Shown piece after piece: positions 1-36,000 of a stretch of 36,000 nt of DNA. Both the position numbers and the translations under genes were made by a program. The notes under the pieces were generated by a model. That model made no database searches and was not told where the DNA came from. It worked only from the letters and a program-made list of their open reading frames with translations. The number at the start of each line of letters is the position of its first letter. Positions within the stretch are counted from its first letter, which is position 1. The stretch is taken from IMG/VR virus record IMGVR_UViG_2534681759_000010, positions 1 to 36,000 of that record, one strand, 5' to 3'. Source of the DNA: a virus. Its lineage: Duplodnaviria; Heunggongvirae; Uroviricota; Caudoviricetes.

Positions 1-351
1 ATGCGAGAGACAGTCGAAATTATGCGTTATCCCGTCACTCTTACACCCGCGCCGGAAGGCGGTTATATGGTTTCTTTTGTGGATATCCCTGAAGCGTTGA
101 CGCAGGGCGAAACTGTCGCTGAAGCGATGGAAGCGGCAAAAGATGCTTTACTGACCGCATTTGATTTTTATTTTGAAGATAACGAGCTAATCCCGTTACC
201 TTCGCCATTAAATAGTCATGATCACTTTATTGAAGTACCTTTGAGCGTCGCCTCTAAGGTATTGCTGTTAAATGCTTTTTTACAGTCAGAAATCACTCAG
301 CAAGAGTTAGCCAGGCGAATTGGCAAACCTAAATGTTGTAAACCCCAATAA
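1..351 (+). CDS. hicB: HicB-family antitoxin, C-terminally truncated: HicA-neutralising N-terminal fold retained, DNA-binding tail replaced by CCKPQ-stop
   Basis: Translation MRYPVTLTPAPEGGYMVSFVDIPEALTQGETVAEAMEAAKDALLTAFDFYFEDNELIP...QQELARRIGKPK matches my recollection of enterobacterial HicB over about 105 residues, then diverges at about nt 336. Not verified by search. Confidence 0.6.
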   Translation: MRETVEIMRYPVTLTPAPEGGYMVSFVDIPEALTQGETVAEAMEAAKDALLTAFDFYFEDNELIPLPSPLNSHDHFIEVPLSVASKVLLLNAFLQSEITQQELARRIGKPKCCKPQ

Positions 352-364
352 CTAAAATTTTTGC

Positions 365-396
365 AATAAAAAAGCCCCATCACAAGGACAGGGCTA
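365..396 (-). terminator. Weak rho-independent terminator for the minus-strand gene 415..720
   Basis: AGCCC...GGGCT stem with a large loop; the A-run on the + strand gives a U-run after the hairpin on the minus-strand transcript. Confidence 0.35.
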
Positions 397-414
397 TAGA
401 ATCAATCACTTACA

Positions 415-720
415 TCACTTAATGTCTTTCATTCTACGGATACGCGCGCTTGCTTCCGGTAGTTCATCCAGTGTTACGTGATAAGCAAGCATACAGACAG
501 GAGTCGGATCAAATCCCTCATGAGTATTGATCAGATGGCTATTCCCGCCTTTAAACTCATCCTGTCCATCCCATATAGCGTACACGTCATCTTCTGCTAC
601 ATAGATAATCAATCCAATAGGGGAGTTAGTAAGCTGGAAGATGCAGCCAGTAGAATCAATACGATGTTCCCGAACGTCATCAACAGTTTCAAAGTCAATC
701 TTAATATCTTTAGTCTTCAT
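415..720 (-). CDS. Hypothetical protein, 101 aa, immediately inside the candidate junction
   Basis: Intact ORF with a downstream hairpin plus U-run; no family recognised. Confidence 0.5.
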   Translation of the reverse strand: MKTKDIKIDFETVDDVREHRIDSTGCIFQLTNSPIGLIIYVAEDDVYAIWDGQDEFKGGNSHLINTHEGFDPTPVCMLAYHVTLDELPEASARIRRMKDIK

Positions 721-1019
721 GATTTGCCCTCGCGTGAAAAATATTTTCGATTATTTATAAAAAAGACTTGACAAAATCAAAAGGTACTGTTCCACGGGTG
801 AAATAAAGCGAGTTTTCGGCACCCCGGTTTTTGATGTGCGTGTGAGATTTCAAAACAGGTGCAGTGCAGCCCACCAGCGCGGTCGCTACGCGACTATTAA
901 CACCAGCCAATCCCTTTCCCTGCCTCGATCTTTCCCTTCGTTATAAAGCGTTTTAGGCGCTCTCCTGAATGCGCAGATCAGATAAATAATTTTACGCAAA
1001 TTTAATGGAGGATAACCGG

Positions 1020-1580
1020 ATGAAAGAAGAATTAACCCTTACAGAAATTTCCCGCTTATACGGCTATACAATCAACGCCGCTAAGAAATGGCAAGAACGA
1101 GGAATGCCATTTAATACCAATACACGACGCGTGCCAGCCAAAGAAGGAACAGAATGGGTCTTGAAGAACATCATTAATCCGCTCAAAGAAACTACTGTCA
1201 AAGAACAAATCGATGTAGAGAAATTACGCCGTGAGCGTGCTTTGGCAGATGCAGCCGAACGAGAGAACCAGGAAGCAATGAATCTCCTGATTCCCGTCGG
1301 TTATGTGGAGCAGGAGCTAGCGGAATACTGCGGGAAAGTGAAGCAGACTATTTTGCAGATCGCCACAATCGACGCTTTAGAAATTCTCGAATCTGCCACT
1401 GATCAGAAAACATTGAAGAATAAGCTAAGGGAGATCATCGAGCGTCGTTTAAATGAAGTAGGGGACTTGTTCGAAAATGCAGATTTGGGAGAAGACGAGG
1501 AAGAAGAATTACCATTAATGGATGAACCGGAAGAACAAGAACAAGAACCAGAAGAAGACGATGAATTTGATGTGTCTTAA
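1020..1580 (+). CDS. Terminase small subunit, lambda Nu1-like winged-HTH, with acidic C-terminal tail
   Basis: GGAGG 8 nt upstream of the internal ATG (ORF-track start 1005 + 15). LTLTEISRLYGYTINAAKKWQERGMP resembles Nu1 KKQLADIFGASIRTIQNWQEQGMPV; EKLRRERALADAAE resembles Nu1 ENEKLRREVEEL. Confidence 0.6.
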   Translation: MKEELTLTEISRLYGYTINAAKKWQERGMPFNTNTRRVPAKEGTEWVLKNIINPLKETTVKEQIDVEKLRRERALADAAERENQEAMNLLIPVGYVEQELAEYCGKVKQTILQIATIDALEILESATDQKTLKNKLREIIERRLNEVGDLFENADLGEDEEEELPLMDEPEEQEQEPEEDDEFDVS

Positions 1581-1674
1581 AACGCGTTATAAATAAATGT
1601 ATGAAGGGTGTTGAACGGGTCAACGCCTACGGGGGAGAACATCCCCCGCTTAACTTTTAAGAGGATATAAAACT

Positions 1675-1959
1675 ATGGCTACTTTTATTACCTATGCTGT
1701 CATCATTACTATTCTGGCTGCTATCTCTGCTTATAAACTCGGAACCGAACCGAAAGAACGAGGCGAATTATTCTTAGGTGCGTTTGTTGCATTTGCTAGC
1801 CTTGCGTTAATTGTCGAAGGAATTTCTTATATTGTTGGCCTAGTTAGTATGACACTTTTTAACTTCCATCCAACTATTGCTATGCATTTGATGCTGACCG
1901 TACTTTGGGTATATTGCTTAATCGAATTTTTAACGTTTGTTTTCAAACAGACTAAATAA
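1675..1959 (+). CDS. Small integral membrane protein, 94 aa, about 3 hydrophobic helices
   Basis: Strongly hydrophobic translation, followed by two hairpin terminators. Confidence 0.55.
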   Translation: MATFITYAVIITILAAISAYKLGTEPKERGELFLGAFVAFASLALIVEGISYIVGLVSMTLFNFHPTIAMHLMLTVLWVYCLIEFLTFVFKQTK

Positions 1960-2118
1960 TATTGTAATCTGCCATTTCTCCTTATGTGGTTTTAACAGGG
2001 AATTTTCGAAAGAGAGTTCCCGATTAAAAGCCATAAAACACATTCAGTACCGTGTTTTCATAGTCAGTGATCTATACAACATAAAAACATAACAAGTATA
2101 GATTGAGTATTAATCCTC

Positions 2119-2145
2119 CCGCCCCGAAGGGGGCGGTTATTTTTC
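2119..2145 (+). terminator. Rho-independent terminator
   Basis: CCGCCCC-GAAG-GGGGCGG hairpin followed by TTATTTTTC. Confidence 0.6.
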
Positions 2146-2221
2146 TGGCTTTACTAGATAATGTAGCATTATATTCATTATAACCTCATCTTTGTTGTGC
2201 AAACCTAACCTAAACTTACTA

Positions 2222-2247
2222 GGGACTCTTCGGAGTCCCTTTTTTTA
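2222..2247. terminator. Rho-independent terminator, possibly bidirectional
   Basis: GGGACTC-TTCG-GAGTCCC hairpin followed by TTTTTTT; abuts the stop codon of minus-strand gene 2245..3186. Confidence 0.5.
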
Positions 2248-3186
2248 TTGGCAGTAAGAAAAGTTAGTACCGTACATTTCATCATGAAGCATTGCAGCAT
2301 TGCGTTTCTGTTCTTCTTCCTCATCTTCTACATCACTAGAAAAATGAGATTTGCCCTTAAAAGAACGAAGTAATTGCAGTGCAGCCATCGGATCACGCAT
2401 CACATCGATTTTCACTTCTACTTCATCATTTGCGGCCTCATCAGCCGCGTTTTCAACTACTGCCACCGGAGCAACTTCTTTAGCTTTCAGTTCTTCAATC
2501 TCAGCTTTCTGTGCTTCGATAATCTGGTCTTTTTCTTCCAATGCAGCTTTCAGTTCTGCGATCTGTGCTTCCAGTGCAGCAAAGCGATCTTCAACAACCG
2601 GAGAAACAGCATTCACCTGTGCTTCCAGTTCCAGAAATGCTTCGCAAGATTCAATACGTTCTTTCTCTTCACCTTCATAAGCAACCAGTTCTACAACTTC
2701 TTTTTCGGTAGCGTGGCTGTTAAAGAAAACAGCAAAGTAAGGATTGCCGGATTTAGTGAAGTTCAGTTTAGCTTTTCCGGTAACTTCTTTACGACGACCG
2801 AAGGTGATCTGGCAATCAGCGGTATCCTGAAAATCCATGTTAGGAGCGGAAACGATAGCAGTATCACCAGCAATAACCAGGTGGAACAGTTCAGAAGAGT
2901 TCTTAACGGTAAAAGTAACGATGTGGTCTACTGCAACGTCTTTAGCAGGTTTAACGCGGTCGATTGCTTTACGAATGCCGTTAGGCAGTTTACCGTCAAC
3001 ACCAAAGCCAGCCGCGATCAGTGCTTCACGATGTGCTTTAAAGCCAGCGAAAGCGGATTTCTGCTGCGCAAAGGAAACATGAGCAACAACTTTCGGCTGA
3101 ATCTTCTTGTTTGCTTCGGTGCCAAATTTGATAACTGCTTTAGCGTTGGTTACTTCGTTAGTGAAAAAGTTAGCGGAAAATAACAT
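2245..3186 (-). CDS. Hypothetical protein, 313 aa, with central coiled coil (AALEAQIAELKAALEEKDQIIEAQKAEIEELKAKE) and acidic C-terminus
   Basis: Long intact ORF; the + strand ORFs across it are low-complexity shadows. No family assigned. Confidence 0.55.
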   Translation of the reverse strand: MLFSANFFTNEVTNAKAVIKFGTEANKKIQPKVVAHVSFAQQKSAFAGFKAHREALIAAGFGVDGKLPNGIRKAIDRVKPAKDVAVDHIVTFTVKNSSELFHLVIAGDTAIVSAPNMDFQDTADCQITFGRRKEVTGKAKLNFTKSGNPYFAVFFNSHATEKEVVELVAYEGEEKERIESCEAFLELEAQVNAVSPVVEDRFAALEAQIAELKAALEEKDQIIEAQKAEIEELKAKEVAPVAVVENAADEAANDEVEVKIDVMRDPMAALQLLRSFKGKSHFSSDVEDEEEEQKRNAAMLHDEMYGTNFSYCQ

Positions 3187-3300
3187 TATAAATACTCCTG
3201 TGGAAAGTTAGTTTTAATTGTTCATTTCAAGCCTCCCTTGTTGCAGCAAAGGAGGCTTTTTCTTTTTTAAAGCCATCATATAATTCTCAGTCAAAGTTGA

Positions 3301-3483
3301 TTACCAAACGGTAGCTTCAATCTTCACTTTAATGTCATATCGTTTTAGCAGTTTATGAAAGGTTGATTTATCGATGCCCTCATTTTTAAACCACTCTTCA
3401 ATTCTCACACCCGGCGTTAACTCAAAGTAGCGTTTAGCCATTTCTAAGATGATTTCGCGAGTGAACTTAACAGGTCGTGCCAT
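3301..3483 (-). CDS. Small HTH-type DNA-binding protein, 60 aa; regulator or excisionase/RDF-like candidate
   Basis: Compact basic ORF; co-oriented with 2245..3186 and downstream of the leftward promoter at about 3905-3933. Confidence 0.45.
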   Translation of the reverse strand: MARPVKFTREIILEMAKRYFELTPGVRIEEWFKNEGIDKSTFHKLLKRYDIKVKIEATVW

Positions 3484-3904
3484 CTCGAATCCTCCTACAA
3501 TGTGGATTAATGATTTCTTAAAAAAGAGCGTTAACCGCTCACTATTATTTATATGGGGATTGTATTTTATTTTTCAACCCCTCACATTTATCTCTTATAT
3601 ATGTATTTACAACAGAGATATGTTAAAATGTTATTCAGATGTTATCAGACGTGTTAAATGTGTTAAACCACAGCACGAATTGCTAAAGCGAAGAACACGA
3701 TTTAACCAAATTGATGTATATTCAATCAATTTAGAAAAAGGCATAGCACTTTTTGCTAAAGCGGTGAGCATTAATTGAGCTATGAATTGTAAAGATTTGT
3801 TACAAGATTTTCTCTCAGATCCAAATCTTCACAGGCATATAACAATTTAACACGGTGATAACAAACGGAAGGAAAATCGGTAAATTTTCACTTTCAATAC
3901 AAAT

Positions 3905-3933
3905 ATTATACCACATTTTTCTCCAATTGTCAA
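3905..3933 (-). promoter_or_regulatory. Leftward sigma70 promoter: TTGACA, 17-nt spacer, TATAAT on the minus strand
   Basis: + strand ATTATA near 3905-3910 and TTGTCAA near 3927-3933 are the reverse complements of TATAAT and TTGACAA with a 17-nt spacer. Confidence 0.45.
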
Positions 3934-4000
3934 GTGTAGCACCGATCCTACACAGTGTCAACAAAGGATTTTCAAACCTACACTAGCCCTACACTATGAA

Positions 4001-4195
4001 AATTGCCCCTGAATTTTTGCCCCTGAACCAAAATCCCCTAGATTCCACATCCAATTTTTGCCCCTGAAACCCACTATTTTTGCCCCTGAAATTCTGGGAA
4101 ACAGTGATTTTGCCCCTCATTTTTGCCCCTGAAATGCCAATAATTGCCCCTGAAAATCTAATTTTTGCCCCTGAAATTTGCCCCCCCGAAAAGGA
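4001..4195. repeat. Array of about 8-9 direct copies of (T)TTTGCCCCTGAA(A) with irregular spacing
   Basis: Copies read at approximately 4001, 4013, 4054, 4076, 4107 (degenerate), 4121, 4142, 4160 and 4176 (degenerate). The same core forms the palindromic stem of the terminator at about 6494-6522. Confidence 0.65.
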
Positions 4196-4352
4196 TTGGT
4201 GAGAAAAACTCTTTATAAAACATTAACTTAGTGAGGGGCAAAAGCGGGGGATCGGGCGTGCATAGATATTATATAACACATTCGCTACGCTCATGTGTAA
4301 AACCAAAAACAACAAATAACCAAAAAGATATTAGGAGGGCGTAGCCCGACTG

Positions 4353-4650
4353 CGCGAAGCGCCAACCAATTACTTCTAGTAACAACTAATTTAAACTAGA
4401 TGATCTTAGAAGGAATTAACTAGTTTGCTCGCTCGCTTCGCTCACTCCCAAACGTCTGCGACGCCACTGCGTGGCATCGAGAATCACTTTTGAAAGGATT
4501 TTCTTAGAAAGGGATTTAATACCAGATGATAACTGATTCTAGTAAACGAACGAAGTGAGTAACAATCACTTTCTAGAAAGGTATTGGTTATCCCTTCGGG
4601 ATTGCAACCTTCGGTTGCCAAATTGCTTCCTGATTATTATTATTTCTCCA
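4353..4650 (+). ncRNA. Candidate structured non-coding RNA or leader: two tandem UUCG-tetraloop hairpins, then a U-rich tract
   Basis: No ORF; repeated CTAGAAAGG-ATT motifs; ATCCC-TTCG-GGGAT and GCAAC-CTTCG-GTTGC hairpins near 4590-4620 followed by a T-rich run; bracketed by an 18/20 direct repeat. Strand and ends uncertain. Confidence 0.25.
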
Positions 4651-4824
4651 AAAGAAAGATTCTTATATTCTAAAGATACTTCTTCGTTTTGATGATGGTT
4701 TAATCAAATTATGAAGGAGGGCTTTGCCCGACTGAATACAATCACCTTTCATAATAACAAGAATTTTCTCTTTATAAATAATAGTGAACTTACTTGATTC
4801 ACTTTCTTTTAGAGGATTTCCACT

Positions 4825-5292
4825 ATGAACCATAAACTGACTACCACTACTCCTTTTATCCTTCTGGGTCTGGATGCAGATAGCTTTCACAATGACAAGT
4901 TAATGAAGATGTTCCGTGAACGTGGTTATAACATCCTTTACAATACCGATGAATCCCATTTCTCTAGTGCATGGTATGTTTTCGGAAGAAATAAACGTCC
5001 TACCATCGTTGTTAACTGCTTCACCGATGAAGACCGCCTGAAATACCAGAACATTCCAGCAATCATTGTTCGTGATGACCTGCCTTTCGAAGTCCGTGAT
5101 TATGACATTGATTTAGGTAGCTTCGTTACTGTCTATGAACTGGATGAAGCCATGTTTAACTACGGCAAAGAAACCGCTCAGGAAGCCCCAGAACACGATG
5201 AACAAGACGAAGATGACGACGACTACACACCAATCTGTTTCTCTTCTCACGGTGGCTTCTACGGTTACGATGAAGGCTTAGATATGCTGTAA
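4825..5292 (+). CDS. Hypothetical acidic protein, 155 aa (C-terminal DEQDEDDDDY)
   Basis: GAGGA RBS about 8 nt upstream; first rightward gene after the non-coding block. Confidence 0.55.
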   Translation: MNHKLTTTTPFILLGLDADSFHNDKLMKMFRERGYNILYNTDESHFSSAWYVFGRNKRPTIVVNCFTDEDRLKYQNIPAIIVRDDLPFEVRDYDIDLGSFVTVYELDEAMFNYGKETAQEAPEHDEQDEDDDDYTPICFSSHGGFYGYDEGLDML

Positions 5293-5314
5293 TTTAGGTC
5301 AACCCTTTGGCGTC

Positions 5315-5356
5315 TTGTCAAGGGGTATTGACAAAAATTTCTGACTTTTTTATGAT
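5315..5356 (+). promoter_or_regulatory. Rightward sigma70 promoter (TTGACA, 17-nt spacer, TATGAT) overlapped by a perfect palindrome TTGTCAA-ggggta-TTGACAA
   Basis: Read directly from sequence; a second TTGACA follows about 35 bp downstream. Confidence 0.5.
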
Positions 5357-5414
5357 TATCGCACTTGACAACTTTGAACCTATTTGACCTAGATTTGTAA
5401 AGAGGATGTTAATT

Positions 5415-5561
5415 ATGAACACTACTAAGAAAATTGATGGACGTAAAAACCCGAACCGCAAACCGTGGACCCCAAACCTGAATTTCTCAATGGTTGACTT
5501 CCATGAACGCCAGCGTCGCATTCAAGAAGAAATTGATCGCGCGATTGCTGAATCTAAATGA
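5415..5561 (+). CDS. Small basic protein, 48 aa (MNTTKKIDGRKNPNRKPWTPNLNFSMVDFHERQRRIQEEIDRAIAESK)
   Basis: Below the ORF-track size cut-off; GAGG RBS upstream; immediately downstream of the promoter. Confidence 0.35.
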   Translation: MNTTKKIDGRKNPNRKPWTPNLNFSMVDFHERQRRIQEEIDRAIAESK

Positions 5562-5662
5562 GATAAAAACTTCTTATAAATAAAATTGTTCCGCGCGCCG
5601 TTGGCGTGTGGACAGTTAAAACAGGAGAATCAATCACTAAACCGTTTAAGGGGAATTTAATT

Positions 5663-6487
5663 ATGAATACTGTTACTGCTATGAATACTGCTAAAACTGC
5701 TTCCGTGTCTCTGGTTGTTGATAACACCAAACCGCTGACCATGTCTTCTCGTCAGATCGCTGAATTTACCGATAAGAAGCACAGCAATGTAATGCGCGAT
5801 ATTCGCGAAATGTACGAATCTTTAGGTATTATCGATCAGCTCAAAACTGAATTTGTCGAGAGAATCAATAACTTAGGATATGCTGTTAAAGAACCAGTAT
5901 ATCACTTAGACGAAGAAATGACGCTGACTCTTGTCACTGGTTACGATGTTAAGCGTCGAATGGTTGTTATTCAGGAATGGAAGCGACTGAAAGAAGAAAA
6001 TGAAAAACTGCGTCAGGAACGTTTAGCTGCTAACCCGTATGCAGACTTTGAAGAAACAGACTGGATCGAACTGGCATTAAAGAAAACTCGCGAAAATAAA
6101 AAGCTGATTGAACTTCATGTTCGCAAATCCGTAGATAGCCATTCAATGACCCGTCTGTTAGGCGCTAAAAAGGGCGCTACGAAGGTTAAAGAAGCACTGA
6201 CGGCCTTGCGTACTGCTGGCTACATTGAGCGCGTCTACGATGAAAATAACAAGCCGTGTGGGTATGTTGCTAATGACTCTTCTCTGTCTTTCTGCCGCAT
6301 GAATGCTCACTACCAACTTGAGTTTACTGTTGATGTTCTTCCGGTGCTGGTTGAATTGGGCGTTTTGGAAGAAGAACAGAAAGCAACTCTTAAACTACCG
6401 CAGCCAAATAACACTATTCTGATTCAAAACAAAGCGGCTGAACGTCTCCGCCAGAATGTTGGATCACTGGAACACTTCGGACTGTAA
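5663..6487 (+). CDS. Rha-family phage regulatory protein
   Basis: N-terminal LTMSSRQIAEFTDKKHSNVMRDIREM fits the Rha signature; start taken at the internal ATG with an AGGGG RBS (track start 5606 + 57). Confidence 0.65.
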   Translation: MNTVTAMNTAKTASVSLVVDNTKPLTMSSRQIAEFTDKKHSNVMRDIREMYESLGIIDQLKTEFVERINNLGYAVKEPVYHLDEEMTLTLVTGYDVKRRMVVIQEWKRLKEENEKLRQERLAANPYADFEETDWIELALKKTRENKKLIELHVRKSVDSHSMTRLLGAKKGATKVKEALTALRTAGYIERVYDENNKPCGYVANDSSLSFCRMNAHYQLEFTVDVLPVLVELGVLEEEQKATLKLPQPNNTILIQNKAAERLRQNVGSLEHFGL

Positions 6488-6493
6488 TAATTT

Positions 6494-6522
6494 TTGCCCC
6501 TGAAATTCAGGGGCTTTTTTTG
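6494..6522 (+). terminator. Strong rho-independent terminator
   Basis: GCCCCTGA-AAT-TCAGGGGC hairpin followed by TTTTTTT. Confidence 0.7.
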
Positions 6523-6532
6523 TTTTCTATAG

Positions 6533-6566
6533 GTATAAAAAAAGGCCAACCCCGAAGGATTGGCCT
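6533..6566 (-). terminator. Terminator for minus-strand gene 6573..6803
   Basis: GGCCAA...TTGGCC hairpin with a CCCGAAGG centre; U-run on the minus strand. Confidence 0.45.
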
Positions 6567-6572
6567 AGAGAA

Positions 6573-6803
6573 TCAAATTCCTGTTGCTTCTACCATTTCA
6601 CCATCAACCTGAACAAAGAATTTCAAATCAACTTTATGGAGTGATTTGTAGAATTGAGCAATTGAAATACCATGTTCACTCAATACTTGTTCTTTTTCGG
6701 CTTTACCTTTCGGTGCTTGATAGTACGCTTTTACAATCGCTGCCAGTTGTTCACGATCAAAACGGCAAGGACGACCGCGAGTAGCTTTAGTAGTCATAGT
6801 CAT
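6573..6803 (-). CDS. Stand-alone Hin/resolvase-type HTH DNA-binding protein, 76 aa
   Basis: TRGRPCRFDREQLAAIVKAYYQ...HGISIAQFYKSL follows the GRP-x-HTH pattern of Hin-family C-terminal domains; no catalytic domain. Confidence 0.5.
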   Translation of the reverse strand: MTMTTKATRGRPCRFDREQLAAIVKAYYQAPKGKAEKEQVLSEHGISIAQFYKSLHKVDLKFFVQVDGEMVEATGI

Positions 6804-6831
6804 TTCTCCAAATTAAAGTGAATGTTCACCT

Positions 6832-7437
6832 TTATTTAGAGGACTTACATTTTATCGGAAAAAGTTCTCCATCGTCAATACTCATAAAGAACTCTGCCTT
6901 AATCCCGTACTTCTTCAACCGTGAATAGTATGTCCCCCGACTTATATCAACCTTGCGAAGCACTTCAAAGAACCCTTTAGGATCGTTGTAATAGTGGCTA
7001 TAACGCACGTTAGCGAGTTCAACGAATAGTTCCCTTGTATCACCATAGCCTTTCTTGAAAGCCTCGTTACGATAGCGTGTAATGGCATGATTCAATCTCT
7101 TCTGTTTCAACACTTCCCTGATCGGTGTCCACTGCAACCGATAGATAGGACCGTCATCAATGCGATAATAACGCTTGATATCAAAATCAAACCAATCTCG
7201 GACTCTCCGAAACTCTGTATGTGATGTGCGATGCTTCTTAAAGAAGTTATGGATATCTGTATACCCATGATCGCGATACAACTCGATTAAAATTTGCTTC
7301 GCTTCCTCACGACTAAAGCCGGATGTTGTGTAATCAGTCTTCTTGTGATGGTGCTTAACTGGCAAACGATATTCATGATCGGTACAACAAGACAAGGCTA
7401 ATTCTACTTCATCTCTTTGTTGCTGATTAATTAGCAT
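6832..7437 (-). CDS. Hypothetical basic protein, 201 aa, with C-terminal HTH ([15 protein letters not shown])
   Basis: Intact ORF co-oriented with 6573..6803; HTH-like C-terminus; N-terminal domain unassigned. Confidence 0.5.
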
Positions 7438-7524
7438 ACAACCCCCTTAAATCTTAATACCCGTATTTATCAAAATATCAACAATTTAATAAATACCTTC
7501 ATATTTCGTAATGAGGGTAATTAC

Positions 7525-9429
7525 ATGAAACTAATTTCTAATAAGGCCAAATTAAAAAAGATTCTCAGAAATGCAGCCAAATATATTACGCCACCGCCTA
7601 AACTCCTTCCTTCTGAATGGTGCGAAGCGAATATGGTGCTGGTAGATGGTCCTCAAGCGGGGGATAAAGTTAAATTGCTGTCATTCCAGAAAGGCATGAT
7701 TGATGCTCCTTTCCTTGAGAATAAGAAAAAGTATGTACTGATGACCAGTGCGCAGATCGGAAAAACTACCATCCTAAACGGTATCCTGTTTAACCAGATG
7801 GCTAACGATCCATGCAATATGATTATCGGACAATCAACCGCTAAAGAAATGTCTCAATATCTCGCGGGTAAGATCCGACCGTCTATCGAAGCATGTGATG
7901 CATTGAAAGACGTGGTTACAGACAAGAATGATCGTAATGCGGTTAACAACAATAACCAACTCCAGTTAAAAACGAATCACTTCCTGTACATGGTATCGCT
8001 TACCAGTCCATCAACCCTACGCGGTAAGACCGCAAAGGTTGGATTGCTTGACGAAATCGATGCTGCCACAGCCTCAGAAGAAGGTGATCCGGTGGCACTG
8101 GCTGCTAACCGTTTAACTACCTTTGGCGATGAAGGTCGATTAGTCGTATCCAGTACCCCGACCAGTAAGCTGGGAAGCATTAACCAGCAATGGTTATCAA
8201 ACGATATGCGTATGTTTTTTGTTCCGTGTCCTCATTGCGGGGAACACCAGGTGATCGAGTGGGAAAACGTTCAATTTGAATGGCGTAACATTGATGGTAA
8301 GAACTTACCCGATCCTGATACCGCTCGTTATATTTGCCCCCACTGTAAGAACGCATGGACCGAAGGGGAACGAATCAGGGCAGTAGCACAAGGCGAGTGG
8401 AGAGCAACCCGTGAAAGTGAGGTAGCAGGATTCTGGATTAGCCGTCTGTATTCACCTTTCAGCACGATTCGCGCTTGTGTGGTTGATTTTAGTCATGCGT
8501 GGCAATCCTTTGATTTACAATCATTTTATAACACCGTGTTAGGCAAGGTATACGACGATCAGGACACGGCAGTAGAAGCAAATGAACTGGAACAACTCAA
8601 AACAGATGTTTCTATCGAGAATATCCCTGATGACGTGATTTTCTTGTGTGCGGGTACTGACCAGCAATTAGATCGCGCAGAAACTACGATCATGGGCGTG
8701 GCAAAGGATAAAATTTATATTCTGGATCACCGCAGCTTTTACGATCATAACTGTGAACGATATGAATCCCCTGTATGGGATAGATTAATCAACTTCCATA
8801 AAACCAAATTTACTACTGTATCGGGTGATCGTGTTCCTATGCTCGCCAGCTTCCTTGATACATCGAACGGTCGATTCACTCAAGCTGGATACCGTATTTG
8901 CGGCAAGTGGAAGAACTTACACGCTATCAAAGGTAGTTCTGCTGGTAACGCTCCGATCATTCCGGTTAAACCTACCCGCACAGGTGGTCATGAATTGCTT
9001 ATGTTGGGTGTTAACGTGGGTAAAACTGCATTTCGTGAAATGTTGGCTAGGAACCTGAAAGATAATCCTCATATTGGCTTAGAAATATCAGACACCGTTC
9101 CTGATGATTATCTCGATCAGCTTTTAAGTGAATCTGTCAAGCGTACTACTACTGGCGTGAGATGGGTAAAGAACCCAGGCGTTAGGAACGAGGCGCTCGA
9201 CTGCGCCGTGTATGCTACAGCGGCTTCTCGCTACGTCCTTTCAAAAATGTCATGGGATAAACTCATTGCAATGAAAGACAGCTTAAACCGTGTTGTCGAA
9301 GAACCCGTAGAAGCTCCTAAATCGCAATCTGACGAGCAAATCGAAGAAAATAAGCCAATCACACGACCACAACGTAAAAACATCGCCAGACGTCCAAATA
9401 GAGGCCGTAGCTGGGTAACATCGTTCTAA
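7525..9429 (+). CDS. Terminase large subunit, lambda GpA family
   Basis: PCPHCGEHQ vs lambda ACPHCGEEQ; YSPFST vs YSPFTT; [12 protein letters not shown] vs AGIDSQLDRYEM; [15 protein letters not shown] vs RRNEALDCFVYALAA. Confidence 0.85.
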
Positions 9430-9501
9430 TAACTCGCCGTCCTTCGGGGCGGCTTACTCCTAAATATTGTTAATCCAATAACAATTAAATAAGGGGTAAT
9501 T

Positions 9502-9996
9502 ATGAGTTTAGAACTAATTCCCTTAGTAATTCGTAAAGGCGAAAAAATCACGCTGGCGAATGAAGAGGGTGTAACAATTCAGGTAGGTAATAGCAAAGAC
9601 ATTGTCTATCAGGTCGATGATGCACCGGAAAATCACGAGATTAAAACGTTAGACTTTCCAGAAGGGAAGATGACCATTGTTATTACTCTTGATGAAGAAC
9701 TGGTATCCATGCAGGAATTAACCGTATTGCCAGTATTCGCCAAACAATCCAAAAAAGAATATCTGCGGGAAACTATCACCTTAATCGAGCAAGTTATTTT
9801 CGCCCGTTTATATGGGGACGAAGCCGCATTATCTGCAATGACAATAAAAGGGAACTCATTCGCTTATGAGTCATTGGGTGTTCTCCAGCAATTGAAGACT
9901 GATTATGAACGTCAGTTATCTAAATTAATTCAAGCCGAACGACGTAAACAGGGAATTAGCCCGATTAAAAATATCAAATTACGTCTTACGCGATAA
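9502..9996 (+). CDS. Hypothetical head protein, 164 aa, at the lambda W position
   Basis: Position between terminase and portal; weak C-terminal resemblance to gpW. Confidence 0.35.
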   Translation: MSLELIPLVIRKGEKITLANEEGVTIQVGNSKDIVYQVDDAPENHEIKTLDFPEGKMTIVITLDEELVSMQELTVLPVFAKQSKKEYLRETITLIEQVIFARLYGDEAALSAMTIKGNSFAYESLGVLQQLKTDYERQLSKLIQAERRKQGISPIKNIKLRLTR

Positions 9997-10006
9997 GGGG
10001 TAAATC

Positions 10007-11518
10007 ATGTTTAATCTTTTTCGACGCAAAAAGGCGGTAGAAACTCCAGTTAAAACTAATCACCGCCAGCAACAACCAAAAATTTTCATCGACAAATCTA
10101 TAGAAAGATACCAGAAATCTCTGGCGACTCGTAGTTTAGGACTGGTTGGTGATCGTATTGATGGATCACTTCAACAAGACACCATTACAGGAACCTTCAA
10201 TAAGGCTCTCAAATCGAACGGTAAGCGCCTTTATGATCAGGGTCGTACTCTGGCCTTAAACACTTCCGTTGGCAGTCGCTACACGCAATACATCACCGAT
10301 ATGGTGGTCGGTACTGGACTAGATCCGAAGCCGTCAATCGTTAAATCAAATGGCAAACTTGATAGCGCACTGAATAAGCAGATCGAGAATGCTTTCTGGA
10401 AGTGGGCGCAGAACGCTAAACGCTTCTCTCGTAACGGTCGCTTTAACTTCCGTGAACTGTTGGTAATGGCTGAACGTGAGCGCGTTATGGGTGGTGAATG
10501 CTTTATCGTTTTAACCAAAGAAAACAATAAGTTAAATGTTTCTATCCTGTCTGCTGATAAATGCGACTGGTCGCTAAACCGTGAAGTAAGCAAAGACCGT
10601 GCGATATATCAAGGTGTGGAGTATGACGTAGAGACGATGAAGCCCGTAGCATACTGGTTTCGTAAAATCAATCTACTGACTCAGACTTACACAGGTGATA
10701 ACTATCGTGTCGAGGCTTCGCAAGTATGTCATTATTATCAACCACTTGCGGCTGAATCTCTGCGTGGTGTGACTGACTTCCTGCCAGTGATTAAGGATAT
10801 CGCACATCAAGACGCATTCCGCGAAGCTGTATTGGTCCAGAAACGAATTTCAGCTAGTAGCATGGCGTTCATCGAGCGTCCGAAAGATTCTGGTGACGAT
10901 TTTGATACTGGTGAAGATGATGAACAATATCAAGCGCCGGAAGTTATTCACGATTTCGCGCCAGGTACTATTCAGGAATTACCGGAAGGGGCAACGATCA
11001 AGAGTATTCAATCCACGCAAAGCGGCGATGATTTCAATTCCTTTAACGCTGGTATGTTCACGAGTATAGCGATGGGTCTTGGCGTGTTCAATCAGGGCTT
11101 AACTGGCGATACTAGCCAAATAAATTACAGCGCCGCACGCTACGGCGAATTACTTCAAAGAACGCGCGTTAAAGCACTGCAAAACAAATTGATTGAAACA
11201 GTGGTATTGCCAATTTTCGAAGCATATCTACGCCATTATTCCGCGCGTGGTATTGTTCCGATTCGTATTACTGCAATTCCGCATATTATCGACAACACTA
11301 CTATTATCCGTCCGCGTTTTGAATCCGTCGATCCTATTAAAGACGTAAACGCCGAGATTGCTTTAATTGATAAAGGACTTAAATCACGTACTGCCGTTAT
11401 ATTAGAACGTGGTGATGATCCTGAAAAAGTATTCTCAGAGATTCAAGCCGAAAAGAGCGCACTAAATATTATCGTTAATGGCGAGGGTGAAGAAAAAAAT
11501 TCCCCAGCCGATCCCTAA
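10007..11518 (+). CDS. Portal protein, lambda gpB type
   Basis: 503 aa directly after the terminase; AMGLGVFNQGLTGDTSQINYSAARYG resembles lambda B AAGLGVSYEQLSRNYAQMSYSTARAS. Confidence 0.8.
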   Translation: MFNLFRRKKAVETPVKTNHRQQQPKIFIDKSIERYQKSLATRSLGLVGDRIDGSLQQDTITGTFNKALKSNGKRLYDQGRTLALNTSVGSRYTQYITDMVVGTGLDPKPSIVKSNGKLDSALNKQIENAFWKWAQNAKRFSRNGRFNFRELLVMAERERVMGGECFIVLTKENNKLNVSILSADKCDWSLNREVSKDRAIYQGVEYDVETMKPVAYWFRKINLLTQTYTGDNYRVEASQVCHYYQPLAAESLRGVTDFLPVIKDIAHQDAFREAVLVQKRISASSMAFIERPKDSGDDFDTGEDDEQYQAPEVIHDFAPGTIQELPEGATIKSIQSTQSGDDFNSFNAGMFTSIAMGLGVFNQGLTGDTSQINYSAARYGELLQRTRVKALQNKLIETVVLPIFEAYLRHYSARGIVPIRITAIPHIIDNTTIIRPRFESVDPIKDVNAEIALIDKGLKSRTAVILERGDDPEKVFSEIQAEKSALNIIVNGEGEEKNSPADP

Positions 11519-11564
11519 TAACCAACGGGGGGCGCAATGCCCCCAATTAATTAAAGGTGATTAA

Positions 11565-13577
11565 ATGCTTAAATTTCGCCGCGATCTTAACGGTTACGGT
11601 GGAGTTATTAACGAAGGGCATAACGATCAATACGAATTTGAAATTGCTTTCTCAAGTACACTGCCTTATCAGCGCCAATTTTGGGATGAGCAAAATCAAG
11701 AAATGGTGGTATTAGATGAAATTCTGGTACATACACCGGAAGCGGTTGATCTGTCTCGTCTGAATAATAACGCTCCGTTGCTGTTCAATCATAATTTCGA
11801 TAATCATATTGGTGTCGTTTGTAACGCTCGAATCGATGCGGATAACGTAGGTCGTGCTCTGGTTAAATTCTCTAAGCATGGCACTTTGGCTAATGATATT
11901 CGTAATAAAGTTATTGAAGGTACGATGGAAAAAATTTCTGTCGGCTATGACATTAAAGAATATCACATCGATTACGCTAAATCGCAACTCATTGTTTCTA
12001 AATGGATTCCGCACGAAATTTCATTTGTGACGGTCCCGGCGGACGATTCGGTCGGTTTAAATCGCTCTCTAAATACTATCACAGTTAATTTGGGGGCTAA
12101 ACGCGATATGACTAAAGAACAAATCGAAGAAATCAAAGAAGAACAAGAATCCGCTCAGGTTGAAGAAACTCCGGTAGAAGAAAATAAAGAACCGGAAGTT
12201 GAAGAAACTCAAGAGCGCCAAGTTGAAGAGAATGAAGAAAATGAAAATCTCGAAGACGGAAAAGACGCTGAACATCCTGAAAGTGTTGATGATGATAGTT
12301 CAACTGTTCGGGAAACAGAAGAAGTAAAAGAAGAACGTGAAGCCGCTCCGGTTGAAGAAGAAAAAACCGAGGAAGTGGCTGAACGTTCCGAAGAAGACGA
12401 ATTAGAAATCCGAGCAATCGCTCGTGAGTTAAATATTAACGAAGACGATGAAGAATTTAAACGCGCATTGGCAAATAAAGAAATCACGCCGGAAGCATTC
12501 CGCACTAAGGCACTAAATAAAATCGCTACTGCTCAACGTAACAACGAACAAATTAATAAGGAACAAATCATGGAAAAAACTTTCGATCTTAATAACGTAA
12601 TCCGCTCCCTGGTAGATGGCGACGTGCTCGGCGCTAACGAAGCTGAATATTCCGCTATGGCTGCTACTGCAACTATGCAGCGTGGTCGTGCTGCTCGTGG
12701 TGGCTCTGTATTCGTTCCGGCTGCTGCTATGCGTGCTGCTTCCGAAGGTAACACCAAAGCTACTCTGACTGCTGTTACTGATGAAAAACTGCTGACTGAA
12801 TCCTACATCGAAATGCTGCTTCCACAGTCTGTTCTGGGTCGTCTGGGTGTGACTGTTCTGTCTGGTCTGAATAGCCCGATTGCAGTACCAAAAATGACTG
12901 CTTCCAGCGTCGAAGCCTTTGGTTTTGTTGATGAAAATGGAAGTGCCCCCGAGTCGAAGGCTACCTTTGCAAACGTGAAAATGTCTCCTAAGACGTTTGC
13001 TGGTGGGAACCCGATCAGCAGAGCTAGCATTAAGCAAGTTCCCGGCATCGCTACCCTGATCACTGATCACATTAACAAAGCTGTTCGGATCAAACTGGAA
13101 CAACTGATTCTGTCTGACAAAGATAATACTCGTGGTCCGGCTGGTCTGGTTAAGCAACTGGTAGACGGTGGTCGCGTTACTAAGAAAGCCGCTTTTAGCT
13201 ACAAAGACTTCCTGAAAGAAATTGCAGCACTGACCGACGCTGGCGTTCCGGCACAGTCCATCAAGTTTGCAATGAGCGGTGCAACTTCTGCTGAACTGGA
13301 ATCTACCCTGAAAGATAACGGCGTTTCCGGTTATATCATCGAAAACGGCAAACTGGCTGGTTACGATGTAGTTACTTCTGGCGTTATTCCGGCAGACCAC
13401 ATCGTTCTGGGTGACTTCTCCGGTATCATGATCGGTGAATGGGGTGGTCTGGAACTGGATATGGACGACACCACTTACCGCGCACAGTCTGCTATCGTTC
13501 CGCGTATCTGGGTAGACCTGGACTTCACCGTAGTTCAGCCGGAAGCTCTGAAAGTTCTTCACATCTCCGCTGAATGA
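11565..13577 (+). CDS. Fusion polyprotein: HK97-type (S78) prohead protease, acidic scaffold-like linker, HK97-fold major capsid protein
   Basis: N-terminal LLFNHN...HEISFVTVPADDS fits S78 motifs; an E/D-rich stretch of about 150 aa; C-terminal half ends like an HK97-fold capsid protein (GDFSGIMIGEWGGLELD...). Confidence 0.7.
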   Translation: MLKFRRDLNGYGGVINEGHNDQYEFEIAFSSTLPYQRQFWDEQNQEMVVLDEILVHTPEAVDLSRLNNNAPLLFNHNFDNHIGVVCNARIDADNVGRALVKFSKHGTLANDIRNKVIEGTMEKISVGYDIKEYHIDYAKSQLIVSKWIPHEISFVTVPADDSVGLNRSLNTITVNLGAKRDMTKEQIEEIKEEQESAQVEETPVEENKEPEVEETQERQVEENEENENLEDGKDAEHPESVDDDSSTVRETEEVKEEREAAPVEEEKTEEVAERSEEDELEIRAIARELNINEDDEEFKRALANKEITPEAFRTKALNKIATAQRNNEQINKEQIMEKTFDLNNVIRSLVDGDVLGANEAEYSAMAATATMQRGRAARGGSVFVPAAAMRAASEGNTKATLTAVTDEKLLTESYIEMLLPQSVLGRLGVTVLSGLNSPIAVPKMTASSVEAFGFVDENGSAPESKATFANVKMSPKTFAGGNPISRASIKQVPGIATLITDHINKAVRIKLEQLILSDKDNTRGPAGLVKQLVDGGRVTKKAAFSYKDFLKEIAALTDAGVPAQSIKFAMSGATSAELESTLKDNGVSGYIIENGKLAGYDVVTSGVIPADHIVLGDFSGIMIGEWGGLELDMDDTTYRAQSAIVPRIWVDLDFTVVQPEALKVLHISAE

Positions 13578-13711
13578 ACTAACGTAGAACCATCTGAACC
13601 TTCCCCCGATTTGGGGGAAGAAAATCTGATTCCATCTCAGGAAGAAGAATCTCAGACGGTTACGGCGAAAGCCACAGTTAAAAAACAACGTAAAACTAAA
13701 GAATAATAATT

Positions 13712-13740
13712 AGCCCTGCCTAACGGTGGGGCTTTTTTGT
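13712..13740 (+). terminator. Rho-independent terminator downstream of the capsid gene
   Basis: AGCCCTGCC-TAAC-GGTGGGGCT hairpin followed by TTTTTT. Confidence 0.6.
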
Positions 13741-13768
13741 ATGTAAATACTCCATAAAGGGGGTAACT

Positions 13769-14059
13769 ATGTTCAAATTATCAGAATCACAATTATCAAG
13801 AATGTTCCGAAGTGCTCCTGTATTTTCGGTGGAAGGTGGTAAATCAATTCGTGCTTATCATGAAATTACTACTACCGACGAATCAGGGGTAATGACAGAA
13901 ACAGAATTTCTATTTTGTCGTGAGGGAGACTTAAAGCAGGGTGATATTGTCATTGTAGAAAATCAGCGTTTCAAAGTTCAATACATTAAGCGCAATGGTG
14001 ACAATACAACTGATTGCTTTATTACTCTGGCAGGGGGTACACATGCTCGCTACCGTTAA
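13769..14059 (+). CDS. Putative head completion or head-tail adaptor protein, 96 aa
   Basis: AGGGGG RBS; position after the capsid gene. Confidence 0.4.
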   Translation: MFKLSESQLSRMFRSAPVFSVEGGKSIRAYHEITTTDESGVMTETEFLFCREGDLKQGDIVIVENQRFKVQYIKRNGDNTTDCFITLAGGTHARYR

Positions 14060-14465
14060 TAACATGCCTAGACTGAAAATCAAACGCGCCTTGCAAGATA
14101 TTATCGAACAAGATTTAGGTCTGGCTTTAAACGTAGAACAAACTCAGCAAGGCTTTAGTGATGACGTGGTTTGTTGGATCACCGGAATGAATGAGACTTA
14201 CACGCGTGTTCGTGGCGGTAATGCAATGCAAGCTGAATGTGTTATCGAAATGCAATTGTATTCTCAGATTCATGAAACCAAAATTCATGAGGGTATTTGC
14301 CAGATAATCCAGATTCAGCCGGATAACCCACGTTTTAAAGATTTGGGCTTCGCTATTTCAGATATCACTCCAGTAGCTTCTAATACCGATTATGACGATG
14401 ATTCTAGTGATGGGGGTATCGTTGGGACACTTAGCCTTAAATTTTCTTATCTAGCGCGTTTTTAA
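14043..14465 (+). CDS. Putative neck or tail-terminator protein, 140 aa
   Basis: Internal ATG with AGGGGG RBS (track start 13995 + 48); overlaps the upstream gene by 17 nt. Confidence 0.4.
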   Translation: MLATVNNMPRLKIKRALQDIIEQDLGLALNVEQTQQGFSDDVVCWITGMNETYTRVRGGNAMQAECVIEMQLYSQIHETKIHEGICQIIQIQPDNPRFKDLGFAISDITPVASNTDYDDDSSDGGIVGTLSLKFSYLARF

Positions 14466-14474
14466 GGGGTAATA

Positions 14475-15308
14475 ATGAATATTACACAAGATAACTTAGA
14501 CATTTTCACGGGGTCACATGTTGTCGTTTCCGTGTCTGATATGGTTGATAACCAGCCGGACTTCTTCGATCCCAGCTTTAGCCCGATTGATAACGTGGCA
14601 TCATTCCCGACGATCACCGAATCCACCGAGATAGAAACTCTTGAGGAATATGATCATGATGCTACTGGTAAACTTGCCGGATACCGCAAATTAGAACCGA
14701 CTACGCTTGTTTTAAACCGTGTTATCGACGACGAACATCAAGCAATGTTGATGAAAGCGGTAGAGGATAAAACACCTTTACGCTTCCGTATGTTCTATGT
14801 TGTGAACTCCGGTTACAGTGCTGCTAACACAGGTTACTATGTGATCTATGATGCTTATGTCACATCACACAAAACCCGTGGTAGCGATAACAAAGCTGTA
14901 ACTATGGAATTTAAGATCGAACCTGATGGCGGGATTCTGGATCGCGGTATTGCAACCGAGGGTCGTCTGCTCCGTCAGGGCGATATGGGCGTTGGTGCAG
15001 GAATTAGCCCGTTCACTGGTCCTACCGATAGCGAAGTATTAGCGGGTAACCGTTTCGTAACTTATCAGGGATCGAGCGCATCTAATCCATTTAGTGCTGA
15101 TACTTCACTAATTCACGTTCAACCTAATGACGATGGTGGATGGCAATTAACTTGCACCGCTTCCGGCGCACCACGTTTACGAGTTCGCACAGTCCAGAAA
15201 GACGGTAATTCTGGATGGGTGAAAGTGTATTCCACAGAAGAAAAACCGACACCAGCCGAGATTGAAGCCGTTTCTATCCATGACCGGATCGATTTCGGTG
15301 AGTTCTAG
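14475..15308 (+). CDS. Structural protein, 277 aa; C-terminus carries a KPTPAEIEA motif shared with the tail fibre
   Basis: GGGG RBS; C-terminal EEKPTPAEIEAVS echoes DKPTPAEIGAYS inside 15384..18914. Confidence 0.45.
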   Translation: MNITQDNLDIFTGSHVVVSVSDMVDNQPDFFDPSFSPIDNVASFPTITESTEIETLEEYDHDATGKLAGYRKLEPTTLVLNRVIDDEHQAMLMKAVEDKTPLRFRMFYVVNSGYSAANTGYYVIYDAYVTSHKTRGSDNKAVTMEFKIEPDGGILDRGIATEGRLLRQGDMGVGAGISPFTGPTDSEVLAGNRFVTYQGSSASNPFSADTSLIHVQPNDDGGWQLTCTASGAPRLRVRTVQKDGNSGWVKVYSTEEKPTPAEIEAVSIHDRIDFGEF

Positions 15309-15383
15309 TATTCACTTCCTAAATAAAACATGACGCGGGGAGGTTAACGCCTCCCTTATTCCTGTTTTATGTGAGGTGATTAG

Positions 15384-18300
15384 ATGCAATCAATCCAATT
15401 TAAGCGAACTAATGTAGCTGGCAAAAAGCCAACGCCGGAACAATTACAGGTCGGTGAGGTAGCAATCAACCTTAAAGACCATGTTATTTTTACCAAAGAC
15501 CGAGATCATGAAGTAGTTCAAATCTCTGTTTCTCCTGAAACTCACGCGGCACTAGAATCTAAAGTTGATGCTAACAAACAAGAACTGGATAGTACAATTG
15601 CAGTAAATGACCGCAATATTCACGCTAAAGTAGATGAAATTAAACAAACTACTGATGCAACCATCGCAGCAAATCACGCAGAAATTAACAATAAAGTTGA
15701 TGTAATTAAACGCGAAACCGACGCGACAATCGAGGCCAATAAAAATAAAGCTGCTTCCGATCTTGCTGGTGTTAAAGCTGAATTGTCGGATACCATCAAC
15801 GCTAATAAAAATGCGGCTGCTGTAGCAACTCAGGAACTGGACACCCGCATCAATAAAAAAGTTGATGATATTAAATCCCGTACCGATGCAACCATCGCAA
15901 GCAATTACAAAGCAATCAATGACAAAGTTGATTTGATTAAGGCAGAAACTGACCGCACTATCGCAGCAAATCACGCCTATGCGGAAAATCAGTTAACTGA
16001 CACCTACAATAACCTTACTGGTGTGATTGCGGCTAATAAGCAAGAGGCAGCGGATAACGTCGCAGCATTAACCCGTGATGTTGAAGCCAAAAATTCAGCA
16101 ATTCATAGCAAAGTTGACAATAACAAGTCTTACACTGATTCTGAACTGGCACGCTTAGAAAGCCGTATTGATGCAGCCGACGGATCGAGTGATGGCAAGT
16201 ACATCAAAAAACACGTAAACACTTATACTGATGGTTATTTGTTGTCTAAGACCGCAAACTATTTTGATGATCCGACCGCACGAAATCTTGATTATTTTGG
16301 TGCATTCCGCATGAATGACCTGGCGGGTCATATTGCAATGATCTTGCATGTTCCGCATCCATCTGGTGTTAATCATGCTCGTGGCTTTGAGTTCACTTAT
16401 GGGTCTAATCCGGTTCATACGGTAAGAACATACGGCTACGATGAATTGGGTAACTTGTCATATTCTCACCGCATGTATCATGAAGGCGATAAACCTACTC
16501 CGGCTGAAATTGGCGCATATTCGAAAGCAGAAATTGACCGACTGTTCCAGAAGACGCTTAATTTTGGGATCGAGGGTGGTTGGTTTAAACTAGGCACTTT
16601 GACAATGCCACAGCAACACGGTCGTAGTGCTAAGATCCGCTTAGTTGGTGGTAACGGTTATAACGTCGGGATGAATGGACAAGCCAATATTATCGAATTG
16701 GTGATTCGATGCGGCAACAATAGCCCGAAAGGTGTTGTATTCAATGCGTATTATACTATTTGGCATTATGAACAACATTTTTGCGCTATTCCAACCGATG
16801 GCGACAATTACGATCTTTACGCTTACTACGGTGCACATACAGGATTTGTTTTAGCAGAATATCAAGTTTCTTCCGGTGGTGTTTCTTTAAACCTGTTGGA
16901 TACTCCTGAATATCTGGGTGGTGAAAAACCTGTTGCAGATGAAATTTTTGATGCTCTTAACATTTCATCGTTCAATAACTTTAGCAACCGTGGAACGTTA
17001 AATTTTGCTGGAAACCATCAAGGCCAATACGACATTGAGCATATGAACGAACAACCGACAAATGCTAAAAAGATGTTGCGTCGCTTCCGTAGTTCTGCTC
17101 CTGCCACTATCTGGCACGAAAGTGTTGATGACCAAAATTATCGTCTTGCTACTGGATATACCGATGTAACCCAACAATTATTGCTTTCGGCTGTAACCGG
17201 TTTGCATATTCGTAGATTGACCATCGATGGTGGCTTGGGTTCCGGTTCTAATGCTGGTATTGATATTCGTCGAGGACCAAACGAAGCAAGCCATTTTAAT
17301 TTTATGGATTATCGCACTGGTCAAGATGTTCGTAATGGCTGGTTTGGTTTTGGTGATTTGACGACCAAAGATTTTATTTGGTGGAACGATAACGGTCAAA
17401 ACTCAATAAACTTGATCGAAAACGGTGAATTGCATATTACTGGCGGTAAAGGCCAGAAAATTGTAATGAATAGCGAAGTTGCATTATCTGAAAATGCTCG
17501 TTTGGCTGTCAGAGGCGGTAACTATGGTTTGATATTACGCAATGATGGTTCTAACTTCCATATTCTTACTACCGATTTAAAAGATTCTTTTGGTAATTGG
17601 AATAATCGCAGACCATTCAGCTATAATTTTGAGGACGGTGGACTATATTTAGGTGGCACTGAAACTGCTCGTTGTTTGCATCTGGGAATTGATGGTAGCA
17701 CTCGTCTCGAAGACAACCTTTTCTTTAAATCTGGTTCTCGTCAATCTATGGACTATATGGAACTCGTCCATTGGGGGGCAAGCAATACAGGTCGAAATAA
17801 CGTTTTAAGTCTTCGTGACTCAAAAGGATTTTTAGCCGAATTTGAACGCGTGGGGGGGACTAACGGCGTTAAAACCAGATTCTTTGGTGAAACCTTCACT
17901 GACGGTACATTATACCTAAATCAGATGAATAATAGCTCTGAACGATTCTCTATCAACAATTGGGGAAATTCAGAAGTTGGTCGCGCGGCAGTAATGGAAA
18001 TCGGCGATTCAAAAGGTTATCACTTCTATACTGAACGTAGGACAGATAACAGTTTGATGTTTGATGTTGCTGGCGCTTTTACTGTGCATGGATCTAGCGG
18101 GATCACTATCAAAAACTCTGATGGTGCTCGTCACATCTGGTTTAGAGATAACAGCGAATCGGAAAAGGCTGTTATTTGGGCGACCGATGAAGGTATTTTA
18201 CATATTCGCAATAACCACGGTGGACCATTTAGTCATCACTTTAAGGGTGCAATGATTCAACTGGAAGGGCGTGTTCCTTATGCCGCAGATCAAGGACTTA

Positions 18301-18914
18301 TCCGTGGTGAAGTTGATGGTGGTGCATATGTTGCATGGAGAGACCGCCCTGCTGGTTTGTTGGTTGACTGCCAGAAAAGTGTTGACAGTGCTCATGCTGT
18401 TTGGAAAGCGGTTGATTGGGGGCGTCAATATATCGCTGCTATGGACGTTCACTGTCCGGGTGATGGTAATAATACCGCAGCCGCTGTTCTTCATGTTCAG
18501 GCTGCCGATTATCAATTCCATGCAAGCGGAGAATTTCATGCCACTGGCAACGGAAACTTTAACGATGTGTATATTCGTTCTGACCGTCGCCTTAAAGACA
18601 ATATAGAAGATTATACCGGAAATGCGTTAAGTTTGATTGGTAAGCTGAAAGTGAAAACTTACGATAAAGTTAAATCTCTTAAGGACCGTGAAATTATAGG
18701 CCATGAGATTGGCATTATCGCACAGGATTTACAAGAAATATTACCAGAAGCTGTGAAATCTTCAAAAGTTGGCAATCTTGATAATCCAGACGATGTTCTG
18801 ACAATTTCTAACTCGGCAGTGAACGCGCTGTTAATTAAAGCGATTCAAGAAATGAGCGAAGAAAATAAAATCCTTCGTGAACGTCTTGCTGCAATTGAGG
18901 CTAAATTAGGGTAA
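15384..18914 (+). CDS. Tail fibre with N-terminal repeat region and C-terminal S74-type intramolecular chaperone domain
   Basis: About 19-aa repeats (KVDxIKxxTDATIAAN) in the first 250 residues; C-terminal NDVYIRSDRRLKDNIE...IIAQDLQEILPEAV resembles the self-cleaving chaperone domains of T5 pb1 and K1F endosialidase. Confidence 0.8.
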   Translation: MQSIQFKRTNVAGKKPTPEQLQVGEVAINLKDHVIFTKDRDHEVVQISVSPETHAALESKVDANKQELDSTIAVNDRNIHAKVDEIKQTTDATIAANHAEINNKVDVIKRETDATIEANKNKAASDLAGVKAELSDTINANKNAAAVATQELDTRINKKVDDIKSRTDATIASNYKAINDKVDLIKAETDRTIAANHAYAENQLTDTYNNLTGVIAANKQEAADNVAALTRDVEAKNSAIHSKVDNNKSYTDSELARLESRIDAADGSSDGKYIKKHVNTYTDGYLLSKTANYFDDPTARNLDYFGAFRMNDLAGHIAMILHVPHPSGVNHARGFEFTYGSNPVHTVRTYGYDELGNLSYSHRMYHEGDKPTPAEIGAYSKAEIDRLFQKTLNFGIEGGWFKLGTLTMPQQHGRSAKIRLVGGNGYNVGMNGQANIIELVIRCGNNSPKGVVFNAYYTIWHYEQHFCAIPTDGDNYDLYAYYGAHTGFVLAEYQVSSGGVSLNLLDTPEYLGGEKPVADEIFDALNISSFNNFSNRGTLNFAGNHQGQYDIEHMNEQPTNAKKMLRRFRSSAPATIWHESVDDQNYRLATGYTDVTQQLLLSAVTGLHIRRLTIDGGLGSGSNAGIDIRRGPNEASHFNFMDYRTGQDVRNGWFGFGDLTTKDFIWWNDNGQNSINLIENGELHITGGKGQKIVMNSEVALSENARLAVRGGNYGLILRNDGSNFHILTTDLKDSFGNWNNRRPFSYNFEDGGLYLGGTETARCLHLGIDGSTRLEDNLFFKSGSRQSMDYMELVHWGASNTGRNNVLSLRDSKGFLAEFERVGGTNGVKTRFFGETFTDGTLYLNQMNNSSERFSINNWGNSEVGRAAVMEIGDSKGYHFYTERRTDNSLMFDVAGAFTVHGSSGITIKNSDGARHIWFRDNSESEKAVIWATDEGILHIRNNHGGPFSHHFKGAMIQLEGRVPYAADQGLIRGEVDGGAYVAWRDRPAGLLVDCQKSVDSAHAVWKAVDWGRQYIAAMDVHCPGDGNNTAAAVLHVQAADYQFHASGEFHATGNGNFNDVYIRSDRRLKDNIEDYTGNALSLIGKLKVKTYDKVKSLKDREIIGHEIGIIAQDLQEILPEAVKSSKVGNLDNPDDVLTISNSAVNALLIKAIQEMSEENKILRERLAAIEAKLG

Positions 18915-18952
18915 TTGGAAAGCGGGGAGAAATCCCCGCTAAGGATTCTTAT

Positions 18953-19249
18953 ATGGGATATTGGGTAAGTAGTGAAATTAATACTAAAATCGATGCTTTA
19001 AAATGGCATGTATTTGATATTCCTAACGGTTATGGTACTGCTCGCGCTGGTGTTGCTGTTTTAAAATATAATGCTGGTGGTGGATGGGCTGATGGTGTGA
19101 TTAACGTAGATGGTTTGACCGTTGCTCGTCGTCGTGGTGGAACTAATTGGGGATCTACTATAAATTCGTTTGTTCCTGCTGGCTGCACCGTCACCTGTGG
19201 ACACGGCGGTGATGGTGGTATTGAATATTTTAAATTCATGGAGTTTTAA
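18953..19249 (+). CDS. Gly-rich small protein, paralog 1 of 3 (FDIPNGY motif)
   Basis: 98 aa; shares W...FDIPNGW/Y, Gly-rich centre and an aromatic-basic C-terminus with the next two ORFs. Confidence 0.6.
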   Translation: MGYWVSSEINTKIDALKWHVFDIPNGYGTARAGVAVLKYNAGGGWADGVINVDGLTVARRRGGTNWGSTINSFVPAGCTVTCGHGGDGGIEYFKFMEF

Positions 19250-19251
19250 TT

Positions 19252-19557
19252 ATGGCTGGATGGATAAATCAAAGAATGTCAAACGCTATTAGTATTTGGG
19301 CTAATGGTGGGTATTTTGATATCCCAAACGGTTGGGTCACTGATTCATGCGGAATTGTTTTTGCTCATATGGAAGCCGTTAACGGTGCTGGTGATCTTGA
19401 TTCTGAATTGGCTGTAAATGGATTGATTGAATCAGGTCATCATGCTGGTGATGCTGGGAGTTGGGGCGCTAGTTCTTTAGTTGGCGCTGGTGCTACCGTT
19501 AGCTTTACATTGGGTAAAGGTAGTTTGCATTATTTCAAATTCAGGAGAATGCACTAA
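19252..19557 (+). CDS. Gly-rich small protein, paralog 2 of 3 (FDIPNGW motif)
   Basis: 101 aa; start 2 nt after the upstream stop. Confidence 0.6.
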   Translation: MAGWINQRMSNAISIWANGGYFDIPNGWVTDSCGIVFAHMEAVNGAGDLDSELAVNGLIESGHHAGDAGSWGASSLVGAGATVSFTLGKGSLHYFKFRRMH

Positions 19558-19859
19558 TGGCATTTTGGGTAGATGGCGCTTTGGGGAATAGGGCGGGTAA
19601 AGCAAATCAAGGATGGTTTGATATTCCTAACGGTTGGACAGCCGACGCTTTCGGGACTATTTCATTCTGTGCTCATTCTTCCGGTGGTGGCGGCGGTGAC
19701 TCTGAATTGTTTATTCATGGTTTTTGTGTTTCTGGAAGCCATAAGGGTCATGATTGGGGACAGATTCATTCTTGTATTGCACCGCAAGGGGCGGTAATTA
19801 CCGTTAGCACAAATAGGGGGATCGCTCATCTTCGTTATAGACGTTTGAGCAACCGCTAA
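19557..19859 (+). CDS. Gly-rich small protein, paralog 3 of 3 (FDIPNGW motif)
   Basis: 100 aa; TAATG stop-start overlap with paralog 2. Confidence 0.6.
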   Translation: MAFWVDGALGNRAGKANQGWFDIPNGWTADAFGTISFCAHSSGGGGGDSELFIHGFCVSGSHKGHDWGQIHSCIAPQGAVITVSTNRGIAHLRYRRLSNR

Positions 19860-19913
19860 ATAAATAGAATTACGGGTATGTGCCCTATTGTTTAAAATAG
19901 AAGGAAAAGAATA

Positions 19914-20384
19914 ATGACTACTAAATTTGATATTTTTTCTGGTGGCCTCGTTGGTCTGTTTCTGCATGAAGAAGTAACTAACACCGATCTTGACAGTGAA
20001 AGCTATCTGGAAATTCCAGAATGTGCGGCTTTCCCGGAAACTGGTGTAGAACGTTCTACTATCGATGTTCCTAACTTCGGTGGTCCGTATAACCGTAAGC
20101 TGGTTGGTCGTATGTCTGTACCGGATATCGAACTTTCGATCAACTACATGCCGGGTAACGAAGTACACGAAAAACTGATTAAAGCAACCGAAGACGGTAA
20201 GCGCGTACAGCTTAAAATTGCTTACTACATCGACGCTACGAAAAAATCTGGTGTGCACATCGCTTATAACGGCTTCCTGTCTAAAACTACCATGACTGGT
20301 GGTGAGGATGCTGTAGTAGGCCGTACCTTCACCTTTGTAGTAGATGGTGCTCCGGTTAAACAAGCTGTTTTCCAGAAAGTCTAA
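19914..20384 (+). CDS. Major tail tube protein
   Basis: 156 aa immediately upstream of the chaperone pair and tape measure; followed by a strong terminator, as expected for an attenuated highly expressed gene. Confidence 0.6.
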   Translation: MTTKFDIFSGGLVGLFLHEEVTNTDLDSESYLEIPECAAFPETGVERSTIDVPNFGGPYNRKLVGRMSVPDIELSINYMPGNEVHEKLIKATEDGKRVQLKIAYYIDATKKSGVHIAYNGFLSKTTMTGGEDAVVGRTFTFVVDGAPVKQAVFQKV

Positions 20385-20392
20385 TATTCTCT

Positions 20393-20419
20393 AGCCATCC
20401 TTCGGGGTGGCTTTTTTGT
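20393..20419 (+). terminator. Rho-independent terminator after the tail tube gene
   Basis: AGCCATCC-TTCG-GGGTGGCT hairpin followed by TTTTTTG. Confidence 0.65.
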
Positions 20420-20466
20420 TTCCAATTCTAAATAAACATATCTAATTAACTTAAGAGGAAACAAGA

Positions 20467-20775
20467 ATGAATATTAATGAAATGTTAGCCGCACTCTCTC
20501 CGAAACGCGAATCTGTAACCATCGGTGGATTCACTTTCTATGCTCGCCCTATGTCAGTAAAAGAATTTAATGAACATGTTTTCAATACCGATAAAGAAGA
20601 CCGTGATGAACGTTCTATTCTTCGTTGTATTGAAGATGAAGACGGTAAGCCAGTATTTGAATCTATGGAACAAGTTAAGGCACTGTATACTAACGTCCGC
20701 AGTGAATTAATCGGTTTAGTTGCTCAAGCGTCATTGATGCAAGATCCGGCAGTAATTGAAAACGAGGTAAAGTAA
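20467..20775 (+). CDS. Tail assembly chaperone, lambda G-like
   Basis: 102-aa acidic protein immediately upstream of the tape measure. Confidence 0.55.
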   Translation: MNINEMLAALSPKRESVTIGGFTFYARPMSVKEFNEHVFNTDKEDRDERSILRCIEDEDGKPVFESMEQVKALYTNVRSELIGLVAQASLMQDPAVIENEVK

Positions 20776-20804
20776 ACCCGCTTCTGAATTTCTACTTTCG
20801 GCAA

Positions 20805-21146
20805 ATGATGCGATCGGGGCTTAGTAAAGATGAAATGGATAATATGCCAATCACTCTGTTTTGGAAATTATACATTTTCGACACCTACTTAGAACCACAA
20901 AGCCCCGCGTTTCATGATATGCAGAATGCGATGTTGCAATATTCCATGTATATGACGTCGCAAGGAATGACACTCGAAACTGCACGTAAACTCAAGCCTA
21001 GCCAATTCCAATTAATTAGAGAAGAAAAACTCTTTAAAACTAAAGAAGAACTGGAAGAAATTGCACGCAAGAAAGAAGAAGAACGTAAAGCGGCAATGCT
21101 GAACATGTTTGATCCATCTTTGCTTGAGAAACTCAGAAGCGGTTAA
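20805..21146 (+). CDS. Tail assembly chaperone extension, lambda T-like; probably made as a G-T frameshift fusion
   Basis: The frame is -1 relative to G and open from about 20760, overlapping the end of G by about 13 nt; no RBS before the first ATG at 20805. Confidence 0.45.
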   Translation: MMRSGLSKDEMDNMPITLFWKLYIFDTYLEPQSPAFHDMQNAMLQYSMYMTSQGMTLETARKLKPSQFQLIREEKLFKTKEELEEIARKKEEERKAAMLNMFDPSLLEKLRSG

Positions 21147-21157
21147 AGGGGTAATTT

Positions 21158-23587
21158 ATGACAAGACATATAGTAACAATAGAAGGGGATAATAAAGGTC
21201 TAAGGAGAAGTACCAATGAAGCCGCCGACCTTCTCGATAGTTTGTCTGAAAAGGCAAGTAATATTGATTTTGGTGGTGGCTTGTCTGGTCTGACTGGATC
21301 TCTTCGTGGTATTGCTGGCTCTGCTGGTTTGGCTGCTGGTGGTATTGGCTTAGTTGCGACCGCAGTGGTTGCAGCCGCTAAAGCTGGTGCGGAATACGTT
21401 AAACAGTATTCAGAAGTATCTAAGGCGACCGGACTCTCGATTGAATCCCTTCAAAGACTAGAAAAGGAATTTTCTGGCACTGGCCTAACAGTTGAAAAAT
21501 TTGGTGATATCAACAAAGACACCTTAGATAAAATGGGTGATGCATGGGCTAACGGTGGCGGTATTGCCGATGACTTAGAATCGGTTGGCCTTAAGTTAGA
21601 AAACTATGCTCACTTCATGACCGATCCGCAAGGTGGTATGAAAGCGGCGATCCAAGTGTTCTATGACATGAAGAAAGCCGGAAAATCAATGGCTGAAATC
21701 AAGTTCATGATGGAATCTTTAGCCAGTGATTCAAGCCATATGACCAGCCAGCTTGAGAAATATAATAGTGCTCAAGAGGCGATGATCGCTATTCAGAATC
21801 AATCTGTTAACGTCACCGAAGAAAACGCTAAAAAATATGATAAATTTTCTCAGAATATTAATAAGCTGGAAAATAACCTGAAAGGTGTCGGTATGACCAT
21901 TACTGGTCCGCTGGTTGATAGCTTAAACTGGTTATTTGAATGGTTTAATATTGATTGGGAAAAGAGTTCTCTATTCAGGGCATTAGACCGTCTGAATAAA
22001 GAAGGTAAGACCGCAACTGGTGGTATTCTTAACACCAACCATAAAGACGCTCAAAAGATTATTGACAAGTACAATAAAGAAAAGCGTTGGAATAATCTGG
22101 CAGATTGGGAAAAGGCCGCGATCCGTGGTGCTGGTGTCGATCCTCGTACTGCTGGCTTTGATGTTGAAGGATTTAAGAAACGTTTTGGTGATTCTTATAA
22201 GAAAAATGGCTCTCTGATTGTTGTCGATAACGGGGAACATCTAACCCGCAAGGCAGATCCTAACCATGATTTGACTATCCCGACTACACCAACTCGACCA
22301 GCTTCATTGGGTAAGTCTGGCAACGAGAAGAAAGCCGAGGAAGAAGCCAAAAAGAAAGCGGAAGAGGCAGCTAAAAAGGCTAAGGAAGCCGCAGAAAAAG
22401 CACAGAAAGCACGCGAGGATGCAATCAAGCGACTGAATGCACTTGATGTTAAATTGCAAGGGCAAGTTGCAGCGTCTATCACTTCTCAAAATAGCCAGTT
22501 GCAAAACAGCTTAAAAGATGTGAACGACGCGTTAGCTCTGGGCTTAATCTCTCAGGAAGACGCAGCCGCGAAACGCCAGGCGCTAATCGATCAGAATACT
22601 GAAAACGTTTATAAAATGATGTTGGGTGCTGATCCGATTGATGCTCTGAATGCTTTAACACAATTGCAACAAATCAGGGACAACGAGCTAGAAAGCCATA
22701 AACGGTTACTTGATGGTAAAGCTATCTCCTACGAAGAATATATGCGTCGTGTGAACGATACCGAGCAAAACTATTCTCAGATTGAAAATTCTTTACAGGG
22801 AATGGATGGTTATAAAACCAATCAATTAACTAGTGGTTATGATTATCAAGACTCAAATAATCCGTTTGCTAAATTTAATGCAATCGATAAAGAGAAATCG
22901 GAAGCGGAACAAGATCATAAGACCGATAAACTCAAGATTGATGGGATCACCGATCCGGCTAAACGGATGGAAGCATTAGAAAAACTCAATGAAAACCATC
23001 AAAAACGAATGGCTGCAATTGAGAAGAAATATGCTGATGCTCGTCAGTCAATAGCTGATGATATGTATGGCGGTTTTGCTGCTGCAATGACTCTCTTCGG
23101 GCAGGAAAACACTAAAGCAATGCAGATGGCTTTCACTGCTCATAAAGCATTCTCCATTGGACAAGCGACGGTGAACATGTGGACGGCTGCTACCGATGCA
23201 TGGAACGATCCGACCAACGTAACCACAGGTCAAAAAATCGCTGCTGCTGCATTGGCTGTTTCTCAGAACATGGGGAACATCGCAAACATCAAGTCTACTA
23301 ACGTTAGCGGTATGGTTCACGATGGTATTGATAACATCCCTCGTGAGGGTACATGGTTGCTTGATAAGGGTGAACGAGTAGTTGATCAGCGTACTAACGG
23401 CGATTTGAAAGACTTCCTTGCTGCTCAAAAATCAGGCGGTGGCAACTCTCAGCCGATTGAAGTTAATGCGCCTTTGAACATTAACGGCAACGTTAATAGC
23501 TCAGACAAGATGGTCATGGATGCTATCAAACGTCACGCTAAGTTAGTTGCTCAGGCGGTAGAAGACGCACAGCGTCGTAAGATGTAA
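21158..23587 (+). CDS. Tail tape measure protein
   Basis: 809 aa; Gly/Ala-rich hydrophobic N-terminal segment; long coiled-coil and K/E/A-rich regions; position after G/T. Confidence 0.8.
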   Translation: MTRHIVTIEGDNKGLRRSTNEAADLLDSLSEKASNIDFGGGLSGLTGSLRGIAGSAGLAAGGIGLVATAVVAAAKAGAEYVKQYSEVSKATGLSIESLQRLEKEFSGTGLTVEKFGDINKDTLDKMGDAWANGGGIADDLESVGLKLENYAHFMTDPQGGMKAAIQVFYDMKKAGKSMAEIKFMMESLASDSSHMTSQLEKYNSAQEAMIAIQNQSVNVTEENAKKYDKFSQNINKLENNLKGVGMTITGPLVDSLNWLFEWFNIDWEKSSLFRALDRLNKEGKTATGGILNTNHKDAQKIIDKYNKEKRWNNLADWEKAAIRGAGVDPRTAGFDVEGFKKRFGDSYKKNGSLIVVDNGEHLTRKADPNHDLTIPTTPTRPASLGKSGNEKKAEEEAKKKAEEAAKKAKEAAEKAQKAREDAIKRLNALDVKLQGQVAASITSQNSQLQNSLKDVNDALALGLISQEDAAAKRQALIDQNTENVYKMMLGADPIDALNALTQLQQIRDNELESHKRLLDGKAISYEEYMRRVNDTEQNYSQIENSLQGMDGYKTNQLTSGYDYQDSNNPFAKFNAIDKEKSEAEQDHKTDKLKIDGITDPAKRMEALEKLNENHQKRMAAIEKKYADARQSIADDMYGGFAAAMTLFGQENTKAMQMAFTAHKAFSIGQATVNMWTAATDAWNDPTNVTTGQKIAAAALAVSQNMGNIANIKSTNVSGMVHDGIDNIPREGTWLLDKGERVVDQRTNGDLKDFLAAQKSGGGNSQPIEVNAPLNINGNVNSSDKMVMDAIKRHAKLVAQAVEDAQRRKM

Positions 23588-23637
23588 TTAAAAGCCCTCA
23601 TAGTGATAAATAATCATAAAACTATGGGGGCTTTTCT

Positions 23638-24198
23638 ATGTTCAAATCCAAGAATATTAAAATCACAGATTTTACTCTTAAATCAAAACAGCCTTTCTTC
23701 AAGGCGCAATCTATTTCTGGTAAGTTCCAGCGTCGCTTTACTGGCATCCATTTTTACGAAGCAGAATTTACCGCGAATTACATGGCTCAGGATATTAACG
23801 AAGTAAAAGAATTTGTAGCACGTCACCTTTTTGGTCGTCCTTTCAGTGTGCCGCTGTCTTACTTTTCAAAATATACAGGTGATGTACGCCAGATGGTTAC
23901 GGCTGCTGCTGGTACTGCTCGCGGTGGGCGTAAGGTAAGACTCTCCAACTTCACCGGAACACTGAAAGCGGGAACTATCATCCAGTTTGAGAACCACAAG
24001 AAAATCTACACGATCACCGAAGACGTGAAATCAGGTGGTGAAATGAAACTCTTCCCTAACTTGCGTCAGAACGTCCTGGCGGGTGAGGTGATCAAGTATC
24101 AGAACGTAGAAGGTGAATTTGTTCTCAAAACTGAAAACATCGATTGGAAGATCGCCCAGATTGGCAAGATGAAATTCGAATTAGTGGAGAATGTATAA
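23638..24198 (+). CDS. Minor tail protein, lambda M-like
   Basis: Position after the tape measure; loose pattern similarity to gpM. Confidence 0.45.
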   Translation: MFKSKNIKITDFTLKSKQPFFKAQSISGKFQRRFTGIHFYEAEFTANYMAQDINEVKEFVARHLFGRPFSVPLSYFSKYTGDVRQMVTAAAGTARGGRKVRLSNFTGTLKAGTIIQFENHKKIYTITEDVKSGGEMKLFPNLRQNVLAGEVIKYQNVEGEFVLKTENIDWKIAQIGKMKFELVENV

Positions 24199-24851
24199 TG
24201 GCAACTATTCAGGAATCATTCAGCAAACTATGCACTAATCTGGACTTCATCGAGGTCTACAACGACCAGACAGGTCAGAACGTGTCTAGATTGACGCTAC
24301 CGCAGCTTTTCTCCACTGGATCGATGTTTCACATTATCGAAGTGATAACAGCGTCAGGGGACGTTCTACGGCTTACTGATGGGTATTTCGATTTGGACTA
24401 TAACGGATTTACGTATCTCGCAACGGGTGATTTTCTTCAAATCTCATCGAATACCGAAGAGAAGGAGATCAACAACAACGGGATTAACGTAACCGTTTCT
24501 AACGTTCGCGAAGAATACATTACTCTCATTCGAAACAAGCAATTCGATAAATCCGATGTGAAAATCGAAATGGTTTTCCTTAACCCCAACACGGGCAAGG
24601 TTGAGACAACTTACCCTGTTTTCCGTGGGGTAGTCGATTCCATCGGTATTAACATCGAACATGAAGATGATGAGTGTAAAAACGAATCAGAATTTCAGCT
24701 TAATAGTATCTGGGAAGTTCTAGATAAAAACGCTCGTAGTCATGCCTCCGATGGTATCCACCGATCCTATGCCGGAAACGAGAACGATCTATTCTTCTCC
24801 CGTGCCGGGAAGTGGAATAGCGAAAGCCGCTGGCATTCATCGAAGAAATAA
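24198..24851 (+). CDS. Minor tail protein at the lambda L position
   Basis: Internal ATG (track start 24144 + 54); gene order. Confidence 0.45.
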   Translation: MATIQESFSKLCTNLDFIEVYNDQTGQNVSRLTLPQLFSTGSMFHIIEVITASGDVLRLTDGYFDLDYNGFTYLATGDFLQISSNTEEKEINNNGINVTVSNVREEYITLIRNKQFDKSDVKIEMVFLNPNTGKVETTYPVFRGVVDSIGINIEHEDDECKNESEFQLNSIWEVLDKNARSHASDGIHRSYAGNENDLFFSRAGKWNSESRWHSSKK

Positions 24852-24897
24852 TCCCTTCTCCCTAAGCCTAGTAAATAACAGCATGGAGGTATTCAAC

Positions 24898-25317
24898 ATG
24901 CTAAAAACTAGGCTTATCACCGATTACATCAATTCTTTAATAGGTCAGGAGTTCGTTCAAGGCGAGAATGATTGCAATATAATTGCATGTAAGATCATCG
25001 ATATTCTCGCTGGTACTGACCTATATAATTCTCTTTATAAAAAATATTCAACTAAAGAAGAAGGCTTGAAAATCTGCAAAGAATTAAGCGGATACACAAA
25101 CATCCTTCAACCAATTAAGAAACATTTCAAATTAGTCACTGATGATTTACAGGACGGCGACTTACTGGTCACAGCCCACAAATTAGGGAACCGCAAATAT
25201 TATTCCGTAGTTCCTCATTATTCCGGTTATGGCCTCGTTGAAGAAGATGGTATCTGGATGACCATTCCTGTTTCAGACATTGACTATGAACAAGTTTATA
25301 GATTCGGGGGTGAATAA
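24898..25317 (+). CDS. Tail-tip assembly protein with NlpC/P60-like Cys motif (GENDCN), lambda K-like
   Basis: GGAGG RBS; internal ATG (track start 24742 + 156); gene order. Confidence 0.45.
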   Translation: MLKTRLITDYINSLIGQEFVQGENDCNIIACKIIDILAGTDLYNSLYKKYSTKEEGLKICKELSGYTNILQPIKKHFKLVTDDLQDGDLLVTAHKLGNRKYYSVVPHYSGYGLVEEDGIWMTIPVSDIDYEQVYRFGGE

Positions 25318-28300
25318 TGGGATTTGAAGTATTGGTAGGCGCGGTTATTGCTGGTGCGTCTGCTGGGATGGCGGCAGCCGCAACATTTTCTGTTATGACC
25401 GCAGTCGCTATCGGTATGGCTGCTGGTGCAATGACCTTGATCGCTTCCACTGTAGGCGCACCAAAAACACCTAAAGTACAAAGCCCAGATAATGCGGTGA
25501 CACTAGGAACATCAAACGATCCTAAGACAGTGTTACCCGTTCTTTTCGGTACTACCCGCACGGGTGCAATCTGCGTTTATAAAGCAATTTCACAGCGTGA
25601 AAACAACAAACTGGTACAAATTTTTGCTATTTCCGAAGGTGAGATCGATCACTTTAAAGCACTGCACATCGATAATAAAAACGTTCTCATTAGCCAGAAT
25701 ATGACAATTCGTGATGGTATTCTCGATAAAGGAAACATTAAAGACGAATACCGCAAAGTGTTAGAAGTCGAGTTTCGCACTGGTAAAAATCCTAACACTG
25801 CATTGGATCTGGCTAAACATCATTTGGGCGCAGATTGGGATGATCGGTATCAGGGTAACGGCATTGCGACTATGTGTATTGTTTTACGTCGTGATGACAA
25901 ATCTCTTGCTGCTGGTGTTGATATTCTCCAGCCTAATAGCCAGGTAGCGGTCGATGTTATGGGCTTAAAAATCCGTAACCTCGAAACCAATGCTATTGAG
26001 GCTAGCACTAACGGAGTGGATCAGATTTTCCACTACCTAACAAATGAAAAATATGGCTTATCCGTACCAATTGAAAACATTAACGTTGATTCATTCCTGA
26101 AAGTACGTAAACAAGTACGCCAGATGGATTTGCATTCAAACGGTGCATGTGATCCGAACGCCAGCTTTAAAGAGAACTTGACCAGTCTTATGCAGACTTT
26201 CGGCGGGGTGATGTTCGAATCCTTTGGACGTATTACGCTGAAACTGGATGCTCCTGATATTGTTAAGCACACCTTCAATGAAGACAATATTATGATGGGG
26301 AAAGTATCACTGAAAACAGGTGGCACTAACGGTTATTTCAATACCATTAATGCGATGTATCAAGAACCATCAATCGACTATTCAGAGCAAATGCTACGTT
26401 ATCCGGCTGATGCTGAAAACGATGCTACTGTTCGCGCAGATGGTCGAATTATTGCTAAGGATGTAGAATATCGTTTCGTTAAGTCTAAAGCCCAGATTGA
26501 TAAACTCGCGAGCATTGAGCGAAATAAATCTCGTATCACTCAGGTTATCAGCTTTATGACTACTGACGCATTCACTGCCGAAGTTTGGGACGTTATCAGC
26601 GTAACCTATGATGAATTAAAACTGAATAATTCACTTTGGCGCATTACTGCAATTGATCGTTCTATTGATTCTGGTATTGCTGGGATGATGACTATCACCG
26701 CTACAGAATATAATTCTCAGGTTTATACTGACCTGAACTATGCGGCGACTCCAGACAATAGACCTACTGGTTTACCGGATTCAATGACAGTACAGAAACC
26801 GACTAATTTCAGAATTAAGGCAACTGGTGAGACAATCCACGGTAAAAACGTAACTTTGACATGGGATGCACCGGAAGATTTCAACCGCTACGGTTTCCAG
26901 ATTGATTATCGTGTGAGTGGATCACCTAACTGGATTAAGCTGGGACAGACTTCACAGCAAATTTTCAATATCAATGCACTGGCAAAAGATCGCTCCTACG
27001 ATTACCGCGTTTGTGCTTTCGGTATTATTGCTCGTTCCGAATGGGTGGAACTGGTTAACCAGAATCCAGAAGTTACCTATGAATTGCCTACGCCAGTGAT
27101 CCGCATCAAAAATCAGGGTAGCACACCAGGAACTTTTGAAGGCAATGATCTGATTATCGAATGGGAAAATCAGCAAGCCTTAGATGTGGTTATCAACGGT
27201 GAAACTAACAAGTTTAGTGACCTGTTTGAAGCCTACATTATCAAGGTAACTAACAAGGCTGGTAAGTCTATTCAGTACCGTACCCGCGATCCTGAATCAT
27301 GGACTTATACGCTTGATATGAACCAGTTTAACGGCCTTTCCCGTGAATTGACGGTAGAAGTATCAGTCAAGGGCTATAACAACTCAGAGAGCGCCCCAGC
27401 GCGTTTAGTGGCTATTAACCCACAGCATAAGCCAATGAAAGGTTTTAGTGCGCGTGGTGGCTTTAATACTGCGTTTGTTAGCTGGGCGGATGACGTAGAA
27501 CATGACTATGCAGGGTCAATCATCCAGTATGCAACCGATAACACTTTCTCAGATGCAAGGGCAGTGACTACCAATAGCGTCAGTCATACTTCCTTTGATT
27601 TGGCTGACGGTGATTATTATATCCGTGGTGCTCACTATGATATTTTCGGTATGGATGATGCTGTTTGGTCTGAACCGTATTTCATGCAAATGAAATCTAC
27701 CATTAGCTGGGACGATCAGGACAAAGAAGCACTGGAAGACCTGATTGGTTTACAAGACCGCTTAGATGAAACTATCGCGGATGCTATTGCTCAAGCTGGC
27801 GCTAATGCCGATGCTAAAATTGATGCAATGCATAAGCAAATCACTACCGAAACAGGGCAGACGGTCCAAGCCTCAGCCGATACTCTCAAGAGTCTGATTG
27901 CTACCAGCGAGCAAGCTAGCTCCACTAAGATTGATCAGGTTAAAGCTGAACTGAAAGGCGATATCACCAAAGAAGTTAGTGCATCTGCTACTACCCTGAA
28001 ACAAGCAATTGCTACCAGTGAGGCAGCAAGCGCAAGTAAGATTGATCAAGTTAGGGTAGAAATGGATGGCAAGATTGCTGGTGTGAATCAGGAAGCAGAT
28101 GTAAAAATCGATGCTTTGAAGGGAACCATTAACAGCAAATATAATCTGGCGGTTAATGCAGATGGTCGCGTGGCTGGTATTCATATGAGCGCAACCAACG
28201 ATCCGGCGCAACCGACAAGAATCATCTTTACGGCTGATAAAATCGCGGTAGCTCCACAAGACGGATCGGAAGTATGTCCGTTTGGCATCGAAGATAACAA

Positions 28301-29093
28301 AGTTTATCTCGATAATGCGATGATTCGTAATGGGGCGATCGGAACAGCCCAGATCAACGATGCTAGTATCACCACGGCTAAGATCGGCACAGCCCAGATT
28401 AACGGCGCTCACATCCAACACGCACAGATCGGAACAGGTCATATTATTGATGGCTCTATCGATAATGCTAAAATTGGTAACTATATCCAGTCTTATAACT
28501 GGAATGGTAACGATGGATGGTATATCGGCAAAGATGGCACTTGTCATTTTAGACACGCTAATATTCGTGGTCATTTGGTGGCTGATTCCGGCGAAATGAA
28601 CAACGTAACGATTAATTCAAGTTGCCGCATTTTGGGTATGCTTGATGCTAATCAGGTGCGTGGTGACTTCGTGAAAGCTATTGGTCGTCGATTCCCACAT
28701 TGGGACGAAAACCCATCATTGGGCTATCCCGGTTATCCGCAAGGTACAATCACTGTTCGAATTGAAGATGATCACCCGTTTGATCGTCAGATTATCGTTC
28801 CGGCTATTAGCTTTGGTGGTCTTAATGCGCGTGAAGGCTCGAATAACAATACTTACTATGATAACTGTCGCTTGATTGTTCGCAAGAACGGTGCTGAATT
28901 ATATAACCGTGCATATGGTAGACAGACTGGATTGTATAGTGCTGTTATTGATATGCCAGCCGGACACGGACCAGTTACGCTAACTTTTGAAGTAAGTTCA
29001 AGCGCAATCAACAACTGGACTCCCAGCACATGGATCAGCGATCTTTCTGTAATTGTTACTAAGAAAGCCGCTACGGGTATTTCTGTTTCTTAA
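25317..29093 (+). CDS. Central tail fibre / host-specificity protein: lambda I C-terminal domain fused to lambda J, with a lambda-J-like C-terminal receptor-binding domain
   Basis: N-terminal hydrophobic Gly/Ala segment and KTVLPVLFGTTRTG resemble the gpI C-terminus (NVLPVLYGEMRVG); IFAISEGEIDHF resembles J VIDAISEGPIEG; C-terminus DDHPFDRQIIVPAISF...VIDMPAGHGPVTLTFEV...ISDLSVIVTKKAATGISVS closely parallels lambda J DDHPFDRQIVVLPLTF...IVDMPAGRGNVILTFTL...VMVIKKQALGISVV. Confidence 0.85.
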   Translation: MGFEVLVGAVIAGASAGMAAAATFSVMTAVAIGMAAGAMTLIASTVGAPKTPKVQSPDNAVTLGTSNDPKTVLPVLFGTTRTGAICVYKAISQRENNKLVQIFAISEGEIDHFKALHIDNKNVLISQNMTIRDGILDKGNIKDEYRKVLEVEFRTGKNPNTALDLAKHHLGADWDDRYQGNGIATMCIVLRRDDKSLAAGVDILQPNSQVAVDVMGLKIRNLETNAIEASTNGVDQIFHYLTNEKYGLSVPIENINVDSFLKVRKQVRQMDLHSNGACDPNASFKENLTSLMQTFGGVMFESFGRITLKLDAPDIVKHTFNEDNIMMGKVSLKTGGTNGYFNTINAMYQEPSIDYSEQMLRYPADAENDATVRADGRIIAKDVEYRFVKSKAQIDKLASIERNKSRITQVISFMTTDAFTAEVWDVISVTYDELKLNNSLWRITAIDRSIDSGIAGMMTITATEYNSQVYTDLNYAATPDNRPTGLPDSMTVQKPTNFRIKATGETIHGKNVTLTWDAPEDFNRYGFQIDYRVSGSPNWIKLGQTSQQIFNINALAKDRSYDYRVCAFGIIARSEWVELVNQNPEVTYELPTPVIRIKNQGSTPGTFEGNDLIIEWENQQALDVVINGETNKFSDLFEAYIIKVTNKAGKSIQYRTRDPESWTYTLDMNQFNGLSRELTVEVSVKGYNNSESAPARLVAINPQHKPMKGFSARGGFNTAFVSWADDVEHDYAGSIIQYATDNTFSDARAVTTNSVSHTSFDLADGDYYIRGAHYDIFGMDDAVWSEPYFMQMKSTISWDDQDKEALEDLIGLQDRLDETIADAIAQAGANADAKIDAMHKQITTETGQTVQASADTLKSLIATSEQASSTKIDQVKAELKGDITKEVSASATTLKQAIATSEAASASKIDQVRVEMDGKIAGVNQEADVKIDALKGTINSKYNLAVNADGRVAGIHMSATNDPAQPTRIIFTADKIAVAPQDGSEVCPFGIEDNKVYLDNAMIRNGAIGTAQINDASITTAKIGTAQINGAHIQHAQIGTGHIIDGSIDNAKIGNYIQSYNWNGNDGWYIGKDGTCHFRHANIRGHLVADSGEMNNVTINSSCRILGMLDANQVRGDFVKAIGRRFPHWDENPSLGYPGYPQGTITVRIEDDHPFDRQIIVPAISFGGLNAREGSNNNTYYDNCRLIVRKNGAELYNRAYGRQTGLYSAVIDMPAGHGPVTLTFEVSSSAINNWTPSTWISDLSVIVTKKAATGISVS

Positions 29094-29111
29094 AATTTAA
29101 TTCTAATAATT

Positions 29112-29152
29112 AATCCCGCTTAATTCTTTGTGGTTAGGCGGGATTATTTTTA
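29112..29152 (+). terminator. Rho-independent terminator after the central fibre gene
   Basis: AATCCCGC...GCGGGATT stem followed by ATTTTT. Confidence 0.55.
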
Positions 29153-29197
29153 TCTAAATAATTTTGCCATTAAACTATATAAAATATCGGGGGCGTA

Positions 29198-29476
29198 ATG
29201 ACTGAAATTATATATGGCGGTATCGGTGTTATCGCCTTAATTTGTGGTGGGCTTTGGAGACTCCACCGAAATCAATTAGCCACAGAAAATAGATTGTCGA
29301 AATTAGAATCCAGCGACGCATTGTTAAACCAGAAGTTTGAGACGATGCAGAATAACCACGATCAGATCGCCGAGAGGGTTTATCGCATGGAACAAACACT
29401 ACACGGTATAGAAAAGAAAGTGGTTGCGATGGACGCTAAATTTGACCAAGTTCTCGACATACTCAAACAAAAATAA
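29198..29476 (+). CDS. Lysis-associated membrane protein: one N-terminal TM helix plus coiled coil; i-spanin- or holin-like
   Basis: IIYGGIGVIALICGGLW TM segment followed by a predicted coiled coil; lies upstream of the endolysin. Confidence 0.45.
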   Translation: MTEIIYGGIGVIALICGGLWRLHRNQLATENRLSKLESSDALLNQKFETMQNNHDQIAERVYRMEQTLHGIEKKVVAMDAKFDQVLDILKQK

Positions 29477-29495
29477 TAATAAAGGGGTGAATATA

Positions 29496-29666
29496 TGAAG
29501 AATAAACTTAAGAAATATTTTGGTTATCTCTTGATTATCGCCCTCACTTATAACGTAGCAATTAGACCTCTGCTTACGTCCTTTGGGCTTGAACTCCCGG
29601 CTATGACCGTGGATGAACAATTGCTAAGGACACTGGCGGGGGTCTTTTCGTTATTAGGGGGCTAAC
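29496..29666 (+). CDS. Small membrane protein, 56 aa; holin candidate
   Basis: Below the track cut-off; MKNKLKKYFGYLLIIALTYNVAIRPLLTSFGLELPAMTV... has a hydrophobic segment; its stop abuts the start of the next gene. Confidence 0.35.
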
Positions 29667-30350
29667 ATGGCAACCAGTACCAATAAACGAAACGCTCTAA
29701 GGACAAAGAAAGCGTTACGCCAATGGACTGATAAAGCAACCGATACATTCGAAAGGGCGATAGGGGAAGGGGCGATCTTTGCTGCTCGTGCACTCCAGAA
29801 GAAGATTAACAAGAATGTTGATAGACCTACTCGCTGGACTCAGCAAGCTGTAGGTAATACCAACTACAAGAACCGATCAGGGACGAGACACCAAATCTTC
29901 ATCAAGGGCGCAAGGGATAAGGATAAGAAGATCGGCAGTCAGGACGACTATCTGAAACACTATTTCGATGGGGGCAAAATCAATAAGCTAGTTCCAATCG
30001 CCAACGGTAAGGTCTTAGACGCTCACGGGAACATTAAGGCCATCAAAGGCGGTAAGATGATGCGTAACCTCGAAAACGGCAACTTCATCAAGGTAGAGAA
30101 CAAGGAAGGGACTTTTATCATGAAGAAGTACAAGCCTAAGAAATCCCGAACCAAACGCGCTAGGAATGGATCGGCGGTGGCAAAACGTCGCTTAGAGAAA
30201 CGCATACAGAAACAGAGCAAGCGAATTGTTGCCGTTAAATCGGATAAAATTTCTACTCGTTATTCGACGCTAGGATCGTGGGAAAGCAACGAGGAAATGA
30301 TGCTTAAGAACATTAATAAGCACATTAAATCGCGCATGAAATACGTTTAA
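29667..30350 (+). CDS. Hypothetical very basic protein, 227 aa (K/R-rich)
   Basis: Intact ORF within the lysis-region operon; no family recognised. Confidence 0.5.
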   Translation: MATSTNKRNALRTKKALRQWTDKATDTFERAIGEGAIFAARALQKKINKNVDRPTRWTQQAVGNTNYKNRSGTRHQIFIKGARDKDKKIGSQDDYLKHYFDGGKINKLVPIANGKVLDAHGNIKAIKGGKMMRNLENGNFIKVENKEGTFIMKKYKPKKSRTKRARNGSAVAKRRLEKRIQKQSKRIVAVKSDKISTRYSTLGSWESNEEMMLKNINKHIKSRMKYV

Positions 30351-30388
30351 TCAATAAATACCCTCATAGAATCTTATGGGGGTATAAC

Positions 30389-30736
30389 ATGGCTAAAAAT
30401 ATTTTCACTGAATTTCCTACTTATCCGGTCGATCAGCTTTCCGGTATTTTTATTAATGGCATTAGCCCAGAATCTATGACACATGATTTTGAGGCGAAGA
30501 GAGTTAAACATAAACAATATAAAGAATGTATCCGCGATCATGAAAAAGGGACCGTGTTTTGTGTCGCTACATTGGCTAAACGTCCTAAGTATCGTTTTCG
30601 TGTAGGACAAGAAGTTGATGTGGTTAATCCTTATAGCTTTAACTGTCTGGGCGATGCACGCGCGGTGTGTGTAGGCACTGCTCCTTATTATATCAAGGGT
30701 ATGCGCTTTATTGGTTATATCTTCGAAATGATCTAA
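30389..30736 (+). CDS. Hypothetical protein, 115 aa
   Basis: Intact ORF between the basic protein and the endolysin. Confidence 0.45.
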   Translation: MAKNIFTEFPTYPVDQLSGIFINGISPESMTHDFEAKRVKHKQYKECIRDHEKGTVFCVATLAKRPKYRFRVGQEVDVVNPYSFNCLGDARAVCVGTAPYYIKGMRFIGYIFEMI

Positions 30737-30745
30737 GGGGGTAAT

Positions 30746-31099
30746 ATGTTAAGTAAGCATTTTTCTCGCAAGGAATTTAAATGTAAATGCGGAAAATGTG
30801 ATTATGATACAATCGACGCTGAATTACTGGTGATTCTTGAGGATGTACGAGAGCACTTCGGGAAACCAGTAATTATTAACAGTGGGAACCGTTGTCCGAC
30901 TCATAACAAGAATGTAGGCGGGGCAACCAACAGCTATCACGTTCGAGGCCGTGCGGCTGACATTGTGGTCAAGGGTGTCTCCCCTGATATTGTCCATGCT
31001 TATCTTGATGGGAAATATCCTACTCAATACGGCTTAGGCAAATATAAAACCTTTACGCATATTGATAGCAGGTCGAAAAAATCTCGATGGAATGGATAA
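30746..31099 (+). CDS. Endolysin, peptidase M15 family (zinc D-Ala-D-Ala carboxypeptidase-like, L-alanyl-D-glutamate peptidase type)
   Basis: GGGGG RBS; NSGNRCPTHNKNVGGATNSYHVRGRAADIVV ... FTHIDSR carries the H-x-D ... H zinc-ligand pattern of M15 peptidases. Confidence 0.75.
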   Translation: MLSKHFSRKEFKCKCGKCDYDTIDAELLVILEDVREHFGKPVIINSGNRCPTHNKNVGGATNSYHVRGRAADIVVKGVSPDIVHAYLDGKYPTQYGLGKYKTFTHIDSRSKKSRWNG

Positions 31100-31104
31100 A
31101 ATTA

Positions 31105-31130
31105 AAGCGCCTCTAGTGGGCGCTTTTTTG
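31105..31130. terminator. Bidirectional rho-independent terminator between convergent genes
   Basis: AAGCGCC-TCTAGTG-GGCGCTT hairpin followed by TTTTTG on + and a T-rich tract on the minus strand. Confidence 0.6.
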
Positions 31131-31712
31131 TTAGAATATGCTGGCGACGTTAGCTATATTTCTGACCATTTTTTCATTATAAACAAACGTTTCTGTAGCA
31201 CCTTCTTTAATATCAAAATCACCTTTTACTAGGTTTTTCTTGATAAACAATTCTGCCGCGTATGCGTCTTTTTCGTCTTGAAATTCGAAAGCCTCGATGA
31301 TATCAAATTTCATCTTATTCTGGCATCTTAGCTTATGTTTTCTCTTCAACACATTGTGACTTACTCCAACCTTACCCACATCACCACACCGCATAACATA
31401 TAATACTGGTTGCCCATTTTTATATTTGTTGTCATATTTGCTACGATTACACGGGCACACAGTAGGATTATGTAAGAATTGTTTTGCTGTTATATCTCTG
31501 ATTCTTGCGCAGCTTTCACACTCTAGCACAATACGGCTATTGATTGATTTATACTCACCTTTGAATCCGTGGTAAATCAAGGGTAAACCCTCGTTTTCAA
31601 TACGGGTCACGATCCTTGCTTCCATATCAATTGGATGTGATGGCGCTTTGCCATTTTTGGTGCGGATAAAATTGAACGGGATATCACATGCTTTGCGCAC
31701 ATCATTCATCAT
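31131..31712 (-). CDS. Zinc-finger plus T5orf172 (GIY-YIG superfamily) domain protein; homing-endonuclease-like
   Basis: Cys cluster CESCARIRDITAKQFLHNPTVCPC; LYVMRCGDVGKVGVSHNVLKR ... ETF fits the T5orf172 pattern. Start set at the internal ATG with a GAGG RBS (track start 31724 is a GTG). Confidence 0.55.
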   Translation of the reverse strand: MMNDVRKACDIPFNFIRTKNGKAPSHPIDMEARIVTRIENEGLPLIYHGFKGEYKSINSRIVLECESCARIRDITAKQFLHNPTVCPCNRSKYDNKYKNGQPVLYVMRCGDVGKVGVSHNVLKRKHKLRCQNKMKFDIIEAFEFQDEKDAYAAELFIKKNLVKGDFDIKEGATETFVYNEKMVRNIANVASIF

Positions 31713-31752
31713 AAAAAACCTCACTTAATTTATCTTATAGGCATTACCTTTA

Positions 31753-32205
31753 ATGTTGATGATCGAGTTCGTAGAAACCGAATTAACTAAACTGGCTTCC
31801 GAAATGGAAGAAGAAACTCCGGCAGAAGGAACCAGTATTAACGATCTTATTCTGGCAGCAGATACCGCAGATGATAAAGTAGTATTCGACGAAGTTGATC
31901 CGTCTCTGGTTGAAGCAATGAAAGAACCTGAGATCGTCATTGAAGAAACAAAAGAAGAATCTCCAGCAGTTGAACCAGTGGTCGAAGAAGTTAAGTCAGA
32001 TGTTGAAGAAGCACCGGAAGTTAAAGTGAAATCTCCGGTAGCAAACATTTTCTCTGACGAAGCAGAACATCGTTCCCCAGCACATGACACTGATTCATTT
32101 TGCGATCTTACTGGCTTCCGTCCGACCATTTGCTTGATCGGTGGCGGTCGTGGTTACTACTCCTGCCCGTGGTCTTCAACCATTACAACAAATTTTTCTC
32201 AATAA
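31753..32205 (+). CDS. Highly acidic protein, 150 aa (E/D/V/P-rich, VEE repeats); DNA-mimic or anti-restriction candidate
   Basis: Frame uses codons I recall as preferred in enterobacteria (GAA, CCG, CTG, GCA); the overlapping minus-strand ORF 31725..32129 is a Ser/Thr-rich antisense shadow. Confidence 0.5.
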   Translation: MLMIEFVETELTKLASEMEEETPAEGTSINDLILAADTADDKVVFDEVDPSLVEAMKEPEIVIEETKEESPAVEPVVEEVKSDVEEAPEVKVKSPVANIFSDEAEHRSPAHDTDSFCDLTGFRPTICLIGGGRGYYSCPWSSTITTNFSQ

Positions 32206-32240
32206 ATAGTAGTGAACTTATTATTTTCGAGGACACTAAT

Positions 32241-33239
32241 ATGAATACTACTTTAGCAAAGGATATCGAATTTACCGCAAAAAGCAAACGTGCGACCCCT
32301 CCGGTCGAATATGAAACCAGAATCATTAAAGTTTGTCAAGCGCATGGATGGTTATACAGTGGTTTTGTGCTTCCTGTAAAGAAACCATTCCAGAACACCA
32401 AAGTTTGCATAGAAGTTAACGGAAAGGTTAAAACGCCATGTATTAGTCATGTTCTAACTGGTCAGTTTACTGGCAAAGATAGAGTATCACCGCCTAAGAA
32501 GAAGTTTAGATTTACCGAAGAAGAACACTTAGAAAACGCTCGCAAGTTCTACAAGCCGATAGGGTGGGATGTGTTAGGTCTGGCTGAACCTTATCAGGGT
32601 GTTGACACTAAACTAATTCTTCGTTGTAAGTGCCACGGAAAGATTCACAAGAAAGGTGATTTACACAATAACCGCAGACAAGGCGGGTTAACATGCCCTT
32701 TGGTTAGGGGTGTACTTAAATCAATTCAGAATGGTAGAAAACAGGTTATCAGAAACAAGTTTGCACAGCGCCCTATGCACTTTTATCTAATTCGTGTTGG
32801 CGAGAAGTTTTTCAAATATGGAATTACCACTCGCAAAGATCCGATGCAACGGGTAAGAGAACACCAGAAGCACACCAGCGAGAAAATCACCTTTGAATGC
32901 TCACATTTGTTTAACATTGGATGGAAAGCTGGTGATTTAGAAATGGGGATTAAAAAGAATATTCAGGGCAAGAAAATCCCACGTAAGGTAATGAATAGCG
33001 GATTCACAGAAACGCTACCGATTAGCAAGCTGAAAGATGTTAAATCATTCATCAATGAATACATCCACACCAACCCATCTAAGCCAATGTATTTTGATGA
33101 TACCAACGCAATCAATCTGAACAACTACATTAGTGATGAAGACATAGAACGAGATTTATCGCAGTGGATGAATGCACCGTTAGCTGATTTAACACCGGAA
33201 AACTTAGAACTCGATTTAAGCCCTTTAGAGGCTCTCTAA
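32241..33239 (+). CDS. Second zinc-finger plus T5orf172 domain protein, divergent paralog of 31131..31712
   Basis: GAGG RBS before the internal ATG (track start 32100 + 141); Cys/His cluster RCKCHGKIHKKGDLH...LTCPL; HFYLIRVGEKFFKYGITTRKDPMQRVREH fits the T5orf172 core. Confidence 0.55.
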   Translation: MNTTLAKDIEFTAKSKRATPPVEYETRIIKVCQAHGWLYSGFVLPVKKPFQNTKVCIEVNGKVKTPCISHVLTGQFTGKDRVSPPKKKFRFTEEEHLENARKFYKPIGWDVLGLAEPYQGVDTKLILRCKCHGKIHKKGDLHNNRRQGGLTCPLVRGVLKSIQNGRKQVIRNKFAQRPMHFYLIRVGEKFFKYGITTRKDPMQRVREHQKHTSEKITFECSHLFNIGWKAGDLEMGIKKNIQGKKIPRKVMNSGFTETLPISKLKDVKSFINEYIHTNPSKPMYFDDTNAINLNNYISDEDIERDLSQWMNAPLADLTPENLELDLSPLEAL

Positions 33240-33253
33240 CGCAATTAAATTCA

Positions 33254-33285
33254 AAAGGGGTACTAATACCCCTTAACTGTTTTAG
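33254..33285. terminator. Bidirectional terminator between convergent genes
   Basis: AAGGGGTA-CTAA-TACCCCTT hairpin with T-rich flanks on both strands. Confidence 0.5.
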
Positions 33286-33310
33286 CTCGTTATACGTCGA
33301 TTTAGGCCGC

Positions 33311-34990
33311 TTAAATTCCAAATTCCTGTAATGGACCTGGTATTTCCTCTTCTGGTTTCCAGTTCTTATCTGTCAGCATGTCTAAACATGGATGCAAAAC
33401 AAGCCCGTTACTTTCCAGAATCTGTCTATCATTGATAGTTTTCAAATCAACGAAGATCCGGCCTTTCCTCGGTCCTCTTGAATTTTCTATTACAACTCTC
33501 TGGGTCTTGCCATCGATGTATTCCAGTACAAACAAGTTTTTGTACTTGTCAATCCTGCTACACCCGATCCGTTTTAGAGCTTGCTTAATCTTAAACCGGA
33601 CCTTAATGCGATCCTCGTTGTAAACATCTTCTATATCAAATTCTGCGAGCTTCTCCCAGCCTTGAGAGTCAACAGAATACATTTCCTCTTCTGCCATCTT
33701 AATTTGATTGTAGAGTGTTTCACGCTCGCTATTGAGGGTAGTAATCTGATCGGCTAGCTCCTTCGTTGCTCCTGTCATAGCAGAAAGGGTAATCAGGTTA
33801 TCAATCTTGCGTGATATTTCATCAATCTGTACTTTCAAAGCCGGAACCGGATTAGCCTTATCCTCAGCAATCCAGATTTTATCAGCCAGCAATTGCAATA
33901 CAGCTTTCTCTAATTGATCACCTCGAAAACTCCAGTTTGTATGCACACATGCAATACGACTAGAGCGCATTGCATCGCATGAATAACGATATTGGTTAGG
34001 ACGTTTGTTAGTTCCTTTCACCTTAACCATAGCGGAACCGCAATGTTCACATTTCAATAGACCAACACCACTAAGCAAGGGAATAGGTTTAACTTCTTCC
34101 TTGTCTCCATAGTTACATGCTCTAACACCAATGCTTTTCTTAAGGTGATAAAACTCAGCGTCATCTAGCACACGAGGATAATAATCCTTTAACTCATACT
34201 TAACGCCATCTACAGAGATTTCCTTGATACCAATCAAAGCGCGGGTATGGAACAACCTTTCAATCATTGCCCGTGACCAGTTTGAATGCCTCTTGTGACT
34301 TGCGGCTGGTGGTGGTGTGTATGTCGCGTTAAGGTGATCCAGTATCTCGGCGGTTGACCGTCCATTCCTGCGTAATTCCACAACTTCCTGAACAATAGGG
34401 AAGAAGACCGGATGAGGAAGCACATAACCAGATGTGGTATCAGTCCACCACATATTCTTTCCAATTTCCTCGATTGCAACAGCCGGATTTTGTGGATTTT
34501 CTTGATGAGCTTTAATCTTAATCAATGCGCTTGAGTTAGTACGATTGCGCTTAGTCTGACTTTCCTCGTTAGCTCTCGCAAACAACATGACACTCAACAG
34601 CAAATCAATAGGATTGGCATTAACCGATTCCTTGCTATAGACCTTACCATCCATGCCAGTTACGATAGTTATTCCCCTACGGATAATCGAGAGAAATAGC
34701 TCTTGTGCTTCAATGATGGATTGGCGAGAGATACGGTCTAAGTTTTCCACAACCAGCCAGCTACCAACCGGAACGGATCGACCAATCTCATCCAGAAAGC
34801 GAGATAGTGCACCTGTTCTACTGTTAGCCCCTTTGAATGCAGATACACCAAAATCCTGATAGGAAGTAACCAGTTCAAGGTCATATTTTGCGGCTATCTC
34901 TGCGGCTGTTCTCTTTTGGCGTTCATAAGAACTACCATCTGCTTGCTTCATGGAAGAGAAGCGAATATACGAATACAGTTTAGTTTTCAT
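33311..34990 (-). CDS. Large serine recombinase (serine integrase or invertase-like)
   Basis: N-terminal resolvase catalytic domain (MKTKLYSYIRFSSMKQADGSSYERQ); long C-terminal extension with Cys cluster (CEHCGS...C...C) and coiled coil, typical of large serine recombinases. Start at the internal ATG (track start is a TTG). Confidence 0.8.
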   Translation of the reverse strand: MKTKLYSYIRFSSMKQADGSSYERQKRTAAEIAAKYDLELVTSYQDFGVSAFKGANSRTGALSRFLDEIGRSVPVGSWLVVENLDRISRQSIIEAQELFLSIIRRGITIVTGMDGKVYSKESVNANPIDLLLSVMLFARANEESQTKRNRTNSSALIKIKAHQENPQNPAVAIEEIGKNMWWTDTTSGYVLPHPVFFPIVQEVVELRRNGRSTAEILDHLNATYTPPPAASHKRHSNWSRAMIERLFHTRALIGIKEISVDGVKYELKDYYPRVLDDAEFYHLKKSIGVRACNYGDKEEVKPIPLLSGVGLLKCEHCGSAMVKVKGTNKRPNQYRYSCDAMRSSRIACVHTNWSFRGDQLEKAVLQLLADKIWIAEDKANPVPALKVQIDEISRKIDNLITLSAMTGATKELADQITTLNSERETLYNQIKMAEEEMYSVDSQGWEKLAEFDIEDVYNEDRIKVRFKIKQALKRIGCSRIDKYKNLFVLEYIDGKTQRVVIENSRGPRKGRIFVDLKTINDRQILESNGLVLHPCLDMLTDKNWKPEEEIPGPLQEFGI

Positions 34991-34999
34991 ACCATTTCC

Positions 35000-35040
35000 A
35001 AACAAAAACGCCCCTACCGCGTATTATAACGATAGGGGCA
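35000..35040 (-). terminator. Hairpin terminator immediately upstream of the recombinase start
   Basis: GCCCCTA...TAGGGGC stem with a 16-nt loop containing TATTATAAC, followed on the minus strand by GTTTTTGTTT. Confidence 0.4.
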
Positions 35041-35055
35041 TTGGTTAGTAAGTCA

Positions 35056-35301
35056 TTAATATTTCTTTCCAGTTAGTTTTGCATCACGTTTATTAATATC
35101 CTCGATATGACTCCATACACACGCAGTAATAAAGTCGTCATCGTCACCAACTCCGGCAACCTGTGCTAATTCAGTACACAGTTGATTTAAAGAAGGTGCA
35201 ACGGCAGCACGCTTGACACTATCACCCTGTACATATTGATCCGCATTAGCAGCACCAACCAAACCCAGAGCAAGAACAACACCAGCGATAATCTTTTTCA
35301 T
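35056..35301 (-). CDS. Small secreted (periplasmic) protein, 81 aa, with Sec signal peptide and no lipobox
   Basis: MKKIIAGVVLALGLVGAANA followed by DQ; mature part about 60 aa with two Cys. Confidence 0.55.
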   Translation of the reverse strand: MKKIIAGVVLALGLVGAANADQYVQGDSVKRAAVAPSLNQLCTELAQVAGVGDDDDFITACVWSHIEDINKRDAKLTGKKY

Positions 35302-35346
35302 AGTAGAATTTCCTCTTGTTGTTTGAATTACGATATATTTATATCG

Positions 35347-35472
35347 TTAAAAGTTAATACTAATAATCAGACCAAACACAACCGCACCAATCAAATCAAT
35401 CCAGTTAATACACAATCCGCTATATTCTTTCTTGAATGTCTTAGATGAAATGCCATCATGAAATTGTTTCAT
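35347..35472 (-). CDS. Small peptide, 41 aa, with C-terminal TM helix (MKQFHDGISSKTFKKEYSGLCINWIDLIGAVVFGLIISINF)
   Basis: Below the track cut-off; read from the minus strand. A second hydrophobic 26-aa ORF lies just upstream on the same strand. Confidence 0.3.
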   Translation of the reverse strand: MKQFHDGISSKTFKKEYSGLCINWIDLIGAVVFGLIISINF

Positions 35473-35585
35473 TGCTCACCCCATACTAACGACAATATAA
35501 GAAAGGCTGATCATAGTTGTGAGACTACCTCCCACGAATGAGATAAAAGCTAACATGTTTGATTCTCCAGTTTAAAAAGCGGTGG

Positions 35586-35612
35586 GAATTACACCCACCA
35601 AATTAGAAATTA
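35586..35612 (-). terminator. Terminator for the minus-strand gene 35614..36000
   Basis: GGTGGG-AATTACA-CCCACC hairpin followed on the minus strand by GCTTTTT. Confidence 0.5.
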
Positions 35613-35613
35613 A

Positions 35614-36000
35614 TTAAGCGCGAACGATGGTCAGAGTATCCAGCAAACCTTTTTCGTATAATTCGAAACACGTTTTATATTGCTCAATCTTCCAACCGTA
35701 GCGGGTGATCTTATTCAGTAGAATAATCGCGCTATTCTCATCTAGGTATTGTCCTTGTTGTCCAATGACATAAGTCTCGCGGGATAGTCTCAGCTTACGG
35801 AAACCTTTAACACCTAATTCCTTAGCCACCGTTTTAATCTCGTTAATCTCACCTTCTGCGGCTACATATTCAGCGTCGATAATCTCAGGTGATGATCTCA
35901 GTGCTACCAGAACTAAGGCCATTGCTTCTTCTTCGGTACGAGCAACACCAGCTTTCTCGAAAGTCATCTCGCCAAATTTACGAATCATGATATTGAACAT
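35614..36000 (-). CDS. Hypothetical protein; N-terminus may lie beyond the window edge
   Basis: ORF runs to the window boundary; no family recognised. Confidence 0.45.
   Translation of the reverse strand: MFNIMIRKFGEMTFEKAGVARTEEEAMALVLVALRSSPEIIDAEYVAAEGEINEIKTVAKELGVKGFRKLRLSRETYVIGQQGQYLDENSAIILLNKITRYGWKIEQYKTCFELYEKGLLDTLTIVRA

Follow-up and report, generated by a model that had tools for sequence, protein, structure and literature searches.

We conclude that the fibre gene of the window (the whole stretch of 36,000 nucleotides analysed) probably codes for a trimeric protein that forms the tail-tip hub and the central fibre in a siphovirus-type E. coli prophage of ~35 kb, and in which a T5/GTA-like hub is combined with an N-terminus corresponding to the virion-resident C-terminal half of lambda gpI and a receptor-binding domain of the lambda J type. 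The architecture was assigned mostly by homology, and the mechanism was inferred from the solved tips of lambda, T5 and RcGTA. From the N- to the C-terminus, the chain would run through two hydrophobic helices, a plug/beta-strand segment, the hub domains HDII to HDIV, three FN3 domains, a helical segment, a beta-rich straight fibre, a joint and the receptor-binding domain (Table 1).

The ORF of 1258 aa described in the first-pass annotation is real. It is a single frame with an ATG start; the RefSeq annotation of related E. coli genomes agrees on both, and the counterpart there is named 'phage tail tip protein'. The start codon overlaps the stop of the gene upstream (TAATG) and is preceded by a Shine-Dalgarno-like run, GGGGGTGA.

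Table 1. Features of the fibre gene and its surroundings (positions in the window; aa, residues of the fibre protein unless a protein length is given).
Feature	Positions	Strand	Basis
Tape measure protein, 809 aa	21158..23587	+	Inferred from position, size, coiled-coil-rich sequence and synteny with annotated tape measure genes of related phages
Distal tail protein, 186 aa	23638..24198	+	PHROG 1302 'distal tail protein', E 1.5e-16
Separate hub protein, 217 aa	24198..24851	+	Pfam PF09931 Phage_phiJL001_Gp84_N, 26.4 bits vs cutoff 26
DUF6950 protein, 139 aa; position of RcGTA g14 and lambda K	24898..25317	+	Pfam PF22262, E 4e-12; start as in RefSeq
Whole gene, tail-tip hub and central fibre protein, 1258 aa	25317..29093 (stop codon included)	+	ORF list and E. 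coli annotation
Ala/Gly-rich hydrophobic stretch, aa 1-48; counterpart of gpI H1/H2	25317..25460	+	Hydropathy and gpI alignment
gpI plug and beta-strand counterpart, aa 49-105	25461..25631	+	Motif PKTPKVQSPDN...VLPVLFGTTRTG; gpI 158-221 alignment
Baseplate-hub domains, HDII to HDIV type, aa ~97-480	25605..26756	+	Family profile, Pfam, Foldseek
Three fibronectin-III-like beta domains, aa ~490-795	26784..27701	+	Pfam fn3, profile, AF2, Foldseek
Long alpha-helical (coiled-coil-like) segment of allele-variable length, aa ~802-918	27720..28070	+	AF2 model
Central straight fibre (Phage_Tail_Tip / DUF1983) including 15-aa repeats, aa 931-1067	28107..28517	+	Pfam PF09327
Conserved joint (…NNVTINSSCRILGMLDANQVRGDFV), aa 1068-1119	28518..28673	+	Alignments with lambda J 947-998 and DCP80
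Lambda-J-type receptor-binding domain, aa 1120-1258	28674..29090	+	Pfam PF12421 and PDB matches
Terminator-like hairpin, then T-run	29111..29146	+	Consensus scan only; just 3' of the fibre gene, 15-pair stem then TTTTTAT

The N-terminus had been proposed to match the hydrophobic C-terminal part of lambda gpI, and this was confirmed. BLASTP aligned residues 8-105 with gpI 120-221 (27% identity, E 5e-5), and a tblastn search of all six frames of the whole window with gpI gave a sole match at 25389-25637 (E 4.6e-4). When the PDB was searched with a family profile of 16 sequences, the gpI chain 8iyk_I was matched at E 1.1e-5 (profile 8-101, gpI 117-221), and hhalign of the N-terminus with gpI gave 93.6% probability (E 2e-7). 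In gpI, the matched segment contains two hydrophobic helices, the plug and the strand with PVLYG. The Ala/Gly-rich stretch, whose partner in the alignments is gpI ~117 to 157, is long enough for two membrane helices and is the only part of the whole protein where 19-residue Kyte-Doolittle hydropathy exceeds 1.6. In the AF2 monomer model, pLDDT was below 30 over residues 1-62 and reached 86-90 in the strands 79-91 and 98-107. A motif common to the fibre protein and gpI, PV(L/V)(F/Y)G..R.G, also opens the alignment with T5 pb3, which begins at PVVYG (pb3 residue 262), just past the tip of the pb3 plug hairpin (residues 233-236).

Low-complexity sequence rich in Ala/Gly/Val makes up about half of the aligned stretch, the match to PHROG 32 (the gpI family) is weak (E 2e-3), and an exhaustive single-sequence search of 1.84 billion proteins returned no gpI-like small protein at library-level significance. 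These observations would suit a generic hydrophobic anchor, analogous but non-homologous to gpI, with a convergent or compositional similarity. We consider this unlikely, however, since gpI scored 31.3 bits against the N-terminal profile while the best of 3000 composition-matched shuffles scored 12.4, and 19.6 against 6.3 bits after removal of the hydrophobic stretch. The profile and hhalign matches and the motif shared with pb3 speak against it as well, and the N-terminus and gpI match the same region of PHROG 31. The shuffles score far below gpI, and the resemblance is real and more than composition. In these alignments, gpI is represented by its C-terminal half only, from about residue 117; nothing in the window corresponds to the ubiquitin-like N-domain of gpI (residues 14-97, Pfam Lambda_tail_I).

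The continuation into J-like sequence after the N-terminus also held, but for the middle of the protein at profile level only: BLASTP against lambda J found no match across this part, and hhalign aligned residues 222-1042 with J 267-1035 (99.8% probability, E 1e-27). The family profile matched T5 pb3 at E 4e-62 versus E 2e-42 for gpJ, and Foldseek of the AF2 model gave 1e-32 for pb3, 2e-22 for gpJ and 1e-13 for RcGTA (6tba_8A, target-normalised TM-score 0.63). The hub matches 8hqz_A and 7zhj_b both stood at E 1e-32. For 7zqp_b, the open cone of T5, the rmsd was 4.3 A over 477 Foldseek alignment columns. Pfam Phage-tail_3 scored 21.9 bits at residues 285-447, slightly below its 23-bit cutoff. 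In the following region, Pfam fn3 was matched weakly at residues 506-575, the profile search matched titin and other FN3 chains, and the AF2 model folded into three beta-sandwich blocks for which Foldseek returned three-domain FN3 fragments. The helical segment was modelled by AF2 with low confidence (mean pLDDT 59; helices at residues 23-83 and 90-139 of the C-terminal model); a fold-switch-like motif was matched three times within it, and sister alleles of 1216-1226 aa differ in its length, as judged by eye. With NCBIfam lambda_TipJ, whose cutoff is 1950 bits, the score was 211 bits and the match was confined to residues 1070-1258, and the gpJ N-terminus alone scored just 0.5-2.3 bits against the profile. 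By these sequence and model comparisons, the body is nearer to T5 pb3 than to gpJ, and the fibre protein is not a lambda TipJ.

The first-pass annotation had further read the ORF as two lambda genes fused, and this reading was not upheld. The gpI-like and gpJ-like segments do share one ORF in the lambda order, and the C-terminus of lambda I followed by the N-terminus of J can be laid by eye along residues ~70-120. Nevertheless, it is highly improbable that true lambda-type I and J genes fused recently in a lambdoid prophage, for instance by loss of the I stop codon, given the lambda_TipJ result, the closer match of the body to pb3 and the near-zero score of the gpJ N-terminus. In addition, the gpI ubiquitin-like domain, gpM, gpL and gpK could not be traced within the window, the neighbouring genes are not lambda M-L-K, and no separate I-like and J-like genes differing by a stop codon were found among close relatives in a sequence-cluster search. 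The gpI-like hydrophobic N-terminus is common to distant relatives of 650-1600 aa, which come from Vibrio phages and metagenomes, so the joined gpI-like/hub form is the norm of the family; since these relatives are just 20-45% identical, the joined state is old. A single T5 pb3 chain has already been described as equivalent to gpL together with gpI and gpJ's N-terminal part (PMC10721106; PMC13243795).

The gene order, from the tape measure gene through the distal tail protein, hub (PF09931) and DUF6950 genes to the fibre gene, is RcGTA-like. Vibrio phages have the identical order from tape measure through DUF6950 to fibre gene, and the order in Pelagibacter phage HTVC202P resembles it but lacks the small gene. 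The 217-aa hub protein, which matched PHROG 2048 'tail protein' (E 3e-27), presumably supplies the HDI or gpL-equivalent part. The distal tail protein gave a weak match to the Pfam pb9 B-domain, and the DUF6950 protein had no detectable similarity to gpK or any PDB chain.

At the other end of the protein, the straight fibre was matched by Pfam PF09327 (E 5.5e-18) and by the T1 J-like chain 9l9p_S (E 1e-17), and a tandem repeat with a 45-bp unit lies at 28337-28437. The last ~150 residues had been said to track the lambda J C-terminus closely. Lambda J 947-1131 is matched by residues 1068-1258 (BLASTP, residues 1073-1257 with J 952-1131, 41% identity, E 3e-34) and Pfam PF12421 Ig_GpJ_C covered 1123-1258 (E 2e-35), so with the alignment to lambda I and J that had been suggested, both ends of the protein align as claimed. 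The closest PDB chain was 9wca_J (A8 gpJ, E 5e-50), followed by the lambda J chains 8xcj and 8iyk (E about 1e-34); identity across the receptor-binding domain was 43% to lambda, 53% to A8 and 55% to VT1-Sakai J. The domain consists of a conserved core and variable segments, in which it departs from both lambda and A8, and the first variable segment of the window allele carries an insertion of 7-8 residues.

The joint is common to lambdoid J proteins and to relatives bearing other tips. Up to the joint, identity to sister allele P0063 is 95%, against 61% in the receptor domain; for P0082 the values are 84% in the body and 77% in the receptor domain. The tips of Salmonella relatives, P0121 and DCP80 are unrelated past the joint, DCP80 being alignable up to residue 1119. 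These comparisons indicate that the receptor domain is a swappable cassette exchanged at the conserved joint. The junction in engineered gpJ chimeras was at lambda J residue 964 (PMC11338833), which falls in the lambda stretch aligned with the joint.

An active host-range determinant would be expected to show allelic turnover mainly in its receptor domain, as is seen here, and this weighs against a decaying, functionless remnant of a cryptic prophage, a reading to which we give little credence. The fibre gene has so far been seen only as prophage, with 50,697 phage records giving no match at the nucleotide level, and an IS1 element lies within it in one related genome, as might be expected of a remnant; but the 1258-codon ORF is intact in 51 of the 55 complete E. 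coli genomes carrying the gene and in many draft assemblies, and complete-looking head, tail and lysis modules with an integrase gene surround it. One cluster at 90% identity has 3211 member sequences.

An outer-membrane porin had been predicted as the receptor, with LamB as the model. The receptor of lambda is LamB, and phage 434 tail fibre swapped into lambda leads to OmpC binding. For A8 gpJ and for 1A2, the receptor is OmpC (PMC11338833). A trimeric outer-membrane porin is thus a plausible receptor from family membership, whereas LamB is not specifically indicated. Although the domain shares its family with that of lambda J, LamB as in lambda is a doubtful candidate: identity is 43% to lambda versus 53% to the OmpC-binding A8 (E 1e-34 versus 5e-50), the differences are concentrated in the variable segments, and OmpC use is known for members of this family. 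OmpC would be somewhat more likely than LamB. Because identity to domains with known receptors is at most 53% and the 7-8 residue insertion is present, a receptor other than LamB, OmpC or OmpF could also apply.

As long as the virion is at rest, the three subunits would have their N-terminal segments in the lumen of the cone; threaded between the hub domains, these segments would block the tube and retain the tape measure protein by its C-terminus. Docking of the receptor-binding trimer on a trimeric outer-membrane porin would be relayed up the fibre so that the FN3 strings peel off and the cone is opened. Once free, the hydrophobic N-termini may insert into the outer membrane, and the tape measure protein followed by the DNA would leave via the opened tube. 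The lumenal position and the membrane insertion are transferred by analogy from lambda, T5 and RcGTA. In lambda, gpI 101-223 comprises H1, H2, the plug and the strands threading the gpJ hub domains, and its helices vanish on opening, for which outer-membrane insertion was proposed (PMC11101478; PMC10721106; PMC12617516). The N-terminal iris/penetration domain of the RcGTA megatron has a matching role (PMC7296036; PMC10276861), and the T5 pb3 plug refolds into membrane-anchoring hairpins (PMC10038345).

Compared with lambda gpI and gpJ (PDB 8IYK, 8XCG, 8XCJ), the N-terminal 105 aa correspond to gpI ~117-221 with H1/H2, plug and threading strands. After them come the hub domains, the FN3 string, the helical segment, the straight fibre and the receptor-binding domain, arranged as in gpJ, and the homology of the last of these is clear (41-43% identity, PF12421). 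Unlike here, lambda uses two polypeptides, gpI has the ubiquitin-like N-domain, gpK has JAB and NlpC/P60 domains (none detectable in the neighbouring gene), and the hub partner is Phage_tail_L instead of the phiJL001/GTA family; the body is invisible to BLAST against gpJ and falls short of the TipJ model, and the allele-variable receptor-binding segments differ from those of lambda. T5 pb3 (PDB 7ZHJ, 7ZQP) and DT57C (8HQZ) are the best sequence-profile and fold match for residues ~70-680, and pb3 likewise has its plug/PVVYG segment in one chain with the hub and FN3 domains. However, pb3 has its own HDI/gpL-equivalent N-terminal ~260 aa, presumably encoded here by a separate gene, its plug is a beta-hairpin instead of two hydrophobic helices, and the remaining fibre (pb4) and the receptor binder (pb5) are separate proteins. 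RcGTA and roseophage R4C (hub-plus-megatron, PDB 6TBA) also distribute the hub over two polypeptides with PF09931 upstream, have a small gene between the hub gene and the large protein, and start the latter with a hydrophobic 'iris/penetration' region, for which sealing of the channel and later insertion into the outer membrane were proposed. In contrast to the fibre protein, the megatron binds side fibres and has no lambda-type straight fibre or receptor-binding domain; the DUF6950 protein has no demonstrated peptidase relationship, and the hub protein of the window is missing the four-cysteine Fe-S site. Among solved relatives, the A8 gpJ chimera (PDB 9WCA, 9WCB; Brodel et al. 2024) is nearest to the C-terminal 190 aa; it too is a lambda-family domain grafted at the same conserved joint. 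That graft was engineered onto lambda gpJ and its OmpC binding was shown experimentally, whereas the present one arose naturally on a non-lambda hub, and its receptor is a predicted one.

In conclusion, the gene is a mosaic of a T5/GTA-like hub chassis and a receptor cassette of the lambdoid J family, which combines known parts and is no new kind of machine.

The product of the tail-tip gene is a mosaic that combines tail hub and central fibre, in which a gpI-like segment, a hub body and a lambda-J-type receptor-binding domain follow one another on one chain. The first-pass annotation had called a 1258-aa open reading frame here, and this was borne out on the plus strand with an ATG start (see table). 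The ATG shares bases with the upstream gene's stop (TAATG), and a purine-rich, Shine-Dalgarno-like run precedes it. In related E. coli chromosomes the same gene is labelled 'phage tail tip protein' in RefSeq. The earlier observation was confirmed, since similarity to lambda I and J held at both ends of the protein on formal alignment, and its interpretation, a fusion of two lambda genes, was right in part.

Features of the tail-tip region and of related genes in the window
Feature	Coordinates	Strand	Length	Remarks
Fibre gene	15384..18914	+	1176 aa	between head genes and tail tube gene
Distal tail protein				upstream of tail-tip gene; PHROG 1302
Separate hub protein	24198..24851	+	217 aa	PF09931 Phage_phiJL001_Gp84_N; PHROG 2048
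DUF6950 protein	24898..25317	+	139 aa	slot of lambda gpK and RcGTA g14 peptidase
Tail-tip hub/central fibre gene	25317..29093	+	1258 aa	ATG start
Helical fibre segment	27720..28070			aa ~802-918 of the tail-tip protein
Antisense ORF	27873..28574	-	233 aa	ATG start; within tail-tip gene; probably spurious
Tandem repeat	28337..28437		45 bp, 2.2 copies	straight-fibre part
Terminator-like hairpin	29111-29146			downstream of tail-tip gene
Coiled-coil protein and second protein	29198..30350	+	92 aa and 227 aa	directly downstream of tail-tip gene
Serine recombinase	33311..35005			in prophage

The claim that the N-terminus matches the C-terminal part of lambda gpI was upheld by BLASTP, profile search, hhalign and a shuffle control, which agreed. 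In BLASTP, aa 8-105 aligned with gpI 120-221 (27% identity, E 5e-5), and a six-frame tblastn of gpI against the window matched a single place (E 4.6e-4), with an aligned part of gpI 121-223 only. A family alignment of 16 sequences was built from the window protein, the matches of an exhaustive search and phage homologues. Its profile, searched against PDB, recovered gpI (8iyk_I) at E 1.1e-5 with profile 8-101 corresponding to gpI 117-221, and hhalign of gpI against the family profile gave a probability of 93.6% (E 2e-7). By hydropathy, aa 1-48 are the sole strongly hydrophobic stretch of the protein, and composition was weighed as the cause of the similarity. The N-terminal profile scored 31.3 bits on gpI versus at most 12.4 bits in 3000 shuffles of gpI 101-223, and in the same test without the hydrophobic part gpI scored 19.6 bits versus 6.3 bits. 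Composition is excluded by this control, and a non-hydrophobic signature is common to both regions, PK.TP(K/R)(V/I)Q..DN ... VLPVL(F/Y)G..R.G.

The shared part is the C-terminal, virion-resident part of gpI (two hydrophobic helices, plug and PVLYG strands); the ubiquitin-like N-terminal domain of gpI (PF06805, gpI 14-97) was not found in the 1258-aa protein. Searched on the first 130 or the first 500 aa, PF06805 Lambda_tail_I gave no match even at E 10. It models only that ubiquitin-like domain, and Pfam is therefore blind to the resemblance. When aa 1-115 were searched with phmmer against 1.84 billion proteins, no gpI-like small protein was found, and nearly all of the 15 matches lay at the N-termini of 650-1600-aa proteins; the gpI link relies on the pairwise, profile and shuffle tests. 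In the solved lambda tips, the virion-resident half of gpI is made up of two helices (H1 and H2), a plug (residues 159-175) and strands that run between the hub domains of gpJ and grip the C-terminus of the tape measure; upon LamB binding the gpI helices leave the density, and their entry into the outer membrane has been proposed (PMC11101478; PMC10721106; PMC12617516).

The J-like continuation that had been read after this segment stood by profile and failed by BLASTP outside the C-terminus. The family profile matched lambda gpJ at E 2e-42 and hhalign gave a probability of 99.8%, but BLASTP against gpJ detected no similarity outside the C-terminus of the protein. The strongest profile match was the T5 baseplate hub protein pb3 (7zhj_b, E 4e-62), with profile 67-676 corresponding to pb3 262-944, and matches of about 1e-40 were obtained for the F2 pyocin fibre, a J-like tail tip protein (gp24) and the phage T1 tail-tip fibre protein. 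Residues 1-800 were modelled with AF2 at a mean pLDDT of 77.9 (below 30 for aa 1-62). The best Foldseek matches of the model were DT57C and T5 pb3 (E 1e-32), followed by JBD30, lambda gpJ (2e-22), T1, Chi and RcGTA 6tba_8A (1e-13), and the open T5 cone 7zqp_b was superposed on it with an rmsd of 4.3 A over 477 alignment columns. PF13550 Phage-tail_3, the hub core of J-like proteins, scored 20.0-21.9 bits at aa 285-447 versus a gathering score of 23, and a PF13550 match is precomputed for relatives at 78-86% identity. The hub fold is strongly supported by profile and structure comparison alike. Both methods recovered hub domains HDII to HDIV of the pb3 type followed by FN3 domains. HDI and the N-terminal ~260 aa of pb3 were not found on the chain, as the alignment begins at pb3 residue 262, at a PVVYG motif shortly past the point where the plug hairpin of pb3 has its tip (residues 233-236). 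Since the alignment starts just past this hairpin, the gpI-like segment occupies the place of the pb3 plug.

These results do not agree with a fusion of two lambda genes. NCBIfam NF049904 lambda_TipJ scored 211 bits versus a curated cutoff of 1950, with the match limited to aa 1070-1258 (model positions 975-1163), and the genes upstream are not lambda M-L-K; they encode a distal tail protein, the 217-aa hub protein and the DUF6950 protein. A neat seam between an I end and a J start, as seen by eye, had no independent support: the gpJ N-terminus scored only 0.5-2.3 bits against the profile across it, which is not significant. The joined state is the norm of this tail-tip family, and the I-like N-terminus reflects the known plasticity in dividing hub domains among genes. 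In the structural literature, gpL and gpI, taken with gpJ's N-terminal part, are the counterpart of the single chain pb3 (PMC10721106), and one to three polypeptides may encode a hub subunit (PMC13243795). Positions 132-298 of PHROG 31 'central tail fiber J' are a gpI-like region matched by both gpI and the query N-terminus, which suggests that joined forms are already present among catalogued phages. When phages were searched by tblastn with the C-terminal half of gpI for annotated I-J fusions, most of the matches listed were separate I genes, and the 'Phage tail fibers' gene of phage Fraca, considered as a candidate fusion, proved to be a separate 200-aa I gene.

The third claim, that the last ~150 residues resemble the lambda J C-terminus, was supported. 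PF12421 Ig_GpJ_C matched aa 1123-1258 over its full model length (122.2 bits vs gathering 26.2, E 2e-35), PF09327 Phage_Tail_Tip (DUF1983) matched aa 931-1027 (65.5 bits vs gathering 22, E 5.5e-18), and phmmer against PDB aligned aa 1068-1258 with A8 gpJ (9wca; E 5e-50), an engineered graft on lambda gpJ, and with lambda J (~1e-34). Over the receptor-binding domain (aa 1120-1258) identity was 43% to lambda J, 53% to A8 gpJ, 55% to VT1-Sakai J and 60-77% to sister prophage alleles. The alignment revealed a conserved core, with DDHPFDRQ, DMPAG and KK..GIS among its motifs, and several variable segments, in the first of which the window allele has an insertion of 7-8 residues.

The receptor-binding domain behaves as a cassette. 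The related allele P0063 is 95% identical to the window protein up to ...GDFVK and 61% beyond, and a second allele, P0082, is 84% identical before this point and 77% after it. The Salmonella, P0121 (a further relative) and DCP80 (Escherichia phage) proteins are collinear to aa ~1107-1119 and unrelated beyond. The joint, NNVTIN..C.I.G.L.A..V.GDFV, aligns with the lambda J stretch holding residue 964, the graft point for engineered chimeras (PMC11338833). No recent lambdoid donor of the domain was found in 5426 complete E. coli genomes; among them it was at least 90% identical in 18 genomes only, and matches annotated as lambdoid gpJ were at most 76% identical and of partial length.

In the fibre, the AF2 model of aa 780-1258 was of low confidence and served for secondary structure only. 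The helical segment differs in length among sister alleles of 1216-1226 aa. It contains 3 matches to a fold-switch motif versus 0.49 expected, and at least 3 occurred in 57 of 5000 shuffles; the regular expression is our own rendering of a published pyocin motif (PMC12874032), and the count serves as a lead only. The tandem repeat encodes 15-aa repeats (IGTAQINDASITTAK-like).

An outer-membrane porin had been predicted as the receptor from the likeness to lambda. Within this domain family, lambda uses LamB and the phage 434 tail fibre uses OmpC, A8 and 1A2 have OmpC as receptor (PMC11338833), and according to the lambda paper gpJ can come to use OmpF via point mutations. From this known use of LamB, OmpC and OmpF, a trimeric porin would be a reasonable starting expectation for a domain that is trimeric and has the lambda-J fold, and the receptor of the cassette is probably a porin. 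LamB in particular would have to be predicted from 43% identity to the lambda domain, with divergent variable segments, and the nearest characterised relative uses OmpC, not LamB. At 43-55% identity, with variable segments this divergent, the sequences do not justify assignment of a specific receptor. A wider reading, which we consider rather unlikely, would combine an ancestral hub-chain gpI half with a lambda-type cassette working on a T5/GTA-like hub, perhaps with a new receptor; in it, lambda gene I may be a later split that gained the ubiquitin-like domain, and the receptor might be an outer-membrane protein other than LamB, OmpC or OmpF.

The order of hub, small protein and megatron (the large tip protein) in RcGTA and R4C is also the layout of the prophage tip genes. 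As in RcGTA, a separate hub of the Gp84_N family lies upstream of the large protein, although PF09931 passed only marginally (26.4 bits vs cutoff 26); PHROG 2048 matched at E 3e-27, and no match to the 217-aa protein was found in PDB. The N-terminus of the megatron is a hydrophobic iris/penetration domain (PMC7296036; PMC10276861), to which aa 1-48 would correspond, with a putative location in the channel. A four-cysteine Fe-S cluster has been described for lambda gpL and for the RcGTA and R4C hub proteins (PMC10721106; PMC10276861); the 217-aa hub protein has two cysteines only, so that such a cluster is impossible. Between hub and large protein, RcGTA has g14, an NlpC/P60 cell-wall peptidase, whereas the prophage has the DUF6950 protein, which contains a 'GENDCN' motif. 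An NlpC/P60 or gpK-like peptidase was considered for this protein and had no support, no similarity to gpK or any PDB chain being found. The Vibrio phage relatives have the same tip gene order, and Pelagibacter phage HTVC202P has a similar one without the small gene.

Downstream of the tail-tip gene, the 227-aa protein has a weak 'minor tail protein' PHROG match. In other siphoviruses this position carries receptor-binding accessories or superinfection-exclusion genes. The 1176-aa fibre gene is unusual in its position. A trimerisation domain of the T4 gp34 type was identified in its product, along with an S74 intramolecular chaperone domain at the C-terminus and matches to gp37-like 'long tail fiber distal subunit' PHROGs. 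The product is probably a side fibre that would add a second, primary receptor specificity.

From the homologies, which are what the analysis establishes, we infer a mechanism in which each functional step is carried over from lambda, T5 and RcGTA. The tail-tip protein, as a trimer, and the separate hub protein, in three copies, would form a closed cone beneath the distal tail protein ring, with the N-terminal segments plugging the lumen and gripping the C-terminus of the tape measure. Receptor binding by the C-terminal trimer would be relayed along the straight fibre and also the helical segment (aa ~802-918, low-confidence model); the FN3 strings would then peel off, with the hub domains swinging open and insertion of the hydrophobic N-termini into the outer membrane, and the tape measure protein and then DNA would leave via the opened tube. 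The tail-tip case opens no new mechanism.

Window bases 1 to ~360 are core E. coli DNA (present in 5323 of 5426 complete genomes), and the rest is a prophage of ~35 kb with terminase, portal, capsid, large fibre, tail tube, tape measure, tip and lysis genes. In one complete genome a related prophage adjoins ycdY and the csg locus. The tail-tip gene was detected in 55 of the 5426 genomes, every copy being chromosomal, and one 90%-identity cluster has 3211 member sequences; homologues from Salmonella and Providencia are ~73% and ~72% identical, respectively. In E. coli 14EC017 (NZ_CP024134.1, match H45) an IS1A element splits the homologous gene, so some copies, at least, of this prophage are decaying. 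A nucleotide search of 50,697 phage records gave no match to the window, and no cultured close relative was found. The nearest phage protein, from DCP80, is 39% identical over aa 29-1119, without the receptor-binding domain, followed by those of Vibrio phages (~100 kb) and a Pelagibacter phage, all at ~22% identity. The DCP80 record (PQ671644.1, record 8763-31256; 141 kb) is classed as Straboviridae/Gaprivervirus with T4-like motA and endonuclease VII, and its homologue of a siphovirus-type tail-tip protein adjoins a gene of tape-measure size; the record is either anomalous in taxonomy or assembly or represents an unusual hybrid.

With the gpI-like segment, sequence evidence now backs a view drawn from structures, in which the part of gpI resident in the virion belongs functionally to the hub chain, as in pb3 and the GTA megatron. 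A lambda-J receptor cassette on a structurally different hub shows its portability in nature, and the natural joint falls in the same conserved stretch that engineers chose as graft point, which helps the design of host-range chimeras and the prediction of prophage host range. For annotation, the value lies in a fairly common, uncharacterised E. coli prophage family, found in ~1% of the complete genomes as well as many isolates from pigs; most of its tail genes carry the label 'hypothetical'.

Follow-up and report, generated by a model that had tools for sequence, protein, structure and literature searches.

Two candidate homing-endonuclease-type genes flank a Krischvirus inh fragment in a lambda-like prophage of Escherichia coli

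Two divergently transcribed nuclease-like genes in a lambda-like prophage of E. coli are, on sequence comparison, probably free-standing homing-endonuclease-type genes situated on a boundary across which temperate and virulent phages exchange DNA, while the acidic open reading frame (ORF) enclosed by them, here termed inh', would be the decaying remnant of a co-converted gene. The window, the whole stretch of 36,000 nucleotides analysed, represents this prophage, which has relatives in E. coli and Salmonella. The locus is a variable cargo slot reaching from the lysis genes to a serine recombinase gene, in which remnants of a T4-like genome segment are located. The three ORFs of the original prediction, the outer two divergent, are present in the ORF listing, and the placing of the cluster between lysis genes and recombinase is borne out by an endolysin gene on the left and a serine recombinase gene on the right. 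A homing-endonuclease cluster was one of the options raised in that prediction and is the best-supported reading, the paralogs combining a CapR-type module with a predicted nuclease core. Literature searches found no earlier description of this prophage locus, and a search of a plasmid collection gave no match. The features of the slot are as follows.

30746-31099: endolysin gene, left neighbour of the slot
31104-31126: bidirectional terminator-like hairpin separating the endolysin gene from the 3' end of the 193-aa nuclease gene; left slot border
31131-31712, minus strand: predicted 193-aa nuclease gene ('GIY193' family)
31713-31758: left part of the divergent intergenic region, containing the Shine-Dalgarno sequence of the minus-strand gene and a conserved block
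31753-32205, plus strand: acidic 150-aa ORF inh', truncated copy of T4-like inh (PHROG 1051)
31759-32173, plus strand: 415-bp Krischvirus inh patch, matching nt 145-559 of the 726-nt inh
32194-32240, plus strand: conserved block upstream of the 332-aa gene
32241-33239, plus strand: predicted 332-aa nuclease gene ('HEG332' family)
33255-33274: bidirectional terminator-like hairpin separating the 332-aa gene from the 3' end of the recombinase gene; right slot border
33311-35005, minus strand: large serine recombinase gene (domains Resolvase, Recombinase and Zn_ribbon_recom)

DNA exchange with Krischvirus and allelic decay

The nuclease module is bracketed by the terminator-like hairpins at 31104-31126 (a 9-bp stem with five GC pairs and a T run, on both strands) and 33255-33274, and left-side homology common to all prophage alleles extends to about 31117-31133. 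In relatives, the slot contains pieces of a single T4-like block comprising uvsY, uvsW.1, uvsW and one nuclease gene, followed by inh' and the other nuclease gene. Depending on the sister allele, uvsW (70-80% amino acid identity to phage JSE), uvsW.1 (97%), part of uvsY or the complete uvsY (47%) is present, the order and orientation of these T4-like genes are the same as in JSE and T4, and the nuclease stop codon lies 0-2 nt from the uvsW start.

Positions 31759-32173 of the window share 99.0% DNA identity with codons 49-186 of JSE inh, the gene occupying positions 3857-4582 of JSE locus L005 and the matching stretch positions 4001-4415. This inh patch is found in 59 phage records, in 48 at an identity of at least 95%, and the 20 best-matching Krischvirus records (JSE, Phi1, GEC-3S, ECD7 and others) match the 415 bp at 98.3-99.0%; JSE, Phi1 and RB49 are among the phages whose inh matches at 99%. 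Comparable patches occur in the sister alleles. A stretch of approximately 520 nt in the uvsW of L006 is 92-100% identical to JSE against a background of approximately 70%, and approximately 150 nt of the L011 uvsW.1 show 95-100% identity to JSE. Alleles L004 and L024 have both deletion junctions in common and flanks that are 98-100% identical, with a difference of 10-46% confined to the inh' remnant; for the divergent L024 inh' allele, no phage donor closer than 81% was found. Tracts of the kind co-converted with homing genes are therefore represented by the 415-bp patch (99%), the ~520-nt and ~150-nt patches and the inh' patch of L004/L024. Against a background of ~70%, the short patches that match modern Krischvirus at 92-100% indicate recurrent gene conversion, and the locus is likely to be a spot of repeated DNA exchange between temperate and virulent phage. 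The DNA of Krischvirus RB49 is unmodified (PMC4041780), so that it can be cut in the same way as host DNA and can recombine with it. A fibre gene of the prophage is common to Krischvirus at 85-91% nucleotide identity, which makes it likely that prophage and Krischvirus encounter each other in shared hosts.

Sister prophages in E. coli and Salmonella retain the nuclease pair, with or without inh', at a protein identity of no more than 34-57%. Among the 57 E. coli genomes with the prophage slot, seven retain the full arrangement, 11 show nested deletions and about 19 have lost both nuclease genes. The inh' fragment has been further shortened, in differing ways, in 11 of the 18 E. coli genomes that bear it; it is reduced to a scar of 31-70 nt in other genomes and missing from the Salmonella and other alleles. 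Even the representatives of the 'short/empty' class retain scars, namely inh' positions 31901-31931 and the 3'-terminal 45 nt of the 332-aa gene. In L006, the 332-aa coding sequence (32246-33235) is replaced almost exactly by 15 nt, with the flanks and the upstream block kept, while loss of the 193-aa gene in L003-type alleles results from a larger deletion and is not precise. A third related gene, absent from the window, follows the capsid gene in the Salmonella relatives L027 and L028. Presence/absence polymorphism, as looked for in homing-endonuclease genes, is hence observed for the 332-aa gene (L006) and for the related gene (L027/L028).

From what is known of such families, the nuclease would first break a nuclease-less homologous copy of the uvsW-inh region site-specifically; alternatively, this region may recombine whenever a Krischvirus with unmodified DNA and the prophage occupy one cell, and the conversion patches could arise by general recombination without nuclease help. 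Repair by homologous recombination would then copy short flanking tracts between both genomes, with an outcome resembling the near-identity patches of 150-520 bp seen adjoining the nuclease genes. The latter would survive as selfish passengers, with flanking remnants such as inh' being lost by deletion. Neither nuclease was found outside the prophage family in approximately 59 Krischvirus genomes, IMG/VR, metagenome contigs or GTDB species representatives, the IMG/VR and metagenome contig searches returning the same prophage family only, and a T4-like phage with these nucleases between uvsW and inh was sought and not found. Because no Krischvirus genome or outside locus carries either gene, homing into modern Krischvirus is not observed among the ~59 genomes, and it is only their position that suggests a T4-like origin of the nuclease genes.

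The 332-aa gene is intact in all 12 close copies, with dN/dS mostly between 0.1 and 0.4. Such intact copies, the low dN/dS and the deep retention of the pair point to selection, and fit both a possible host-beneficial function and selfish persistence. A defence function, in which one or both domesticated nucleases would cut unmodified Krischvirus DNA at or near uvsW-inh, thereby protecting the lysogen or excluding a competitor, is unlikely, if worth weighing. The T4-like patches would then be scars of phage repair from the prophage copy, and the T4-like flanks may have been kept to serve as homology arms. However, no PADLOC model was matched, some alleles can dispense with one or the other nuclease gene and about a third of the slot-bearing E. 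coli genomes lack both, and a motif resembling a late promoter occurs in the window at chance frequency. This motif belongs to the block upstream of the 332-aa gene, which takes the form (A/T)ATAAATA(G/A)TAGTGAACTTATTATTTT, then GAGGA, then ATG, and survives even in the allele without the 332-aa coding sequence. The block (AATAAATA) bears a tentative resemblance to the T4 late promoter TATAAATA, the match being perfect in three alleles; ATAAATA is present 14 times in the window, roughly the number expected by chance from composition, and a sigma-70-like match upstream of the gene at 32196-32224 is not above chance. A more elaborate and more doubtful version holds that the prophage keeps a 'homology-armed' cassette aimed at Krischvirus, in which diverged uvsY-uvsW-inh copies flank the two T5orf172 nucleases. 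These may be switched on by the late-transcription machinery of the invader through the TATAAATA-like block, whereupon the unmodified Krischvirus genome would be cut in this region on infecting a lysogen and either destroyed (defence) or repaired from the prophage (gene drive, marker exclusion), and the 92-100% patches would be reciprocal footprints of such encounters.

The two nuclease families

The homing-endonuclease reading is consistent with the family assignment of both proteins. The claim that the outer genes are diverged paralogs finds support in profile-profile comparison (hhalign) of the two families, with a probability of 99.1% and an E-value of 1.3e-18 over 170 columns, while direct BLASTP of the 193-aa against the 332-aa protein is weak (E 0.013); hhalign also detects homology of the CapR region of the 332-aa protein to the 193-aa family. 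The paralogy is genuine, though old.

The minus-strand ORF was listed as 31131-31724, starting from a GTG at 31724 that is localised inside a Shine-Dalgarno sequence. The true start is likely the ATG at 31712, which gives 193 aa, as in the RefSeq annotation of sister prophages, and is preceded by the Shine-Dalgarno GAGG at 31720-31723. An intergenic block conserved in all alleles, as judged from an alignment of five, has the sequence CTTATAGG and, read on the minus strand, CCTATAAG, which is -10-like. The 193-aa protein comprises an N-terminal AKDI-type motif and helix, a CapR-type zinc finger (~31452-31613) and a T5orf172/GIY-YIG core (~31149-31376). Its Cys cluster C65xxC68...C86xC88 (193-aa numbering) is invariant in 21 homologs, and the protein matches Pfam CapR (PF21817; 25.8 bits against a curated cut-off of 24.2). 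The core residues Y105, K114, G116, R124 and E154, as well as E174 and F176, are invariant in the same number of homologs. No match to the 193-aa protein was obtained among the PADLOC-DB 2.0 models or by tblastn against 50,697 phage records.

The plus-strand ORF listed as 32100-33239 starts at the ATG at 32241, preceded by the Shine-Dalgarno GAGGA at 32229-33, and codes for 332 aa. The protein has the architecture of the 193-aa protein with an additional N-terminal module, and comprises a Cys/His module (~32544-32705), a T5orf172/GIY-YIG core (~32772-33026) and a conserved acidic C-terminal tail (33093-33236; ...PLADLxPExLELDLSPLEAL). Residues C129, C131, H132 and C152 are invariant among the 12 closest homologs, C129 and C152 in all 18; the variant CxCH...C pattern scores 16 bits against the CapR HMM, below the cut-off. 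Y182, K192, G194, R204 and E234, along with E257, are invariant in the 18 homologs. Only distant relatives (24-35%) were recovered with this protein by tblastn against the 50,697 phage records, in T5, one Krischvirus (elsewhere in the genome), a Vibrio phage and Shigella phage JK32.

The predicted Cys cluster in each protein is therefore upheld by invariant Cys residues in both families and the CapR match of the 193-aa protein, while the predicted T5orf172/GIY-YIG core stands on fold, residues and PHROG 681 and falls short on HMM scores. Matches of the window proteins lie below the curated cut-offs for T5orf172 (17.4 against 20 bits), MUG113 (17.8 against 22.3) and GIY-YIG (13.5 against 22.6), with the 332-aa protein matching MUG113 alone (13.3 bits). 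Both proteins match PHROG 681 'endonuclease' (5e-22 and 3e-20), and PF10544 is precomputed for the homologs P0021, P0022, P0024, P0025 and P0033. The catalytic core is confidently modelled with the GIY-YIG alpha/beta fold in the predicted structures of both families, and both contain the first-strand Tyr, second-strand K/Y-x-G, Arg and Glu. By the family pattern, the invariant Y/K/G/R/E positions are presumably catalytic. NCBIfam gave no match for any of the three window proteins and PADLOC-DB 2.0 nothing credible, with marginal hits (E about 0.005) for the acidic ORF and the 332-aa protein. The CapR-homology zinc finger in both proteins would also suit domesticated, CapR-like DNA-binding regulators, rather than nucleases, acting on promoters of the prophage or an incoming phage, and CapR, as described in PMC8096241 and PMC10448857, offers a precedent for domestication in this family. 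The preservation of the full nuclease core, with invariant Tyr, Lys-x-Gly, Arg and Glu across 34-57% divergence, and the confidently modelled fold in both families make this improbable.

The acidic ORF

The highly acidic composition ascribed to the central 150-aa ORF is correct (35 D+E against 10 K+R, pI 4.05), as is the 40-bp gap (31713-31752) to the divergent gene upstream. Residues 3-140 of its product share 98.6% protein identity with residues 49-186 of JSE Inh, and the ORF matches PHROG 1051 'minor head protein inhibitor of protease' (3e-21); the role of Inh as an inhibitor of the prohead protease (gp21) is taken from database annotation only. The first codon corresponds to an internal Met of Inh, and the reading frame ends within the conserved block that precedes the 332-aa gene. 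Compared with Inh, 48 residues are lacking at the N-terminus and 55 at the C-terminus, such that near-identity covers only residues 49-186 of 241 rather than the full length. It is best to treat the ORF as a fragment of a Krischvirus inh, truncated at both the 5' and the 3' end, and not as a full member of the Inh family. Its acidity is explained by derivation from inh, and the gap is short because the ORF is an internal gene fragment, with no promoter of its own, between divergent nuclease genes. No Shine-Dalgarno sequence is present upstream of inh', and it is probably untranslated. The nuclease pair is intact without inh' in several alleles, so inh' is no obligatory immunity partner and both nucleases can do without it.

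Were inh' expressed, the prophage-made fragment might act as a dominant negative or decoy that disturbs Krischvirus head maturation. Its 150 open codons from an internal Met and near-identity (99%) to the current Krischvirus protein could be read in this manner, as could the presence in the slot of sister alleles of uvsW, whose untimely expression might harm T4-like infection; UvsW unwinds origin R-loops. With no Shine-Dalgarno sequence, only 40 bp of upstream space, both termini missing, a supposed function known from database annotation only, and the further truncation, scarring or absence of the ORF in sister prophages, a functional Inh' is very improbable. The original prediction that the ORF codes for a DNA-mimic anti-restriction factor is largely refuted by the 99% DNA identity to inh; an Ocr/ArdA-like mimic, or an acidic partner of nuclease toxins serving as antitoxin or immunity protein, is scarcely credible despite the acidity of the ORF and its adjacency to nuclease genes, as no Pfam family is matched at E<=1 (hence neither ArdA nor Ocr), there is no ribosome-binding site and the ORF is absent or further deleted in most sister prophages with intact nuclease genes. 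A PADLOC match of the ORF to the HamB helicase model (E 0.004) was judged spurious, and the antitoxin reading was likewise rejected on the inh homology and the absence of the ORF from alleles with intact nucleases.

Significance and comparison with known systems

If the homing-endonuclease reading is correct, the locus would clearly exemplify, in a natural setting, nuclease-marked gene flow that joins a temperate lambda-like prophage and a virulent T4-like genus, the history of this exchange being recorded in graded alleles (intact, nested deletions, conversion patches). The T4 'segE slot' between uvsW and inh would be able to house an unrelated nuclease family, and lysogens of this prophage may swap DNA with Krischvirus phages used or considered for therapy. 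Two small uncharacterised T5orf172/CapR families, restricted to one prophage lineage and with targets that should be easily mappable, are identified, and an attractive but wrong annotation as a DNA-mimic anti-restriction protein is corrected.

The likeness of the acidic ORF to Ocr and ArdA is limited to size range and strong negative charge, with no sequence similarity, and, unlike inh of T4-like phages, inh' is accompanied neither by head-gene neighbours (hoc, gene 24) nor by a ribosome-binding site. The zinc-finger family PF21817 is shared by the window proteins with CapR of the Vibrio cholerae PLE satellites, which represses capsid genes of phage ICP1, and with Odn of ICP1. These are precedents for homing-endonuclease-derived proteins, borne on integrated elements, that act on an infecting virulent phage, whereas the window proteins retain the full predicted nuclease core. 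Homing endonuclease genes combining T5orf172 with CapR (CxxC...CxC), and 'HEG islands', have been described in ICP1 and other phages (Barth, Dunham & Seed 2023, PMC10448857). The present genes similarly join CapR-type CxxC...CxC finger(s) to T5orf172, with repeated binding modules in the larger paralog, and, as in the islands, border stretches of high nucleotide identity common to otherwise unrelated genomes. However, the partners here are a virulent genus of Straboviridae and a temperate siphovirus prophage, the shared tracts extend over 150-520 bp rather than >10 kb, and the two families are without close relatives in sequenced phages.

In T4, segE codes for a free-standing GIY-YIG homing endonuclease located between inh and uvsW, with ~100% homing and co-conversion of its flanks (PMC2330249; PMC2988022). 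Homology of the 193-aa family to SegE was rejected (hhalign probability 3%), and the domain order is reversed, the zinc finger being N-terminal and the T5orf172-type core C-terminal in the prophage protein. The setting also differs, being a temperate lambda-like prophage instead of a T4-like genome, with a second paralogous nuclease facing the opposite way. Nevertheless, a gene of ~190 aa occupies the segE position, in that it lies just upstream of uvsW in the same orientation and points away from inh, with a nuclease-uvsW spacing of 0-2 nt as between segE and uvsW in T4, and the flank co-conversion known from T4 is paralleled by the near-identical patches in uvsW, uvsW.1 and inh'.

Reading frames of the slot and origin of the acidic ORF

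The three reading frames originally predicted between the lysis genes and the recombinase are all present, with revised starts for both outer genes, in the slot between the endolysin and serine recombinase genes:

30746-31099: endolysin (Peptidase_M15_3), left of the three-gene module
31104-31126 and 33255-33274, both strands: bidirectional terminator-like hairpins flanking the module
start most likely ATG 31712, minus strand: 193-aa gene, with a GAGG ribosome-binding site (RefSeq gives 193 aa in sister prophages)
31753-32205, plus strand: acidic ORF of 150 aa
true start ATG 32241, plus strand: 332-aa gene, preceded by a GAGGA ribosome-binding site
33311-35005: large serine recombinase, right of the module

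The GTG at 31724 given by the ORF finder as the start of the 193-aa gene falls within the GAGG ribosome-binding site, and the listed start of the 332-aa gene at 32100 was replaced by the ATG behind GAGGA. The starts of the acidic ORF and the 193-aa gene are 40 bp apart. A 134-aa Ser/Thr-rich ORF antisense to the acidic frame (31725-32129, minus strand) arises as the mirror of a sense strand rich in GAA/GAT; it is almost certainly no gene.

The acidic ORF (35 acidic and 10 basic residues, pI 4.05) is a truncated copy of the T4-like prohead protease inhibitor gene inh, hereafter inh'. Positions 31759-32173 (415 bp, gapless) share 99.0% nucleotide identity with inh of Escherichia phage JSE (nt 145-559 of 726) and 98.3-99.0% with the 19 Krischvirus records ranking next (Phi1, GEC-3S, ECD7 and others); in total the patch matches 59 phage records, with identity of at least 95% in 48. 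The ORF encodes Inh residues 49-186 (98.6% identity), so that 48 residues are lost at the N-terminus and 55 at the C-terminus. It matches PHROG 1051 ('minor head protein inhibitor of protease') at 3e-21, and its acidity is that of central Inh. The proposal that it is a DNA-mimic or anti-restriction factor is not supported, because it is a fragment of inh, a Pfam search of the ORF returned nothing at E<=1, and the sequence upstream of its ATG contains no purine-rich ribosome-binding site of the kind that both nuclease genes have. It is best regarded as a co-converted or recombined remnant with no function of its own.

Two paralogous nuclease-like families

In a direct BLASTP comparison the 193-aa and 332-aa proteins are barely significantly similar (E 0.013). 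Profile-to-profile comparison of the two families, with 21 and 18 homologs gathered respectively, gives a probability of 99.1% (E 1.3e-18) over 170 columns, and the 332-aa protein extends the 193-aa architecture by an N-terminal module of ~80 residues and by an acidic tail at the C-terminus. The 193-aa protein exceeds the curated cut-off for Pfam CapR (PF21817), and its C65xxC68...C86xC88, invariant in the 21 homologs, is the CxxC...CxC zinc-finger motif of the DNA-binding domains in T5orf172 homing endonucleases (PMC10448857). Both outer proteins match PHROG 681 'endonuclease' (5e-22 and 3e-20), several homologs carry PF10544, and the expected core Tyr, Lys-x-Gly, Arg and Glu positions do not vary within either family, although identity falls to 34-40%. 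Profile comparison, CapR, PHROG 681 and the invariant core confirm the original prediction of diverged paralogs with a Cys cluster and a T5orf172-like core. Every T5orf172, MUG113 and GIY-YIG Pfam match of the window proteins lies under the cut-off. Fold and motifs support membership of the T5orf172/GIY-YIG superfamily, with the curated HMM thresholds not reached by the window proteins, and both are putatively active nucleases.

The tail of the 332-aa protein (residues 285-332; 33093-33236), missing from the 193-aa paralog, contains 12 D+E and one K+R and terminates in ...PLADLxPExLELDLSPLEAL. The ELDLxP end is kept in nearly all family members, even at only 36% identity, and the PLADL part in about half. 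The tail looks like a short linear interaction motif, for which a clamp- or SSB-type partner is speculation.

A T4-like block in a lambda-like prophage

Sister-prophage loci (L numbers) differ in the content of the slot, which is a polymorphic cargo site with pieces of one T4-like block.

Slot alleles; strands in brackets, a slash separating the two arms
Window type: nuclease(-) / inh'(+) nuclease(+)
L008-L010 (Salmonella): uvsW(-) nuclease(-) / nuclease(+)
L011/L012: uvsW.1(-) uvsW(-) nuclease(-) / nuclease(+, 394 aa)
L025: uvsY fragment, uvsW, nuclease / 391-aa nuclease-like
L034: full uvsY (47% aa identity to JSE), uvsW, nuclease / nuclease
L006: uvsW only; 15 nt in place of the 332-aa coding sequence
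L007: nuclease pair around an unrelated 134-aa ORF

Order and orientation agree with the T4-like core genome, which in JSE reads uvsY(+), uvsY.-2(+), uvsW.1(-), uvsW(-) / inh(+), hoc(+) and in T4 additionally has the homing endonuclease gene segE, inserted on the inh side of uvsW and 2 nt upstream of it. In L008-L012 and L025 just 0-2 nt separate the end of the ~190-aa nuclease gene from the start of uvsW, so that this nuclease gene occupies the segE slot. T4 segE sits in the inh (hoc.1)/uvsW intergenic region, where phages lacking it are cleaved, and homes with almost 100% efficiency, co-converting its flanks (PMC2330249; PMC2988022). Direct comparison revealed no homology between the prophage ~190-aa nuclease and SegE, and the slot is occupied here by a different nuclease family.

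Many sister prophages encode intact UvsW (496-501 aa), labelled in RefSeq only as 'DEAD/DEAH box helicase family protein' (helicase regions: L006 1932-3422, L008 2772-4277, L011 2480-4276, L034 3424-5361), and some also a UvsW.1 or full UvsY homolog. The uvsW copies share ~65-75% nucleotide and 70-80% amino acid identity with JSE and are old; since the ORFs have stayed intact over this divergence, the prophage may make use of them. Three short tracts near-identical to Krischvirus give evidence of repeated exchange with these phages: ~520 nt of L006 uvsW (92-100% to JSE), ~150 nt of L011 uvsW.1 (95-100%; 97% aa) and the 99% inh' patch. L024 has an inh' remnant with no more than 80-81% identity either to the window or to any Krischvirus sequenced. 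L004 and L024 have both deletion junctions in common, with flanks 98-100% identical, and differ only in the inh' remnant of ~250 nt, where one difference is a 15-nt in-frame indel; a phage inh allele must therefore have converted one of the two once the deletions were in place. The DNA of RB49-type phages is unmodified (PMC4041780).

The window is a lambda-like siphovirus prophage, with a gpA-type terminase, lambda-family portal, protease-capsid fusion (one 670-aa Peptidase_S78 (prohead serine protease) plus Phage_capsid ORF, 11565-13577) and J-type tail tip. Contigs of its E. coli and Salmonella relatives show the prophage ending beside csgG/ycdZ/ycdY. A second, larger T4-like mosaic segment lies at 15384-19875, where a 1176-aa fibre protein carrying a T4 Gp34 trimerisation domain and an S74 intramolecular chaperone is encoded between head and tail genes. 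The fibre gene and downstream small ORFs (~16470-19875) share 85-91% nucleotide identity with long-tail-fibre genes of Krischvirus and of further T4-like phages, in the part for the distal subunit; prophage and Krischvirus therefore probably meet in the same cells. In the Salmonella prophages L027 and L028 a third nuclease gene of this superfamily (5001-6047; 348 aa, DUF723 plus CapR) lies right behind the protease-capsid fusion, where the window has just a 191-bp gap (13578-13768), a further presence/absence polymorphism of the sort typical for free-standing homing endonuclease genes beside essential genes.

Of 5,426 complete E. coli genomes, 57 contain the stretch from endolysin to recombinase; it is chromosomal in every case, and no plasmid has it. 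The full window-type arrangement is found in seven of the 57, one of which has IS1A inside the module (NZ_CP138416.1, 1246278-1249757). Positions 31188-31861, which take in nearly the whole 193-aa gene plus 103 nt at the start of the inh patch, are missing in four, and these together with 32120-32183 in six; the remainder include the L024 type (1/57), L006-like alleles (3/57), uvsW-type cargo (~12/57) and short alleles (19/57). For each short class a single representative was inspected (L022, 642-bp span; L023, ~1-kb span). Both retain inh' nt 31901-31931 or 31862-31931 fused to the final 45-120 nt of the 332-aa coding sequence, and so derive by deletion from a window-like ancestor. Given this deletion series, inh' is clearly dispensable, as is the 193-aa gene. 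The 332-aa gene persists better: it is intact in all 12 close copies examined, with pairwise dN/dS mostly 0.1-0.4 on few underlying substitutions.

Homing, defence and related systems

Of the functions originally suggested, the homing-endonuclease option, for genes between endolysin and recombinase, has become the best-supported reading: a putative free-standing homing-endonuclease-type gene pair within a captured, decaying T4-like segment. The nucleases may have arrived with this segment and may cause or promote the exchange. Neither family was found in sequenced phages or contigs beyond this prophage family, which counts against homing, and the selection acting on the 332-aa gene would be compatible with a benefit to host or prophage too. 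The principal rival reading is a defence or exclusion function against Krischvirus, for which a conserved block upstream of the 332-aa gene (AATAAATA in the window, a perfect T4-late-type TATAAATA in L004, L024 and L007) is suggestive; however, the late-type motif occurs at chance frequency within the window and PADLOC lends defence no support. ATAAATA is present ten times on the plus strand (sites include 982, 1589, 4774, 5576, 7489, 19860, 23606, 30354 and 32202) and four times on the minus strand, a total that is at chance level and may reflect only AT-rich intergenic DNA; most plus-strand copies precede plus-strand ORF starts by 23-90 nt.

No earlier description of the locus was found in the searchable literature. 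Its setting is unusual: within a temperate prophage lies a mosaic version of the uvsY-uvsW-inh region of a virulent phage, with recent patches of near-identity, and the segE slot there is filled by nucleases unrelated to SegE. With homing here putative, the closest systems in function are T4 segE and the T5orf172/CapR homing endonucleases with their 'HEG islands' (Barth et al. 2023; PMC10448857).

Follow-up and report, generated by a model that had tools for sequence, protein, structure and literature searches.

A large serine recombinase encoded beside attR is very probably the integrase of a 35.7 kb Escherichia coli prophage inserted in hicB

A siphovirus-like E. coli prophage of 35.7 kb interrupts the host gene hicB, and its integrase is very probably the product of a minus-strand gene near the right end of the window (the whole stretch of 36,000 nucleotides that was analyzed). 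The enzyme is a large serine recombinase, and we put the probability of this reading at roughly 0.93. The window begins with the 5′ part of hicB (1–333), and the remainder is E. coli prophage DNA with a G+C content of 42%. An earlier note on this DNA had offered the integrase as one of two alternatives for the recombinase, a proposal supported here by both prophage junctions, by the co-variation of recombinase alleles with insertion sites, and by the lack of a second recombinase. Because the nearest homologs in deposited phages include YbcK-type proteins encoded in mid-genome, homology alone is no proof of an integrase role; it was the junction and co-variation analyses that settled it.

33311–34990, minus strand: large serine recombinase (probable integrase) gene, 559 aa, ATG start

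The mechanical list of open reading frames began this frame at an upstream TTG (35005), giving a version of 564 aa, and the 1680-nt version is the RefSeq call in relatives. The identification of the 559-aa product as a serine recombinase, already made from the letters alone, was borne out by its domain matches in both Pfam and PHROGs. All three Pfam matches exceeded the curated cut-offs: Resolvase (PF00239, residues 6–153, E = 7e-15), Recombinase (PF07508, residues 198–286, 32.2 bits against a cut-off of 21.1), and Zn_ribbon_recom (PF13408, residues 310–368, 39.6 bits against 25.3). In PHROGs, the protein matched phrog_95, "integrase" (E = 3e-56). The Y-x-R-x-S-x-x-x-Q motif of large serine recombinases is present as YSYIRFSSMKQ (YLYTRVSTSIQ in 3guv), and in an alignment of 29 homologs, down to 35% identity, R10, S12, and Q16 were invariant, as were the zinc-ribbon cysteines C314, C317, C338, and C348. 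The protein is laid out as follows:

Residues ~1–125: catalytic domain (R10, S12)
Residues 127–164: helix E
Residues ~196–291: recombinase domain
Residues ~310–373: zinc ribbon
Residues 382–437: coiled coil (predicted)
Residues 443–559: extra domain

In the AlphaFold2 model (mean pLDDT 77), a long helix at 127–164 is followed by a helical domain at 196–291, corresponding to helix E and the recombinase domain, and an additional alpha/beta domain is formed by residues 443–559. Two helices (382–406 and 410–437, pLDDT ~80–89) make up the coiled-coil motif that is predicted to be inserted in the zinc-ribbon domain; in this family, the motif governs synapsis and directionality. The best fold matches of the model in the PDB were 9dxd (E = 6e-16), 9dxf, 9dxh, the phiC31 integrase, and Listeria 4kis, which are full-length serine integrases in complex with att sites; in structural alignments, identity to integrases of the phiC31/9dxd/4kis type was ~12–15%. 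Since a sequence search of the PDB with the recombinase returned only the catalytic-domain fragment 3guv, the protein belongs to a divergent clade. It is found in E. coli, Shigella, E. fergusonii, Salmonella, and Edwardsiella, while Enterobacter, Citrobacter, and Klebsiella carry more distantly related proteins. In public sources the protein is named only "recombinase family protein". Its closest homologs in deposited phages (28–30% identity over ~85% of the length) are recombinases of the Burkholderia phages Bcep176, JC1, and Bcep22 and the YbcK-type recombinases of E. coli, several of which carry the annotation "integrase" or "serine recombinase". The N-terminal string of the protein did not occur in the literature searched, and in the portions of the supplements of Durrant et al. 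(2022) that were covered, this string, the attP core string used as query, and "hicB" were all absent.

Small serine invertases and resolvases are proteins of ~180–200 aa with a C-terminal helix-turn-helix that act on inverted hix/gix or res sites. An enzyme of this kind (Hin, Gin, Pin, Tn3, or gamma-delta) was considered and rejected, as the protein has 559 aa with recombinase and zinc-ribbon domains and is three times as large as Hin or Gin. The recombinase might instead be an accessory invertase, resolvase, or rearrangement enzyme, similar to YbcK or Pin of cryptic lambdoid prophages, with the integration into hicB performed by another enzyme. The inclusion of mid-genome YbcK-type proteins of lambdoid phages among the closest deposited-phage matches is in keeping with such a role, as is a weak match of the N-terminal domain to phrog_125, "DNA invertase". 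However, the protein has the full architecture of a large serine recombinase rather than the ~190-aa invertase form. Moreover, no hix/gix-like inverted repeats flank segments near the gene; the inverted repeats within 7 kb of it were short, imperfect, and at chance level only. Together with the evidence from the junctions and alleles given below, this makes the accessory role very improbable.

The left junction of the prophage lies within the window, at the following positions:

1–333, plus strand: 5′ part of host hicB (B arm of attL), with in-frame identity to K-12 hicB up to GGCAAACCTAAA
299–352, plus strand: attL, made up of the B half-site, the proposed central AA (325–326), and the P′ half-site, from comparison of the attL, attR, and attB junctions

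The identity of the hicB 5′ part with K-12 runs through GGC AAA CCT AAA. In the strain of the window, the core that attL has in common with attR is 322–333 (GGCAAACCTAAA), and motifs of the P′ half-site are found at 328–332 (CCTAA) and 343–352 (CCCCAATAAC).

The right junction was recovered from public contigs carrying a recombinase protein 100% identical to that of the window. Two of these, contigs L011 (Logan SRR446838) and L012 (GCA_000355255.2, AQFA01000036.1), are identical to the window over its final 6,690 nt. Past its end they continue as TGTTGTACCCCCTCGTGTTATTGTGGGGGCATTATATTAGGCAAACCTAAACAGGAGATTACTCGCC...: another 39 nt of phage DNA lead up to GGCAAACCTAAA, and beyond this come the 3′ part of hicB and ydcR. 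The attR site is thus ~43 nt past the window end, with its central AA probably at 36043–36044, and the element measures 35,718 bp from center to center. The same layout is seen in UTME-9, the closest complete genome (98.6% identity over the right end), in which the annotated 3′ hicB remnant begins 37 nt past the equivalent of the window end. These junctions prove correct the earlier prediction of a second att site shortly past nt 36000, the hicB 3′ part being found ~40 nt beyond the window, and the length obtained agrees with the expectation of an element about the size of the window. The remark that over 32 kb separate the recombinase and the hicB junction holds for attL, where hicB ends at ~333, but not for attR, which is only ~1 kb away with two small genes in between. 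This distance of ~1 kb from attR was found in every relative, which speaks against the accessory role.

To look for other enzymes capable of integration, 39 ORFs of the window were scanned with Pfam and/or PHROGs. The recognizable genes were a small terminase (1005–1580), a Rha-type regulator, a large terminase, a portal, a fused protease/major capsid protein, a tail tube, a tape measure, a tail tip, tail fibers, an M15 endolysin, two endonuclease-like genes (PHROG 681), and the recombinase. In a relative, a homolog of one of the PHROG 681 genes is annotated as a GIY-YIG nuclease. No other recombinase, integrase (tyrosine integrases included), or transposase scored above threshold in the scanned ORFs, in line with the earlier statement that this is the only recombinase of the window; a tyrosine integrase elsewhere, named there as contrary evidence, was likewise missing from the scanned ORFs. 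One 60-aa ORF had a sub-threshold match to HTH_Tnp_1. Several ORFs have no family assignment, which leaves some room for another integrating enzyme, but no second recombinase was detected in those scanned. Among the ORFs without assignment are 2245–3186 and 6832–7437. A tyrosine integrase was rejected on two grounds, the lack of a Phage_integrase domain in the scanned ORFs and the common core of only 2 bp at the ycdX-type insertions described below. Scanning the window for Rfam families and tRNAs gave no matches, so this is not a tRNA-targeting element. The right-end DNA had no match among deposited phages, and the best large-terminase match among them had 43.5% identity.

The recombinase gene is carried by 57 of 5,426 complete E. 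coli genomes (~1%), and the hicB attR junction is present in 31 (~0.6%). All of the 29 genomes with a full-length recombinase gene of at least 90.8% DNA identity have it at hicB, and all belong to these 31, while the class of genes with 86.8–88.3% identity is not at hicB. For comparison of the sites, several of the non-hicB genomes among the 5,426 were fetched. The same prophage type splits ycdX in PigCaeca_2, ES2, Z0117EC0005, and FDAARGOS_1267, and codB in 06-00048 and 39EVA (the comparison set consisted of ycdX prophages L003, L004, L006, and L013 and codB prophages L007 and L008). The recombinase proteins are 97–99.8% identical within a site class and 74–87% between classes. This perfect sorting of alleles by insertion site is evidence against an accessory enzyme, as are the 2-bp common core in ycdX and the symmetry of attP, both signatures of serine integrases. 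The other possibility raised in the earlier note, that of an invertase or resolvase with no part in integration, is disfavored by the same co-variation, by the protein architecture, and by the lack of hix/gix repeats.

Within the protein, the substitutions of the codB type cluster at residues ~200–360, that is, in the recombinase and zinc-ribbon domains, and the ycdX type differs in the catalytic domain too. In both types, conservation extends over the coiled coil and most of the C-terminal region. The recombinase of FDAARGOS_1267, located in ycdX, is a natural chimera. Its residues 1–160 are hicB/codB-like, matching the hicB type at 157 of 160 positions and the ycdX type at 130 of 160, whereas residues 201–360 are nearer the ycdX type (137/160 versus 126/160), a modest margin from a single chimera. 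The allele differences and this chimera indicate that site choice tracks the DNA-binding domains, as predicted by the family.

The insertions in ycdX were the most informative for the position of the crossover. The K-12 attB reads ...cccggaAAtcccaaat..., and in the prophages of this class attL reads ...cccggaAAccctaacg... and attR ...ttagggAAtcccaaat.... In attB (cccggaAAtccc) and attP (ttagggAAccct), only AA is common to both, with mismatches on either side. Tyrosine integrases require 6–8 bp of identical overlap between attP and attB; a common core limited to AA is incompatible with this requirement and is the signature of a serine recombinase that exchanges strands with a 2-bp stagger. The common core of the codB class is GGCA; for the hicB class, UTME-9 has AAACCTAAA and the strain of the window GGCAAACCTAAA. 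Because attP and attB of the hicB class are identical over 9–12 bp, the position of the crossover cannot be read from the junctions alone.

The symmetry of attP was used as a second guide. The reconstructed hicB-type attP is GTGTTATTGTGGGGGCATTATATTAGGCAAACCTAAATGTTGTAAACCCCAATAAC, and attB consists of ~50 bp of K-12 hicB around GGCAAACCTAAAC. In the three reconstructed attP sites, every possible central dinucleotide was scored by the complementarity of its two 26-nt arms, and the top-scoring centers were the following:

hicB-type attP: center AA, 14 of 26 arm positions complementary
ycdX-type attP: center AA, 18 of 26 arm positions complementary
codB-type attP: center CA, 17 of 26 arm positions complementary

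In all three sites the top-scoring center falls within the junction core. The background score in the window was 6.6 ± 2.3 (35,946 centers), with scores of at least 14 at 0.26% of the centers and of at least 17 at 0.017%. The symmetric motifs of the hicB-type attP are TTAGG/CCTAA at 2–6 from the center and GTTATTGTGG/CCCCAATAAC at 17–26, in agreement with the two-motif half-site layout of serine-integrase attP sites. The attB sites have weak dyad symmetry around the proposed center. Based on the homology with the ycdX type and on the attP symmetry, the crossover in the window was placed at AA 325–326, which would be inside codon K102 of HicB. An AGGCGA/TCGCCT inverted repeat centered at 331/332 was tried as the attB center and discarded, since it is absent from the ycdX and codB sites and off the symmetry center of attP.

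By analogy with the family, integrase dimers would bind the ~54-bp phage attP and the site within host hicB. The bound dimers would then synapse, and Ser12 would make double-strand breaks with a 2-nt stagger at the central AA, after which the subunits would rotate by 180 degrees and the ends be religated. The expected products are attL (299–352, AA at 325–326) and attR (AA at 36043–36044), with no target duplication. The choice of the site probably resides in the recombinase and zinc-ribbon domains, as sister alleles differing mainly there target ycdX or codB, and excision would presumably need a directionality factor.

The system resembles the phage integrases of phiC31, Bxb1, Listeria A118/LI, and TP901-1, whose mechanisms have been solved or characterized and with which it shares the order of the catalytic domain, helix E, recombinase domain, and zinc ribbon with coiled coil. 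It is also like those of phiC31, Bxb1, A118, and TP901-1 in having an attP of ~50 bp that is imperfectly dyad-symmetric about a non-palindromic dinucleotide, a gene adjoining the att site, and no target duplication. It differs from them in its host, a Gram-negative enteric bacterium, in the extra C-terminal domain of ~115 aa (443–559), and in the unusually long identity (9–12 bp) between the hicB attP and attB. The SPbeta prophage of B. subtilis, with the serine integrase SprA, is also found within a host gene, spsM (PMC5499854). As in that case, a host coding sequence is split here and precise excision would restore the gene; unlike in that case, the target is an antitoxin gene, and no SprB-like directionality factor was identified.

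The recombinase could also be a genuine integrase left as a fossil in a defective, immobile prophage remnant, which we regard as unlikely. No replication protein, CI-type repressor, holin, or directionality factor was recognized in the scanned ORFs, and the lack of an identified directionality factor, repressor, and replication gene means that the prophage could be defective. The earlier description of the element as lacking a replication module stands at the sensitivity of Pfam and PHROGs, but an iteron-like array at 4001–4176 may mark an origin. Also consistent with a remnant are the IS1 insertions or deletions in some relatives (PigCaeca_2, HCP5S3_I4, and C325) and the absence of the excised attP form from the collections searched: the hicB-type junction had no matches in viral, metagenome, and genome collections, nor the ycdX-type junction in viral and metagenome collections. 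The IMG/VR relatives, checked for circular permutation, were all trimmed prophages and included no circles; they end near the 128-aa gene described below or extend into hicB. Against a remnant, the recombinase ORF is intact with all catalytic and zinc-binding residues conserved, the set of head, tail, and lysis genes is complete and intact by Pfam and PHROGs, and prophages of this one type sit at three chromosomal sites, with precise junctions. The presence of the element in only ~1% of E. coli genomes also suggests recent mobility rather than an old relic.

The insertion also has consequences for hicB itself. HicB of K-12 (138 aa) has a HicB_lk_antitox domain at 3–67 and an HTH_3 domain at 88–134. 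The truncated ORF in the window starts with the ATG at 22 and ends at 351, encoding HicB 1–104 followed by CCKPQ, and this product of attL keeps the HicB_lk_antitox match and loses that to HTH_3. In ~0.6% of complete E. coli genomes, the antitoxin gene is thus cut by the prophage within its HTH domain, and the occurrence of such truncated alleles in natural isolates may matter for studies of hicAB regulation.

The recombinase is very probably an uncharacterized but conventional large serine integrase, and the natural series of alleles with three specificities is the most useful by-product of the analysis. The boundaries are settled and a very probable integration mechanism is established for an unstudied E. 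coli prophage lineage without close deposited relatives, and attP and attB sequences are supplied for three related specificities. In the literature searched, there was no description of this integrase, nor of hicB, ycdX, or codB as the attB of a serine-integrase prophage. The single paper there that names both hicB and attB concerns an unrelated phage-borne HicAB. Two bolder proposals are possible, though rather doubtful: that the hicB, ycdX, and codB alleles form a natural specificity series of integrases, or that the prophage is a reversible switch of hicAB autoregulation. If the former is true, these alleles native to E. coli (74–87% identical, plus the chimera), with three intragenic targets, differ by so few substitutions that they could expose the residues of the recombinase and zinc-ribbon domains that determine att specificity, and they could be used in enterobacteria as a set of orthogonal tools for integration. 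In the latter case, insertion at K102, which keeps the toxin-binding domain and removes the HTH past residue 104, would represent "active lysogeny" and not a neutral insertion.

The recombinase gene is surrounded by hairpins and small genes, as follows:

35614–36000, minus strand: 128-aa attR-proximal gene, phrog_14908
35580–35600, minus strand: terminator-like hairpin after the 128-aa gene
35056–35301, minus strand: 81-aa ORF between the integrase gene and attR, with a hydrophobic, signal-peptide-like N terminus
35007–35042, minus strand: intrinsic-terminator-like hairpin with T-tract, ending 17 nt upstream of the integrase ATG
33255–33274: two-way terminator-like hairpin separating two convergent genes, the endonuclease-like one (ends at 33239) and that of the recombinase (ends at 33311)

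The ATG of the 128-aa gene is formed by the last three bases of the window, and the P arm of attR begins directly beyond it; its product is a candidate accessory or directionality factor. The 81-aa ORF had no Pfam or PHROGs match and is "hypothetical" in the annotation of relatives. After its stop codon comes the upstream hairpin (35042 to 35007), with 14 pairs (7 G-C), a loop of 8 nt, and the tail TTTGTTTGGA; on the recombinase strand, the sequence directly after the stem-loop is TTTGTTTGG. The predicted RNA fold has an energy of −23.7 kcal/mol (z = −3.4 versus shuffles). That a hairpin precedes the recombinase start, as first noticed from the letters, was confirmed by this fold and by the T-tract on the recombinase strand. 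It is a credible intrinsic terminator for both attR-proximal genes and would stop their transcripts before the integrase ATG, and the insulation of the recombinase from read-through suggested earlier is a reasonable putative role. The hairpin is kept in relatives of the hicB, ycdX, and codB classes, also in those with a differing upstream flank. Even in 06-00048, which has another upstream gene, the conserved block starts at the hairpin, indicating that it travels with the integrase gene.

No sigma-70-type promoter was found between the hairpin and the integrase ATG, so expression of the integrase would need read-through, a promoter overlapping the hairpin, or antitermination. The loop of the hairpin holds a perfect TATAAT, which was dropped as a promoter since the −35 match was just 3 of 6 by eye. 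Because the terminator lies directly upstream, integrase expression would probably be low or controlled. At the 3′ end, the recombinase gene is closed by the two-way hairpin at 33255–33274, whose stem is conserved and whose loop is variable in relatives.

The inferred crossover of the prophage with the host chromosome falls in codon K102 of HicB (window positions 322–351; K-12 hicB, L002, 1509–1925). The truncated product keeps HicB residues 1–104; the N-terminal HicB_lk_antitox domain is retained, and the part of the HTH_3 domain (88–134) lying past residue 104 is removed. The same truncation was found in 31 of the 5,426 complete E. coli genomes.

This type of prophage also interrupts ycdX, in the sister-prophage loci L003, L004, L006, and L013, and codB, in L007, L008, and L009. 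Across the ycdX and codB insertions, the orientation of the target gene relative to the prophage is constant, and the ycdX class carries one additional gene of ~90 aa between the 128-aa gene and attR. Because NZ_CP157110.1 (UTME-9) and NZ_CP063332.1 (BS74R-D) each gave two separate matches to parts of the prophage, the comparison suggests that both strains are doubly lysogenic, with related elements at different sites. In the serine integrase, an additional alpha/beta domain of ~115 aa (residues 443–559, nt 33311–33663) follows the coiled coil and is conserved in each of the three specificity classes; in the structural search of the recombinase, this domain was not listed separately.

The spot that separates the lysis genes from the integrase gene differs among relatives and here holds two endonuclease-like genes:

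31131–31724, minus strand, endonuclease-like gene (phrog_681)
32238–33239, plus strand, endonuclease-like gene (phrog_681)

One of them has a homologue annotated as a GIY-YIG nuclease in a relative, and in the E. coli relative ES2 a DEAD/DEAH helicase-family gene replaces them.

The earlier note had remarked that the element would lack a recognizable replication module, and a repeat array bears on this remark. At 4001–4250 (array 4001–4176 plus flank), TTTTGCCCCTGAA occurs seven times in direct orientation, with a 21-nt unit and spacings of 21–22 or 41–43 nt, and once inverted, at 4232–4250. These copies sit inside an ORF-poor stretch (~3480–4820), a region of ~1.4 kb with low GC content (36%–39%) and no credible genes. 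The array resembles a set of iterons and could represent an origin, a partition site, or an operator cluster.

Three small proteins share a GRP-x-[KR]-F-type N-terminal helix-turn-helix-like motif:

3301–3483, minus strand, small protein gene
6573–6803, minus strand, small protein gene
6832–7437, minus strand, small protein gene

No family assignment was obtained for the three, one of which gave a sub-threshold match to HTH_Tnp_1; they are possibly regulators or excision cofactors.

Three tandem paralogous ORFs of ~100 aa each (18953–19859), with the common motif W...FDIPNGW and no family matches, lie immediately after the 1176-aa tail-fiber gene. The prohead protease and major capsid protein are fused (670 aa, 11565–13577; phrog_617 and phrog_4523), with a long acidic linker. 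The small terminase gene (1005–1580) is ~6 kb from the large terminase gene (7525–9429), an unusual layout; the interval contains the iteron-like region together with genes that are regulatory or unknown.
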